DNA of 56,149 bases from Minisyncoccia bacterium (GTDB taxonomy: Bacteria > Patescibacteriota > Minisyncoccia > UBA6257 > 2-01-FULL-56-20), in the NCBI GenBank assembly GCA_050008535.1, contig JBEKML010000002.1, forward strand, positions 90,732-146,880. The letters run 5' to 3'. The position numbers and the translations under genes were made by a program. Positions 1-56,149 of this stretch are shown here, one piece after another; the first letter of the stretch is position 1; every line of letters starts with the position of its first letter. Under the pieces are notes generated by a model. That model saw only the letters and a program-made list of their open reading frames with translations. It was not told the DNA's origin and did no database searches.

Positions 1-2
1 TC

Positions 3-356
3 GTTGCTTTGCCGCCCATTGAGATCATTCCCGACGGAGAGTTTTTTGATTACGATGCAAAATATTTCTCAGCGAAGACGCAGGAAATTTGTCCAGCGCG
101 CATTTCAAAAAAACAAACAAGGGAGTTGCAAGCGCTTGCCAAGAAAGCGCATGCCGTCATCGGGTGCGATGGCTTGAGCCGCTCCGATTTTATTCTCACC
201 AACAGGGGCAAATTTTATTTCTTGGAAATCAATACCATTCCAGGATTGACCGCGGCGAGCTTGGCACCCAAGGCTGCGAGGGCGCACGGCATGCCGTTTC
301 CTGAATTTTTGGACAAGCAAGTTCAGTTGGCGCTCATGAGGGCGGGATTGATTTGA
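3..356 (+). CDS. ddl: D-alanine--D-alanine ligase, C-terminal part (truncated by window start)
   Basis: FFDYDAKY, SRSDF and FLEINTIPGLT are ATP-grasp Ddl motifs; frame is open to the window edge. Confidence 0.93.
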   Translation, partial: VALPPIEIIPDGEFFDYDAKYFSAKTQEICPARISKKQTRELQALAKKAHAVIGCDGLSRSDFILTNRGKFYFLEINTIPGLTAASLAPKAARAHGMPFPEFLDKQVQLALMRAGLI

Positions 357-396
357 ATTACTATTTGGTCTAGGGTTGAGGTTAGAGGAGGAGGTT

Positions 397-633
397 GTGC
401 GAAGAACCGCGCAAAGAACCGTCAGAGTCAGAATCCCAAGAAGGACCGTCAGAAGGATTTCCGAGGCGCTCGCGTTCGCCTCGGAAAAGGGATTTCCTAT
501 CAGGGTAAGCTCGAAGCCTCCCCTGATCTACCACGCTATAGTCAACAACAGGGCGGAACTCACCGCTCATGTTACCCACGGGCTTGCCCTCTCTCCCGTC
601 AAGAGGGTTTTGCTCCAACGCATCCCGCGGTGA
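397..633 (+). CDS. small basic hypothetical protein (78 aa)
   Basis: AGGAGGAGG directly before GTG at 397; Arg-rich ORF followed by a terminator-like hairpin; no recognisable family. Confidence 0.4.
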   Translation: MRRTAQRTVRVRIPRRTVRRISEALAFASEKGFPIRVSSKPPLIYHAIVNNRAELTAHVTHGLALSPVKRVLLQRIPR

Positions 634-665
634 GGTGGGCAATGGAAAGGATAACTGCATCATGG

Positions 666-694
666 GGGCCGCTTCCGCAAGGACGGCCCATTTT
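666..694 (+). terminator. probable intrinsic terminator
   Basis: GGGCCG-ct-TCC-GCAA-GGA-CGGCCC hairpin followed by ATTTT. Confidence 0.55.
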
Positions 695-719
695 CGTTTG
701 AAAATCGTATAATAAAGGT

Positions 720-1697
720 ATGATCCTGGACGACATCAAAAATTACGCAAAGCAGTTCGCTTACGAGCCGAAGGTGGAAAATGCGGAAAAGCTTGGCAAG
801 AAGAAATTTACCAAGTTTATAGTGGCAGGAATGGGCGGGTCGCACATTGCGGCGGACATCATAAAGGCGTGGCATCCGGAGGTGGACGTCGTCGTTTGGC
901 GGAACTACGGCCTGCCGCCGCTCCGCGAGAAGGATTTGAAGGAGCACCTGATCATTTTGAGCTCCTATTCGGGCAATACCGAAGAAACGGTTGATGCATT
1001 CACGGTGGCAAGAGAGAAGCATTGCGTAGTAGCGGTCGTCGCCGCGCGCGGGAAGCTGATCTCGCTTGCACAGAAATTCAAAGTGCCGTACGTGCAGATG
1101 CCGGATTTCCATATGCAGCCGCGCCTGGCGACGGGGTTAAGCCTGCTCGCGATGCTTGCGATCATGGGCGAGAAAGCGTGGCTTGCGGAAGCAAAGGAGC
1201 TCGCTACCCTTTTGCACACGGCGCGCGAGGAACACCGCGGCCGCGACCTTGCAAAGCGCCTGCACGAAGCAGTGCCCGTGATCTATTCTTCGGCGCGCAA
1301 CGGCGTGATCGCCCGCAATTGGAAAATAAAATTCAATGAAACAGGGAAGATCCCGGCATTCTATAACGTGGTGCCCGAACTGAACCATAATGAGATGACC
1401 GGGTTTGACGCGAAGGGGAGAACGACGCCGCTCTCGCGCCATTTCCATTTCGTGTTTTTGAAGGACGGCGGCGACGACCGGCGCATCACGAAGCGCATGA
1501 GCACCCTGGAAAAGCTCTACCGCGACCGCGGGTTCAAGATAGAAATAGTCCTGCTCCAGGGGAAAAACGAACTGCATAAAATTTTCGGCGCGCTGAACCT
1601 TGCCGACTGGACGGCATATCACACGGCGAAGCTCTACGGCGTGGATCCCGATCAGGTGCCGATGGTGGAGGAATTCAAGAAGCTGATCGCGCGGTAA
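720..1697 (+). CDS. bifunctional phosphoglucose/phosphomannose isomerase (SIS domain)
   Basis: AGMGGS, SSYSGNTEET, NETGK and PELNHNE motifs. Confidence 0.9.
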   Translation: MILDDIKNYAKQFAYEPKVENAEKLGKKKFTKFIVAGMGGSHIAADIIKAWHPEVDVVVWRNYGLPPLREKDLKEHLIILSSYSGNTEETVDAFTVAREKHCVVAVVAARGKLISLAQKFKVPYVQMPDFHMQPRLATGLSLLAMLAIMGEKAWLAEAKELATLLHTAREEHRGRDLAKRLHEAVPVIYSSARNGVIARNWKIKFNETGKIPAFYNVVPELNHNEMTGFDAKGRTTPLSRHFHFVFLKDGGDDRRITKRMSTLEKLYRDRGFKIEIVLLQGKNELHKIFGALNLADWTAYHTAKLYGVDPDQVPMVEEFKKLIAR

Positions 1698-1837
1698 AAC
1701 GCCCGATTTTCCTTAATAAAGATTTAATCTTTGTTTGGGATAGTTTTAATGGGCGATGTGCAACGATGGTGACGAAACATTCGGTCATCTGGGATGCGTT
1801 AGAACAAGAAAGGAAAATGTCTGGTATTTTATAAATA

Positions 1838-3868
1838 ATGCTTCTTGAGTTCATTTCCCATACCATTGTCGATATTCTTAACCTTGCGATTGGTGGGTAT
1901 GTTCTCCTAAAAAATCCTCGGAGCATTATGCACCGCTCATTTTTTGTTTTTGTGATTGGCATTGTCGGGTGGAGTGCAAGCGTCCTGTTTTTGTCCTCTG
2001 TTGGTACGGGGCAACTGGGGCTTACCACGATTCCATTCTTAAGTGCGGAAATCATGGTGCTTGGATTTGTTTTTTTTGCGGAGGTTTTTCCCGATGGGCT
2101 CGCCTTTGGCGGGCGCCGCGTGCTTTATTTTGTGCCTTGGCTTGTGGTTGTTCTTATTACCCCGACAGGCCTCGTTATCCATTCGGCGCGGTTGATCGGC
2201 AACCATTTGGAAGCACGTTACGGCCCACTCATCCCGCTTTTTGGTATCGTCATGGGGGCGTACATCCTTTGGGGCATCATGAAATTGTTCCAGAAATACC
2301 CCACTCTTCAGGGTATCCGCCGCGTACAAATGCGTTATTTCGCGGCGGGCGCTGGAACGTTTCTTGTTCTTGGGTTTATTACCAACGTTATCCTTCCCTT
2401 ATTACACATTTACCGGTTCAATCTTTTTGGCCCGCTCTTTTCGATCGTTTTCATCGGTACCACGGCATACGCCATCGTGCGCCATCAATTCATGGATATT
2501 CGCGTCATCGCCCAGCGTGGCCTTCTTTACGCTTTTTCCGTCGGTCTCATTGCGTGCGTATTCTTTGGTATTGATTTTGTGGTGCGGCAATTTACCCAAT
2601 TGGATGGCTGGAGCGACGACGTGATTGCAGCGATAATCGGTGCGTTCGGTTTTATGTGGTTCCGGCAATGGTTTGAGCGGGTCACCGACTCTATTTTCTT
2701 CCGAAATGACTATCGTTACGAAGCCGCCGTGCACGAGCTTGGCGTAGTGCTCCGCTCCACAATTGATATCGAAGCACTCCTTCTGGCGTTGGATGATTTC
2801 CTTGTGCATACGATCAAGCCGGAACACACATCCTTCTTTGTAAATCGTGCGGGTGCGGGGCGGTTCGCGCGCGTTTTTATCCACGGGCCTTCTGGCGGGA
2901 TATCTCGCAGTGAAGAAGAAATTGCCACACTTGCGGAGAAAACGCACGAGCCGACGTTTTTTGACAGGGGAAAAGATGTTGCCGCCATCATCCCCTTGGT
3001 TGCTCGGGACGATTCATTCGCTGCGATGGTTTTGGGCAAAAAACGATCAGACGATATTTTTCGGTCGAAAGATATGGCATTGTTGTCCGACGTGGCGCAT
3101 CAGGCGGGCATAGCGATCGAAAATGCATGGCTCTATGAGGCCTCGCAGCGCCACGGCGAAGAATTGGAAGAGCGCGTGCGGGAACGAACAGAAAAAATTT
3201 TGAGCATGCAGGAAGCACAATCGAAATTTTTGACCGACGTTTCGCACGAACTACAAACACCAATGGCTGTTTTCAAGAGCAATATGGAAGTGCTTATGGG
3301 AAAGCATAACGGAAACAAAAAGACGGCGCTTGCGGTAATGGCAACCACGCTTGAGTGTATGTCCAGCATGATCGGCCATCTTCTTGCCGCCGCGAGATTA
3401 AATTTTTCTAAAGAGAAACTTCACAAAAAGGAAATTGCAGTGGAAAATTTATTGGAGGAGGCCTACCATGATTGTTTTATCCTCGCAGAAGATAAGGGGG
3501 TATTGCTTTCCTACGCAAGCGAGCCGATTCGCATTATGGGGGGTTGGGAACAACTGAAAGAGGTGATACTTAATCTGATAAGCAATGCCTTGAAGCATAC
3601 CGCGAGCGGCGGGAAAATCGTGCTCCGCGGGAAGGTATTAGGAGAACGGGCAGAGATTAGCGTTGAGGATACGGGGTCGGGGATCGCTCCCGAAGACCTG
3701 CCGCATATTTTCGACCGCTTTTATCGGATTCGCGCGGATGCTTGCCTAGGGACCGGCCTCGGATTGGATATTTGCAAAAAGATCATTGAACTGCACGGCG
3801 GGAATATCCGGGCAGAAAGCGAGCTTGGTGAGGGGAGCAGGTTTATTGTTTCTTTGCCGCACGCATAG
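1838..3868 (+). CDS. sensor histidine kinase (multi-TM N-terminus, GAF-like region, HisKA, HATPase)
   Basis: H-box SHELQTP, N-box NLISNALKH, G1 DTGSGI, F-box IFDRFYR, G2 GTGLGL; many hydrophobic N-terminal segments. Confidence 0.92.
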   Translation: MLLEFISHTIVDILNLAIGGYVLLKNPRSIMHRSFFVFVIGIVGWSASVLFLSSVGTGQLGLTTIPFLSAEIMVLGFVFFAEVFPDGLAFGGRRVLYFVPWLVVVLITPTGLVIHSARLIGNHLEARYGPLIPLFGIVMGAYILWGIMKLFQKYPTLQGIRRVQMRYFAAGAGTFLVLGFITNVILPLLHIYRFNLFGPLFSIVFIGTTAYAIVRHQFMDIRVIAQRGLLYAFSVGLIACVFFGIDFVVRQFTQLDGWSDDVIAAIIGAFGFMWFRQWFERVTDSIFFRNDYRYEAAVHELGVVLRSTIDIEALLLALDDFLVHTIKPEHTSFFVNRAGAGRFARVFIHGPSGGISRSEEEIATLAEKTHEPTFFDRGKDVAAIIPLVARDDSFAAMVLGKKRSDDIFRSKDMALLSDVAHQAGIAIENAWLYEASQRHGEELEERVRERTEKILSMQEAQSKFLTDVSHELQTPMAVFKSNMEVLMGKHNGNKKTALAVMATTLECMSSMIGHLLAAARLNFSKEKLHKKEIAVENLLEEAYHDCFILAEDKGVLLSYASEPIRIMGGWEQLKEVILNLISNALKHTASGGKIVLRGKVLGERAEISVEDTGSGIAPEDLPHIFDRFYRIRADACLGTGLGLDICKKIIELHGGNIRAESELGEGSRFIVSLPHA

Positions 3869-3883
3869 TTATTATTTGCTATA

Positions 3884-4657
3884 ATGAAACAAAAGCAAAA
3901 AAACATCATGAACGTAACGGAACTGCGCGGTAATTTGTATCTGCAGCAGAGCGGAGATTTGATTTTGGATAACGAAGAGAAGCAGTATGTGATGCGGCTC
4001 CGCGACCTGCCTGCGGAAGAGAAGCCGCGGGAAAAATTGACGAAATACGGCCCGGCCGCATTGTCGGTGGCAGAGCTCTTGATGATTGTTTTGAATGCGG
4101 GTACTAAGAAAGAAGGTGTGCTTGCTATGTCGCGGCGGCTGCTCAAAGAATACGGTGAGAGTGCCATTATCCATCAAAAAGACCCTAAAAAAATCGAAGC
4201 GGCGCTCAACATTCCATTGGTAAAGGCGTGCCAAGTAGTGGCGTGCTTTGAGTTGGGACGGAGATTCTTCAATGTGGACGGCAAGCGGCCCCTTACGATA
4301 AGAACCGCAAACCAGGTTTATGATTACTTGAAGGACATGCGCGATCTGTCGAAAGAGCATTTGCGCGGATTATATCTTGACAGTCATTACCAGCTTATCC
4401 ACGACGAAGTCATTTCCATTGGAAGCTTGACTTCAAATATCGTCCATCCGCGCGAAGTATTCCGGCCGGCGATAGAATATTCCGCCTCCGCGGTGATCCT
4501 CGTGCACAATCATCCCTCCGGCATTTCAAAGCCCTCCGAGGCCGACATTGCCATTACGCGCCAGATCGTGGAGGCGGGGAAGATGCTCGGCATCGGCGTG
4601 CTGGATCACGTGATCGTCACAAAAAATAAATACGAGAGTATTCCAGCAGAATATTAA
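3884..4657 (+). CDS. radC: RadC/JAB-domain protein (start may be ATG 3908)
   Basis: PREKL, VHPREVF, HNHPSG..PSEAD and LDHVIV motifs; ATG 3884 overlaps a TATAAT box. Confidence 0.93.
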   Translation: MKQKQKNIMNVTELRGNLYLQQSGDLILDNEEKQYVMRLRDLPAEEKPREKLTKYGPAALSVAELLMIVLNAGTKKEGVLAMSRRLLKEYGESAIIHQKDPKKIEAALNIPLVKACQVVACFELGRRFFNVDGKRPLTIRTANQVYDYLKDMRDLSKEHLRGLYLDSHYQLIHDEVISIGSLTSNIVHPREVFRPAIEYSASAVILVHNHPSGISKPSEADIAITRQIVEAGKMLGIGVLDHVIVTKNKYESIPAEY

Positions 4658-4672
4658 GTTATCACTCCGCGG

Positions 4673-4701
4673 TTGAAAAATAGCGATTGGGAGAATACAA
4701 T
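4673..4701 (+). promoter_or_regulatory. sigma70-like promoter of the giant ORF
   Basis: TTGAAA-N17-TACAAT. Confidence 0.55.
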
Positions 4702-4713
4702 GGCAGTATTGCA

Positions 4714-7700
4714 ATGCCTGAAAATCCAGGAGGACCTGAACAATACCGCGGCGATCTGGCGGGAAAGTTGCGGCAAGTGAGGGATAAAGAGGAGCGCCGC
4801 GGGATACTGGCTGAAGAAAGCGAAACCCAAGAGTACCAAGAAACCCGGGAGGCTCACGATGCGTCGCGGCGGGAGGTGCTTACGGAAAAGGAAAGGCAGG
4901 AACAACTGGTACGGGAAAAGGAAAAAGCGGAATATTTGGAGGAGGTCAGGCGTTTGGAGCTGGAGCTTGAGTTAAAGATCGCCGATGCGAACCGCTTGGT
5001 TGACCAGGTTTTTGCCGGCTTTTCCGGAAGCGTGAGCGAGGTTCCTCCGCCGGCATCACTGGAGACGGTTGATGAGCAGATCAAGGCACTGGATGAAAAG
5101 GCAATGGGCGGCCGAGGATATCTTGAGGGAGCGTCGCAGGCATTCCTGCAACTGCGGAAATTGGAGGCGGACCTAAGGGCCGACATCGGCAGCCGCGGTG
5201 CTGCGAAAGCGCAACTGAGCGCGCGCATTGCCGAAGTTCAAAGAGAGATCACCGCCCTTAAAACGGGAGGGCTCATAAAGCGGTTCCGCGCGCGTTCGGA
5301 GATCGCCGAGCGCCAGGGGAGAGTGGGGAATATGAATCGTGACATTGCCGCGAGCGAGAAGACCGTGCGGAAGGAAAATTCAACGCTGGCAAAGATCGCC
5401 ATGCAAAAGCTGGATTTTGGAGGAAGGGTCTGCGATCTGCTGAAAAGAGAGATAGATGGGACGGCGGCGCGCGAGATCGGGCAGTCGCTCAAAGAACTGT
5501 GGGACAAGGTGAGCGGCACTACTTTTTTCGCCGAGGACGTGGGAGCGGCATACATGGAGCAGGTCATCGCTCCGGCGTTCGACAGGGTGGCCGCGGAACG
5601 GGAGGCGCACCGGCATGAACACTCTTTTTACAGGGATATGCCCGGATGGTACGAAGCAGAAAAAAACAGGTCCAGATTTTTCGCCCTTCTCAAAAAACGA
5701 TTGGCCGGCAAAAACGAGGAGATGGGGGAGACGGAGGCGTTGCGGGAGATGATGGCGAGCCTTCCGTCGGAACTGTCTTCCGTGTGCCAACCGCTTTTGC
5801 AAGACGTGGTGTTTCTCGGAGGCCGGAATGCCATAAAGCCCATCGTGCGCTCCCTTTTTGCTCAATATGCGGCGGAGAGGATCTCTGCCGCCGTTGACGG
5901 CGTGAAAAAGAAGAAAGAAAAAATGAGCGAAACCGAAGCGGCGGACCCGGCGGACGCCCATATACGCTCGCAGCTTATGCCGGATTATGCCCTGCGGTTT
6001 CCTGAATCTTACGATGGATTACCTTCCGACGTTGAGTGGGATATAAGATCGGGGGGGACCCGCCAGGATGAACTGCCGGACGTTGCATTATGGACGGTCG
6101 CCAAAAAAGCGCCGTCTGTCCGGGTGTTCGGCGATGCGGCGGAAGTGCTTGATAAAAAATATTCAGAAACTATCCTTGGGAAATCACTCACCGACCTTGA
6201 CGGCAAATTTATTGATAATCTGTATTACTATCCGAATCCCGATTCCATCAAGACGCTTGTGCTGCTTGCCGCAGCAGATGCAAAAAGCTACCGGACGGTC
6301 CATGCGAACTGGGCATTGGCAAGATTGGCGCGGCTGCCGGATTGGCCGCAGTTATTGGACGAGGCGGAGAGGAAATATCCCGAATTGAGGCAGACAAGGG
6401 AAGCCTTGGAGAATTGGAAAGTAGGCGAGTTTCAGGAAAGGAACCCGGAAGTTGTGGAACGCGCAGCGGACCTTGCTGCGTCGCTTCTTGAGAAAGAGCC
6501 GGAGAACAAGCTCCAGAAGCGTCTTGCGGAAGAGGCGCTTCCGAACGATCGGCTGATCGCGATCCTGGAAAAAAGGGGAAACGTTCCACCCCAAGACATC
6601 GAAATGCTCAAAAAAGCGGAGGAAATTACTAAGAATAGTGCCGGCGGCTACACCCTTTGCCAGAGCTTTCGGAAACTCGTCCATGCAGCCGTTGAGTTCG
6701 TTCCCCCGGAAGGCGGGACGACAGACCTTTCGTTGATCGCTAAAGGCGAATCCTCCCTCGTGGCGATCCTCGCGATCGCAAAGAAGGTAGTGGAGGCCGG
6801 AGAGGATCCCAATGCCATGAATTTCCTTACCTCTTCGTACGTCATCAATTCAACAGAATTATTCATATCCGACGCTAAAAGAGGCGCGCCGAAGGACCTG
6901 GATGTTTTTCTCTCCGCGTACAAAGACTTGCCCGATCTCCATAAAGAACCGTCCATGATCATGGCGTTTTGCGAATATTTTACGGGAAGCGAAACCGTCG
7001 AATTTTATAAGAGGATATACGAGTCATACCGGGAAAAGCTTGACAGCAGCGATCGCGATGTTGTGTCCGGCATCGCGCGCGCAGTGGGAGGGGGGAGCCT
7101 GACCCCCGATCGCGCTATTGCGCTCTCCGGTCCGGTCAAAACGAGCCGCGGCGAAGTTGATTTTTTAAGAATGAGCAGAGATGTTCAGCAATTGGGATTG
7201 TGCCAGGCGGGCATTTTCCTTAAAACAGACGACGGCTTGGATTTCTTGGACCACATAAGAAGGAGCGGCGGCGTAGATGGGTTGAGTCCTGACCTTGATG
7301 GGGCGATCGGTGGGGAGTTTGTGCGCGATAGGTCCGGATCTTTGAGAGACGTTGTCCCAAAGTTGGGAACCATAGAATTCGCTCAAAGAATCCGTCCCAT
7401 GCTTGCGGATGGCAAAACACCGGAAGTGGATGCGACGAACTGGAAAGAGCCATTGATGGCATTCGTGAGCGTCGCAGAAGGAGAATGGGCCATCCAAAAG
7501 GAAGATGCCGAGCGGATAAAGAAAATGTTCGAGGCGCCGGGCGCGAAGGACACCTGCCTTGTCGAGATGAGAGAGCTATGGCGCCAATATTTGGAGGGCG
7601 GCAAGTTGGACGATTTTCCCTTCAGCCTGCAAGTGATCAATGAGCATGTCCGGCGCGCAGGCGGCGCGGGGCCATTGAGCCAGGTTGAATCCCTCAGCAC

Positions 7701-9774
7701 ATTCACCGATGCCTATTGTTACATGTTGTACAGAAAAAGTACGGCTCCGCGTACAAAAAAGGAGATCGCCGAAGGGCTTGCGGCTGCCGAGGGGCGATTC
7801 GCGAAAGAGCGCTGGGCGAACGAGGATATTGCCGACTTCTATAATGTTTCGCGGGACGTTATACGGGCCGCTCCGAGCTTGTTTTCCGAATATTTCGACC
7901 TGTTTCAAAAGCTGAAACCCAAAGATTTCAAAGAATTTTCGCAGGTGCTTTTCCCGTTGCACCGTGTCATCATTTCGCTTTCAGGGAAACGTGAGAGAGG
8001 CGGCGGAATTGCTTTTGATAAAAAAGATATGGTACGAATGCGTGACTACGTTGGGGACGTTGTTGACGGGGCGGGGAACTTGAAGCCCGTGGAGGTCCAA
8101 AAAAGAGAATTAACGGAGCGGATATTGGAAATGTTCACCCGCAGGTTCGGCATTGTGAAGATCCCGGAGAATCTGACCCAGGAACATATCCGCGCGCTGT
8201 CGGACATGTCTCTGTATTTGGCGAATCTGTCCGGCAGTACGGTGGAAAAAGAGGATATTCTCGGTTTTTATCTTGCGCTCACAATAAACGACAGGTGGGA
8301 TGACTATCGGCGGGGCGTGGCGATAAATCCGGAAGAATATTTGACCGCAGAAAAAGCAGCGCGGCTCAAGCCGTATCTCGAGAAACGGGATAAACTGAGT
8401 CCGGTTACCGCGGAAAACGTAGGCGTTTCCGCCGAGCAGATGCCCGAATTCATGAAGGTCCTTCAGGAAGAATCCGAAAACGTGACGATCGGCAATGTGG
8501 AGACGGTGGACGTGAAGCTGAACAATGTCATCGCGAATATCAGGGGATTGGAGGATTTAGACCTTTATCCGGACGCTTTGGATAAAGAGAGAATGCGGCT
8601 GCTTGTGGAACGCGGGAACAAAAAGATCGGGGCGGTGTCGGCGAAAATGTATCAACTGCTCGCGAGGCCGGAAAGGCGGATTGAATTGTCCGAAGAAGAA
8701 GCGGAAATCAGAAAGGAAATTGAAAGCGCACTTGCGAACAATGGCCTTGCGCTTACCGCCGAAAACGTGAAGAGATATTTCCAGGACGAGATAAGGCCGC
8801 TTGCGGTCGTCGCGAACATATCATATTTCGTTGAAGAGATCGGCGCAGAGAGGGAGATAGCCGAATTAAGGGATGTTCTTAAGCCTTCGGGCGAGGTCAT
8901 CGCGGTGTTCAATAAAATGGGGGAGGAATTCAAGCCGACCTCCGGCGCGATAGCGATCTCGCAAGACCTGGAATATCTGGACAATTTGATCGTGAAGAAA
9001 AGCGGCGAACTTTCGGAACAAGAGGCGGATCTTGTGAGGTCGTATATCGCAAAGGTGAGGGAAAAACTAGCGGCCCTTGAGGATATTTACGACCTCATCG
9101 GGAAGAAATTTGCCAGCATGAAGCAGGGACAGACGGGGACCAAGAACGAGCTTCTGAAAAGCAAGCTGGAAGACATTTCAAATATCATTAACATGCCCGA
9201 GTCGCAGCATATAATCGCGAGCACCATGACAAACAACCTCCCGCATATCATTGAGAATATCAGGGAATGTCTTTCGTGCGTGAGGCAGGGGGCGAACAAC
9301 GATACCAACCTGACCTTCGGCGATCCGAACAGGTTCTATCTTTCCAGCAGGTCGGAGATGAGGGCAGGGAGCATTTCCGATGAGTTGGTTTTCTTTGAGC
9401 CCGTCACATTCCCCGATGGCAGCAAGGAGATGGCGTTCGTGCTTGATCGGATCTACGGTACGAACACCCCCGCGATCTTACTGAACCAGATCGAGACGGT
9501 GTACAAAAAATACGCGAAGATGAAACAGGCATTCCCGGGAGCAACCGTTTCTATTTTCGTTTCTTCATCTGCCATTCAAAGCGGCGGTATGTCGGCGAGA
9601 CTGCTCATTGAGAAAATCCAGGAAAAGACCGGGGGAAAAGCGCAGATCCAGGAAGCTGGAAATGTTGAAGTGAACGTCGTGGAATCCGCTGCGGGAGATC
9701 ATTACGTGGAATTCGGCGGAAATGCGCGAAGTGCCGGCCCAAGGAATGTGGGTGGCGTGACGATACGGTTATAA
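4714..9774 (+). CDS. very large hypothetical protein (~1686 aa), mostly helical/coiled-coil with a C-terminal alpha/beta domain carrying a CLSC motif
   Basis: Uninterrupted 5-kb ORF with protein-like composition; no signal peptide or recognisable family. Confidence 0.85.
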   Translation: MPENPGGPEQYRGDLAGKLRQVRDKEERRGILAEESETQEYQETREAHDASRREVLTEKERQEQLVREKEKAEYLEEVRRLELELELKIADANRLVDQVFAGFSGSVSEVPPPASLETVDEQIKALDEKAMGGRGYLEGASQAFLQLRKLEADLRADIGSRGAAKAQLSARIAEVQREITALKTGGLIKRFRARSEIAERQGRVGNMNRDIAASEKTVRKENSTLAKIAMQKLDFGGRVCDLLKREIDGTAAREIGQSLKELWDKVSGTTFFAEDVGAAYMEQVIAPAFDRVAAEREAHRHEHSFYRDMPGWYEAEKNRSRFFALLKKRLAGKNEEMGETEALREMMASLPSELSSVCQPLLQDVVFLGGRNAIKPIVRSLFAQYAAERISAAVDGVKKKKEKMSETEAADPADAHIRSQLMPDYALRFPESYDGLPSDVEWDIRSGGTRQDELPDVALWTVAKKAPSVRVFGDAAEVLDKKYSETILGKSLTDLDGKFIDNLYYYPNPDSIKTLVLLAAADAKSYRTVHANWALARLARLPDWPQLLDEAERKYPELRQTREALENWKVGEFQERNPEVVERAADLAASLLEKEPENKLQKRLAEEALPNDRLIAILEKRGNVPPQDIEMLKKAEEITKNSAGGYTLCQSFRKLVHAAVEFVPPEGGTTDLSLIAKGESSLVAILAIAKKVVEAGEDPNAMNFLTSSYVINSTELFISDAKRGAPKDLDVFLSAYKDLPDLHKEPSMIMAFCEYFTGSETVEFYKRIYESYREKLDSSDRDVVSGIARAVGGGSLTPDRAIALSGPVKTSRGEVDFLRMSRDVQQLGLCQAGIFLKTDDGLDFLDHIRRSGGVDGLSPDLDGAIGGEFVRDRSGSLRDVVPKLGTIEFAQRIRPMLADGKTPEVDATNWKEPLMAFVSVAEGEWAIQKEDAERIKKMFEAPGAKDTCLVEMRELWRQYLEGGKLDDFPFSLQVINEHVRRAGGAGPLSQVESLSTFTDAYCYMLYRKSTAPRTKKEIAEGLAAAEGRFAKERWANEDIADFYNVSRDVIRAAPSLFSEYFDLFQKLKPKDFKEFSQVLFPLHRVIISLSGKRERGGGIAFDKKDMVRMRDYVGDVVDGAGNLKPVEVQKRELTERILEMFTRRFGIVKIPENLTQEHIRALSDMSLYLANLSGSTVEKEDILGFYLALTINDRWDDYRRGVAINPEEYLTAEKAARLKPYLEKRDKLSPVTAENVGVSAEQMPEFMKVLQEESENVTIGNVETVDVKLNNVIANIRGLEDLDLYPDALDKERMRLLVERGNKKIGAVSAKMYQLLARPERRIELSEEEAEIRKEIESALANNGLALTAENVKRYFQDEIRPLAVVANISYFVEEIGAEREIAELRDVLKPSGEVIAVFNKMGEEFKPTSGAIAISQDLEYLDNLIVKKSGELSEQEADLVRSYIAKVREKLAALEDIYDLIGKKFASMKQGQTGTKNELLKSKLEDISNIINMPESQHIIASTMTNNLPHIIENIRECLSCVRQGANNDTNLTFGDPNRFYLSSRSEMRAGSISDELVFFEPVTFPDGSKEMAFVLDRIYGTNTPAILLNQIETVYKKYAKMKQAFPGATVSIFVSSSAIQSGGMSARLLIEKIQEKTGGKAQIQEAGNVEVNVVESAAGDHYVEFGGNARSAGPRNVGGVTIRL

Positions 9775-9819
9775 TCGCAGATTTTGTCTTTTGGGATTTT
9801 TTTATTATCATTGCTAAGT

Positions 9820-10536
9820 ATGGTGCAGTTTTCGCATCTCACGAAGGCCTACAAGAAGCATAAGGTGGTGGACGATTTCTCCCTCACGGTGGATGTGCCG
9901 ATTTTTGGTTTTTTGGGGCAGAACGGGGCGGGGAAGACGACGATCATGAAGATGGTGGTGGGATTGCTCCGGCCGAGCGCGGGGACGATTTTGCTGGACG
10001 GCGCGCCGTCGGGCAGCGAGGCATCCAAACGCCGGATGGGCTACATGCCCGAGACGCCATATTTTTACGAACACATGACGGGGCTGGAGTTCGTGCGGTT
10101 CTGCGACGAGCTGGATGGTTCGCACGGGCGGAACCGCACGGAGCACTACGAAGCGCTTTTGAAGCGCGTGGGCATCTATGATGCACGGAAGGATGAGGTG
10201 CGCACGTATTCCAAGGGCATGCGCCAGCGCCTGGGCTTTGCGCAGGCCTTGGTGAACGATCCGGAATATCTTTTTTTGGACGAGCCGCTGGACGGGCTTG
10301 ACCCTATCGGCCGCCGCGAGATGAAAGAGGTGATGCGTGAATTGAAAAAAGAGGGAAGGAAGATCTTTTTGAACACGCATATTCTCTATGACGTGGAGGA
10401 AGTATGCGACGAAGTGGGCGTGATCCATGAAGGGAAGTTGCTCTATGCGGGAAGCGTGAAGGCATTTTGCGCCGGGAAGCCGCTTGAAGAGCGGTTTATG
10501 GAAATGGTGGGGGCGCATACCAAACGATCTTCATGA
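9820..10536 (+). CDS. ABC transporter ATP-binding protein (PilH-like)
   Basis: Walker A GQNGAGKT, signature YSKGMRQR, Walker B LFLDEP, H-loop NTH. Confidence 0.92.
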   Translation: MVQFSHLTKAYKKHKVVDDFSLTVDVPIFGFLGQNGAGKTTIMKMVVGLLRPSAGTILLDGAPSGSEASKRRMGYMPETPYFYEHMTGLEFVRFCDELDGSHGRNRTEHYEALLKRVGIYDARKDEVRTYSKGMRQRLGFAQALVNDPEYLFLDEPLDGLDPIGRREMKEVMRELKKEGRKIFLNTHILYDVEEVCDEVGVIHEGKLLYAGSVKAFCAGKPLEERFMEMVGAHTKRSS

Positions 10537-11297
10537 GAAATATTTTCATCATTGCGAAAAATACTTTAAAGCTGGAGATCCGCGACAAGATCCTCTACGG
10601 CATCATCGTGTTCGGCCTGCTCTACGTGCTTTTTGAGCTTTTTCTCGCGGACCTTGTGCTCAAAGAACTTCCTATGGTGAAAAGCTTCGGCCTCACCGGC
10701 ATCTATTTCTTCAGTGCGATCATTGCGCTTTTCTTGGGCACCACATCGTTCTTCAAGGATGTGGACCGGAAAGTGGTCTATTTCATCCTTTCAAAGCCGG
10801 TCTCGCGGGCGCAGTTCCTGCTTGGGAAGTTCTTCGGCCTTTGCGCGGTGCTCCTACTCACGACCGCCATCCTTGCCGTGGCATATTTAGGGCTTATTGC
10901 TTACGAACACGGCGGATTTGACGGGCTGGGCCTCCTTGCTATCTGCATGCAATATTTTGAGATGGCGCTTTTCATCGCCTTCGCGCTTTTCGTGTCCACC
11001 TTTTCGAGCTCGCTTCTTTCCATCGTGTATACCTCGGCGGTGTTCTTCCTCGGCCATATCGTAAGCTCGCTCATTGAGGATGCAAAGGCAATCGGCCTCA
11101 CGGGCGTTAAATTCGCCCTCGTGGAAACTTTGTATTATATTTTCCCGAATTTGGAAAAGTTCAACGTGCGCGACCTCGCCGTTCATAACGTTGCGACGCC
11201 GTTCGTTTCTTTCGGGCTCGCGTTCGCCTATGCGGCGGTCTACATTATCTTCCTCCTCGCGGTCGCCGTGGGGATTTTCAATAAAAAAGAAATCTGA
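10533..11297 (+). CDS. ABC-2 type permease (PilI-like)
   Basis: About 6 TM segments; ILSKPVSRAQFLLGKF motif; ATGA overlap with the ATPase gene. Confidence 0.88.
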   Translation: MRNIFIIAKNTLKLEIRDKILYGIIVFGLLYVLFELFLADLVLKELPMVKSFGLTGIYFFSAIIALFLGTTSFFKDVDRKVVYFILSKPVSRAQFLLGKFFGLCAVLLLTTAILAVAYLGLIAYEHGGFDGLGLLAICMQYFEMALFIAFALFVSTFSSSLLSIVYTSAVFFLGHIVSSLIEDAKAIGLTGVKFALVETLYYIFPNLEKFNVRDLAVHNVATPFVSFGLAFAYAAVYIIFLLAVAVGIFNKKEI

Positions 11298-12157
11298 TGG
11301 CGCGCGTGGGCATGATTCCAAAGATCATTCTTCTCGTACTGCTCTTGGGCGGCGTGATGGGGCTGCAGGTTGCTTATGATCGCACGAAGCCCGCACCCAT
11401 TGCCGGCGCGGGCGGCGGTCTGCCTCCAAGCATGATCCGGATGGCGGATATAGGATTTCATCCGGCGATGGCGTCGTTCCTGTGGGCGGCGACGATGCCG
11501 GAAATTCTGGACCTTTTCCACGGGCGGAAGGGATATTTAGCGGACCTTGCGTTCCTGAATACGGTTGATCCAAAAATGGGCTATCCCTACGCCTTTTCCG
11601 TGCTCACGCTTCCGGCGTTGCCGAGGGCGGTGCTTCCCGATGGGGTCGCGGAGGCACAGGCGATCGGCCTGCGGGGGATCGCGAACGGCGACCCCGACTG
11701 GCGCATCCCGTATTATATGGCGATCAATTATTATCTGGAGCTCAAAGACCTGAAGGATGCCACCTGGTATTTCAATGTTGCGGCGGATACTCCCGGCGTT
11801 CCCTCATACGCCAAGCGGTTCGCGTTGAATTTCGGCATCAACCAAAAAGAGCGTGACCGCGTCCGCAATCTTTGGGCAACGGTGTACGAAAGCTCGAACG
11901 ATCCCGATACGAAAGCGCGCGCGGCGGCGTACGTGGAGCGGCTGAACGATTTTGATTACTTGGAAGCGGCGGCAAAAGCGTACAAGCAGAAATACGGTTC
12001 CTATCCGAGCTCCGTAGATGCGCTCGTTGCGCGCGGTATCATCCCGCAGGTGCCGCAGGATCCGCTCGGTTTCACGTTCATCATTAATTCCGACGGGACG
12101 GCCGGAATAGATTTAATCAACTTGCCGGCGTATATCAACGCGGCGCCCGCGCAATAA
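11297..12157 (+). CDS. membrane-anchored TPR-like protein (PilG/XapA-like)
   Basis: N-terminal TM; PDWRIPYYMAINYYLELKD helical-repeat motif; C-terminal YKQKYGSYP..L...G.I...P.DP.G; coupled to the ABC pair. Confidence 0.65.
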   Translation: MARVGMIPKIILLVLLLGGVMGLQVAYDRTKPAPIAGAGGGLPPSMIRMADIGFHPAMASFLWAATMPEILDLFHGRKGYLADLAFLNTVDPKMGYPYAFSVLTLPALPRAVLPDGVAEAQAIGLRGIANGDPDWRIPYYMAINYYLELKDLKDATWYFNVAADTPGVPSYAKRFALNFGINQKERDRVRNLWATVYESSNDPDTKARAAAYVERLNDFDYLEAAAKAYKQKYGSYPSSVDALVARGIIPQVPQDPLGFTFIINSDGTAGIDLINLPAYINAAPAQ

Positions 12158-13004
12158 ATTTCCGGATAGCCCGGACGACGCCGGCTTCTTTTCCTTTGAA
12201 GCTGTGCCGCGCCTTCGGGACGATCGTTATTGAATGATGGCGCGACCGGACGTTTTCCTTGAACCATGCAGCGATCTCTTTGATGCTCCGATCGCGGTAT
12301 TCATCGTTTCCGGCGAACATGGTGAGCAGGGGAACGATTATTTTTTGAAGCGCGCGCGGCGCTTTTCCGGGTTGCGCATAGGGAAAAATTTCCTCTTTGC
12401 TCTCCGGCGTGTATAGACTAAGGAATCGCTGCGCGTCAATGAGCTCCGGCCAGATATTTTTGGGCAGGAGGTCGTGCGGTTTCTTTTGTGTGACCAGTTT
12501 CCGCGCCGTCGCCTGCGCCCGCTTCAATTTTTTTGCGGGAGTAAATTTCTTTATGCCCGCATAGTCGCTTATCGGACAGAGGAGCGCCGCACCGCTGATC
12601 TTTCTTTGTTTGTTCTTTTGGCTTAAATAATAAGCGATCTTCTGGCAGCCCGTGGAGTGCCCGACCAGATAGATTTTTTTTGCTTTGGCTTTGCGAAGCA
12701 GGTTCACGGCCCCTTGAATATCATCAACGCATTCCGTGAATATCTCGTGGGCCTTGCCGCCCGGTTTCCGCCGGCGCCCCCTTCGTATTCCCGCTACCGT
12801 ATCGTGGCCGCGATTGTTGAAAAAAAGAACGGCCGTGTCTTTCCCCGCGAGCGGCGTGAGGAAATTGTGGTGGGCGAACACATTTGAACCAAGGCCATGA
12901 ACGAAAACAATACCTCGTTTGGGGCGTCTGCCGCCGAACCACAGCCCGTGAAACACGTATTTTTTGGGCGTGATGATCACGACGGGCAGGCAGCCTTTCT
13001 CCAT
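12135..13004 (-). CDS. alpha/beta hydrolase (DUF1749-like)
   Basis: FVHGLGS oxyanion loop, GHSTGCQ nucleophile elbow, D and H candidates (GNDEY, ARHSF). Confidence 0.85.
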   Translation of the reverse strand: MEKGCLPVVIITPKKYVFHGLWFGGRRPKRGIVFVHGLGSNVFAHHNFLTPLAGKDTAVLFFNNRGHDTVAGIRRGRRRKPGGKAHEIFTECVDDIQGAVNLLRKAKAKKIYLVGHSTGCQKIAYYLSQKNKQRKISGAALLCPISDYAGIKKFTPAKKLKRAQATARKLVTQKKPHDLLPKNIWPELIDAQRFLSLYTPESKEEIFPYAQPGKAPRALQKIIVPLLTMFAGNDEYRDRSIKEIAAWFKENVRSRHHSITIVPKARHSFKGKEAGVVRAIRKFIARAPR

Positions 13005-13008
13005 CTCG

Positions 13009-14310
13009 CTAATTGTGCGTGGCCGGCGTAGGGGCGGGCGCTGACATCGGTACAGGGAGCGGCGGTGGCAATGGCGGATAAACGACATTCTTTGCGTTTA
13101 TGATGCTCGTAACCTGCGACAAAACATTTTTCAGACGATCGAGGAGGCCGGTCAGTTGCAATACGGCGCCGACCTGGATCGGGCTTTGTACGGTGATGGT
13201 TTGGCCGTTCTGGGTTTGGATGATGAACGAGCCGTCGGTATTCACCTGCGTCACGGTACCGGTATACGTTGATGGGGTGGCAGGGATAGAGAGATCGCGG
13301 ACAATGTCGGCGGTCAAAGTCTGGCCGTTGTCGGTGGTTTCGCCATAGACGTTCAACACGTCGCCGACATTCAGGTTTGAAAGCGAAAGCTGCGTCCGGT
13401 TGGCATCAAGCAGGATCGTCTGCGCATCAACCGTAACGACGTATTTGCGGAGCGCGATCCAGCTTGGCATCATCGCGGCGGGCGGGGTTACGTCTTTCGT
13501 CGCCGCGTTGCCCGAAAAAGACGAAACTCCCATCGGGCACGCATAGGGCTGTTTTATAGAATTCGTATCAAACAAGTAGCACGGTGCGGCTTGTTGCTGG
13601 GTCACAGCGATCGTCGCGGGGATGCTTGTCCCGGATATTGAAACGATTTCCACGTTGTTAAGCTGGAGCGTTTGTGTCTGCACCGGTTTTGAAAGGTCGC
13701 GGACAAGATAGGCCTGGATGCTGCCATCGGCGTTGTAATAACCGAAAACGTTGATCTGATCTCCAGCGGCGAAATCGTTCAATGTGGCGCTCGTCCGGTC
13801 GCGGAGCGAGAGCTGCGTTGAGGCATCAACTTCAATGCGATAAGGCTGATAGCGGAAAGGAGGATATATGGACGGCTCCGGCTTTGTTGTCCCGCCCGTG
13901 CCCGCATTTACGCCCTGAGTTGTTGCGGTGCTCGTAGTAGTGGTGGGCGGTACAGGACATGTGACCGCAGTGCCGCTTGCGGCGCTTTGCGAGTTAAAGC
14001 GATAACATTTTACGGTTGATTGGGTCGTGGGCGTTGCGGCAGCGGAGCCGACGCTCGTGCCCCCGCTCACGGCAGGACTATTGTAGATCACGGGGAAGAT
14101 GCTTTGATCCGTGGCGAGAATTTCCGCAGGTGGGTTGGATGCCGAAACACTTTGCACCGTCAGATTATTAAATTGAATGAAACCGTTCGCCGGCTGGACC
14201 GGCATCGCCGTTTGGGCGTTCACATTCAGCGCGGCGCCGAAGGAACCCATAACAACGCCTACGACCAAAACCGCCACCGCGCCCCCCGCAAAAATAAATG
14301 TTTTCTTCAT
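13009..14310 (-). CDS. secreted/surface protein with duplicated DUF5666-like beta modules
   Basis: Signal-like MKKTFIFAGGAVAVLVVG; two similar modules ending in VRDLS; T/P-rich linkers. Confidence 0.8.
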   Translation of the reverse strand: MKKTFIFAGGAVAVLVVGVVMGSFGAALNVNAQTAMPVQPANGFIQFNNLTVQSVSASNPPAEILATDQSIFPVIYNSPAVSGGTSVGSAAATPTTQSTVKCYRFNSQSAASGTAVTCPVPPTTTTSTATTQGVNAGTGGTTKPEPSIYPPFRYQPYRIEVDASTQLSLRDRTSATLNDFAAGDQINVFGYYNADGSIQAYLVRDLSKPVQTQTLQLNNVEIVSISGTSIPATIAVTQQQAAPCYLFDTNSIKQPYACPMGVSSFSGNAATKDVTPPAAMMPSWIALRKYVVTVDAQTILLDANRTQLSLSNLNVGDVLNVYGETTDNGQTLTADIVRDLSIPATPSTYTGTVTQVNTDGSFIIQTQNGQTITVQSPIQVGAVLQLTGLLDRLKNVLSQVTSIINAKNVVYPPLPPPLPVPMSAPAPTPATHN

Positions 14311-14354
14311 ATTCATATTATATACCGTTTGATAGGCGATTACGTTACACACAA

Positions 14355-14383
14355 TTGACTGGTTTTTATCAATAGGGTACATT
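14355..14383 (+). promoter_or_regulatory. sigma70-like promoter
   Basis: TTGACT-N17-TACATT. Confidence 0.5.
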
Positions 14384-14433
14384 AGAAAAAGCAGGCTGTA
14401 CCACGCTAGCTAAGAAGGGAGTTTTGAGGGGAT

Positions 14434-14915
14434 ATGAAGACCTGTCCCTTTCGTCCATGGCAGCACGGCGCGCGCGTCATTGCTGCTACTTTCCTGATGT
14501 GTATGGCGGCGCCTTACGTCGTCAGAAAGGAGGTTGGCCTTCCGAGACGGATGCATCCACTGAGGATAATGAACTTACCGCGGCGCTACTGTTCGCGGCG
14601 AGGTTCGCAGTGGCGGGGCACTCGGCATTGGCGGCGATGCATTGCGGGGTGATGAGCAGTATGGATTGGAGAACAGATCCCGCAATTGCGCAGCAGGCAG
14701 CTTCTATCACTCGCGCGTGGCGTGTCAGCCCTTGTGCCGACACCGCGCCGCACACACCCCCAACTTCACAAATTCATCCTCCCAAAAGGGCTCCGCGGCT
14801 CATGGCGGGGCCAACTACGGCAGTAGCGCCGAAGCCGCTCGACAGGCACCAGGAGAAATCTGGAGGGCCGTTGCGCCCACCAGCGTTTTTCACTCTTCGC
14901 CTCGGCAGAGCATGA
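14434..14915 (+). pseudogene. possible frameshifted or ambiguous hypothetical gene
   Basis: SD GAGGGG + ATG 14434 opens a 72-aa ORF with a hydrophobic N-terminus; the overlapping -1 frame runs to 14915, just before the terminator repeat. Confidence 0.3.
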
Positions 14916-14940
14916 GCTTTCCTTCTCCAGCCTCATTATC

Positions 14941-14993
14941 ATCAGAGGTGGGCCACTTCCGCCGTCGTGCGCGCGGAGGTGGCCCTTTTTCTT
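14941..14993 (+). repeat. 53-bp direct repeat, copy 1 (terminator-like hairpin)
   Basis: ATCAGAGGTGGGCCACTTCCGCCGTCGTGCGCGCGGAGGTGGCCCTTTTTCTT, identical to 16723-16775. Confidence 0.95.
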
Positions 14994-15098
14994 GGGAAGG
15001 CCAATTGACCTCGCCATCCTTCTTGCCATAGTATGGGGATGTCCTTTGTCAACAGATTTACGTAAATCCCTGATTGAAGATTGGAGAGAGGTAGGCAT

Positions 15099-16706
15099 AT
15101 GGGGACTAAAACGGCGCTACTTTCCGTTTACAACAAAACGGGGATAGCGGAGTTCGCGCAAGCGCTGATTTCCCGGGGTTGGAATATTCTCGCCTCCGGG
15201 GGAACGGCGCGGGTGCTTCGATTAGGAGGCGTCGCGGTGCGCGACGTTGGCGACATCGTGGGGAAGCCGATTCTTGGCCACCGCGTTGTCTCGCTCTCAC
15301 GGGAAGTCCATGCAGCGCTTCTTTCGCGGCCCACATCGGACGACGAGGCGGAACTCGCTCGGTTGGGACTTCCTCGCATTGACCTCGTGTGTGTCGATCT
15401 TTACCCGTTGAACGCCGCCATTACAGACCCTCAGGCGACGCGTTCCTCGGTCATCGAGATGACGGATGTCGGCGGACCGACGATGCTGCACTCGGCTGCC
15501 AAGGGAGAGCGCATCGTCATCTGCGATCCGGCAGATCGGCAGGCGGTTATCGATTGGCTCGACGCCGGCTGCCCCGACCAAGAGAGTTTCATTGACCAAC
15601 TGGATGCCAAAGCGGACGCCATTGTGGCGGCCTACTGTCTCATCTCAAGCTGGTTTCGCAGCGGGGGCTACTTCGACGGACTCGTCGGCGCGCTCGGTAC
15701 CGAATGCAGATACGGCGAGAACGCCTGGCAAGGCCCGGCGGGCCTCTTTCGGAAACTTGGGGAAAATGACCCGCTCGCACTCCACAAATTCCGCGTCGTT
15801 GCAGGAAGCGCGCCAAGCTACAACAACTTCTGCGACCTCGACCGGATGCTTCAGACGGTGACGCACATAACCGCGGCTTTCGAGACCAACGCCGGCTTGC
15901 TCCCAAAGATCGCCGTCGCGGTGAAGCACGGCAATTGTTGCGGCGCATCTTTCGAGTCGGCGGATCTTCTGCAGGTTGTCGAGGCGATGGTCTCCGGAGA
16001 TACCCGCGCCATCTTCGGCGGTCTTGTCATGACGACGTTTCCCGTCGATCTGGCGATCGCCGAAGCGCTCGTCAACGCGCACACCTCAGGTACGAAACGG
16101 CTTCTGGACGGGGTCGTCGCTCCCTCCTTTGAGCAGGAGGCCATTGAAGTCCTCGCTCGCAAAGCAGGAAAGTGCCGCCTCATCGAAAATCGGGCGCTTG
16201 GCATGCTTACTGCGGCAAGCTTGAACGGCGAGACGAGGCTCCGGCAGGTTCGCGGAGGGTTTCTGAGGCAACCCAATTACACCTACGTGATCAATCTGAG
16301 CGACCCTCAGGTCAAGCACGTCGGTACGGTGACAACGCGTCAGAAATTGGACCTCCTTCTGGCGTGGGCCATCGGCTCGACCAGCAACAGCAATACGGTG
16401 ACGCTCGTCAAGCAATGGCAGCTCATCGGCAACGGTGTTGGCCAGCAGGATCGGGTCGGGTGCTGCGAACTCGCCATCAAGCGCGCGAGGGACGCGGGCC
16501 ACGATACCGAAGGGGCAGTCGCCTACAGCGACAGCTTCTTCCCTTTCCCCGATGGCCCGGAGGCGCTCGCCAATGCGGGCGTGAAGGCCATTCTGACCTC
16601 AAGCGGTTCCGTGAAGGACGCCGCGGTCGAGGCGGTATGCTCGGCCCATGGCGTTTCTCTGATCATGGTCCCGGATGCTCTGGGGCGGGGATTCTACGGC
16701 CACTAG
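15099..16706 (+). CDS. purH: bifunctional AICAR transformylase/IMP cyclohydrolase
   Basis: ALLSVYNKTG, ASGGTA, DVGGPTM, RYGEN, SYNN..D, KHGN.CG, GVGQQDRV and SDSFFPF motifs; SD GAGGT. Confidence 0.95.
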   Translation: MGTKTALLSVYNKTGIAEFAQALISRGWNILASGGTARVLRLGGVAVRDVGDIVGKPILGHRVVSLSREVHAALLSRPTSDDEAELARLGLPRIDLVCVDLYPLNAAITDPQATRSSVIEMTDVGGPTMLHSAAKGERIVICDPADRQAVIDWLDAGCPDQESFIDQLDAKADAIVAAYCLISSWFRSGGYFDGLVGALGTECRYGENAWQGPAGLFRKLGENDPLALHKFRVVAGSAPSYNNFCDLDRMLQTVTHITAAFETNAGLLPKIAVAVKHGNCCGASFESADLLQVVEAMVSGDTRAIFGGLVMTTFPVDLAIAEALVNAHTSGTKRLLDGVVAPSFEQEAIEVLARKAGKCRLIENRALGMLTAASLNGETRLRQVRGGFLRQPNYTYVINLSDPQVKHVGTVTTRQKLDLLLAWAIGSTSNSNTVTLVKQWQLIGNGVGQQDRVGCCELAIKRARDAGHDTEGAVAYSDSFFPFPDGPEALANAGVKAILTSSGSVKDAAVEAVCSAHGVSLIMVPDALGRGFYGH

Positions 16707-16722
16707 CAGTCGAAAGCCACTT

Positions 16723-16775
16723 ATCAGAGGTGGGCCACTTCCGCCGTCGTGCGCGCGGAGGTGGCCCTTTTTCTT
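16723..16775 (+). repeat. 53-bp direct repeat, copy 2 (purH terminator)
   Basis: Identical to 14941-14993; GC stem followed by a long T run. Confidence 0.95.
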
Positions 16776-16877
16776 TTTTTTATAATACTTTTTTCTTGCG
16801 ATGCACTCTGTCCCGCTTTTGAGTAAATAAAGGAAAGGGGCGGCCTGCACGCTGGTTGGTGCGAAGCCGCCCCGAAA

Positions 16878-19757
16878 CTATTGCCGTGGCCTTGTCGGCC
16901 TTGGCACTGGAACCGGCTCGCGGCCGAATCTTCGCGAGACCGGAGTAAAGAGCGTTTCCGACGTTTGAGCGGATCTGACCTGCTCATCCGTCAGGAATAT
17001 GGGATGGTACATGTTCTTGAGCCAGCGCTCGAACATATTCCCATATCCTGCTGTGCCGGGCACTGAACTTTGCCCCCACACCGTGATGGAGGAGGCCCGA
17101 ATGCCGTTCGGCGGGAGCGAGGCGATGAGCCGGCTTACGGCTCCGCCCGAGAAATTGAACGCGTTGGCATCCTGACCGTCCAACGGATGTCCCGCAACAT
17201 CCGGTGTGCCATAGCCTCCGCCGCGTGAAATGCCGGAGAGTCCAGGCGACAGATTCGCGAAGCCGCCTGCTGGAGGGACGTTGAAATCTCCGTTCAGGGG
17301 GCTGTAGATGATCAGCCGGTGCAGTTTACCCCAGCGGTAATCATCCAAGTTCTCTGAGCCATTGAACGCCGGGGCGAAGGCCGGACCCTTCAAGAGATCC
17401 AGCGCTTTCCGGAGGCACCGGAGAATGACGGTATCCCGGTCCGCTTGGAAGAAGTTGACGCCGGAGGCGCCGCGGCCCTTCATGGTCGGAGAGTTGTCGA
17501 GAAGAATCCGCAGCAGCGAGAGTTGCTGGTCGGCGGGCGGGCAGTAGTTGCCGAGCCCCATCTGCTGGAAAGGGGTCTGAATTACATCAATGACAAACTG
17601 CCCTCTCCAAACTGCGTACAGGGTCGCCGCAACGCTGCTCGCGACTTCTTCCCGTGATGGGTCGTTGGGGCTGTCTGGTCCGCGACCCAATGTGTATCCT
17701 TCGCGGATACCTGGCGGGCTCGAGAAGTCCCAGTGTGCGAGACGGTCGATAGCTTCCGCCATCCGTCGGTCATTGGCGAGCGCCTTGAGCTCGGCCGCCG
17801 TATCGGGTTTCTGCGCATTCGCGAATGCGGCGACGAGATAGGGGACAAACACCTTCGCGTCGTGCGAGACGGTGCTTGCCTGAATTACTGGCAAGTCGGC
17901 GAAGGTGATCTTGTGGCCGTTGGCCGCGAGACCCCGAATCATCTCCGTGATGGTGGCGATCCGCAATCCTCGCTCGAAACTTTCCGCGAGGAGGTAGATA
18001 CCTCCACCGGGCCGCATGTGCCCGAGGGGATCATTCCCAACGCTCACTCCCACCGGGTCGTTGTTCCCGGCGACGAGGAATCCTTGTTCGGGATTGATCG
18101 AAAAGGGCATTTCGGCCCTCGGAATGATCTCGAACGGGACGACTTGGCCGGGCTGCGGATTTCGGAGCTCTTGCCATTCGTTCCGGTCGCTCGTCCCATC
18201 TTGGATGAAAGACGGGGACATTCCCATGGTAGGTTTGCCGGTGGATTGGTCGAAAGCTTGGAGGCGTTTCCGCAGCGGGACCTCGCCCGTTACGAAGCAG
18301 GCGATGTTCCCGTCCACGTCCGCGTAGCCCCAGTTGGTGCCACCGACGGAGTGGTACTGGAGGGCTTTCCGGAAATCGTCCAGACCTCGCGCGCAGGCAA
18401 ACCCTTTGTAGGCTTGGAATTCCTGCGTTGCGTACAGCCCCGTCCATTGGGTGCTGAAAGCAATGCCGGTATTCGGGTCAATCTTGATCAGCGGCCCATG
18501 CCGCCGAACGATGTAGGTGACCCCGCCGCTGAAGCGGTCCACTTCCATCGGAACGATGTCGTCGACGCCGTCTCCCCGGTTGATGAAGAACTTTTGGGGG
18601 ATTACGTCGAGAGGCTCAACTCGTCCTTCAAAGATAGTTCCTGTCGGTGTGCCTGAGGATCCATCACTGATTTTTTCCTGGCGGATGTCCGTTACGGACA
18701 ATGGCGTCATCTGCAAATTCCAGCAGATGCGCTCATTGCACCCGCAGATGATCGCGGGGACGCCGGCGAGCGTCATGCCCGCAGCGTTCATTGGTTGACC
18801 AGGGTCGCTCACGATGAGATGCGTTTCGAACAATTCCCACAATGGGCCGAAGTCCAAATGCGGGTCGTTGCCAATCATGGGGTGGCCGGTATCGGTCAGC
18901 TCGCCGCTGATCAAAAACCAGTTGCTCCCGTGAAGAGCGGCGCCCGGTTGCCGTGCCAAGATCGGCAGGCTGTTCGGCGAATTCTCGCGATACTGCCGCG
19001 CAATCCTGAATGTTTCAGGATTGACCTGCTGTGTTGTCGCGGCAGTCGTTGCGGTTGTTGCGGGGTAATTGAGAAGCCAGTCGGGGATCGTGAAGACCGG
19101 CTCGAACGGCGCGAACCGCCGAGCGTCTTCGAAAAACAACTTCGTCCCGTCGAACCCGTGGGTCATGCCGGCAGCTTGATGTGCCGCAAGGGCGATAGAG
19201 TTGTCGATCGCCCCTTCCCCATAGGACAGCATGAAGCTGAAGAACTTCAATACGGCGACGCTGTCCAATGCCGTCCAGCGGGGGATGCTGGCCCGGGTCA
19301 ATTTCAGTGCGGCGAACTCCGGCGGCAACTCTGTGGTTAGATTATCCAGCCACGCGTTGACTCCCGAGGCATACGCCTCGAGTTCGGCACGGATTTCCGC
19401 CGGATAGGTGTCCAGCGACAGTTGCGCGGCGCGGCGCAGGCCGATCGTACGCAACCACGGATCGAGCCGGGGGGAATCGTAATGCTCCCCAAGCAGTTCG
19501 GCTGACGTCCCGCTTGCGAGACGCCTGCGCCAGTCCATGGCGAAGAGGCAGCACTGGGCATGAAGATATCCCAGGGCCGCCGCCGCATCAGCCGCATTTT
19601 GGGCGTGGATGTGCGGGACACGATCTTCGTCCCACGCTACCCGAACCCCAGAATGCAGTATGTTGAGCCGGATCACTTCCAGCTCGCCGGTGCCTGTCGC
19701 CGTATGCATTCCAAGCAACAGCAACAAGATTACGACCGTTTTTCTGGTATCCATCAT
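16878..19757 (-). CDS. penicillin acylase / AHL-acylase family Ntn-hydrolase, secreted
   Basis: Signal peptide; VPHIHA..ALGYLHAQ; beta-subunit start GSNW..SG..T.TG.PM..NDPHL; NWGYADVDGNI; WGKLH; SD GGGAGG. Confidence 0.92.
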   Translation of the reverse strand: MMDTRKTVVILLLLLGMHTATGTGELEVIRLNILHSGVRVAWDEDRVPHIHAQNAADAAAALGYLHAQCCLFAMDWRRRLASGTSAELLGEHYDSPRLDPWLRTIGLRRAAQLSLDTYPAEIRAELEAYASGVNAWLDNLTTELPPEFAALKLTRASIPRWTALDSVAVLKFFSFMLSYGEGAIDNSIALAAHQAAGMTHGFDGTKLFFEDARRFAPFEPVFTIPDWLLNYPATTATTAATTQQVNPETFRIARQYRENSPNSLPILARQPGAALHGSNWFLISGELTDTGHPMIGNDPHLDFGPLWELFETHLIVSDPGQPMNAAGMTLAGVPAIICGCNERICWNLQMTPLSVTDIRQEKISDGSSGTPTGTIFEGRVEPLDVIPQKFFINRGDGVDDIVPMEVDRFSGGVTYIVRRHGPLIKIDPNTGIAFSTQWTGLYATQEFQAYKGFACARGLDDFRKALQYHSVGGTNWGYADVDGNIACFVTGEVPLRKRLQAFDQSTGKPTMGMSPSFIQDGTSDRNEWQELRNPQPGQVVPFEIIPRAEMPFSINPEQGFLVAGNNDPVGVSVGNDPLGHMRPGGGIYLLAESFERGLRIATITEMIRGLAANGHKITFADLPVIQASTVSHDAKVFVPYLVAAFANAQKPDTAAELKALANDRRMAEAIDRLAHWDFSSPPGIREGYTLGRGPDSPNDPSREEVASSVAATLYAVWRGQFVIDVIQTPFQQMGLGNYCPPADQQLSLLRILLDNSPTMKGRGASGVNFFQADRDTVILRCLRKALDLLKGPAFAPAFNGSENLDDYRWGKLHRLIIYSPLNGDFNVPPAGGFANLSPGLSGISRGGGYGTPDVAGHPLDGQDANAFNFSGGAVSRLIASLPPNGIRASSITVWGQSSVPGTAGYGNMFERWLKNMYHPIFLTDEQVRSAQTSETLFTPVSRRFGREPVPVPRPTRPRQ

Positions 19758-19961
19758 ACTCTCAGCCTCCCTTTCCCATTCCTAACATTCCGTTAAAACG
19801 AGTTAACGAGCTGATGTGATGCTACATAATTCACGGTTTTTTGTCTATGCGATACGTTCTACCCGTGGCCGAGTTGTCCATCGGCGCGGGGCGAATACAA
19901 TCAACACAATCTTGAGTTTAAGATCGAATTGTCGTGAGCGGGACTGGTCAGCAATAAGGAC

Positions 19962-19990
19962 TTGACGAATAATGAATATTGAATTATAAT
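19962..19990 (+). promoter_or_regulatory. near-consensus sigma70 promoter of the five-gene operon
   Basis: TTGACG-N17-TATAAT. Confidence 0.8.
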
Positions 19991-20087
19991 CTTGGGCGAA
20001 TATAGGTAGGACTGAAACTGCCTGTATAGATCTTTTTCAACTGAATATCAGCTAACAGAAAAGGTTTACAGAAAGGAAGGGACGAAG

Positions 20088-20804
20088 ATGTCTGTACTTG
20101 GTAGGGCGGTCGAAGCGCTTACCCTTGGCCTCGTTCACGAAGTGAGCGATACCGAGGAACGGCCTCCGATCGTCGCCGAAGAAGGTGCCCATGCCGGAGT
20201 TGCGCAAGCCGCTCTGACAAGTCCGCGGCCCATTGCAGCCGCAAGTGCAGCGCCAGTGGCCGCGGGTGAAATTGCAGCCGCGGTGGCAAAGCGCGCAAGC
20301 AAAGATCTGGAAGCAGTACTCGCCGCCACGCCCGAGAGGTTTCAGCAGTTTCTGGTCAAGAAGAACGAACTCGCTGAAGTGCTTCGGGAGGGCGGCGCGG
20401 ATCCGGCCAAGATCGAGAGCGTTGCTACCACGAAGGCGATCAAGGCATTGAAGCTGACCATCGCCGACGTGACTGATGCGGCAGGTGCCGCAAAGCAGGC
20501 GCTTGAGGGAATCAGGGCGGAGTTCGCGGCTACCGTCCAGGGGACGGAACAGGAACGGGTCACGCAACCAACCGCGGGAATCGCGGAGACGGAGGCGAGG
20601 ATCGGAAGCATTCGCGAAACTATCGCGGGGCTACAAGAACAGATCACCCAACTGCAGTCCGGCATTGCGCCGGCACGCGCAGCGATTGCGACCGCGCAAG
20701 CGAACCTCGAAAAGGGCAAGGCCATTTTTGAGGGTTCCTGCGGTCGCGTTCAGGCAAGCCTACAAGCCATGGAAACCGCGATTCTCGCGGCCATGCAGAG
20801 ATGA
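20088..20804 (+). CDS. Ala-rich coiled-coil hypothetical protein
   Basis: Purine-rich SD; heptad-like C-terminal half; ATGA overlap with the next gene. Confidence 0.8.
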   Translation: MSVLGRAVEALTLGLVHEVSDTEERPPIVAEEGAHAGVAQAALTSPRPIAAASAAPVAAGEIAAAVAKRASKDLEAVLAATPERFQQFLVKKNELAEVLREGGADPAKIESVATTKAIKALKLTIADVTDAAGAAKQALEGIRAEFAATVQGTEQERVTQPTAGIAETEARIGSIRETIAGLQEQITQLQSGIAPARAAIATAQANLEKGKAIFEGSCGRVQASLQAMETAILAAMQR

Positions 20805-22069
20805 AGGGAGACCTCACAATGGGAAGCGGATTGATGCCGGGCGGCGGCGAACAGCAGCCGCTCGTGACACACACTACCACACCGAGGCCCACCGGGTCCC
20901 TTCTGGACCGGGTGGCCGACGAAACGAATCGCCGGTTGGAGTATTTGAAGGGACACGAGGCCTCGGTGGGCCACCTCTTCAAGCTGCTCCTTTTCGGCGG
21001 CGGCGGGCTCTGGTTCATGTTCAACTGGCAGCTCGTGCGCGACTTCGTGAGCGGGATCGTGGATATCCAGACCAAAGCCATATACGGGGGCATCCTCGCC
21101 TTCGTCATGTGGATCATGTGGTCGGTCTTCTCGAGCAAGAAGTTCCAGTACACCGTCGCGATGATGGTGGACCGAACAATCGAGAGGTTCCACCGCATGG
21201 TCGTTGCCCGCGATCCGGAAGGATCGGCGCGCTTCGCCATCAGGCGACTGCGCAAGCGGCTCCGTGAGGGAGAAGAAGCGAAAGCGAAGGTGGGCGGCGC
21301 CTACGAAGCCATCCACAGCGAGGCCGAAAGGGCACATGAGGCGGCAGTCGATGCGATCGCCCGGGCGAAAGGCCTTTATCAGGAACAACTGAATCGGAAG
21401 CAGGGCCGCGGCAATCCGCGAATCAGGCTGAACGATCAACAGTTGGATATGGCGCTTTCAAAGGCAAAGGCCGACGGGCGGCGCGAGTATGCGTTCTGGC
21501 AAGAAGAGACCGCCAACGCCCGGACCCTCGAGGCACGATACCAAGCGATCCAAGAAGTTCTGGATTCGGCGAACATGGAGCTCGGGAACATGGAAGCGGA
21601 TCTCGAGAAAGCCGTTGCGCGCTGGAACCTGAGTCTTCAGCAAATGCAGGCATTGGAGGCGTCCGACGACCTGGTCAGTTCCCAGGAGCGGAGCGTCTTC
21701 GACCAGTCCATGCAGATCATTGCGCGGCAGGCCGACACGTTTACCGGCAGAACGCGGATGATCCTTGAACGGCTGGACCCGACGGTGCAGACCTATCGTG
21801 CAAGTCAGGCGGGAGCAACGATCGCAGATGAGGAATTCTTCGCGGCCGTTGCGGACGATCCTGCTTTCGGCTTGAAGCCAGCGACGCAACTGAAGCTGGT
21901 CGCGGCTCCCGAGAGGCCGGTCATCGACGACATGGAACAGTTCCTCGGCGCGACTGCGCCGCAGGGGCCCATTCCCATCCGGACCATTACCCGACCTGCT
22001 GCCAGCGGCGGGGCTCCCAAGCCCGGCAGCAGCAGCAGCGGCGATTTCAAAGATCTCTTGGGGGGTTGA
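20801..22069 (+). CDS. 2-TM membrane protein with a long helical/coiled-coil domain (possibly PspA/IM30-like)
   Basis: Two hydrophobic segments near the N-terminus, then ~250 aa of charged helical sequence and a P/G/S-rich tail; PspA likeness is inference. Confidence 0.75.
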   Translation: MKGDLTMGSGLMPGGGEQQPLVTHTTTPRPTGSLLDRVADETNRRLEYLKGHEASVGHLFKLLLFGGGGLWFMFNWQLVRDFVSGIVDIQTKAIYGGILAFVMWIMWSVFSSKKFQYTVAMMVDRTIERFHRMVVARDPEGSARFAIRRLRKRLREGEEAKAKVGGAYEAIHSEAERAHEAAVDAIARAKGLYQEQLNRKQGRGNPRIRLNDQQLDMALSKAKADGRREYAFWQEETANARTLEARYQAIQEVLDSANMELGNMEADLEKAVARWNLSLQQMQALEASDDLVSSQERSVFDQSMQIIARQADTFTGRTRMILERLDPTVQTYRASQAGATIADEEFFAAVADDPAFGLKPATQLKLVAAPERPVIDDMEQFLGATAPQGPIPIRTITRPAASGGAPKPGSSSSGDFKDLLGG

Positions 22070-22129
22070 CGCTAACGAGTCTGCCTTCCTAAACAGAAAC
22101 CGACAAACCGAGAAGAGAGAGGAAATCCT

Positions 22130-23992
22130 ATGAGTTTCGAGATCCAGAGGTCCAAGGGTGGGTTCAGGAAACGGCTCATCCCGTTGCTTTTCATCGTGGC
22201 CGTCGTGGTCGCGATTCTGTACCTCCCTGCGAAGAAAATCCTTCCGTCACTCGTGCCCTCCGGCGTAAAGACCGTGGACGTGGATGTCGCGACGAACGCG
22301 GCGAAGAACGTGAAGGTGGAACTCCCCAAAGGGCGCCCCGTGGCGCTCAGCGACGAGAAGGTGGTTCGTCTGCTTGTCATGCAATGGGGCGCGCAGAGCT
22401 CGCTGTTCCTCGCGAACGGCGGGCCGGTGACGACGATCGATTCCAAGGTCGCCAAGCGCGGCGCTCAGCTGCGCATCGTCAACGAAAACGATACCGACCA
22501 GATGAAGGATCAGCTCATCGCCGGGGTCACGGAGTGGGCCAGGAACGGCGGCTCCGGGAATCCGACGAACGGCGCTCACGGCGTCATCTTCATGGGCGAC
22601 GGCATCCCCGGCTATCTGCCGGGTTGGAACGAAGCGCTCCGGAAGGTGTGCCGCGCGTACAAGCTCCCCGAGGAGCAGTGCGAAGTGCGCGTTATCGGCG
22701 CGGTCGGTTCTTCATACGGCGAGGACAAGCACATGGTCCCTGTCGAATGGAAGAACGACCCACGGCAGGCACTCGCGAGCGTCTCGGGTAGATACGAGCT
22801 GACCGCTGCGTATTTCTGGGACGGGGATCACGTCCTCGGCCTCGACTGGGCGGCTGCCAATGGGCTCCCGGTCAACCCGAGCGACAAGACTTTCGACCCC
22901 GATGCCGTCAACTTCATGAACCCGAAGGATTATCTCGATGCCGTCGACAAGTATCTCGCCGGCTATTGCGAGACGCGGGAATTGGTTTCGCACGGCAAAG
23001 CGTCGGGCAGAAAGGTGCAGGCGTGCGTCGCAGCGGTGGACACATGGACACCGGGCGATTGGAACGTCGCGCACTCGGCGAAAGACACCCTGGTGACGGC
23101 GCTCTCTACCAGAGAGAATCGCAACCAGATGGCTTCGACGCTCGTCGTTCCGAACGGTTGGGCCAGGCAGCACGCGGAAAGCATCGCTGCGATCCTGGCG
23201 GCCAATTCGGAAGCCGCCGATATGATCAAAGTGAGTGACCTCGCGCTCCACCGAGCCGCGGTCATCGCGACCCAGATCTACGGCGGCAAAGCGAATCTTA
23301 CGGCGGACGAGTGGGCGGCCCTCTTCAAGGGCGTTCCTCACCGCACGAAGAACGGCTACCAGATTACGCTCGGCGGAAGCAGGGTGTGGAATCTGGCCGA
23401 CAACCTGGATTACTACGGCTTGAGCGGCGAGACCAACATCTACGACGCGGTGTATACGAACATCGGCCAGATGATCTCGAAGCTCGCGCCGAACGTGATT
23501 CCGAAGCTGCGGCCGCTTTCCGAGGTATTCGACCCATCCTACCTTCTCCATGCGAAGGCCATGCTGGGGGAGGGCGGACTGGGCGTCGCGGAAGTTCCGC
23601 ATTATACGGGAGGAGCGATCTCGGACGTCGTCGCTTCTCGGCCGTACACGATCAACTTCGACCCAGGGTCCGACCGGATCCAGGCGGGTTCGATGGAGAC
23701 CATCCATGAGTTGTACCAGCAAGTTGCGAAGAGCGACCTGAAGGTAAGCATTGTGGGGCACACCGATAACACGGGCGGCCCCAACTTCAACAACCAGGCG
23801 CTTTCCGAGCGGAGGGCTGCCGCCGTAAAGACGGCGATCATCGCCGCTTCGCACGGCAGCAAGTTCCTGCCGGAGACCCGGTTCTCCACCGAGGGACGCG
23901 GGGCAAGCGAGCCCGTGAATCCCGAAGCGAATCAGAACTCGGCCACCGAACGCGCGCTCAACCGGCGCGTCGTGATCACCCTCGGCCGGTGA
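22130..23992 (+). CDS. membrane-anchored solute-binding-type protein fused to a C-terminal OmpA-like peptidoglycan-binding domain
   Basis: N-terminal TM; IVGHTDNTG..NQALSERRA.AV..GRG...P...NRRV OmpA motifs; SBP call for the central domain rests on its alpha/beta pattern and the ABC context. Confidence 0.82.
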   Translation: MSFEIQRSKGGFRKRLIPLLFIVAVVVAILYLPAKKILPSLVPSGVKTVDVDVATNAAKNVKVELPKGRPVALSDEKVVRLLVMQWGAQSSLFLANGGPVTTIDSKVAKRGAQLRIVNENDTDQMKDQLIAGVTEWARNGGSGNPTNGAHGVIFMGDGIPGYLPGWNEALRKVCRAYKLPEEQCEVRVIGAVGSSYGEDKHMVPVEWKNDPRQALASVSGRYELTAAYFWDGDHVLGLDWAAANGLPVNPSDKTFDPDAVNFMNPKDYLDAVDKYLAGYCETRELVSHGKASGRKVQACVAAVDTWTPGDWNVAHSAKDTLVTALSTRENRNQMASTLVVPNGWARQHAESIAAILAANSEAADMIKVSDLALHRAAVIATQIYGGKANLTADEWAALFKGVPHRTKNGYQITLGGSRVWNLADNLDYYGLSGETNIYDAVYTNIGQMISKLAPNVIPKLRPLSEVFDPSYLLHAKAMLGEGGLGVAEVPHYTGGAISDVVASRPYTINFDPGSDRIQAGSMETIHELYQQVAKSDLKVSIVGHTDNTGGPNFNNQALSERRAAAVKTAIIAASHGSKFLPETRFSTEGRGASEPVNPEANQNSATERALNRRVVITLGR

Positions 23993-24072
23993 GTTTCTCT
24001 GTTAGCTGGTTCAGTAGGGCAGTATTTAGCTCTTTGACCAGTTACGCGGCAGCACAGTACGTGCTCCGCACT

Positions 24073-24114
24073 GCCCGACCACCAACGGTCTCCGTTGGTC
24101 GGTCGGGCGCTTTT
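24073..24114 (+). terminator. intercistronic hairpin / possible partial terminator
   Basis: GCCCGACCACCAACGG-tct-CCGTTGGT(c)GGTCGGGC followed by gcTTTT. Confidence 0.55.
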
Positions 24115-24213
24115 CTGAGTTCCGTTCTTTTTGTTTGAGAAAGGAACTCAGAAGAGTAGTTCTGCAGTTTTTTTGTCAATTCAATATTCGGATACAGAAG
24201 GAGAAGAAGTCCT

Positions 24214-25068
24214 ATGCCTGGAGAAACCGCGACCGCGCAAGCGGAATCGCAACCAAACGGACGGGTTACGCGGAAGAAGAGCTCCGCTGTCCTGGCGTTC
24301 ACCCCCAACGCGGCAATGCCTTCACAGGCAATGATCGCAATGACGTGGATCCAGATCGCAGCGGCAGTATCTTTCTGGTTCCTGTCACCAAGCGCGATTC
24401 TGCCGGGTCCGGTGGAACTCGCGAAGGCGCTCCAAAAACTCTGGTTCGAGGACGCGCTCGGCCGGGAGATCCTGACGTCGCTCATCCTCAACGTTGAGGC
24501 AATGGCGATCGCGGCAGTGATCTCTCTCTTGCTCGCGTATTCAAGCACGATGCCGTTCTTTAGGCCACTCGTGCGCTTCATCGCCAATTTCCGATTCTTG
24601 GGCTTGGCCGGCCTCTCGCTCATCTTCACGGTGTACACGAGCGGCAGCCACTCGCTCAAGGTCAGCATCCTGGTGTTCTCGGTGAGCGTGTACTACCTCA
24701 CATCGCTCGTGCGGATCATCATGGCGATCCCTGAATCGGAGAAGGATTATTTCCGCACGCTCGGCATGAGCGAATGGCAGGTGGTCTACGCCACCGTCAT
24801 CCGCGGACGTGCCGCAGAGATGTGGGAAGCCTTGCGGCAGAACTCGGCTATGGCATGGATGATGCTGACGACCGTTGAAGGGCTTTCAAAGTCCGAAGGC
24901 GGCGTCGGAGTTCTCATGCTCCTTAGCCAGCGGCTGCGGCGGCTCGACGAAGTTTATGCCGTGCAGCTCACGCTGTGGTGCCTGGGCCTTACGCAGGATT
25001 ATCTCTTTGCGCGTGGCCGGCTGGCGCTCTTCCCGTGGGCCGACAAGCGCACGAGAGGAGGCAAGTGA
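24214..25068 (+). CDS. ABC transporter permease (TauC/SsuC-like)
   Basis: ILPGP early motif, about 6 TM, EAA-like SEKDYFRTLGMS, E..S..GGVG; SD AAGGAG. Confidence 0.85.
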   Translation: MPGETATAQAESQPNGRVTRKKSSAVLAFTPNAAMPSQAMIAMTWIQIAAAVSFWFLSPSAILPGPVELAKALQKLWFEDALGREILTSLILNVEAMAIAAVISLLLAYSSTMPFFRPLVRFIANFRFLGLAGLSLIFTVYTSGSHSLKVSILVFSVSVYYLTSLVRIIMAIPESEKDYFRTLGMSEWQVVYATVIRGRAAEMWEALRQNSAMAWMMLTTVEGLSKSEGGVGVLMLLSQRLRRLDEVYAVQLTLWCLGLTQDYLFARGRLALFPWADKRTRGGK

Positions 25069-25898
25069 TGGAATACACAGTCACCAGCAAAAAGCTGTTG
25101 TCCGTCCAGAACCTGAGCCTTATCCTGGGCGACAGGGTGATCCTCCGCGCCGTGGATACGGAGATCTTTGAAACCACCCAGCCCGGCGGCCCTGTCCATG
25201 GGCAGGTTGTTGCGTTTCTCGCTCCGTCAGGCATGGGCAAAACCCAGCTCTTCCGTTGCATCGCTGGCCTCCAGGAACCGACGAGCGGCGCGGTGTACGT
25301 GAACGAGGATAAGGATCCCGTTCGGGCGGGCGAGGTCGGCGTTCTGGCCCAGGACTATCCGCTGGACGAAACGCGGACGGTGCTTGGGAACTTGGAGCTC
25401 GCCGCGCGGCTTGCGGGCCGCAAGGGCAGTGACGCCACGAATGCGGCCAAGGAAAAACTGGCTCGGTTCGGTCTCTGGGACGTGCGCAAGCACTATCCCT
25501 GCCAGTTGTCCGGCGGCCAGCGCCAGCGAGTGGCCTATCTCCAGCAGATCCTGTGTTCCAAGCATTTTCTGCTGATGGATGAGCCGTTCTCAGGGCTGGA
25601 CGTACTCGTAAAGGACCAGGTTGCGCAACAGATCCTTGAGTACGCGGCGCAAGACGTGGTGAACACCATCATCATCACGTCGCACGACATCCGCACGGCT
25701 TGTGCCGTCGCGGACCTCGTGTGGCTCCTCGGCCGCGATCACGGCGAGGACGGAAAGCCCATCCCGGGAGCAAGGATCCAGAAGGCCTACAACCTGAAGG
25801 ATCTGGACCTGTGCTGGCATCCGGGAATCACTTCGACCCCTCGCTTCTTCGAGTTCGTAACGATGATCGAGCGGGAGGACTTTCCGAAGCTTTCGTAG
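25068..25898 (+). CDS. ABC transporter ATP-binding protein (TauB/SsuB-like)
   Basis: APSGMGKT, LSGGQRQR, LLMDEPFSGLD, TSHD; TGATG overlap with the permease; SD AGGAGG. Confidence 0.92.
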   Translation: MEYTVTSKKLLSVQNLSLILGDRVILRAVDTEIFETTQPGGPVHGQVVAFLAPSGMGKTQLFRCIAGLQEPTSGAVYVNEDKDPVRAGEVGVLAQDYPLDETRTVLGNLELAARLAGRKGSDATNAAKEKLARFGLWDVRKHYPCQLSGGQRQRVAYLQQILCSKHFLLMDEPFSGLDVLVKDQVAQQILEYAAQDVVNTIIITSHDIRTACAVADLVWLLGRDHGEDGKPIPGARIQKAYNLKDLDLCWHPGITSTPRFFEFVTMIEREDFPKLS

Positions 25899-25922
25899 AT
25901 CGGTATTCAGTATCAAGATTAA

Positions 25923-25955
25923 GGGCGTTGCCACACCGGTGGCAACGCCCGCTTT
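25923..25955 (+). terminator. operon terminator
   Basis: GGGCGTTGCCAC-accg-GTGGCAACGCCC perfect 12-bp stem, T-rich tail. Confidence 0.7.
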
Positions 25956-25973
25956 ATTATCTATAAAATAGAA

Positions 25974-25998
25974 TGCAGCCCGAGGGGATCGGGCTGCA
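25974..25998 (-). terminator. terminator for the small minus-strand gene
   Basis: TGCAGCCCGA-gggga-TCGGGCTGCA; T-rich downstream on the minus strand. Confidence 0.55.
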
Positions 25999-26018
25999 GG
26001 GGGGGCTACTTGCTCCAA

Positions 26019-26165
26019 CTAGGCGAGTCTCGCTCGCCGCCGGATCATCAGTGCAAGCATGACGAACAGGACGAGCGATATCGGCCATGGCAGCTTGCAC
26101 AGCAGGCTGACCACAAAGGCCAGGGACGCCCAAACAATGTTCTTGGTGAAGTATCTTGCGAACAT
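26019..26165 (-). CDS. 48-aa small membrane protein (not in the ORF track)
   Basis: MFARYFTKNIVWASLAFVVSLLCKLPWPISLVLFVMLALMIRRRARLA; GGAGG SD; own promoter and terminator. Confidence 0.65.
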   Translation of the reverse strand: MFARYFTKNIVWASLAFVVSLLCKLPWPISLVLFVMLALMIRRRARLA

Positions 26166-26186
26166 ACGCGCCTCCACGCTGTTTTA

Positions 26187-26215
26187 ATAATACCCTATAA
26201 TTATTAACTTGTCAA
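26187..26215 (-). promoter_or_regulatory. sigma70 promoter of the 48-aa gene
   Basis: TTGACA-N17-TATTAT on the minus strand. Confidence 0.7.
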
Positions 26216-26254
26216 TTTGAGGGTTGCGAAAAAGGGACATAGAATAGGGAAGTC

Positions 26255-27271
26255 ATGAAATTAGAAGTCGGCATCGTAGGGCTTCCGAACGTGGGGAAGT
26301 CCACCCTTTTTAAAGCGCTTACCAAGCAGGAGATTACGATCGCGAACTACCCGTTCGCGACAATCGATCCGAACGTGGGCATTGTTTCGGTCCCCGACGA
26401 GCGGCTGGAGAAATTGAACGCGCTTTCAAAATCAAAAAAGAAAATTCCTGCGGTCGTAGAGTTTTATGATATTGCGGGATTGGTGAAAGGCGCCTACAAG
26501 GGCGAGGGACTCGGCAATCAATTCCTTGCGCACATTCGTGAGACGCAGGCGATCGTCGTCGTCCTGCGCGTGTTTGAAAATCCGGAGATCATCCATGTTG
26601 AAAATTCCGTAGATCCGCTGCGCGACTTGGAGATTATCAATAGCGAACTCATTTTCAAGGATCTAGAATCGGTGGAAAAGCGCCTCGCGAAAGCCGAAGC
26701 CGAGGTACGGAGCGGCAGAAAGGAGGCGGTACAAGACAAAGAACTGCTTGCGCGGCTTAAAAAATATTTGGAGGACGGCACGTTGCCAATCGGCGATACG
26801 GCACTCGTGCACGATCTCTATGCGAACAGCCATATGAACGACCTCAATCTTTTAACGCTCAAGCGACAGATATATCTTTTGAACGGAACCGAAGCTGAAG
26901 TGCCGCCGCCGCTCGTTCTAAAAATAAAATCGCTCGGCGCCGATTATCTCGTGAGCGACCTTGCGAAAGCGGAAGCCGTACCCGACCTTATCAAGAAAGC
27001 GTACGAAGTGCTTGATCTTGCAAGTTTCTTTACGACCGGCGAGGACGAGACGCGTGCCTGGACGATCACGCGGGGGACGAAGGCGCCGCAGGCGGCGGGC
27101 GTCATCCACACCGACTTCGAAGAGAAATTTATCCGGTTGGAAGTGGTGGGCTATGAAAAATTAATGGAAGCCGGCGGCTGGAATCAGGCCAAGCAAAAAG
27201 GATGGATACGGATCGAGGGAAAAGAATACGAAGTGAAGGACGGCGACGTGCTTGTGGTGCGGCACGGGTGA
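26255..27271 (+). CDS. ychF: redox-regulated ATPase YchF
   Basis: GIVGLPNVGKSTLF, ANYPFATIDPN, DIAGLVKGA, AAGVIHTDF, EGKEYEVKDGD. Confidence 0.97.
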   Translation: MKLEVGIVGLPNVGKSTLFKALTKQEITIANYPFATIDPNVGIVSVPDERLEKLNALSKSKKKIPAVVEFYDIAGLVKGAYKGEGLGNQFLAHIRETQAIVVVLRVFENPEIIHVENSVDPLRDLEIINSELIFKDLESVEKRLAKAEAEVRSGRKEAVQDKELLARLKKYLEDGTLPIGDTALVHDLYANSHMNDLNLLTLKRQIYLLNGTEAEVPPPLVLKIKSLGADYLVSDLAKAEAVPDLIKKAYEVLDLASFFTTGEDETRAWTITRGTKAPQAAGVIHTDFEEKFIRLEVVGYEKLMEAGGWNQAKQKGWIRIEGKEYEVKDGDVLVVRHG

Positions 27272-27366
27272 TCCCGCCAACCCCTTTACAAATCCATTCT
27301 TTTGTATTAATATTTAGCTGGCATCTTGGGATGCGGTTATTCCCCGGACCGAAAGGAGTGCTTGAG

Positions 27367-27831
27367 ATGAGTAACGAAGAGAAGAGGAGCTTCCGTGACG
27401 GAGCAGCATTCGCTGCTTTTATAGGTCTGATGTACTTTGACCTTGACATGAACACCAGGACGGGAACCCTGCCCACCGGCGACCTGCTGGAACACCTTCG
27501 ACTGCTCAGATGTGCGCTCAGCGGGGTTGGGGATCGTATGCGCAGGCCCCTGGTTTTTGGGACGACGATCGCTGGTTTTCTCGCAGGGGCGCCTTCCGAA
27601 GCTGAGAAGCGCTTGATCCTGTGGCTGAGAGGGTGCGGAAGCCTTTCGCCGTCCGATTCCGTGACGTGTCTTGCGCCCGTTCTTTCTTCGGTCGAAGACC
27701 TCGTCAGCAGGACGATTGACGGCCGAGCGACCCCGGAAGAGAAGAGCAGATTGCTCGTTCAACTGAGATGGCTGATCGAAACATTACTGCGGCAGGCCGC
27801 CAACTCGCTGTTTCGTGCTGTGGCGGCGTAA
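27367..27831 (+). CDS. hypothetical protein
   Basis: AAGGAG SD before ATG; fills the gap between ychF and the convergent recR. Confidence 0.55.
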   Translation: MSNEEKRSFRDGAAFAAFIGLMYFDLDMNTRTGTLPTGDLLEHLRLLRCALSGVGDRMRRPLVFGTTIAGFLAGAPSEAEKRLILWLRGCGSLSPSDSVTCLAPVLSSVEDLVSRTIDGRATPEEKSRLLVQLRWLIETLLRQAANSLFRAVAA

Positions 27832-27834
27832 TCG

Positions 27835-28428
27835 CTACGATCGCCTCTCCAGTGCGGACGAAAGCGTTTCGTCGTCTGCGAACTCAATTTCACCGCCGGT
27901 TGGGAGCCCTCGTCCCAACCGGCTTAGCCTTTTGGTAAGTGGCGCAAGTTCTTTCGTGAGGAGCGATGCTTGGAGGTCGCCGAGCGAAGTGGGATTGAAG
28001 GCGAGGATGATCTCCTCGGCTTTTTTTTCGCCCAGTTCTTTTTTCAAGCTTTGCAGCCGCAGTTTTTGCCAGTCCTCAAGGAATCCAGTCTTTGGGATCT
28101 CGCCGATCACAAAATAGCGCCCGGCGAATTTGCCGGTGTTCTCCAGCGAAATAAGATCGGTTTCTTTTTCAATGATCATGATGATGTTCTGCGCGCGGTG
28201 GGGATTTTTGCAGATGTCGCAGAGGGAACCCTCGTTCTGGTGGATGAAAAAGCATCGCTCGCAGATCTTTATGTCGGCGAGACCGGCAATGCCCATGGCG
28301 AGCCCGCGGATGTTTTGCTTCCCTTCGCCGATTAAATAGAACGCGAGCCGGATCGCCTGGCGCGGCCCGATGGAAGGCAGTTCGGAAAGTTCGTCAACGA
28401 CTTTTTGGATCGGCGCGGGAAGCTTCAT
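27835..28428 (-). CDS. recR: recombination mediator RecR
   Basis: LPSIGPRQA.RLA, C4 zinc finger, Toprim region, GLPTGGEIEFADDETL. Confidence 0.96.
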   Translation of the reverse strand: MKLPAPIQKVVDELSELPSIGPRQAIRLAFYLIGEGKQNIRGLAMGIAGLADIKICERCFFIHQNEGSLCDICKNPHRAQNIIMIIEKETDLISLENTGKFAGRYFVIGEIPKTGFLEDWQKLRLQSLKKELGEKKAEEIILAFNPTSLGDLQASLLTKELAPLTKRLSRLGRGLPTGGEIEFADDETLSSALERRS

Positions 28429-28458
28429 GCAGACATTTTACCACGACCATGCCGTATT

Positions 28459-29856
28459 CTATAGAGCCGGCAGTTCGCTGTAACGCTTATCGATCGTTTT
28501 GAAGGTGACCCGTTCGGCGTCAAAGGCGACTTCAACCTCGCCGATGGGGCCGTTGCGGTGCTTTGCGATGAGGATTTGCGTGACGTTCTGCCCGTCGCCG
28601 CCCGCGCCGCTGCCGCTCCCGTCGCCGCCAATGTCCAGCGTGTCCGCCGCCTTATCTTTGCGGTAAATGAACATCACGATGTCCGCGTCCTGTTCAATGG
28701 AGCCGGAATCGCGGAGGTCAGAAAGGCGGGGGACCTTGTGGTCGCGTTGCTCCACGCCGCGCGAGAGCTGCGAAACGGCGAGCACCGGCACCTTCAATTC
28801 GCGCGCAAGCGCCTTCAGTCCGCGCGATATTTCCGTGACCTGCTGGACCATGCTGTCGATATTTGCGCGCGGGCGGATGAGCTGGAGATAATCCACGATC
28901 AAAAGGTCCAGGCCGTGCTCCACCTGCAGGCGCCGCGCCATGGAGCGCATCTGCATGATATTCAGGGACGGCGTGTCGTCTATAAAAAGTTTCGTGCCCG
29001 AGAGCCGGTCAAGCGCGCTCTGGATCATGCTGAATTCTGTGTCGCTTTTGATGCGGCCGGTCAGGATGTTCCAGAGGGGTACCTGCGACTCGGCGGAAAT
29101 GATGCGGTCAATGACCTGCTCGCGCGACATTTCAATCGAGAAAATGCCGATCGTGTGGCCCGCGAGGGCAGCATTCCGGGCGATGTCCAGTGCGAACGCG
29201 GTTTTACCGGTGGACGGCCGGCCGCCCAAAATAATAAGGTCGGATTTTTGCAAACCGGAAAGTTTGTTGTCGAGCGTCGTGAACCCCGTGGGAACCCCGC
29301 GCAGTTTGTCGCCGCCTTCGTGGAGCTTCGCCATACGTTCGTACGCGCCCTTCAGTTCTTCTTTCATGGGGATGAAGTTCTGCGGGGTAGATTTCTGCGA
29401 AATGGAAAGGATCTTTTGTTCAACGTCGTCCATCAAGTCCTCCAGTTCATTTGACGGTTCAAAGGCGTCCTCCGTGATCTCCGCGGACACCTTGATAAGA
29501 TCGCGGAGCACTTTATTCTTTTTTACGATGCCCGCGTAATGCGCGACGTGCGATGCGGTCGTCACCTGGTTCGTAAGTTCGGCAAGATAGCTTGAACCGC
29601 CGACCTCTTTCAGGAAATCCTTTTCTTTCAGGAAGTTGGTAAGGCTCATCACGTCGATCGGCTGCCGCTTTTCGTAAAGGACGAGGATCGCGTCGTAGAT
29701 CCTCCCGTGCGCAGGGGAATAGAAGTCGTCGGGAACCAAAAGGTCCGCCACGCGGAAGATCGCATTCTTGTCAATCAAAACGCTGCCCAAGACCGCCTGT
29801 TCGGCCTCGAGATTTTGCGGCGGGATCTTCAGTTGTGATTTTTTGGTTGCGGCCAT
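28459..29856 (-). CDS. dnaB: replicative DNA helicase
   Basis: PPQNLEAEQAVLG, GRPSTGKT, IVDYLQL, SQLSR, DLRDSGSIEQDAD, AKHRNGP. Confidence 0.98.
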   Translation of the reverse strand: MAATKKSQLKIPPQNLEAEQAVLGSVLIDKNAIFRVADLLVPDDFYSPAHGRIYDAILVLYEKRQPIDVMSLTNFLKEKDFLKEVGGSSYLAELTNQVTTASHVAHYAGIVKKNKVLRDLIKVSAEITEDAFEPSNELEDLMDDVEQKILSISQKSTPQNFIPMKEELKGAYERMAKLHEGGDKLRGVPTGFTTLDNKLSGLQKSDLIILGGRPSTGKTAFALDIARNAALAGHTIGIFSIEMSREQVIDRIISAESQVPLWNILTGRIKSDTEFSMIQSALDRLSGTKLFIDDTPSLNIMQMRSMARRLQVEHGLDLLIVDYLQLIRPRANIDSMVQQVTEISRGLKALARELKVPVLAVSQLSRGVEQRDHKVPRLSDLRDSGSIEQDADIVMFIYRKDKAADTLDIGGDGSGSGAGGDGQNVTQILIAKHRNGPIGEVEVAFDAERVTFKTIDKRYSELPAL

Positions 29857-31277
29857 AAGAAGGGACCTTGAGGAGTATCCTCAATCTCATATCCTAGGCC
29901 TTTTATCTCCTTGCGCAAGCGGTCGGCCTGCTCAAATTGTTTATTACCTCTGGATTGCTCCCGTTCTTTTGCCAAATCCTCTATTTTTTCCGGAATTTTA
30001 GGAATTTTTAATGAAAAACCCAGCAGATCCATGGAATCGCTCAAATAGTCCTTAATGATCTTGATATCGGCTTTGCCGAGCTTCCAGACCCCGTCTTGGT
30101 GGCGGGCGATGGTGCTGAAGATACCCGCGACGGCAAGCGGCGTATTAACGTCGTCCGCGAGGGAATCAGAAAGGTCCTTTCGGGCGGACTCAATTTCGTT
30201 TTTGATCGCAGCAGAAGAACCGACCGTGGCGGAGTCCGCCGCGCCGGCGTTTTTCTCCGAAAATAAAAGCTTTGCAAGAAATTCTTTTATAAGGTCCAGC
30301 GCCGATTGTGCCTGCTTGGCCGAGTCGTCGGAGTAGTCCATGGGCGAGCGGTAATGATGGCTCAACGTTATCCATTGTAATATTTCCGGCGGATATTTTT
30401 TGAGAAAATCGCGGATGGTGATAAAATTTCCCAAACTCTTGGACATCTTCTTTCCTTTCACAAGCAGCGTGCCGGTGTGCATCCAGATCCCTACGAAAGG
30501 TTTTCTGCCCGATGCGGATTCCTGCTGCGCGATCTCCGCTTCGTGGTGGGGGAACTTGAGGTCAACGCCGCCGCCGTGGATATCGTACTGCGGCCCGAAA
30601 TAAAATTCGGTGATGGCGGTATCTTCAATGTGCCATCCGGGCCGGCCGCTGCCGAGGTTCGCGCCGGGCCACGCGGGTTCGCCGGGCTTCGAAAATTTCC
30701 AGAGGCAGAAATCGCCCCTGTTGCGCTTCCCGACGGCCTCGTCAATGCGCGACACGGAATCCTCGGCTTCACGCGCGGTGCGGCCGGACAGTTTTCCGTA
30801 GTCAGGATCTTTTGCGATGTCAAAATACCAGCCGTCGCCGTCTATTTTATACGCATATCCCTTGTCGATCAGTCGTTCCACCTGTCCCACGATCTGCGAA
30901 ATGAATTTCGTCGCCGGTGCGTAGAGGATCTTGTCCGATTTTTCGTTCTCGTCGTCGGTCATATGAATGCCAAGCGCCTCCATGTCCTTCAAATACGCCT
31001 CCATAAAAAACCGTGCGAGCTCCTCGGGCTTTTTGTTCTCTTCCGCCGCGCGCCTGATGATCTTGTCGTCAATGTCGGTGACGTTCTGGAGATAGAATAC
31101 ATCATAGCCGCGCGTGCGGAGATATTTTGCGAAAAAATCGAAGAAAATATAGGTTCGCGCGTGGCCGATGTGCGCGTAGTCATAAACGGTGGGGCCGCAG
31201 ACAAAGAAGCGTATTTTTTTCTGGTCGGGCGGAAGCTCTTTTTTGTCCCGCGTGAGCGTGTCGTACAGCTTGATCAT
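29829..31277 (-). CDS. cysS: cysteine--tRNA ligase
   Basis: CGPTVYD, HIGH, GRPGWHIE, FPHHE, KMSKS. Confidence 0.98.
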   Translation of the reverse strand: MIKLYDTLTRDKKELPPDQKKIRFFVCGPTVYDYAHIGHARTYIFFDFFAKYLRTRGYDVFYLQNVTDIDDKIIRRAAEENKKPEELARFFMEAYLKDMEALGIHMTDDENEKSDKILYAPATKFISQIVGQVERLIDKGYAYKIDGDGWYFDIAKDPDYGKLSGRTAREAEDSVSRIDEAVGKRNRGDFCLWKFSKPGEPAWPGANLGSGRPGWHIEDTAITEFYFGPQYDIHGGGVDLKFPHHEAEIAQQESASGRKPFVGIWMHTGTLLVKGKKMSKSLGNFITIRDFLKKYPPEILQWITLSHHYRSPMDYSDDSAKQAQSALDLIKEFLAKLLFSEKNAGAADSATVGSSAAIKNEIESARKDLSDSLADDVNTPLAVAGIFSTIARHQDGVWKLGKADIKIIKDYLSDSMDLLGFSLKIPKIPEKIEDLAKEREQSRGNKQFEQADRLRKEIKGLGYEIEDTPQGPFLWPQPKNHN

Positions 31278-31287
31278 GCGCTCATTC

Positions 31288-32172
31288 CTAGAACCATCCC
31301 TTTTTTCTGAAATACGTGGCGAGTATGACTATCGCAATAACAATGAAGCCGGTTATGATCCAGAACGCCCCCGGAAGGTCAACGATCGGCGTGTCGCGCG
31401 TATTCATGGTAAAGAGCGTCGCGAAGAGCACGAAGGGGAACGTAAGGAAGGAAAGCGCAGTGAAGGTCTTCATGATGCTTGAGGTCTTGAGATTCATGAG
31501 CTGGTTGTTGGTGGCTTCGAAATCGGAAACGGTTTCGCGGTAATCTTCAAGCTGGCGCACTACCTTCGATTGATCGCCGATGAGATCGTTCAAATACACC
31601 TCCGTATCGTCTTCGTTCCAGAACCTTTTCCCCTTGGTGAGCAGGGAGTGGAGGATCGGCTCCTGCAGCTTCACGATGATGCGGTATTCGGAAATGTCGC
31701 GTTTCAGATACATGATACGCTCCAAGATTTCCTTTTCTTTCCCCTTGAACATGCTCTGGCCTACCGCCTCCACTTTTTCGCGGACATGCCGCAGCTGCCG
31801 CTCTTCATGGGTGACCAGATGCTCCACGAGCCGGTACAGAAGTTCAAGTGAATTTTTTTCGTGCTTCACTTCAAAATGCTCAAGTGCTTCGGTGAGCGGC
31901 TCATAATGGACGGTTGCGACGGCATTTTTTGTGACGATGAAATCAATTTCGGTGCGCACCGATGCTTCGTCGTCCGTGTCGTATTTTGGGAAATAATAGA
32001 CGAAAAAGAGATAGGCCCCGTGGGCTTCCACGCGCGCTCTGGCCGAGGGGCCCCGGAGCTCGTCCGCGATCACCGGATGCAGATCAAATTCTTCCTTGAG
32101 CCACGCAAGATCTTTCCCTGTGGGTTTTGGGACGTCGATCCACTGGACGTTCTTGTTCTTTTTGATGTCCAT
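31288..32172 (-). CDS. corA: CorA-family divalent cation transporter
   Basis: Large soluble N-domain with WID..P and FDLHP; two C-terminal TMs; xMN motif (TMN); KKGWF end. Confidence 0.85.
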   Translation of the reverse strand: MDIKKNKNVQWIDVPKPTGKDLAWLKEEFDLHPVIADELRGPSARARVEAHGAYLFFVYYFPKYDTDDEASVRTEIDFIVTKNAVATVHYEPLTEALEHFEVKHEKNSLELLYRLVEHLVTHEERQLRHVREKVEAVGQSMFKGKEKEILERIMYLKRDISEYRIIVKLQEPILHSLLTKGKRFWNEDDTEVYLNDLIGDQSKVVRQLEDYRETVSDFEATNNQLMNLKTSSIMKTFTALSFLTFPFVLFATLFTMNTRDTPIVDLPGAFWIITGFIVIAIVILATYFRKKGWF

Positions 32173-32201
32173 TTGAGATTATTGTAGCACACCGCGTCCC
32201 G

Positions 32202-32228
32202 TTGGCACTCACTTGACATGACTGCTAA
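32202..32228. promoter_or_regulatory. CIRCE element (HrcA operator) overlapping the hrcA promoter
   Basis: TTGGCACTC-N9-GACTGCTAA versus consensus TTAGCACTC-N9-GAGTGCTAA; TTGACA (32213) inside it, TATAAT at 32235. Confidence 0.9.
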
Positions 32229-32247
32229 TCGCGCTATAATGACGATA

Positions 32248-32928
32248 ATGAGCGCGATGAACGAACGGACGGCGCATATCTTGGAGGCGGCGATCCAGAG
32301 CTTTATTGACGTCGGCGATCCGGTGAGCTCGGGTTGGCTCTTTGAGCATTATGATTTTGGCATCAAGCCGGCGATGATCCGGCTGGAATTGGACGCGCTC
32401 ACAGACGGGGGCTACTTGGAACAGCCGCACCATTCGGCGGGGCGCGTGCCGACGGACAGGGGCTATGAATTTTTTGTGAAACGGCTTTTGGGAAGCGCGC
32501 CGGAACTGCGCGAACCGACATTGAATGAACTTTTTGAGGAACGCGCGTGGCCGGACCTTTTAGAGCGGCTTTCCGCGGAGCTGGGACTACTGGGTGTCGT
32601 CGCGGACCGCACGCGCGCTATGGTCTACAAGACGGGGCTTGAAGCGCTCGTGGGCCGGCTGGATTTTGAAGATCGTGAAGGGCTCCGTTCGGTGATCCAT
32701 GATTTTGAAGCGATGGACGAACGGGCGCCGCGCGCGGCGGAGCGCATAGGCCTCGCGGGGAGCGATCCCTGCGTATTTATCGGCAAAAAGAGCCCGGTGA
32801 CAAAAAGCGAAGACCTTTCCGTGATCTGCGGCAATTATCGAACCGGCAACACGACGGTTTCCATCTTCGCCATCGGTCCCAAACGGATGGATTACAAAAA
32901 GGTCATACGAATATTTAAAGGGCTATAA
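32248..32928 (+). CDS. hrcA: heat-inducible transcription repressor HrcA (short form; alternative start 32257)
   Basis: PVSS, PAMIR, GYLEQPHHSAGRVPTDRGY, IGPKRMDY; upstream of grpE-dnaK. Confidence 0.92.
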   Translation: MSAMNERTAHILEAAIQSFIDVGDPVSSGWLFEHYDFGIKPAMIRLELDALTDGGYLEQPHHSAGRVPTDRGYEFFVKRLLGSAPELREPTLNELFEERAWPDLLERLSAELGLLGVVADRTRAMVYKTGLEALVGRLDFEDREGLRSVIHDFEAMDERAPRAAERIGLAGSDPCVFIGKKSPVTKSEDLSVICGNYRTGNTTVSIFAIGPKRMDYKKVIRIFKGL

Positions 32929-32945
32929 GGGTTATAATAAACACC

Positions 32946-33482
32946 ATGGCGGACGAAACGCAAAAAAATAATCAAAACGGCGGCGCGCCGGAGAGCGGCA
33001 ACGGCAGTGCCGCGCCGAGCGATGCGGCGGCGCTTCGGGATATGCTCGCGGCGGCCGAGCGGCAGCGCGACGAATATCTGGCGGGCTGGCAGCGCGCGAA
33101 GGCGGACTTCATCAATTATAAAAAAGAGGAATTCGCACATCTGCGGGAGGTGGCGCAATACGGGAGCGAGGATCTGATCAAGGACCTTGTCGCGGTGCTC
33201 GATAATTTTGATCTTGGGCTGCGGTCGCTTGAAAAAAGCGGGCCGGTGGAAAAGGGGGTGTACCTTATCCGCTCGCAGATAGAAGATATTTTGAAAAAGC
33301 GCGGGTTGGAAAGGATAGCGATCAAGCCGGGCGATGCGTTTGATCCGGGTATAGCGGAAGCGATGGCGGAAGTGCCGTCGGAGAGCCCCCCGGGAACGGT
33401 CGTGGAGGAAATAGAACCCGGCTACCGCCTCTATGAAAAGGTATTGCGGGCCGCGCGCGTCATTGTAGCGAAAGCAAAGTAA
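32946..33482 (+). CDS. grpE: nucleotide exchange factor GrpE
   Basis: RAKADFINYKK, FDP..EA, GY.L..KVLR.A.V. Confidence 0.95.
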   Translation: MADETQKNNQNGGAPESGNGSAAPSDAAALRDMLAAAERQRDEYLAGWQRAKADFINYKKEEFAHLREVAQYGSEDLIKDLVAVLDNFDLGLRSLEKSGPVEKGVYLIRSQIEDILKKRGLERIAIKPGDAFDPGIAEAMAEVPSESPPGTVVEEIEPGYRLYEKVLRAARVIVAKAK

Positions 33483-33518
33483 AACAAGTCGAAAATAAAC
33501 ATTAATAAATATAAAAAC

Positions 33519-35420
33519 ATGGCAAAAATTTTAGGGATTGACCTGGGGACGACGAATTCCGCGGTCGCGGTGACGGAGGGCGGCGAGCCGCGCATTTTGG
33601 AGAACGCGGAAGGCAATCGCACGACGCCGTCGATCGTGGCGATTTCAAAATCCAACGAACGGTTGGTGGGTTTGCTCGCGAAGCGGCAGTCGGTGACAAA
33701 CCCCAAAAACACTATTTTCTCGGTGAAGCGCCTGGTCGGGCGGAAATTTACCGATCTGGAGGTGCAGCGCGACAAAGCGTGGCTCCCGTACGATATGCGG
33801 GCAAGTGCGACTGGCGGCGTGGAAGTGAAAATGGGCGACAAGTGGTATTCGCCGGAGGAGATATCCGCATTCATTCTGGGTAAACTGAAGGCGGATGCGG
33901 AAGCAAAACTCGGTGAGAAAATCGAAGAGGCGGTGATCACGGTGCCCGCGTATTTTGACGATTCGGAGCGGCAGGCGACGAAAAACGCGGGCGAGATCGC
34001 GGGGTTCAAGGTGCGGCGCATCATCAATGAACCGACCGCGGCGGCCTTGGCATACGGTTTGAACAAACAAAAGAGCGAAAAGATCGTCGTTTACGACTTC
34101 GGCGGCGGGACGTTCGACATTTCGGTGCTTGAAGTGGGCGATGACACGGTGGAAGTAAAAGCGACCGGCGGCGATACCCACTTGGGCGGCGATGATTTTG
34201 ACAAGAAGATCCAGGAATTTCTGGTTGCGGAATATAAGAAGCAGGACGGCATCGACATCTCCAAAGACCCGCTCGCGGTGCAGCGCTTGAAAGAAGCAGC
34301 AGAGAAAGCGAAGCACGAACTCTCGACGGCGATGGAGACGGAGGTCAATATTCCCTATATCACATCCGATGCCCAGGGGCCGAAGCACTTCCAGATAAAA
34401 ATGACGCGCGCAAAGCTGGAGTCGCTGGTCGCGGAATACATTGATCGTTCGATCCAGCTTACGAAAGAAACAGTGACGTCGCCCACCCCGAAAGGCGCCG
34501 GGTTCCAGTTCGGCGAGATCAACGAAGTGATCCTTGTCGGCGGCCAGACGCGCATGCCTGCGATACAGGAAGCAGTAAAAAAACTTTTCGGCAAGGATCC
34601 GCACCAAGGGATCAATCCGGACGAGGTCGTGGCGGCGGGCGCCGCGGTGCAGGCGGGCATCTTGCAGGGCGACGTGAAGGACATTCTTCTTTTGGATGTG
34701 ACGCCGCTCACGCTTTCTATTGAAACCTTTGGCGCGGTCGCTACGCCCATGATCCCCAAGAATACGACGGTGCCAACGGCAAAGACGCAGATTTTTTCCA
34801 CGGCCGCGGACAATCAAACGTCGGTGGAGGTGCATGTGACACAGGGCGAGCGTCCGATGGCGGCGGACAATAAAACACTTGCGCGGTTCATGTTGGACGG
34901 CATTCCGCCCTCGCCGCGCGGCCTGCCGCAGATCGAGGTTATCTTCGACATTGACGCGAACGGCATTCTGAACGTTTCCGCGAAGGACAAAGCGACGGGG
35001 AAAACGCAATCGGTGAAGATCCAGGCATCCACAAATCTTTCAAAGGATGAAATCGAGAAATTGAAAAAAGAAGCAGCCGAGCACGCGGCGGAGGATGCGA
35101 AGAAAAAAGAATTGATCGAAGCGCGTAACCAGGCCGAGGCGCTCGTCTACACGACAGAGAAGGCGCTCAAGGACGCGGGCGAAAAGGTGCCGGCGGAAGT
35201 AAAGGCCGCGGTCGCGGAGAAACTGGAAGCGGTGAAAAAAGCGAAAGACGGCGAGGATACGGCTGCGATCCAGGCGGCAACCACGGCGCTTTCCGCAGAG
35301 ATTCAAAAAATCGGCCAAGCGTTCTATAATAAAGACAATGGTAGACCTGAGGGAGGTAATGGCGGGAACGATGAAACCGACGGTGCCGGTCCCGGGCCAA
35401 AACCTGATCAATCAAGCTAG
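33519..35420 (+). CDS. dnaK: chaperone DnaK
   Basis: [41 protein letters not shown]. Confidence 0.99.
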
Positions 35421-36375
35421 AAGCGTAAATTTCACCAGGCCGCCGGGCTTTTGGAAGTCCATCGTGCTTGATCTTTTAAGCGTCTTTTCTGCGCTCTTTT
35501 TGGGGTATTCGTATCTCCAGTATCTCGCGAGGGGGTTTTCGCCATGGTACCTGTTCGGCGCATTTTTGGCGTTCTCCGCCTGTTCTGCTTTGCAGGTTCT
35601 CCTCACAAAGGGAGCCATGCGGCTGACCCTCGTCATTTTTTCGGAAGCGGTCGCGCTTGTCGTGTGCTTTGTGTTTTATACCGATTTGCAGATTGTCTTT
35701 ATTGCGGGCGTCGTGGCGTTTCTGGCGTTGCTCTGGGGATATTTTGCGAGCCGGTTGGAGGCGCAGAACGAGCTGGAAATCCGCTTTTTTAAAGTGACAC
35801 GGAATGTGCTCGGGAAGGTTATGACGGCGGTCCTGCTCGTTATGATCATCGTGTACGTCCCGCAAGCGCAAGGGGACCGGATCTTTGTGTCGCGGGAGAA
35901 TTTCAAAGTGTTTTTTGATTGGACCGCCGGCCTCCTCAACCCTTTTTATCCGAGCATTCCCTTCACTGGTTCGTTCGGGAATTTTTCGGAAAGTTTTGCA
36001 AAGGCGGGGCTTGCGGACAACCCTTCATTTAAAGCGCTCACGGCGGTGCAGCAAAGTACGGCTCTTGAACAGGCCGCAGCGGAATTATCGGGTACGGTGG
36101 CCAGGGCCACGGGCATAACCCCGACGCAGAACGATCAGGTAAGCGATGTGGCCTATGACTACACCATCGCAAGCCTTATGAACATGAAGAACAAATTTTC
36201 AACCCAATTCATCATTATATGGATCATCCTTCTCTTCCTTACCCTGCGGGTTGTGGGCATCGTCTTTGTCTGGATCGCGGAATGCGCGTCGCTCGTCGTG
36301 TACGAGATCCTTATCCTTGCCGGTTTTATGCGCATTGACGGGATCCCTCAAACCAAGGAACAAGTGGTCTATTAG
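35338..36375 (+). CDS. multi-pass membrane hypothetical protein overlapping the dnaK 3' end
   Basis: About 6-7 hydrophobic segments; fills the dnaK-dnaJ gap; start position uncertain. Confidence 0.75.
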
Positions 36376-36417
36376 TTAACGGATTTTTAATGTGCGCGGA
36401 GTATCATAAAGGACACC

Positions 36418-37533
36418 ATGCCAAAAAATTATTACGAAATCCTCGGCGTTGCGAAAACCGCTTCGGACGATGAAATAAAGAAAGCGTACCGCAGGCTTGC
36501 GCACCAGTACCATCCCGACAAAGCGGGCGGCGACGAGAAGAAATTCAAGGAGATCAACGAGGCGTACCAGGTGCTTTCGGACAAGATAAAGCGCACGCAG
36601 TACGACCGTTTTGGTTCTGCGGAGCCGATGGGCGGATTCGGCGGCGGATGGAGCGGCGCCCAGGGCGGGCAGTGGGGCGGGTTCCCGGGCGGCGGCTTTG
36701 GGTTTGATTTTGATCCGCAGGCGTTCGGCGACATGGGCGACCTCGGCGACGTTTTTGAGAGCTTTTTTGAGGGGATCGGCGTGCGCCCGTCGCGGAAGAC
36801 GTACGAACGCGGATCGGACCTTGAAATGCACGAAGAAATAACACTTGAAGAAGCGTTCCGGGGCGTGGCAAAGACGCTTCGTCTACGCACGTTCGTGCAA
36901 TGCGCGAAATGCGGCGGCAAGGGCGCGGAGGCGGGAAGTGGATTTGAAAAATGTTCTACGTGCGACGGGCGCGGGGAAATTCGCGAGCAGCGCAAGACGT
37001 TTTTCGGAGGATTTTCCCAACTGAAAGCATGCGCGAAATGCAGCGGCACGGGGGAGATCCCTAAAAAAGTATGCAGCGGGTGCAAAGGATCCGGCCGCGT
37101 GGAGGCCGATCGGGAAGTGAAGATCGAACTTCTGCCCGGCATTGAGGACAACCAGCTTATCAAGGTCAAGGGTATGGGCGAAGCGGGAGGGCGGGGTACC
37201 GCAGCAGGAGATCTCTACATCCGCGTGCGGGTGAAGCCGCATCACCTTTTTGAACGGCACGGGATCAATCTTGTCGTGGCGCAGGAACTGAAGATCGTAG
37301 ACCTCCTTCTCGGCAAGAAGATCGAAGTACGCACCATTTCCGGCGGGAAGATTACCGTCGAGATTCCCGCCGGGTTCAACTTGAAGGACAATCTCCGCAT
37401 CCCCGGCGAAGGCATGCCGCATTTCGGATCGCACGGCCGCGGCGACCTCTTTGTGAATTTCATCGTGAAGGCTCCGAAGCAGCCGAGCGCGAAGGTGAAA
37501 AAACTTTTGGAGGAACTGGGGGGAGAAGAATAA
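36418..37533 (+). CDS. dnaJ: chaperone DnaJ
   Basis: J domain HPD, G/F-rich region, four CxxCxGxG repeats. Confidence 0.98.
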
Positions 37534-37537
37534 CCGC

Positions 37538-37951
37538 ATGGCGAAAAGTAAGGTCGCGATCTCTGCGGAAAGAAGTTCCGTGAAGCCCGCGGAGGCGGCG
37601 GCACTCTATATTGAACTTGGATGGGGGACGGCAAAGCGCTATTCGCCCGCGCGCATGAAGCGCTCGCTCGCGAACTGCAGCATCGTCGTTTCCGCGCGGA
37701 ACGGGGCTGGCGAATTGATCGGCCTCGCACGGGCGCTCACCGACCGCGCGCTGGATACGAAGATCCTGGATATGGTCGTGGCGCCCGAATATCAAAAACA
37801 GGGCATCGGCCGCGCCATGATGCGCCGCATTGAAGAACGCACAAAAGGCACCACGATCTATTTTGAAACCGAGCAGAAGAACTTTGACTTTGCCAAAAAA
37901 TGCGGCTACAAACGCCGGAAGGGACTTGCCGTTTTTGTAGGAAAAAACTAG
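37538..37951 (+). CDS. GNAT family N-acetyltransferase
   Basis: LIGLAR and VVAPEYQKQGIGRAMM (acetyl-CoA motif A). Confidence 0.9.
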   Translation: MAKSKVAISAERSSVKPAEAAALYIELGWGTAKRYSPARMKRSLANCSIVVSARNGAGELIGLARALTDRALDTKILDMVVAPEYQKQGIGRAMMRRIEERTKGTTIYFETEQKNFDFAKKCGYKRRKGLAVFVGKN

Positions 37952-38106
37952 ATTTTTTGCGGTTTTTTTCCTCAAGCCACCCCTGTGGATAAATGAAATT
38001 TGCGCACGGAGAAGATGGACGCTATGATTATATTGGTTCGTTGATGTTCGATGAGGTTGCTTGTGCTGGGCACCGAGCCCGGCCAAGACTCGAGGTGAAA
38101 AGGCCC

Positions 38107-38244
38107 ATGTTGAAGAATCGTTGTACCCTGAAACTGAACGCCGCCACGGGTGCGGTGTGGCAGATCGAGCTGGCCCTGGCGCAAACCCCGACCGAGGCTG
38201 TCACGCAGGCTGCTTCGCGGATCACGGCACAGCACGCTCCGTAG
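38107..38244 (+). CDS. possible 45-aa hypothetical protein
   Basis: GAGGTG SD; upstream TTGCGC-N17-TATGAT; followed by two strong hairpins. Confidence 0.25.
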   Translation: MLKNRCTLKLNAATGAVWQIELALAQTPTEAVTQAASRITAQHAP

Positions 38245-38371
38245 GCTCCTCTTGCGGTTTCCGCCCAGCTCCTCCTGCGGAAGCCGCGGTCTCATCATCT
38301 CTGTTGGTCATATCGTGCGGGCAAATCCCTCTGGGACTTGCCCGCATTGACGTTTTAAGAACTTCTTTTTG

Positions 38372-38444
38372 TGCCCCCACCAGGATTCGAACCTGGGACC
38401 GTCTCCTTAAAAGGGAGCTGCTCTACCAACTGAGCTATAGGGGC
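38372..38444 (-). tRNA. tRNA-Lys(UUU)
   Basis: Cloverleaf GCCCCTA..AGTTGGTA..CTTTTAA..GGTTCGAATCC..TGGGGGC-A; CCA not encoded. Confidence 0.93.
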
Positions 38445-38511
38445 GTACGGGTAATTTATAGCTATTATACGAAAAAATTCTGATATTTTCAACCTGTGAT
38501 AAAATAATCAC

Positions 38512-38898
38512 ATGGAGAACGTTCCCGTCCCATCCGTGCCGCCCACGGCCTTGCTTTGCCCCGTTTGCCATCTTGCCGTGCAGCCGGAATTTTATTTTTG
38601 CCCGAATTGCGGGAAGGCGCTCAAAGAAAGACCGCTCTCTGCATCGGGCACCACGCAGGCGTGGATCTATGCCTTGAGCATCGTGATGCCGATGATCGCA
38701 TTTTTGGCGATCAAGTATTGGCCGGGCATTCGATATCTGAAATCCCAGGATACAAATACGAAGTGGATCGGGATCGTTGCGACAGCGCTTATGGCCATTT
38801 CCACTATCGTGGTGTTTTGGTTGGCTATGGTGTGGACGCAAAACATAATCCAATCCTCTTTGAATAGTATCGGAAATCTGAGTGGTTTAAGCGGTTGA
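38512..38898 (+). CDS. zinc-ribbon domain membrane protein
   Basis: CPVC..FCPNCG followed by two TM segments. Confidence 0.8.
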   Translation: MENVPVPSVPPTALLCPVCHLAVQPEFYFCPNCGKALKERPLSASGTTQAWIYALSIVMPMIAFLAIKYWPGIRYLKSQDTNTKWIGIVATALMAISTIVVFWLAMVWTQNIIQSSLNSIGNLSGLSG

Positions 38899-38899
38899 A

Positions 38900-39583
38900 A
38901 TGCGATGGACTATCGGCATTGACGAAGTCGGTCGCGGCGCGCTTGCGGGGCCGGTCGTGGTCGCCGCGGCGGCCTTGCCGCGCGGTTTCGCGCCGCGGAG
39001 CCGCGCACTCGGCGCATTAAAAGATTCTAAAAAACTGAACGCGCGGAAACGGGAAGCGTGGCTTTTGCATTTCAACGATTTAAATGATCGTGAGGGTCAA
39101 AACGCCGCCCGCATCATGTTCGCCATCGCCCGTGTCTACCCGCGCCAAATAGAAAAACGAAACATATCAAAGACTGCGAACATGGCGGCAGAACGGGCTT
39201 TTTCGCGGCTTTGCGCGGCGGGCGGAGGCGTTAGCGGCCGAGGCGCCCGCGCTGGCGGAAAGAAAAGAGCCGGTTTTACGTACGCAAAGTGCCGCATTTT
39301 CTTGGATGGAGGACTCTTTTTGGGCAACGGCAGCCAGCCGAAGAACGCACGGACGATCATAAAGGGCGACGAAAAAATCGCCGCCATCAAAGCCGCCTCC
39401 ATTATTGCAAAAGTGCGTCGTGATCGCCTTATGTGCCGCCTGGCAAAAAAATATCCCCACTACGGTTTTGAAATTCACAAAGGATACGGCACGGAAGCGC
39501 ATCGAAGGGCGATCCGAAAGCACGGCCCCTGCCCCGCGCATCGTTTGACGTTTATGGGAAAATCCGCTATCATGAGAAAATAA
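38900..39583 (+). CDS. rnhB: ribonuclease HII
   Basis: GIDEVGRGALAGPV, DSKKL, IKGD, AASIIAKV.RD, HKGYGT. Confidence 0.96.
   Translation: MRWTIGIDEVGRGALAGPVVVAAAALPRGFAPRSRALGALKDSKKLNARKREAWLLHFNDLNDREGQNAARIMFAIARVYPRQIEKRNISKTANMAAERAFSRLCAAGGGVSGRGARAGGKKRAGFTYAKCRIFLDGGLFLGNGSQPKNARTIIKGDEKIAAIKAASIIAKVRRDRLMCRLAKKYPHYGFEIHKGYGTEAHRRAIRKHGPCPAHRLTFMGKSAIMRK
39545..39573 (+). promoter_or_regulatory. promoter for rpmF inside the rnhB 3' end
   Basis: TTGACG-N17-TATCAT. Confidence 0.55.
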
Positions 39584-39587
39584 TTCA

Positions 39588-39740
39588 ATGGGAGGCGTAC
39601 CGGTAAAACATCATTCAAAAGGGAAGGTGGGCAGGCGGCGCTCGCATTTAGCGATGAAGAAAGAAAGGCTATTTGTCTGTAAAAATTGCGGCGCGCAAAA
39701 ATTGGCGCACCGCGCCTGCGCGCAATGTGGTGCGAAATAG
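39588..39740 (+). CDS. rpmF: 50S ribosomal protein L32 (not in the ORF track)
   Basis: MGGVPVKHHSKGKVGRRRSH...CKNCG..KLAHRACAQCG. Confidence 0.93.
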   Translation: MGGVPVKHHSKGKVGRRRSHLAMKKERLFVCKNCGAQKLAHRACAQCGAK

Positions 39741-39797
39741 CGATGGCGCAGGGCGGGTAAGCGGACAAGCAGCGTAAGCGCAGCTCTTTATCAAGTT

Positions 39798-40277
39798 ATG
39801 GCAACAAGGCATTTAATAAGAACCGTTATTCTCCAAACCCTTTACGAGTGGGATTTTTATAACCAAAAGAAAGATGTTACGGAGATCCTGGAACGGAATC
39901 TCGCGGAATTCGCGCCGGGCATCGATGAGCCGGAGTTCGCCTGGAAGATCCTGAAGGGCGTAGCGGAGCATTTGAAGCATATTGACGGCGTGATCACGAA
40001 GGCGGCTCCCGAATGGCCGCTCGATAAGATCGCCATTATTGATCGCAACATCCTGCGCATCGGCCTTTATGAATTGCTTTACGCCAATCCGGACGAGGTA
40101 CCCCCGAAAGTGGCGATCAACGAATCCATTGAGCTCGCGAAGAATTATGGCGGCCCGAACGCGGCGCGCTTCGTGAACGGCGTTTTGGGCACGGTCTATC
40201 GCGAGGTGGGGGAACGGAAGTCGCCGGTTGTTCCCGCGCCGGAAAGATTGGCGAAGAAAACGGGAAAGAAAAAATAA
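39798..40277 (+). CDS. nusB: transcription antitermination factor NusB
   Basis: [31 protein letters not shown]. Confidence 0.96.
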
Positions 40278-40288
40278 ACACCTGCATC

Positions 40289-40972
40289 ATGAACTCGGAA
40301 AAGTTGGAAAAAAAACTTGGAATTTCCTTCAAGAATAAAGACCTACTCACGGAAGCGCTCACGCATCGTTCATATTTGAACGAGTATCCGCAGTGGCGCT
40401 TGTCGCATAATGAGCGCCTGGAATATTTGGGCGACGCGGTTTTGGAGCTCATCGTCTCGGAAGCGCTCTTCGGAGAATTCCCTGGCTATCCCGAGGGTAG
40501 GCTCACGGTCCTGCGCGCGGCGCTCGTGAACTATCAGATGCTTGCGCGGGTGGCGGAGAAGATCAACCTGGACGATTTTATTTTGATGTCGCGCGGCGAG
40601 CGGAAAGATACCGGCAAGGCGCGCGAAGTGATCCTTGCGAACGCCATTGAGGCGGTGATCGGCGCGATGTACTTGGATCAGGGAATCGATAAGGTCAGCG
40701 CGTTTGTCAAAAAGCACGTGCTGAGCAACCTGGACGAAGTGATGAAGACGAAGAGCTATCGCGACGCGAAGAGCGAACTTCAGGAGATCGTCCAGGAAAA
40801 ATTGCGCGTGACGCCGACCTACCGCATGCTTGAGGAGTCCGGCCCCGCGCACAAGCGTATCTTCAAGATGGGAGTGTATTTTGGCGATACATTTGTGGCC
40901 GAAGGCAGCGGGGCATCCAAGCAGGAAGCCGAACTTGCCGCGGCGAAGAACGCGTTGAAGAAGCACAAATAA
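40289..40972 (+). CDS. rnc: ribonuclease III
   Basis: ALTHRS, NERLEYLGDAVL, dsRBD KSELQE..GASKQEAE. Confidence 0.98.
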   Translation: MNSEKLEKKLGISFKNKDLLTEALTHRSYLNEYPQWRLSHNERLEYLGDAVLELIVSEALFGEFPGYPEGRLTVLRAALVNYQMLARVAEKINLDDFILMSRGERKDTGKAREVILANAIEAVIGAMYLDQGIDKVSAFVKKHVLSNLDEVMKTKSYRDAKSELQEIVQEKLRVTPTYRMLEESGPAHKRIFKMGVYFGDTFVAEGSGASKQEAELAAAKNALKKHK

Positions 40973-43194
40973 TGTCGCACTTTTTGAAACGGCTCGAACT
41001 GAACGGATTCAAGTCCTTTGCGGGGAGGACGGTATTGGAATTCCCGGCGGGGATCGTGGCGATCGTGGGGCCGAACGGCAGCGGGAAATCCAATATTGTT
41101 GACGCCGTGCGGTGGCTTTTGGGAGAACGGGATGCGAAAAATCTGCGCGGCGGGAAGGTGGAAGACCTGATCTTCGCGGGAACGCAGAAGCGGCCGCGGG
41201 TAGGGATGGCGAACGCAAGCCTGCACTTTGAAAACCGGAACAAGTTCTTTCCGGTGGATTTTGAAGAGGTGGCGATCACGCGGCAGATCTCGCGCGGCGG
41301 CGACAGCAAATATTTTTTGAACAAGTCGGAAGTGCTGTTGCGCGACCTTGTTGATTTTTTCGCGAAAGCGCGCATGGGATCACGGGGACTCATTATCATC
41401 GGCCAGGGGGACAGCGATCTTTTCATCCGCTCAACGCCCATGGAGCGGCGTGAGATGATAGAAGAATTGCTCGGCCTTCGCGAGTATCAGCTCAAAAAAT
41501 CCGACGCCGAGCGCCGTTTAAAGAACAGCTGCATCAATTTGGACAAAACAAAGGCGCTCATTGAGGAAATTTTGCCGCACCTGCGTTCCTTGAAGCGGCA
41601 GACGAACCGGTGGGAGCGGCGCGGCGCGCTTGAAGAAGAATTACGCAGCCTTGAAGAGCAATTTTTTGGGTTCCAACTGAAGGAGCTTGGCCAAAAGAGC
41701 ATTGCAGTTGAAGAAAAGATTTCGGCAAGTAAGAAGCAACGGGAAGGTTTGGAAAAAGAACGGCGGGCGGCGGAGGCGCGCCAGGCGGAGATAGAAGCGA
41801 GCCAGCCGGAAGAAAAAAAGAGTCTCGCTCTGATCAAGGGCGAGATTCAATCGCTCATGGAAAAACGGAGCGTGTTGCAAAAGGATATCGGCCGGCTTGA
41901 GGCGCAGGTTGAGCTTGCTGAGTCCGCGACGGGCAGTGCAAGCGGCGGAGCCCGTGCCGGCGGCCCATCCGCGGAACGGCTTCTGCGGCTTGTGAACGAT
42001 ATCAAAGAGGAACTTGGGCGGGCGCTCCACGAGGATGCCCTGGAGCTTCACGCGACCGTGGAAAACATCTTGGAGGAGATCAACGACATATTGCTTGAAG
42101 AGCGGAGCGAAAAGAAACCGGGCGGCGCGGCGAACGGTTTTTCGGCGCAGCTTGAAAAAATTTCAAAGGACCTTGCAGGGTTAGATCGGGAACTCCTCAC
42201 GCTCCGCGAAAAGGAAAAAACATTTGAGCAAAGCCAGGAAGGATTTTACCGGACGTTCAAGGCGGCGGTTGCAGAGGTGCAGGCGGCGAAGAACAGGATA
42301 GGGGAATGGGAGAACGGGAACCGCGAACATGTTTTGGAAAAAGAGCGGCTGGATCTGCGCCGCGAAGAAGTTTTGCGGCAGATTGAACAGGCGGGGCGGC
42401 GGGCAGAGGAATTTACGCGTGCAGAAGTTCCCGCGGGGCTGCACGAAAGCGATCTCCATGAAATGGAGCGGCGGATATTCCGCTTGCGTGGGGACCTTGC
42501 ATCCATCGGCGAAATCGACGAGGCGCTCATGAAGGAAGCGCGCGACACCGAGGCGCGGTACGGATTCCTCACGAAAGAATCCGAAGACCTCGAAAAAGCG
42601 GTCGCCGACCTTACGCATCTTATGCAGGAGTTGAGCGAGAAAATAAAAACGGAATTTGATAAATCGCTTACGAAGATCAATGAGGAATTCAGCAAGTTCT
42701 TCGCTTTGATGTTTGGCGGTGGAACGGCGAAATTAAAGGTGGAAAAACCGAGAGTGGCGAAGATCAACAAAGAAGAAGATGGCGAGGAAGAGGAAAGCGG
42801 CGCAGAAAAAGAAGAAGAGGAAGAAGAGATCATTATTGAAAAAGACGGCGGCGTGGATATAGACGTCCGCTTGCCGCGCAAGAAGATCACCACGCTTGAC
42901 ATGCTCTCCGGCGGCGAGCGCAGTTTGGTGGGCATTGCCGCGCTTTTCGCGATGGTCGCCGTGAGCCCACCGCCTTTCCTTATTTTGGACGAGATCGACG
43001 CGCCGCTTGATGAACGCAATGCGCGCCGCTTCGGCGAGATGCTCAAGGAATTTTCCAAACGCACGCAATTCATCGTGGTCACGCACAACCGCGCCACAAT
43101 GGAAGCGGCGGACATCCTCTACGGCGTGACGCTGGATGAGGATGGGACGTCGAAAATTGTTTCTTTGAAACTGGAACCATCCGCCACAGCGTAA
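40972..43194 (+). CDS. smc: SMC-family chromosome segregation ATPase, short form
   Basis: LNGFKSF, GPNGSGKSN, LSGGE, ILDEIDAPLD, VTHN; coiled-coil centre; follows rnc. Confidence 0.9.
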   Translation: MSHFLKRLELNGFKSFAGRTVLEFPAGIVAIVGPNGSGKSNIVDAVRWLLGERDAKNLRGGKVEDLIFAGTQKRPRVGMANASLHFENRNKFFPVDFEEVAITRQISRGGDSKYFLNKSEVLLRDLVDFFAKARMGSRGLIIIGQGDSDLFIRSTPMERREMIEELLGLREYQLKKSDAERRLKNSCINLDKTKALIEEILPHLRSLKRQTNRWERRGALEEELRSLEEQFFGFQLKELGQKSIAVEEKISASKKQREGLEKERRAAEARQAEIEASQPEEKKSLALIKGEIQSLMEKRSVLQKDIGRLEAQVELAESATGSASGGARAGGPSAERLLRLVNDIKEELGRALHEDALELHATVENILEEINDILLEERSEKKPGGAANGFSAQLEKISKDLAGLDRELLTLREKEKTFEQSQEGFYRTFKAAVAEVQAAKNRIGEWENGNREHVLEKERLDLRREEVLRQIEQAGRRAEEFTRAEVPAGLHESDLHEMERRIFRLRGDLASIGEIDEALMKEARDTEARYGFLTKESEDLEKAVADLTHLMQELSEKIKTEFDKSLTKINEEFSKFFALMFGGGTAKLKVEKPRVAKINKEEDGEEEESGAEKEEEEEEIIIEKDGGVDIDVRLPRKKITTLDMLSGGERSLVGIAALFAMVAVSPPPFLILDEIDAPLDERNARRFGEMLKEFSKRTQFIVVTHNRATMEAADILYGVTLDEDGTSKIVSLKLEPSATA

Positions 43195-43242
43195 GGCCTT
43201 GTGTTGAAAATCTTTATTTCGGATGCTATCATCCATCCGACG

Positions 43243-43313
43243 GGGCCCATAGTAAAGTGGTATTACACCGCATTCGCATTGCGGGGGCGGGAGTTCGATT
43301 CTCCCTGGGTCCA
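43243..43313 (+). tRNA. tRNA-Ala(CGC)
   Basis: Cloverleaf with G3:U70 pair, anticodon loop TTCGCAT, T-loop TTCGATT; upstream TTGAAA-N17-TATCAT; CCA not encoded. Confidence 0.9.
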
Positions 43314-43337
43314 CGGGAATAAAACAATAAAATTGCC

Positions 43338-43544
43338 ATGTGGAAATTTTTGAAATATATCACGAACAACGAGGAGAAGTCGCGCCACGAAGAGCTCTTT
43401 GATGCCATCTTTTGGGTTATTGAAACGCTGGCGCTTGTGTTTGGTACTTGGATCCTGATCGTGGTTCGGGAGGCGCAGTGGATACCGTTCCTCGTCATTG
43501 AATACTGCTGGGCCATGGATAACTTGCGGCACAACCGGCCGTAA
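43338..43544 (+). CDS. small membrane hypothetical protein
   Basis: 68 aa with a hydrophobic core; fits the gap. Confidence 0.6.
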   Translation: MWKFLKYITNNEEKSRHEELFDAIFWVIETLALVFGTWILIVVREAQWIPFLVIEYCWAMDNLRHNRP

Positions 43545-43571
43545 GCGGGATTTTTTGGTATACTATACCCC

Positions 43572-44261
43572 ATGGATAAAATAACTCTTTGGTTCGTTGT
43601 GGGGTTTGTGGTGCTCGTGCTGGTCGTTATCGTTGTGGCCGGTGTGACATCCGGCGGTTTTTCCGCGGGGACGGCAAACAGTACGCCGCCCGAGTTTGTG
43701 GCGACTACGGCGCCCACGATCACCGCCGCTGATTGGACGCGCGGGAAAAAAGACGCAAAAGTTTCGATCATTGAATACGGCGATTTTGAATGCCCGGCCT
43801 GCGCGGAATATTCGCCGGTTATGAATCAACTTTTCGCCGCATACGGCGACCGCGTTCTTTTCGCCTTCAGGAATTTCCCGCTGTATTCCATTCATCCGAA
43901 TGCGGGCATCTCGTCGCAGGCGGCCGAAGCGGCGGGATTGCAGGGAAAATTCTGGGAGATGCACGACCTTCTCTATCAGAAACAAAACGAATGGGCGGGA
44001 GCGGCGTCGAGCAGCGTGGTAAACCAGTATTTTGACAAGTACGCCTCATCGCTCGGCCTGGACGTGAACAAATTCAATCAAAACATCAATGCGAACCCCG
44101 TTGTAAGCAAGGTGCAGGCGGACGTAGCGGGCGGAAATGCGGCGCAGATCGATCACACGCCGACATTCTTCGTAAACCTGAAGCAAATCCCGAATCCGAC
44201 AAGCTACAACGACTTTAAAGCGGTTCTTGACGGGGCACTCGCGTCATCCACAGGCAGTTAA
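43572..44261 (+). CDS. DsbA-family thioredoxin-fold protein
   Basis: N-terminal TM, EYGDFECPAC, FRNFPL, GKFWEMHD, TPTFFVN. Confidence 0.92.
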   Translation: MDKITLWFVVGFVVLVLVVIVVAGVTSGGFSAGTANSTPPEFVATTAPTITAADWTRGKKDAKVSIIEYGDFECPACAEYSPVMNQLFAAYGDRVLFAFRNFPLYSIHPNAGISSQAAEAAGLQGKFWEMHDLLYQKQNEWAGAASSSVVNQYFDKYASSLGLDVNKFNQNINANPVVSKVQADVAGGNAAQIDHTPTFFVNLKQIPNPTSYNDFKAVLDGALASSTGS

Positions 44262-44324
44262 TCCGAATCAGGTATAATAAAGGCAAGCAGTTAAAGGTCG
44301 ATTATCATCGGTTTTTCATTCACT

Positions 44325-45008
44325 ATGGTTGTACAAAATTGGACGGATGTGGTGGTGGCGTCACTCCAGAATGTGTGGCTCCAGTTTGCGAATTTCCTGC
44401 CGGGCCTTATCGGCGCGCTGATCGTTCTTATTATCGGTCTTATCGTCGCCGCTGGGTTGGGAGCGCTCGTGGAGAAGATCTTCGAAGCGCTTCGGTTGGA
44501 TCTATTCCTTGAGAAGCTTGGCTTGAAGCCCCACTTTGAGCGGGCCGGCTTGCGGCTTCGCGGATCATATTTCCTCGGCCGGCTGGTCTACTGGTTCATC
44601 GTGATCGCGTTCCTGCTCGCGGCGTGCAGCAATTTGGGACTCTACGCGCTCTCAAACTTTTTGGGCGCGGTCTTGGGGTATCTCCCGAATGTGATCGCGG
44701 CGGTCTTGATCATGCTCGCGTCGGTCGTGCTCGCGAACTTCATTCGGAGAGTTGTCACGGCGTCGGTCTTGAGCGCAAGACTTCACGCAGCGCATTTCTT
44801 GGGCACGCTCACGTGGTGGGCGATCGTGATCTTCGGGTTCCTCGCGGCGCTTACGCAACTTCAGATCGCGGTAACGATCATTCAGAGCATTGTGACGGGT
44901 TTCATTGCGATGCTCGCGCTGGCCGGCGGTTTGGCCTTCGGCCTTGGCGGGAGAGAGTATGCAACCCATCTTTTGGGCCGGTTGCGGGAACGCACCGAAT
45001 CGCGCTAA
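44325..45008 (+). CDS. conserved TM-helix repeat protein (MscS-associated type)
   Basis: Repeated FLPGLIGAL / YLPNVIAAV units; ALAGGLAFGLGG. Confidence 0.8.
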   Translation: MVVQNWTDVVVASLQNVWLQFANFLPGLIGALIVLIIGLIVAAGLGALVEKIFEALRLDLFLEKLGLKPHFERAGLRLRGSYFLGRLVYWFIVIAFLLAACSNLGLYALSNFLGAVLGYLPNVIAAVLIMLASVVLANFIRRVVTASVLSARLHAAHFLGTLTWWAIVIFGFLAALTQLQIAVTIIQSIVTGFIAMLALAGGLAFGLGGREYATHLLGRLRERTESR

Positions 45009-45080
45009 GCGCATCGGCGCATTAAAAAATCATAAAGCCCTGCTTGACGCAGGGCTTTATGATTTGCTATGCTGTTCCCT

Positions 45081-45455
45081 ATGTTGGCGATCAAATTACA
45101 GCGTGTAGGCAAGAAACATCAGCCGAGCTATCGGCTGGTGGTTGCCGAGAAGAAGTCAAAAATGGCGGCGCCGCCCGTGGAGGATCTGGGCACGTACAGT
45201 CCCTTTACGAAGGCAGCCGCGTTCGATAAAGAACGGATCGCCTATTGGGTGAAAATGGGCGCGCAGCCGACGGTTACCGTGTATAATTTGCTCGTGGAGC
45301 AAGGAGTGCTTTTGGCTCCTAAGGCAGCAGTGAAAATGAAAAAGAAAGCGGTGCCGGCGGCGGCAGATGTGGCGGCGAATGTTCCCGCTGCAACTGCGAA
45401 TGCGGCTACCGCTCCAGCGGCAGAGGAGAAAACGGCTGAAACCCCCGTAGCATAA
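45081..45455 (+). CDS. rpsP: 30S ribosomal protein S16
   Basis: IKLQRVGKKHQPSYRLVV, LGTYSP, GAQPT.TV; Ala-rich tail. Confidence 0.96.
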   Translation: MLAIKLQRVGKKHQPSYRLVVAEKKSKMAAPPVEDLGTYSPFTKAAAFDKERIAYWVKMGAQPTVTVYNLLVEQGVLLAPKAAVKMKKKAVPAAADVAANVPAATANAATAPAAEEKTAETPVA

Positions 45456-45491
45456 CAAAGCGAAAGGTCGAAAGAAAAACCGAGCAACGTA

Positions 45492-45824
45492 ATGGCGAAT
45501 TCATCTACCGCTGACCAGGAATTCCTTGAATACCTCGTGAAATCCCTCGTGGATCATCCGGAGGACGTGAAGGTTGACCGCAAGGTTGACGAAATGGGCG
45601 TTCTGCTCTCGCTTCACGTGAATCCAATGGACATGGGCCAGGTGGTCGGCCGCCAGGGCGCGACCGCAAAGGCAATCCGCTCGCTCTTAAGGATCGTGGG
45701 CGTCAAGAACAACGCGCGCGTGAATCTGAAGATCGAGGAACCGGAAGGCAGCACGCGGCCTCCGAGGGGCGACCGGCCGAGAAGCGAAGGAAGACCACCG
45801 GAAGGACCGCGCAACGACTACTAG
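45492..45824 (+). CDS. khpA: KH-domain RNA-binding protein
   Basis: LVKSLVDHPEDV, DMGQVVGRQGATAKAIR; follows rpsP. Confidence 0.9.
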   Translation: MANSSTADQEFLEYLVKSLVDHPEDVKVDRKVDEMGVLLSLHVNPMDMGQVVGRQGATAKAIRSLLRIVGVKNNARVNLKIEEPEGSTRPPRGDRPRSEGRPPEGPRNDY

Positions 45825-45835
45825 ACGAGCGTTGC

Positions 45836-45903
45836 GGGCAAGAATAATGCGGTTCGAAGAGAGTACTAAGAAGGGCTCTCTTCGAACCGCATTATTCTTG
45901 CCC
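45836..45903. repeat. perfect 28-bp inverted repeat with a 12-nt loop
   Basis: GGGCAAGAATAATGCGGTTCGAAGAGAG / CTCTCTTCGAACCGCATTATTCTTGCCC. Confidence 0.95.
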
Positions 45904-45957
45904 CTAGCGCACGTATGATGCTTGCGTTATTTCTATCACCGCGTATAATACCTCCCA

Positions 45958-46521
45958 ATGGCACTTGCGTATACCGATCTTACCAAGGGAATTCTCTTTA
46001 TCATGGACGGCGCGCCCTATGAGGTTTTGGAGTCCCATTTTTTGCGCATGCAGCAGCGGAAGGCGGTCGTGCAGACGCGCATCAGGAACCTGATAACGGG
46101 GAAACTTTTGGACCGCAACTTCCAGGCGAGCGACAATTTTGAAGAAGCGGAAATAGACCGCGGTTCTGCGATATTCATCTACGCGAGCCGCGGCGAGTAT
46201 TGGTTCCACGAAGAGGGGAACCCCAAGAACCGGTTCTCGCTCACGGAAGATTTTATGGGAACGCAGGGCAAATTTTTGAAACCAAACACCAAAGTAAGCA
46301 CGTGGACATTCAACGGCAAGATCATCAAGGTGGAGATTCCTATCAAGATGGAGTTTAAGGTGATAGAAGCACCGCCGTCCATCAAGGGCAACACCGCGCA
46401 AGGCGGAACGAAAACCGTGGTCGTAGAAGGAGGAGTGAACGTGAACGCACCACTTTTCATTAATGAAGGAGATATGATCCGCGTGAATACGGAAACGGGG
46501 CAGTACGTGGAACGGGTATAG
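45958..46521 (+). CDS. efp: elongation factor P
   Basis: RNLITG, KGNTAQGGTK, PLFINEGD.IRVNT.TGQYVER. Confidence 0.95.
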   Translation: MALAYTDLTKGILFIMDGAPYEVLESHFLRMQQRKAVVQTRIRNLITGKLLDRNFQASDNFEEAEIDRGSAIFIYASRGEYWFHEEGNPKNRFSLTEDFMGTQGKFLKPNTKVSTWTFNGKIIKVEIPIKMEFKVIEAPPSIKGNTAQGGTKTVVVEGGVNVNAPLFINEGDMIRVNTETGQYVERV

Positions 46522-46539
46522 CGGATAGAGTTGTTAAAT

Positions 46540-46678
46540 AAAAAAATCGGCCAGTTGTTGCGCGCAGATGCGGCCCAGTTCTGGCTGGAGGGGTCGGTCT
46601 CCGGAGTAATTTACTCCTTGTAGGCGTCCCACACGCGCCTCGTTGTTCGGCTCTTTATAGAACCTACTCCGACACGTT
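46540..46678 (-). ncRNA. candidate structured small RNA
   Basis: Minus-strand TTGACT-N17-TATACA promoter, several consecutive hairpins, 5'/3' pairing, T7 end, no ORF. Confidence 0.4.
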
Positions 46679-46718
46679 AAAATATGTATAGCAAAAGATA
46701 TAATACAAGTCAAGCGAG

Positions 46719-47843
46719 ATGAAAGATAAAAAAAAGGTTTTTGTCGGTATGTCCGGCGGCGTGGACAGCTCGGTCGCCACGATGCTGTTGCGGGACGAAG
46801 GCCACGAGGTGGTCGGCGTTTTTATGCGCTGCTACAACCTTGACGGTTGCGCCGAACGCGACGCGGAGGATGCGCGGCGCGTGGCGGAACATTTGGGGAT
46901 CCCGTTCTACGTGTGGGATTTTGAAGAGGAATACAAGCGGCGGGTAGTGGATTATATGATCGAGGGCTATCGCGCGGGGATCACGCCGAACCCGGATGTG
47001 ATGTGCAACCGCGAGATAAAATTCGGACTGTTCCTGAAGAAAGCGCTCGCGATGGGCGCGGACTATGTGGCGACGGGGCATTATGTGCGGATTGCAGAAA
47101 GGAAAACCGCCCCAGGCATTTCCAACACGACGGGCCAGAAAACCTTTTCTCTTTTTGCCGCGAAGGACACAAACAAAGACCAATCATATTTTCTGTGGAC
47201 GCTCATGCAGGCAGAGCTTGCGCGCTGTCTTTTCCCGATAGGCGATTTCCTGAAGTCCGACGTGCGCGTGATGGCGCGCCGTGCCGGGCTGCCCACGGCA
47301 GAAAAGAAAGACTCGCAAGGAATATGCTTTCTAGGAAATATTTCCGTGGAAGATTTTTTGAAGCAGCACATTCCCGAGAAGCGCGGTGCGCTTATGACGA
47401 CCACCGGCCTTAAGATCGGCGAACATTCGGGCGCGGAATTTTATACGATCGGCGAGCGTCACTTGAATGCCAATTTTAAATTTCCGAAGACCGGCGGCCT
47501 CACGCAGCGCAAGCCATTCTATGTTGCTTCAAAAGATGCCGCGACAAATACGGTCACGGTTGCCGAGGGCAACGAGAACCCCGCGCTCTATAGAAAGGAG
47601 CTCACGATCGCCAATGTGAATTTTATAAATTCCTCCGATGTTTCTGCGGATATTTCCGCGCGCTCGGAAGTTTTCGCCCGCGTCCGCTATCGCCAGCCAC
47701 TTGCAGCCGCGACACTTTCGGCGCTTGAGAAAGGCCATTATCAGCTCGTTTTTAATAAACCGCAGAAATTTGTGGCTCCCGGCCAGTCGGCGGTGTTTTA
47801 TAGTAGCGAAGGCGAAATGCTCGGGGGCGGCGTAATTCTTTAG
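46719..47843 (+). CDS. mnmA: tRNA 2-thiouridylase MnmA
   Basis: SGGVDS, NPDVMCN, ATGHY, KDQSYFL, DSQGICF, PGQSAVFY. Confidence 0.97.
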   Translation: MKDKKKVFVGMSGGVDSSVATMLLRDEGHEVVGVFMRCYNLDGCAERDAEDARRVAEHLGIPFYVWDFEEEYKRRVVDYMIEGYRAGITPNPDVMCNREIKFGLFLKKALAMGADYVATGHYVRIAERKTAPGISNTTGQKTFSLFAAKDTNKDQSYFLWTLMQAELARCLFPIGDFLKSDVRVMARRAGLPTAEKKDSQGICFLGNISVEDFLKQHIPEKRGALMTTTGLKIGEHSGAEFYTIGERHLNANFKFPKTGGLTQRKPFYVASKDAATNTVTVAEGNENPALYRKELTIANVNFINSSDVSADISARSEVFARVRYRQPLAAATLSALEKGHYQLVFNKPQKFVAPGQSAVFYSSEGEMLGGGVIL

Positions 47844-47884
47844 TTATTTTGCCAATCGGAAGTTTCGGTGATAATCTATAGGCA

Positions 47885-49108
47885 ATGCGCCAATCGGAGT
47901 TTTTTACGCGAATTGAGCGGAACGCGCCGAAGGACGAGGCGACGGTGAATGCCCAGCTTTTGGTCCGCGCGGGTTTTGTTTCAAAATTGATGGCAGGGGT
48001 GTATAGCTATCTGCCGCTCGGTTTGCGCGTTTTGAAGAAAATTGAAGCTATTGTCCGCGAAGAGATGGACGCGATCGGGGGGCAGGAGATCCTGATGCCC
48101 CAGCTTCATCCTAAAAGTATTTGGACGACGACGGGGGGCTGGGACAAAATAGACGTGCTTTTTAAGCTGAAGAGCCGGACGAAAAAAGAATATGCATTGG
48201 GCCAGAGCGAAGAGGAAGTGGTGACGCCGCTCGTCATGAAGTATGTGAAGAACTACAAAGACCTCCCGAAGGCCGTATACCAGATCCACTGGAAGTTCCG
48301 CGACGAGCTTCGTTCCAAGTCCGGCCTCCTGCGCGGCGTGGAATTTTACATGAAGGATATGTACAGTTTCCATGAGAATCAGGAGGATTTTGAGCGGTTT
48401 TACGGGGTGGTGAAGGCCGTGTATCTCAGGATTTTCAAGCGTTTGGGCCTTGTTGCCAAGGTAACCGAAGCATCCGGCGGCGCCTTCAGCGAAAAGATCT
48501 CCTATGAATTCATGGTGCTTACCGATGCGGGCGAAGACGATATTCTTTATTGCGACGCGTGCGAGTTCTGCGTGAACGCGGAGATCGCAAAAGAAAAAGA
48601 AGGGGCAAAATGTACGCGATGCGGCAAAGGGAAGTTGGCGCAGGCGAAGGCGTCCGAGGTGGGCAACGTGTTTGATCTTGGGCAAAAGTACGGAAAGGAC
48701 TTCGATCTTGCCTTTGTCGGGCGGGACGGGGAAAGACAATATCCGATCATGGGTTGCTATGGGATGGGTATCTCTCGGCTCATGGGGGTGATCGTCGAAA
48801 AGTATAGCGATGCGGCAGGTGTCATCTGGCCCGCAAGCGTGGCACCCTTCCGCGTCCATTTGCTCGCACTGAACGGTGCGGACGGTGAGGGGGCTTATAA
48901 GGCTTTACAAAAGGAGAAAATTGAAGTACTTTATGACGACCGGGACCTTTCGGCAGGCGAGAAGTTTGCGGAAGCGGACCTGATCGGCATCCCGTGGCGC
49001 CTGGTCGCAAGCCCGAAGCTCGGCGAGAAAATAGAGATGAAAAGGCGCGGCGAAAAAGAAGCAAAGATCGTGGAGATCGCAGAGGCAATAAAAATAATAG
49101 GAAAATAA
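47885..49108 (+). CDS. proS: proline--tRNA ligase (short, no INS editing domain)
   Basis: LLVRAGF, GVYSYLPLG, KFRDELR, F.MKDMYSF, MGCYGMGISR, anticodon-binding domain. Confidence 0.95.
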   Translation: MRQSEFFTRIERNAPKDEATVNAQLLVRAGFVSKLMAGVYSYLPLGLRVLKKIEAIVREEMDAIGGQEILMPQLHPKSIWTTTGGWDKIDVLFKLKSRTKKEYALGQSEEEVVTPLVMKYVKNYKDLPKAVYQIHWKFRDELRSKSGLLRGVEFYMKDMYSFHENQEDFERFYGVVKAVYLRIFKRLGLVAKVTEASGGAFSEKISYEFMVLTDAGEDDILYCDACEFCVNAEIAKEKEGAKCTRCGKGKLAQAKASEVGNVFDLGQKYGKDFDLAFVGRDGERQYPIMGCYGMGISRLMGVIVEKYSDAAGVIWPASVAPFRVHLLALNGADGEGAYKALQKEKIEVLYDDRDLSAGEKFAEADLIGIPWRLVASPKLGEKIEMKRRGEKEAKIVEIAEAIKIIGK

Positions 49109-50151
49109 TGGCTTTATTCGATAACATTTTCAAAGATATCGGCATTGACCTTGGCACGTCCAATTCGCTTATCTATCTGAAGAACAAAGGCATTGCGGTG
49201 AACGAACCATCCGTGGCGGCGATCAACACGAAAACGAACCACATCCTGGCGGTGGGCGACGAGGCGAAGAAAATGCTCGGCCGCACCCCCGCGCACATTA
49301 CGGTCGTGCGTCCCTTGGTGAACGGCGTCATTTCTGATTTTGAAATGACGGAGGAAATGTTGCGGCATTTTCTGCGCCGGCCGCAGGCAAGTCCCATCAC
49401 GTCCTATCGGCGCGCGATCCTCGCCATACCGAACCACTTGACGGAAGTTGAACGGAAATCGGTGGAAGACGCGGCATTGAACGCCGGCTGTTCAAAGGTA
49501 TACCTGGTGGAATCGCCGACCGCGGCGGCCCTCGGCGCCGGTTTGCCGATCATGGCGCCCTCGGCGAGCTTGATCGTGGACATCGGCGGCGGAACAACCG
49601 ACATCGCCGTCATTTCAATGGGCGGGACGGTGGTTTCGCAAACTTTAAAGATCGCGGGAGATCGCTTCAATGACGACATCATCCGCTTTGTGCGCGACGA
49701 ATTTCATTTGGCGATCGGGGAGCCCTCGGCGGAATTCGCAAAGATCGCGGTAGGGTCGGCGATCCCGATGGATGAACGCTTGGAGGTCCCGGTGCGCGGC
49801 CGCGACTTGACGAGCGGCCTGCCGCGCGAGATCAGCATGAAGAACAATCATGTGCGGGCAGCGCTTGCAAAATCGCTCCGCGCCGTGATCGATGCGGTGC
49901 ATGAAGTAATCGAAGCGACGCCGCCGGAGCTCGCGGGGGACGTGCTGCGGCAGGGGATCACGCTCTGTGGCGGAGGCGCCCTCCTTCGCGGGCTCGCCGA
50001 GCTTTTGGAAAAAGAGACCGGCGTTCCTGTCCGCATAGCGGAAGACCCGCTGACCTGCGTCGCCCGCGGCTTGGGCCAGATGGTGGATGATTTTGAAACG
50101 CACCGCGAACTTTTGGACAACCCCCTGAAACCCTTGTCAATCAACCTTTAA
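49108..50151 (+). CDS. mreB: rod shape-determining protein MreB
   Basis: IGIDLGT, NEPSVAA, VDIGGGTTD, TPPELAGD, GGGALL. Confidence 0.97.
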   Translation: MALFDNIFKDIGIDLGTSNSLIYLKNKGIAVNEPSVAAINTKTNHILAVGDEAKKMLGRTPAHITVVRPLVNGVISDFEMTEEMLRHFLRRPQASPITSYRRAILAIPNHLTEVERKSVEDAALNAGCSKVYLVESPTAAALGAGLPIMAPSASLIVDIGGGTTDIAVISMGGTVVSQTLKIAGDRFNDDIIRFVRDEFHLAIGEPSAEFAKIAVGSAIPMDERLEVPVRGRDLTSGLPREISMKNNHVRAALAKSLRAVIDAVHEVIEATPPELAGDVLRQGITLCGGGALLRGLAELLEKETGVPVRIAEDPLTCVARGLGQMVDDFETHRELLDNPLKPLSINL

Positions 50152-50163
50152 TCTTCTTTTAAG

Positions 50164-50844
50164 GTGAGAAAGCGCGACAGTTTGTTTCTCATAGTATGCA
50201 TCGCGGTGCTGATCGCCCTTGTTTTTCTTATGCCGGAATACGGGTGGAAGATACAGACCTTTTTGCGCTCGAATTTCGGTTCGGCGACGCCGCAAGAAAA
50301 CAGCGCTGCGGACCTTATGGCGCAAAACGAGGCGCTCAAGGCGCAGCTCGCGGAATTACAAAGCGTTGCCGCGCAATTGCCCGCCGCGCCCTCCGATTAT
50401 CTCCGCGCGATAGTGTATTCGCGTTATCCGATGAATTTCAAGAACGAGATCCTGGTGAATGCGGGATCGGGAAGTGGCGTTCAGGCGGGGAAAGCGGTGG
50501 TCTTCAAGAGCATCTTCATCGGCACCGTGGAAAAGACCTTTTCGGATTCTGCGCTTGTCCAGACCGTTTTTGACAGCGGGTTCAAGATGCCGGTGCGGGT
50601 AGGCCAAAAAGGATATGACGCATTGTTTATGGGCGGTGCTTCTCCGAGGGCCGTATCCATCAAAAAGGATGCGGCGCTTGCGTCGGGTGATATCGTCTAT
50701 ACTGCGGCGAGCGGCTTCCCGTACGGCATGCCCGTCGCGGTCGTCGTGAGCACGAGCACCTCGCCCGACAATCTTTTTGAAGAGGCCACCCTTGGCTTCG
50801 CCTACGACGTGAATGCCGTCCAGACCGTTCTTATTGCACGATGA
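50164..50844 (+). CDS. mreC: rod shape-determining protein MreC
   Basis: TM, short coiled coil, beta domain (NAGS..GV..G..V, GDIVYT..G.PYG); follows mreB. Confidence 0.88.
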   Translation: MRKRDSLFLIVCIAVLIALVFLMPEYGWKIQTFLRSNFGSATPQENSAADLMAQNEALKAQLAELQSVAAQLPAAPSDYLRAIVYSRYPMNFKNEILVNAGSGSGVQAGKAVVFKSIFIGTVEKTFSDSALVQTVFDSGFKMPVRVGQKGYDALFMGGASPRAVSIKKDAALASGDIVYTAASGFPYGMPVAVVVSTSTSPDNLFEEATLGFAYDVNAVQTVLIAR

Positions 50845-51278
50845 TACTTAAATTATCCGCCGGTTTTGTCGTGCTCCTGATCGCCGCCGTGCTCCAATTT
50901 TTCTTCGCTTCGGCGGAGATCCTCCTTAATTTTTCTTTTGCGGCGCTTATCACCTTCGCTTTTGTTTTTGGATTTTGGGAGCTCCTCGTGCTCGTCATAT
51001 TCACCGTTTTCATCGCGAATTGGCAGCCGGGGCCGAGCGTGGAAATCTTCATTCTTGCAGCGTTTCCCCTCACGGTCTATTTCTGTCGCAATCTTCTCCG
51101 TTGGAAAACATGGCTGGAAAATTTTTTGGCGATAGCGCTCGGATACCTTCTGCTTTATTGCGGCGCGGCGCCCGCCCGGATCTTGCACGAGTGGCCGTCG
51201 CTCTTTGCGAACATCGCGGCAGGAATTCTTTTTAGCGCGCTCGTCTTTTTCCCGCTCTACCGATGGGGGAAGGAATAA
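50841..51278 (+). CDS. mreD: MreD-like membrane protein
   Basis: Almost entirely hydrophobic; position between mreC and mrdA. Confidence 0.6.
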   Translation: MILKLSAGFVVLLIAAVLQFFFASAEILLNFSFAALITFAFVFGFWELLVLVIFTVFIANWQPGPSVEIFILAAFPLTVYFCRNLLRWKTWLENFLAIALGYLLLYCGAAPARILHEWPSLFANIAAGILFSALVFFPLYRWGKE

Positions 51279-51294
51279 GCTATGCTAAGAACCG

Positions 51295-53238
51295 ATGAAG
51301 AAGCATGGCGACGACATCGCTTTTGAGGATTCTCTGAACGACGATTGGCATCGTGATCTTGATATTGCGGAGGTTCCTATTGGGAACAGGCCGCTTTTTT
51401 ATCTCGGCATAGTGATCTTCTGCATCGTGCTTGCGGTCGTCGTGCGGATCGTCTATCTCAACTGGTCGGGCGGTTCCTACTATGCGGCGCGTGCAGAGGA
51501 TAACGTTGCGCAGTACGAAGAAAGTTCGGCGCCCCGGGGGATGATCTATGACCGCGAAGGAACGGTGCTTGCGGAAAGCAAGACGGCATTCGCGGCGGTA
51601 CTTGATGCGCGCGAGTTCGTGAATAATGAATCGATTCGTGCCGATACGGTCCGCGTCGCAGAGAATATCCTTGGCATTTCTCCCGCCGATCTTGCCGACC
51701 GCATGAACCAGGCAAGTGCCCATGATTTTGCGACGCCCATCGTCCTCGCGGAAAACCTTACCCAAAACGAGCTGGTGAATCTCCAGGCGGCCGACCTCCC
51801 GACAATAAAAATAGAAGATGATTTTGTCCGCAACTATCCCCAGGGCGCCGTTTTTTCTTCCGTGGTCGGCTACACGGGACGTGTGAGCCAGAACGACCTC
51901 AAGGCGAATCCGGCGCTCGGCGGCAACGATTTTATCGGGAAAACGGGGATAGAAGCGTTTTATGACGGCGAACTTCGCGGGAAGCCGGGGGTCACGGTGC
52001 AATATAAGAACGCGCAAGGGCAAGTGCTCCGCGAGGAAAAGCGGTCGATGCCGCAGGCCGGTGATTCGCTCCGCCTTACGATCGACGGCGGACTGCAATC
52101 GTATTTTGCTTCACGGCTCGCAAGCGGCCTTCGGTCGCTCGGGAGGACGGTCGGCATCGGCCTCGCGATAGATCCGCGGACCGGAGCGGTGCTCTCGCTC
52201 GTGAATCTTCCCGGGTTCGACGACAATCTTTTTTCAAAAACGGGCACAAGCACGGCGGCCGCGCTTTCGCAACTTTTTTCTTCTCCCGACAAGCCGCTCT
52301 TCAACCGTGTGGTGAACGGTTTTTACAATCCCGGTTCCACCATTAAGCCGTTGGACGCCGTCGCGGCGCTCAAGGAAAACGTGATCGATCCGAACCGCAC
52401 TATTTTTTCTCCCGGCTATCTTTTGGTGCCCAATCCGTACAATTCCTCCACGCCAAGCAAATATTTGGATTGGCGCTATCAGGGAAATGTGAACCTTGCG
52501 TCGGCACTTGCGCAATCGTCCGACGTTTATTTCTACGTTACCATGGGCGGATCGCCCTTGATGAGTACGCCGCCGTTGAACGATCCAAGCGATTACGGCA
52601 TCGCGGGCCTGGGCATCAGCCGGTTGTATCAATGGTGGCAAACCTTTGGCTTGGGAAAGCCGACGGGCATAGATATGCCGAGCGAGTCAGAGGGATTTCT
52701 TCCGACGCCGGATTGGAAACAAAAACGTTTCGGCACGCCGTGGCTCCTCGGCGATACCTATAACGTTGCGATCGGCCAGGGCGACCTGCTTTTGAGCCCG
52801 GTGCAGCTCCTGGATTATATTTCCGCCATCGGGAACGGGGGAAGAATATACCGGCCGTTTCTCAATGCGTCGTCCACGCCGCAGGTCGCGGAAGACCTTA
52901 CCGCTCTTCTCCCGCAGATCCAAGAGGTACAAAAAGGCATGAGGGCGGGTGTGGCGTCGCCGCAGGGAACGGCCTACACGCTCCACGATCTTCCGATGAA
53001 CGTCTGCGCGAAGACCGGCAGCGCGCAAGTGCAAAACAATGCGCAGGAAAACGCGCTCTTCGTGGGCTACGCGCCGTGCAACGATCCGCAGATCGTGCTG
53101 CTTGTCCTTATTGAAAATTCAAAAGAGGGAAGCTTGAACGCCGTGCCGATAGCAAAGGACGTGCTGAATTGGTATTATTGGAATAGGATCGCGAAGGCGC
53201 CGCCCGCGAGCGCCACGACGACCCAAGCCAGCCAATAA
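51295..53238 (+). CDS. mrdA: penicillin-binding protein 2
   Basis: TM, APRG.IYDR, STIK, SSD, KTG motifs. Confidence 0.93.
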   Translation: MKKHGDDIAFEDSLNDDWHRDLDIAEVPIGNRPLFYLGIVIFCIVLAVVVRIVYLNWSGGSYYAARAEDNVAQYEESSAPRGMIYDREGTVLAESKTAFAAVLDAREFVNNESIRADTVRVAENILGISPADLADRMNQASAHDFATPIVLAENLTQNELVNLQAADLPTIKIEDDFVRNYPQGAVFSSVVGYTGRVSQNDLKANPALGGNDFIGKTGIEAFYDGELRGKPGVTVQYKNAQGQVLREEKRSMPQAGDSLRLTIDGGLQSYFASRLASGLRSLGRTVGIGLAIDPRTGAVLSLVNLPGFDDNLFSKTGTSTAAALSQLFSSPDKPLFNRVVNGFYNPGSTIKPLDAVAALKENVIDPNRTIFSPGYLLVPNPYNSSTPSKYLDWRYQGNVNLASALAQSSDVYFYVTMGGSPLMSTPPLNDPSDYGIAGLGISRLYQWWQTFGLGKPTGIDMPSESEGFLPTPDWKQKRFGTPWLLGDTYNVAIGQGDLLLSPVQLLDYISAIGNGGRIYRPFLNASSTPQVAEDLTALLPQIQEVQKGMRAGVASPQGTAYTLHDLPMNVCAKTGSAQVQNNAQENALFVGYAPCNDPQIVLLVLIENSKEGSLNAVPIAKDVLNWYYWNRIAKAPPASATTTQASQ

Positions 53239-53244
53239 CTTTCT

Positions 53245-54258
53245 ATGAGCGAACTTCGAGAAGATCCGGTATCCGGCGATTGGATCATTTTGGCGCCCGG
53301 GCGCGCGAAGCGGCCCGAGGAGCTTTTGAAGCGCCGGCAACCGCGCACGCAATCGCCCCGCGCGAGCTGCCCCTTTGAAAATCTGCAAAAATCGGGCAAC
53401 TGGCCGCCTATCGCGCTCTATCCTTCGTCCGATAAGTGGAAAGTTGCCATTATCCAAAATAAATATCCTGCGCTCGCGCATAGCAAAAAGCATGCCGTCG
53501 ATACTTCGAGTGGGATATACCACGCAAAGGCCGGCGTGGGCAGCCACGAGATCGTGATAACCCGGGACCACCGGAAGAATTTTGCGGAACTCACCCCGCG
53601 CGCGGCAAAAGAACTTTTTATGATCATTCAGGCGCGGCACCGGGCGATCGCAAAGGATGGGTGCGGCACCTATATCACCACATTCTTCAATTGGGGGCGC
53701 GAGGCGGGGGCATCGCTTGCGCATCCTCATTACCAGATCCTCGCGCTTCCTATCGTTCCGCCTCACGCCGTTCATTCGATCTCCGGCGCCATGCGGTATT
53801 TCAAAAAACACCGCCGCTGCGTGCGGTGCGCCGTCATTGCCGCCGAACGCAAGAAAAAAGAAAGGGTGGTTGCGGAGAATAAGAACGCGATCGCAATCGC
53901 ACCCTACGCTTCAAAGCGCCCCTTTGAGGTGAGCATCTTTCCGAAGGCGCACGCGCCCTATTTCACAAAAACCTCGCGGGAGGTCGTTTCCGACGTTGCC
54001 GCACTGCTGCAATCGGTCATGCAGCGGATGAAAAAACATCTTCATGACCCCGACCTTAACTTTTTCATCCACGACGCGCCGGCCGATGGCCGCGCCTATC
54101 CGTATCACCATTGGCACGTTGAAGTGATCCCCACGAACGTGATCTCTCCTCCCGGCGGATTCGAGGTTTCCACCATTATCAATATCAACGTGATAGATCC
54201 CGCGGCCGCCGCCGCGGTCCTCCGCGGCGGGAAGAGCGCCGGCAAGCGAACCACATGA
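53245..54258 (+). CDS. galT: galactose-1-phosphate uridylyltransferase family protein
   Basis: SELR.DP, RAKRP, CPF, NKYPAL, GASLAHPHYQ, GGFE. Confidence 0.88.
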   Translation: MSELREDPVSGDWIILAPGRAKRPEELLKRRQPRTQSPRASCPFENLQKSGNWPPIALYPSSDKWKVAIIQNKYPALAHSKKHAVDTSSGIYHAKAGVGSHEIVITRDHRKNFAELTPRAAKELFMIIQARHRAIAKDGCGTYITTFFNWGREAGASLAHPHYQILALPIVPPHAVHSISGAMRYFKKHRRCVRCAVIAAERKKKERVVAENKNAIAIAPYASKRPFEVSIFPKAHAPYFTKTSREVVSDVAALLQSVMQRMKKHLHDPDLNFFIHDAPADGRAYPYHHWHVEVIPTNVISPPGGFEVSTIININVIDPAAAAAVLRGGKSAGKRTT

Positions 54259-54608
54259 AATTTGTGAAGAAGATCCTGCGGCACCGGGCAGTCGGCGCAA
54301 CATCGCTTGCGGCGCTTCTTTTTGTTTTAGGCGGGGCGGTCTGGTCGCGTTCCATCCTGCGCCCCGTTTCGCGGAGCTCGCCGCTCATCGTCCATTTTAA
54401 CGACCTGCAGGGGATCACGGCCGTCGGCACGCCGGAAATACTTGTTTTCATGGCCATACTCGGGACGGTGGTCGTCATCGTGAATTTCATGATCGCGCTT
54501 GAACTTGACGAGCGGGACCGTTTTTTGGGGAAACTTATGGCGGCGGTCACCCTTGTGTTCGCCATCTTGCTTTTTATCGCTTTCGCTGCTATCATTAACG
54601 TCAATTAA
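54255..54608 (+). CDS. 3-TM hypothetical membrane protein
   Basis: Three hydrophobic segments, LIVHF loop; ATGA coupling to galT. Confidence 0.75.
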   Translation: MKFVKKILRHRAVGATSLAALLFVLGGAVWSRSILRPVSRSSPLIVHFNDLQGITAVGTPEILVFMAILGTVVVIVNFMIALELDERDRFLGKLMAAVTLVFAILLFIAFAAIINVN

Positions 54609-54612
54609 TGTC

Positions 54613-54924
54613 ATGGCAAAGGATTTCGCGATCATAGAGACCGGCGGGAAGCAATACAAGGTTTCTTCCGGCGAACGATTGAAAGTTGAGAAGCTCGCCG
54701 CACCGGACGGTGCCGTTGTTTTTGACAAGGTGCTTTTGCGGTCTGTGGCCGACCGCGTGGAGATCGGCGCGCCCTATCTTGCGGGCGCAACGGTGGGAGC
54801 GAAGCTTGTGAGTGAAGGCCGCGGCAAAAAAGTGATCGTTTTCAAATACCACTCAAAGACCCGTCAACGCAAGAAGAAAGGGCACCGGCAGGAATATTCG
54901 GAGGTGGAGATCGCAAATATCTAG
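54613..54924 (+). CDS. rplU: 50S ribosomal protein L21
   Basis: FAIIETGGKQYKV, IGAPYL, KKGHRQ. Confidence 0.97.
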   Translation: MAKDFAIIETGGKQYKVSSGERLKVEKLAAPDGAVVFDKVLLRSVADRVEIGAPYLAGATVGAKLVSEGRGKKVIVFKYHSKTRQRKKKGHRQEYSEVEIANI

Positions 54925-54933
54925 TACGTGCAG

Positions 54934-54963
54934 TTGACAAATAGCACAGAAATGTGCTATTTT
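54934..54963 (+). promoter_or_regulatory. promoter with an overlapping palindrome (possible operator)
   Basis: TTGACA at 54934; AAATAGCACA-gaaa-TGTGCTATTT spans the spacer and -10 region. Confidence 0.5.
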
Positions 54964-55016
54964 GGTACTTAGTAATCTTCGCTTGAACGACCGAGAAGCG
55001 GGAAAGGAGGCTTGTC

Positions 55017-55511
55017 ATGCTCTCGGCGCTTTTGTGGATCGTGCTGGTGGTACTCGTCGTCGTAATGGCGCTCCTGACAGTCTTTGAGGGACTCCTCTAT
55101 CTCGCCCTGCGTCGTCTTAGTACGGAAGACCGCCGTCAAGAGCGGCAACGGGAGCAGGAACGGGAAAGATGGCAGAAATGGCAGTACTGGCAGGAGCGGC
55201 AAGAACGGCGAAGGCGGGAAGGTAGTGCTGTTGCCATTGGCGGGCGGCAGGGACTTGGTCCGCACGATTCGGATCTTGATCCGAAGGTAGCTGCCGAAGC
55301 CGAAGGCGACTACTTGAGCGTCACCGCAATGGCCGAACTTGTCATCACGGCATGGAAAAACGGCCTGGACTTGGGCGTCGAGGTGGACGATCTTCTCTAT
55401 CTCGTAGGGGCATACACCTACGCCCGGAGACGATTTCTCGCGACGCATCCGGGAAGCGTCTTACCCGACCTTGAACAGCAGCTCTTTATGATCGCCGCAG
55501 GCACGAAGTGA
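55017..55511 (+). CDS. hypothetical protein with an N-terminal TM and a Q/E/R/W-rich segment
   Basis: AAGGAGG SD; own promoter. Confidence 0.7.
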   Translation: MLSALLWIVLVVLVVVMALLTVFEGLLYLALRRLSTEDRRQERQREQERERWQKWQYWQERQERRRREGSAVAIGGRQGLGPHDSDLDPKVAAEAEGDYLSVTAMAELVITAWKNGLDLGVEVDDLLYLVGAYTYARRRFLATHPGSVLPDLEQQLFMIAAGTK

Positions 55512-55560
55512 AAATCGTGTGCCTGCGGCGCTTTGTTTTTACTCCGCGCGCGATGCGGGA

Positions 55561-56148
55561 TTATTGTATGAAAAATATCGGCGCGCGCGCGGGGATCTGG
55601 CTGATCTGGTCGGGGAGGAGATAGTGCACGTTCTTCGCCTGCTGTCCCTCCGGCAAAAAGGTGTCGGTAATGAAGATGGTCGTTTCGGCGGGCATAGGAA
55701 TGCCGCGGGTGAGGACGCCGCCGGCTTCAACGACCACGTATTTCGGCGTGCTCGCGGGGAGCGCGTTGATCTCGTACCCGATCGTAACGTAATCGGCGTT
55801 GAAGGCGCCGGACACGTTGGGGTCTTCTGCCCATTTCACAAAATAATCAACATAGGCGAAGGCAGCGGTACTCACCAAAAACAATGCCACGATAATAGCC
55901 GTGGCCGTCCGTCCCCAGTACGGTTTTATCAGCCGGTAGAGCCAGATGCCCGCGAGCGCCGACAAAATGATTGCGGGCGGAAGCATCAAGATGGAACGGA
56001 GCGCGTGGGGGATGCCCTCGTCGGAAAGCGCGGCGGGAAGCAGGGCGAGAATGAACCAGCAGAAAACGAGCAGAAGTCCGAAAAGCGGCGGGTTTTCCGA
56101 CAAAACACTTTTTTTTCGCGAATGACTACTCCGCCAATATTTCCGCAG
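55561..56148 (-). CDS. GT-C (ArnT/PMT-like) membrane glycosyltransferase, C-terminal part (truncated)
   Basis: TM segments with LPAALS..GIPHALRS....P motif; frame is open to the window edge. Confidence 0.65.
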   Translation of the reverse strand: MRKYWRSSHSRKKSVLSENPPLFGLLLVFCWFILALLPAALSDEGIPHALRSILMLPPAIILSALAGIWLYRLIKPYWGRTATAIIVALFLVSTAAFAYVDYFVKWAEDPNVSGAFNADYVTIGYEINALPASTPKYVVVEAGGVLTRGIPMPAETTIFITDTFLPEGQQAKNVHYLLPDQISQIPARAPIFFIQ

Positions 56149-56149
56149 C

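Follow-up and report, generated by a model that had tools for sequence, protein, structure and literature searches.

A five-gene cassette encoding a predicted wall-tethered ABC importer and a PspA-like protein in a Minisyncoccia genome, in huge phages and patchily in bacteria

The window analysed here is a stretch of 56,149 nucleotides from a Minisyncoccia bacterium (assembly GCA_050008535.1, contig JBEKML010000002.1, positions 90,732 to 146,880), in which positions 20088–25898 are occupied by five co-directional genes, O1 to O5 (Table 1). An earlier note on this DNA had described a five-gene set with a near-consensus promoter and a terminator at 25923, and both signals were recovered (11/12 consensus positions for the promoter and a 12-bp hairpin for the terminator); between 19000 and 27000, promoter-like sites number nine, versus 2.1 ± 1.4 in shuffled sequences. 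The same note had proposed that O1 is translationally coupled to O2, and the ATGA overlap of the two genes is indeed present, as is a TGATG overlap between O4 and O5. For O5, the ORF program listed a GTG start at 24975, but we prefer the ATG at 25068, because a GAGGAGG ribosome-binding site precedes it and because the alignment with the ATPase homologue of a cellular contig (L001, see below) begins there. The spacer between O3 and O4 folds at −102.2 kcal/mol, against −61.3 ± 4.5 kcal/mol for shuffled sequences (z −9.17; 0/200 shuffles as good), and contains terminator-like hairpins. It is a possible attenuator or mRNA-stabilising element, and its structure could divide the predicted single transcription unit. 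Rfam had no match in 19700–26300 at E ≤ 1, the region upstream of the genes included, where a riboswitch could have pointed to a ligand.

Table 1. Features of the cassette and its surroundings, in window coordinates.
Feature	Position	Strand	Basis
~12-kb island missing from congeners	14400–26250		tblastx against G002 and G003; GC
Promoter TTGACG-N17-TATAAT	19962–19990	+	sigma-70-like, 11/12 positions match
O1, soluble helical protein, 238 aa	20088–20804	+	ORF list
O2, TM-anchored PspA/Vipp1-like protein, 422 aa	20801–22069	+	ORF list, profile and fold comparison
O3, TM-anchored binding protein–OmpA fusion, 620 aa	22130–23992	+	Pfam, model, Foldseek
O3–O4 spacer, highly structured, 221 nt	23993–24213	+	folding versus shuffles
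O4, type I ABC importer permease, NitT/TauT family, 284 aa	24214–25068	+	family profile
O5, ABC ATPase with conserved C-terminal extension, 276 aa	25068–25898	+	PF00005
Terminator-like hairpin, readable on both strands	25923–25950	+	12 pairs, 9 of them G–C

O3 combines an N-terminal transmembrane anchor (residues 16–30), a binding domain (about 75–485) and an OmpA-like domain (510–605). In its structural model (pLDDT 87.2), the binding domain has a closed two-lobe fold, and Foldseek retrieved NrtA (2g29, E 4.5e-9), CmpA (2i48), TauA (6ssy, TM by target 0.74–0.75) and SsuA (3ksj, 0.70), with ThiY-type proteins and OmpA-like domains also among the matches; the Pfam models of solute-binding proteins do not match the O3 sequence. 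The centre of O3 had previously been considered a candidate class II binding protein, which agrees with this NrtA/CmpA/TauA/SsuA-group fold fused to an OmpA domain. The latter (PF00691, E 3.3e-15, 56.7 bits versus a cut-off of 27.2) is the sole OmpA domain of the genome, and G543, T545, D546, N554, L558, S559, R562, A563 and N611–V614 are invariant across 31 O3-family sequences; we take these residues to have a role in binding the peptide stem. Many residues of the binding domain are likewise invariant in the 31 sequences, including eight Asp/Glu and no Lys/Arg/His, so that no anion site of the NrtA or TauA kind is apparent. With other OmpA-like wall anchors (MotB, TssL/TagL, YfiB, Pal, ZorB), O3 shares the C-terminal position of the domain and the invariant T-D...G and N..LS..RA core, but its fusion partner is a solute-binding domain instead of a stator plug or lipoprotein. 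The suggestion that the OmpA domain grips host peptidoglycan finds no support: this bacterium itself encodes four Mur ligases, and the domain is conserved throughout the family, phage copies included.

The two genes that follow had been described as a TauBC-like importer pair, and O4 is indeed of the NitT/TauT permease type: searched against the PDB, its family profile matches CmpB (E 2.1e-12, positions 18–252 of 261) and NrtB (3.3e-8), the sole matches at E ≤ 0.01, and O4 scores 18.4 bits with the Pfam model BPD_transp_1, below the cut-off of 26.4. O5 is an ABC ATPase (PF00005, E 3.7e-21) whose translation shows GMGKT, LSGGQ and LLMDEP (Walker A, signature and Walker B); its best NCBIfam matches are PhnT2, sulfate and taurine ATPases, all far below their own cut-offs. 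O3, O4 and O5 are, on sequence and fold comparison, parts of a binding-protein-dependent ABC importer of the NitT/TauT type, transport itself being a prediction. The cassette shares the binding-protein fold, the permease homology and a membrane-tethered binding protein with NrtABCD and CmpABCD (the cyanobacterial nitrate and bicarbonate importers), TauABC and SsuABC. It differs from them in its tether, which is a transmembrane helix plus an OmpA domain instead of a lipid, and in having extra helical partner genes but no NrtC-type regulatory domain.

These helical partners, O1 and O2, are not named by any Pfam or NCBIfam model, and PHROG scans gave no match for either family (0/34 and 0/39 members, respectively). 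Both are recovered (E 2.8e-17 for O1 and 5.8e-20 for O2) by HMMs that were made from their positional homologues with the window excluded. O2 consists of two N-terminal transmembrane helices, a predicted helical-hairpin domain like that of PspA and Vipp1, a disordered tail and a short C-terminal motif. In a profile–profile comparison (hhalign), its family aligned with true PspA at 95.5% (E 1.4e-8, 192 columns), the PspA alignment having five rows, i.e., five proteins collected from genomes that pass PF04012. Long helical proteins can push profile scores up, an observation that bears on this score. The "DP" at the start of PspA helix 1 falls in register with O2 in the alignment, and the O2 family profile matches Vipp1 chains starting at the same DP (E 0.0052). 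The O2 model (pLDDT 71) has helices at 139–200 and 212–292, followed by 295–325 and 327–351; Vipp1 makes up four of its five best Foldseek matches, including the top one, and these structural matches are weak (best E 1.3e-3, TM by query 0.19–0.30). PF04012 matches neither O1 nor O2 at E ≤ 0.1, nor any of the 39 O2-family members at E ≤ 0.01, and has no match in the whole genome. An N-terminal amphipathic membrane-binding helix is a feature of PspA and Vipp1; O2 has none, and two hydrophobic transmembrane helices stand in its place. Judged from profiles and models, O2 is a distant homologue of PspA/Vipp1 (ESCRT-III superfamily) in which a two-helix membrane anchor replaces the N-terminal segment. 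With PspA, Vipp1 (IM30) and LiaH it has in common the DP at which helix 1 starts and a likeness in profile and, more weakly, in fold, its model placing shorter helices after a putative long hairpin, but it lies below the PF04012 threshold, has two transmembrane helices instead of the amphipathic helix and comes without PspB/C/F or LiaI partners. The family comprises 1,775 clusters (50% identity) among 1.84 billion representative proteins. Among 53 distinct O2 proteins, 36 have a disordered tail that closes with a short aromatic–acidic–hydrophobic motif, a pattern set after viewing the sequences and matched by 3% of internal 12-mers.

O1 has a short hydrophobic and acidic N-terminus, a proline-rich linker and a helical C-terminal domain. 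Likeness to PspA was rejected for its family (hhalign 18.8%), so that the earlier view of two coiled-coil proteins of the PspA/ESCRT-III kind stands for O2 but not for O1. The two proteins are not paralogues either, since hhalign gave 34% over 18 columns. In a fold search, the Atlas neighbours of O1 were unnamed clusters, with DivIVA, HBL and chemoreceptor matches below the bar. The predicted complex of O1 with O2 residues 105–355, a piece lacking the C-terminal tail, scored 0.00 and gives no answer. O1 is best described as a conserved, putatively helical partner of O2 without recognisable family.

The same arrangement recurs well beyond this genome. All five genes occur in the same order in 51/80 IMG/VR loci, and 53/82 sources had a label for each of the five, both counts relying on a crude gene call. 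The O3–O4–O5 order is kept more widely in the viral loci (O4 in 77/80 and O5 in 74/80), the few absences being due to loci that stop shortly after O3. Twenty-four of the 80 IMG/VR contigs are at least 200 kb long, and terminal repeats were present in three of five records checked. The five-gene order is also found in a public 462-kb phage record (LR756500.1) and, among cells, in contig L001, where it lies between priA and mreB; the search of cellular contigs, which used a single O3 protein as query, yielded at least one locus. Among cultured bacteria, Aquimarina is also a carrier (locus of WP_025664189.1). This order persists while the identity of O1 and O2 to the copies of the window drops to 8–21%, and no sixth conserved gene family was found in more than 19 loci. 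Co-occurrence of the helical genes with the transporter genes elsewhere, large phages included, had been suggested in the earlier note and is borne out by this neighbourhood survey. Full-length O3 was found in a single genome when 401 members of the phylum were sampled (genomes of 0.5–2 Mb), and a plasmid collection gave only an unrelated OmpA-domain match. We regard it as fairly probable, as part of a joint reading, that the cassette is a conserved and horizontally mobile five-gene envelope set, found mainly in huge phages and patchily in bacteria.

In the genome studied here, the cassette belongs to an island that also contains a 163-aa ORF, purH, a penicillin-amidase-family gene and a small convergent ORF. 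Homologues of window positions 13009–14382 and of ychF (from 26255) lie only 2.1 kb and 0.66 kb apart in the congeners G002 and G003, respectively (tblastx), the penicillin-amidase-family gene was not found in five relatives, and the GC content of the island is 0.58–0.62, versus about 0.52–0.55 in its flanks. A misassembly was rejected, as contigs from other samples span both junctions, and so was a prophage, no phage-type gene being among the Pfam matches; direct repeats at the expected spacing were absent from the island ends. As a further part of the joint reading, the genome probably gained the cassette with this island.

Operons of this kind are already on record. Ravi et al. 2024 (mSystems 9:e00847-23, PMC11237479) describe, in their passages on these operons, homologues of PspA and of TM-bearing Snf7 that are accompanied by an AAA+ ATPase and belong to longer operons; these also encode an ABC ATPase, a permease and a PBPB+OmpA protein for binding solute and peptidoglycan (e.g., OGG56892.1). 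The authors propose that the OmpA domain attaches to the wall, with the PBP domain supplying the linked transporter. From these passages, the cassette type is one already described by comparative genomics, and the copy studied here belongs to it: it shares the TM-anchored PspA-superfamily protein, the ABC ATPase, the permease and the binding protein–OmpA fusion. It differs in that no AAA+ ATPase lies in or beside the cluster (the neighbours being the penicillin-amidase-family gene, purH and ychF) and in that its other helical protein, O1, has no detectable likeness to PspA or Snf7. With respect to a match with an already characterised transporter, which the earlier note had raised against its own reading, the same passages thus provide a described type but not one with a known substrate. 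Yuan & Chen (bioRxiv 10.64898/2026.10.24.761521) count 189 copies of pspA among huge phages, of which 15 adjoin complete ABC transporters (binding protein, ATPase and permease); the part of their text dealing with these loci mentions neither an OmpA fusion nor an O1-type partner nor cellular copies.

According to our overall reading, which we favour on balance, a mobile cassette acquired via an island encodes a wall-tethered importer and a PspA-like scaffold that act jointly. O3, held by its N-terminal helix and by its OmpA domain on the wall, would capture a small solute beside the wall and pass it to an O4(2)O5(2) transporter. O2 would line the cytoplasmic side of that membrane patch with a PspA-like scaffold, O1 probably controlling or recruiting O2, and uptake and membrane maintenance would act together via this shared patch. 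We infer the coupling of O1 and O2 with the transporter, whether physical or functional, from gene order alone. The earlier picture of a wall-tethered uptake or sensing module tied to PspA-like proteins survives in its parts, but not in the PspA likeness of O1 or in the grip on a host wall.

At face value, the locus might be a plain nutrient importer, with O1 and O2 as mere co-transcribed neighbours having a separate job in membrane stress: all transporter parts are ordinary for the NitT/TauT family, and gene order is the only evidence for coupling. We nevertheless consider this unlikely, as 51/80 viral loci, LR756500.1 and L001 all keep the order at O1 and O2 identities of 8–21%, and five-gene synteny across phages and bacteria so diverged is hard to explain without joint selection. 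Equally improbable, in our opinion, is that the cassette serves as a sensor or actuator rather than for uptake, either reporting a wall or periplasmic cue or using ATP to drive the assembly or turnover of an O2 polymer, in replacement of the Vps4-like AAA+ ATPase of related operons. The operons of Ravi et al. have such an ATPase, and the cassette here has neither one nor a sixth conserved gene; the conserved C-terminal extension of O5 and the motif at the end of the O2 tail (36/53 distinct proteins, with a pattern defined post hoc) would also fit. Yet the alignment of O4 with true importer permeases spans almost the whole protein, and the O3 binding domain retains both its closed two-lobe fold and numerous invariant residues.

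A bolder version, to which we grant only a slim chance, is a self-contained ESCRT-III machine without Vps4, in which O5, gated by a wall-pinned ligand sensor, would power or switch the assembly and turnover of the TM-anchored O2 polymer and O1 would bind the C-terminal motif of O2 in the manner of an MIT-domain protein on ESCRT-III tails; huge phages would thereby keep the host membrane intact during long infections, and a few bacteria, including the small-genome one studied here, would have captured the cassette. Finally, the carriage of the cassette by many huge phages, its patchiness in bacteria and its location on a variable island are what a module of phage–host conflict at the envelope (superinfection exclusion or defence) might look like. 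This is very unlikely, since such systems do not usually include importer parts and none of the five genes is of an effector type such as a nuclease or protease. Moreover, a search of all components against PADLOC-DB 2.0 gave no system-specific match, the hits being limited to generic OmpA/MotB and ABC ATPase likeness, i.e., ZorB for the OmpA part (E 8.9e-7) and mad3/mad8 for the ABC ATPase, with none for O2 and O4.

The cassette is one of the more widely distributed sets of envelope genes in huge phages, and the copy described here is an additional case in a small-genome lineage where the cassette is rare (1/401). Knowing what it imports, and why importer and PspA-like protein go together, would reveal a new use for ESCRT-III-type proteins in bacteria and account for a common accessory function of huge phages.

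The cassette was recovered as the earlier note had described it, i.e., as five consecutive ORFs with a promoter-like site on one side and a terminator-like hairpin on the other, in which an ATGA overlap joins O1 (a soluble helical protein) to O2 (a two-TM helical protein), followed by O3 (a binding protein fused to an OmpA domain), O4 (a permease) and O5 (an ABC ATPase). Promoter-like sites are frequent in the cassette region (9 observed vs. 2.1 ± 1.4 in shuffles). The ORF listing starts O5 at a GTG (24975), but translation more likely begins with an ATG at 25068, because this codon is preceded by GAGGAGG, overlaps the stop codon of O4 (TGATG) and is the point from which the homologue in L001, a cellular contig carrying the cassette, can be aligned. 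The 221-nt spacer between O3 and O4, in the middle of what would be a single five-gene transcript, contains terminator-like hairpins and folds at −102.2 kcal/mol vs. −61.3 ± 4.5 in shuffles (z −9.2), with 0/200 shuffles folding equally well; no Rfam family was detected in the interval 19700–26300 at E ≤ 1. A small unlisted hydrophobic ORF (P0276), equipped with a GGAGG site, a promoter-like site and a terminator-like hairpin of its own, converges on the cassette.

Features of the cassette and of the DNA around it (window coordinates)
Feature	Position	Strand	Details
Island	14400–26250		~12 kb
53-nt direct repeat, copy 1	14941–14993		perfect repeat
purH	15081–16706		on the island
53-nt direct repeat, copy 2	16723–16775		perfect repeat
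Penicillin-amidase-family protein	16878–19757	−	959 aa; PF01804, E 7e-123; N-terminal signal-like segment; on the island
Promoter-like site	19962–19990	+	TTGACG-N17-TATAAT; 11/12 positions matched
O1	20088–20804	+	238 aa; ORF listing
O2	20801–22069	+	422 aa; ORF listing
O3	22130–23992	+	620 aa; ORF listing
O4	24214–25068	+	284 aa; ORF listing
Terminator-like hairpin	25923–25950	+	12 pairs, 9 G-C
Terminator-like hairpin of P0276	25998–25974	−	
P0276	26019–26165	−	48 aa; unlisted
Promoter-like site of P0276	26215–26187	−	11/12

The OmpA domain of O3 (PF00691, E 3.3e-15, residues 510–605) is the only Pfam family found in this protein. Its AlphaFold2 model, computed from 31 homologues (pLDDT 87.2, pTM 0.75), features an N-terminal helix (residues 16–30) and, besides the OmpA fold, an alpha/beta domain of two lobes, and its Foldseek matches in the PDB include NrtA (2g29, E 4.5e-9), CmpA (2i48) and TauA (6ssy; TM by target 0.74–0.75), as well as SsuA, ThiY-type proteins and many OmpA-like domains. 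Taken alone, the O4 sequence reaches 18.4 bits with BPD_transp_1, below the Pfam threshold of 26.4, whereas a profile of 28 homologues retrieves CmpB over nearly its full length (E 2.1e-12) and NrtB (3.3e-8), and nothing else in the PDB. O5 belongs to the standard ABC ATPases (PF00005, E 3.7e-21), and its NCBIfam matches (PhnT2, sulfate and taurine ATPases) each fall well short of the respective cut-off. Altogether, O3–O5 comprise the components of a NitT/TauT-type importer, with a binding protein tethered to membrane and wall alike. O3 is the sole OmpA-domain protein of the genome, which has four Mur-ligase genes. The additional suggestion that the OmpA domain might grip host peptidoglycan found no support. 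Regarding the substrate, eight Asp/Glu and several Trp/Tyr are invariant in the binding domain across the homologue alignment, in which there is no invariant Lys, Arg or His, so that an anion site like the one in the binding proteins NrtA and TauA is not evident in O3. That its ligand could be a cation or a metal-assisted ligand is only a guess; the ligand of CmpA is metal-assisted.

Neither O1 nor O2 is named by the Pfam, NCBIfam, PADLOC or PHROG models. O2 consists of two hydrophobic helices followed by a long helical domain, and its family is large (1,775 clusters at E ≤ 1e-3 in a set of 1.84 billion representatives). Although it fails the Pfam membership test for PspA/IM30 (PF04012), a profile of 39 members retrieves PDB chains of Vipp1 (E 0.0052), and the alignment begins exactly at the sole invariant motif of the family, Asp-Pro, opposite the “DPEK” with which helix 1 of Vipp1 opens. 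Vipp1 accounts for four of the five best Foldseek matches (best E 1.3e-3) obtained with the AlphaFold2 model (pLDDT 71; helices 139–200, 212–292, 295–325 and 327–351). When compared to five PF04012-passing proteins from genomes of the same phylum, the O2 family aligns with an hhalign probability of 95.5% (E 1.4e-8, 192 columns), the DP motifs facing each other. We thus take O2 as a putative TM-anchored, distant relative of PspA/Vipp1, the fold evidence being weak by itself. Of 53 distinct O2 proteins, 36 have a disordered tail that closes with an aromatic-x-acidic/polar-hydrophobic-hydrophobic motif, a pattern set post hoc from the inspected sequences and matched by 3% of internal 12-mers. Canonical PspA (PF04012) is itself rare in the phylum (5/401 sampled genomes), and downstream of three of these five genes (L091, L094 and L095) lies a same-strand ORF of 259–288 aa with a hydrophobic N-terminal part.

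The situation is different for O1, which yields an hhalign probability of 18.8% against PspA and of 34%, over 18 columns, against O2, and has generic coiled coils or unnamed clusters as neighbours in the PDB and the Atlas. Common to its family are a short hydrophobic N-terminus, an acidic patch (35/46 distinct proteins), a Pro-rich linker (40/46) and a helical C-terminal domain. Hence, the central proposal of the earlier note, a wall-tethered importer coupled to PspA/ESCRT-III-like proteins, stands for the transporter and for O2, but is not borne out for O1.

At least 199 relatives of O3 exist in a collection of 5.8 billion proteins, and scanning IMG/VR with the alignment of O3 returned 105 stretches that encode such proteins; 80 were retained (24 on contigs ≥200 kb and 40 on contigs ≥100 kb). 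Among five large records examined, three have direct terminal repeats and a CheckV completeness of 100, one matches Terminase_6N and all are devoid of ribosomal protein S2. Downstream of O3, tblastn recovers O4 in 77/80 and O5 in 74/80 viral loci, those lacking either gene stopping within about 2 kb of O3. Upstream, a ~220-aa protein devoid of TM helices and a ~340-aa protein with two of them are recurrent. HMMs of these positional homologues, built with the window left out, retrieve O1 at E 2.8e-17 and O2 at E 5.8e-20; the remaining proteins of the window are at E 0.04 or worse. All five labels occur in 53 of 82 sources (51/80 viral loci, L001 and the window), a count resting on a crude longest-ORF gene call, with several misses due to antisense-ORF artefacts or truncated loci. 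The core comprises five genes, since no further family is common to more than 19 loci. In some phage copies (L032–L040, L046 and others), the O3–O4 or O4–O5 gap houses one to three additional small genes, e.g., a ~157-aa family in 13 loci. All five genes also lie in order in LR756500.1 (an unannotated 462-kb uncultured phage), the sole match in GenBank phages, and in L001, between priA and mreB; O4 and O5 of the latter are 50–52% identical to the window copies, and its O1 and O2 give no BLASTP alignment with theirs. One copy comes from a cultured organism, Aquimarina (WP_025664189.1). The occurrence of such clusters in other bacteria and in large phages, mentioned in the earlier note, thus holds.

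Within the phylum, a family alignment search found full-length O3 in 1/401 sampled genomes, the window's own (828 kb in 3 contigs; sampled relatives: 0.5–1.3 Mb), while four others match its OmpA part only; O3 was not found in five same-genus and 24 same-family genomes. The distance between the gene at 13009–14382 and ychF is 11.9 kb here vs. 2.1 and 0.66 kb in two congeners (G002 and G003), the extra DNA comprising a 163-aa ORF, purH, the penicillin-amidase-family gene (not found in the five relatives searched) and the cassette. This island has a GC content of 0.58–0.62 vs. ~0.52–0.55 on its flanks. An assembly artefact can be ruled out, because contigs of four further peat or wetland runs extend over each of the 30 bins and across both junctions. 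These contigs differ from the window by 36–77 letters per ~2 kb over 23072–26505 (end of O3, O4, O5 and start of ychF), against just 0–8 letters per contig over 12500–23058, which may point to strain-level recombination, or to relaxed selection, in the former region. The direct repeat flanking purH is terminator-like, consisting of a G+C-rich hairpin and a subsequent T run, and it looks as if purH had been inserted or duplicated along with a terminator. In a FastTree phylogeny of O3, built from 189 rows and rooted at the midpoint merely for display, the window clusters with 12 close relatives (support 100), nested in a set of 49 rows including 30 from IMG/VR (support 95), and viral and other metagenomic rows are mixed.

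The cassette belongs to an operon type already described in print by comparative genomics. Ravi et al. 2024 (PMC11237479) proposed a tie of membrane remodelling to solute transport. In huge phages, Yuan & Chen 2026 (bioRxiv 10.64898/2026.10.24.761521) counted 189 pspA genes, and 15 of these adjoin complete ABC transporters. The reading of the cassette as a probable wall-tethered importer joined to a PspA/ESCRT-III-like O2, common to other bacteria and large phages, holds, and we infer from gene order only that uptake and the PspA-like protein would work jointly.
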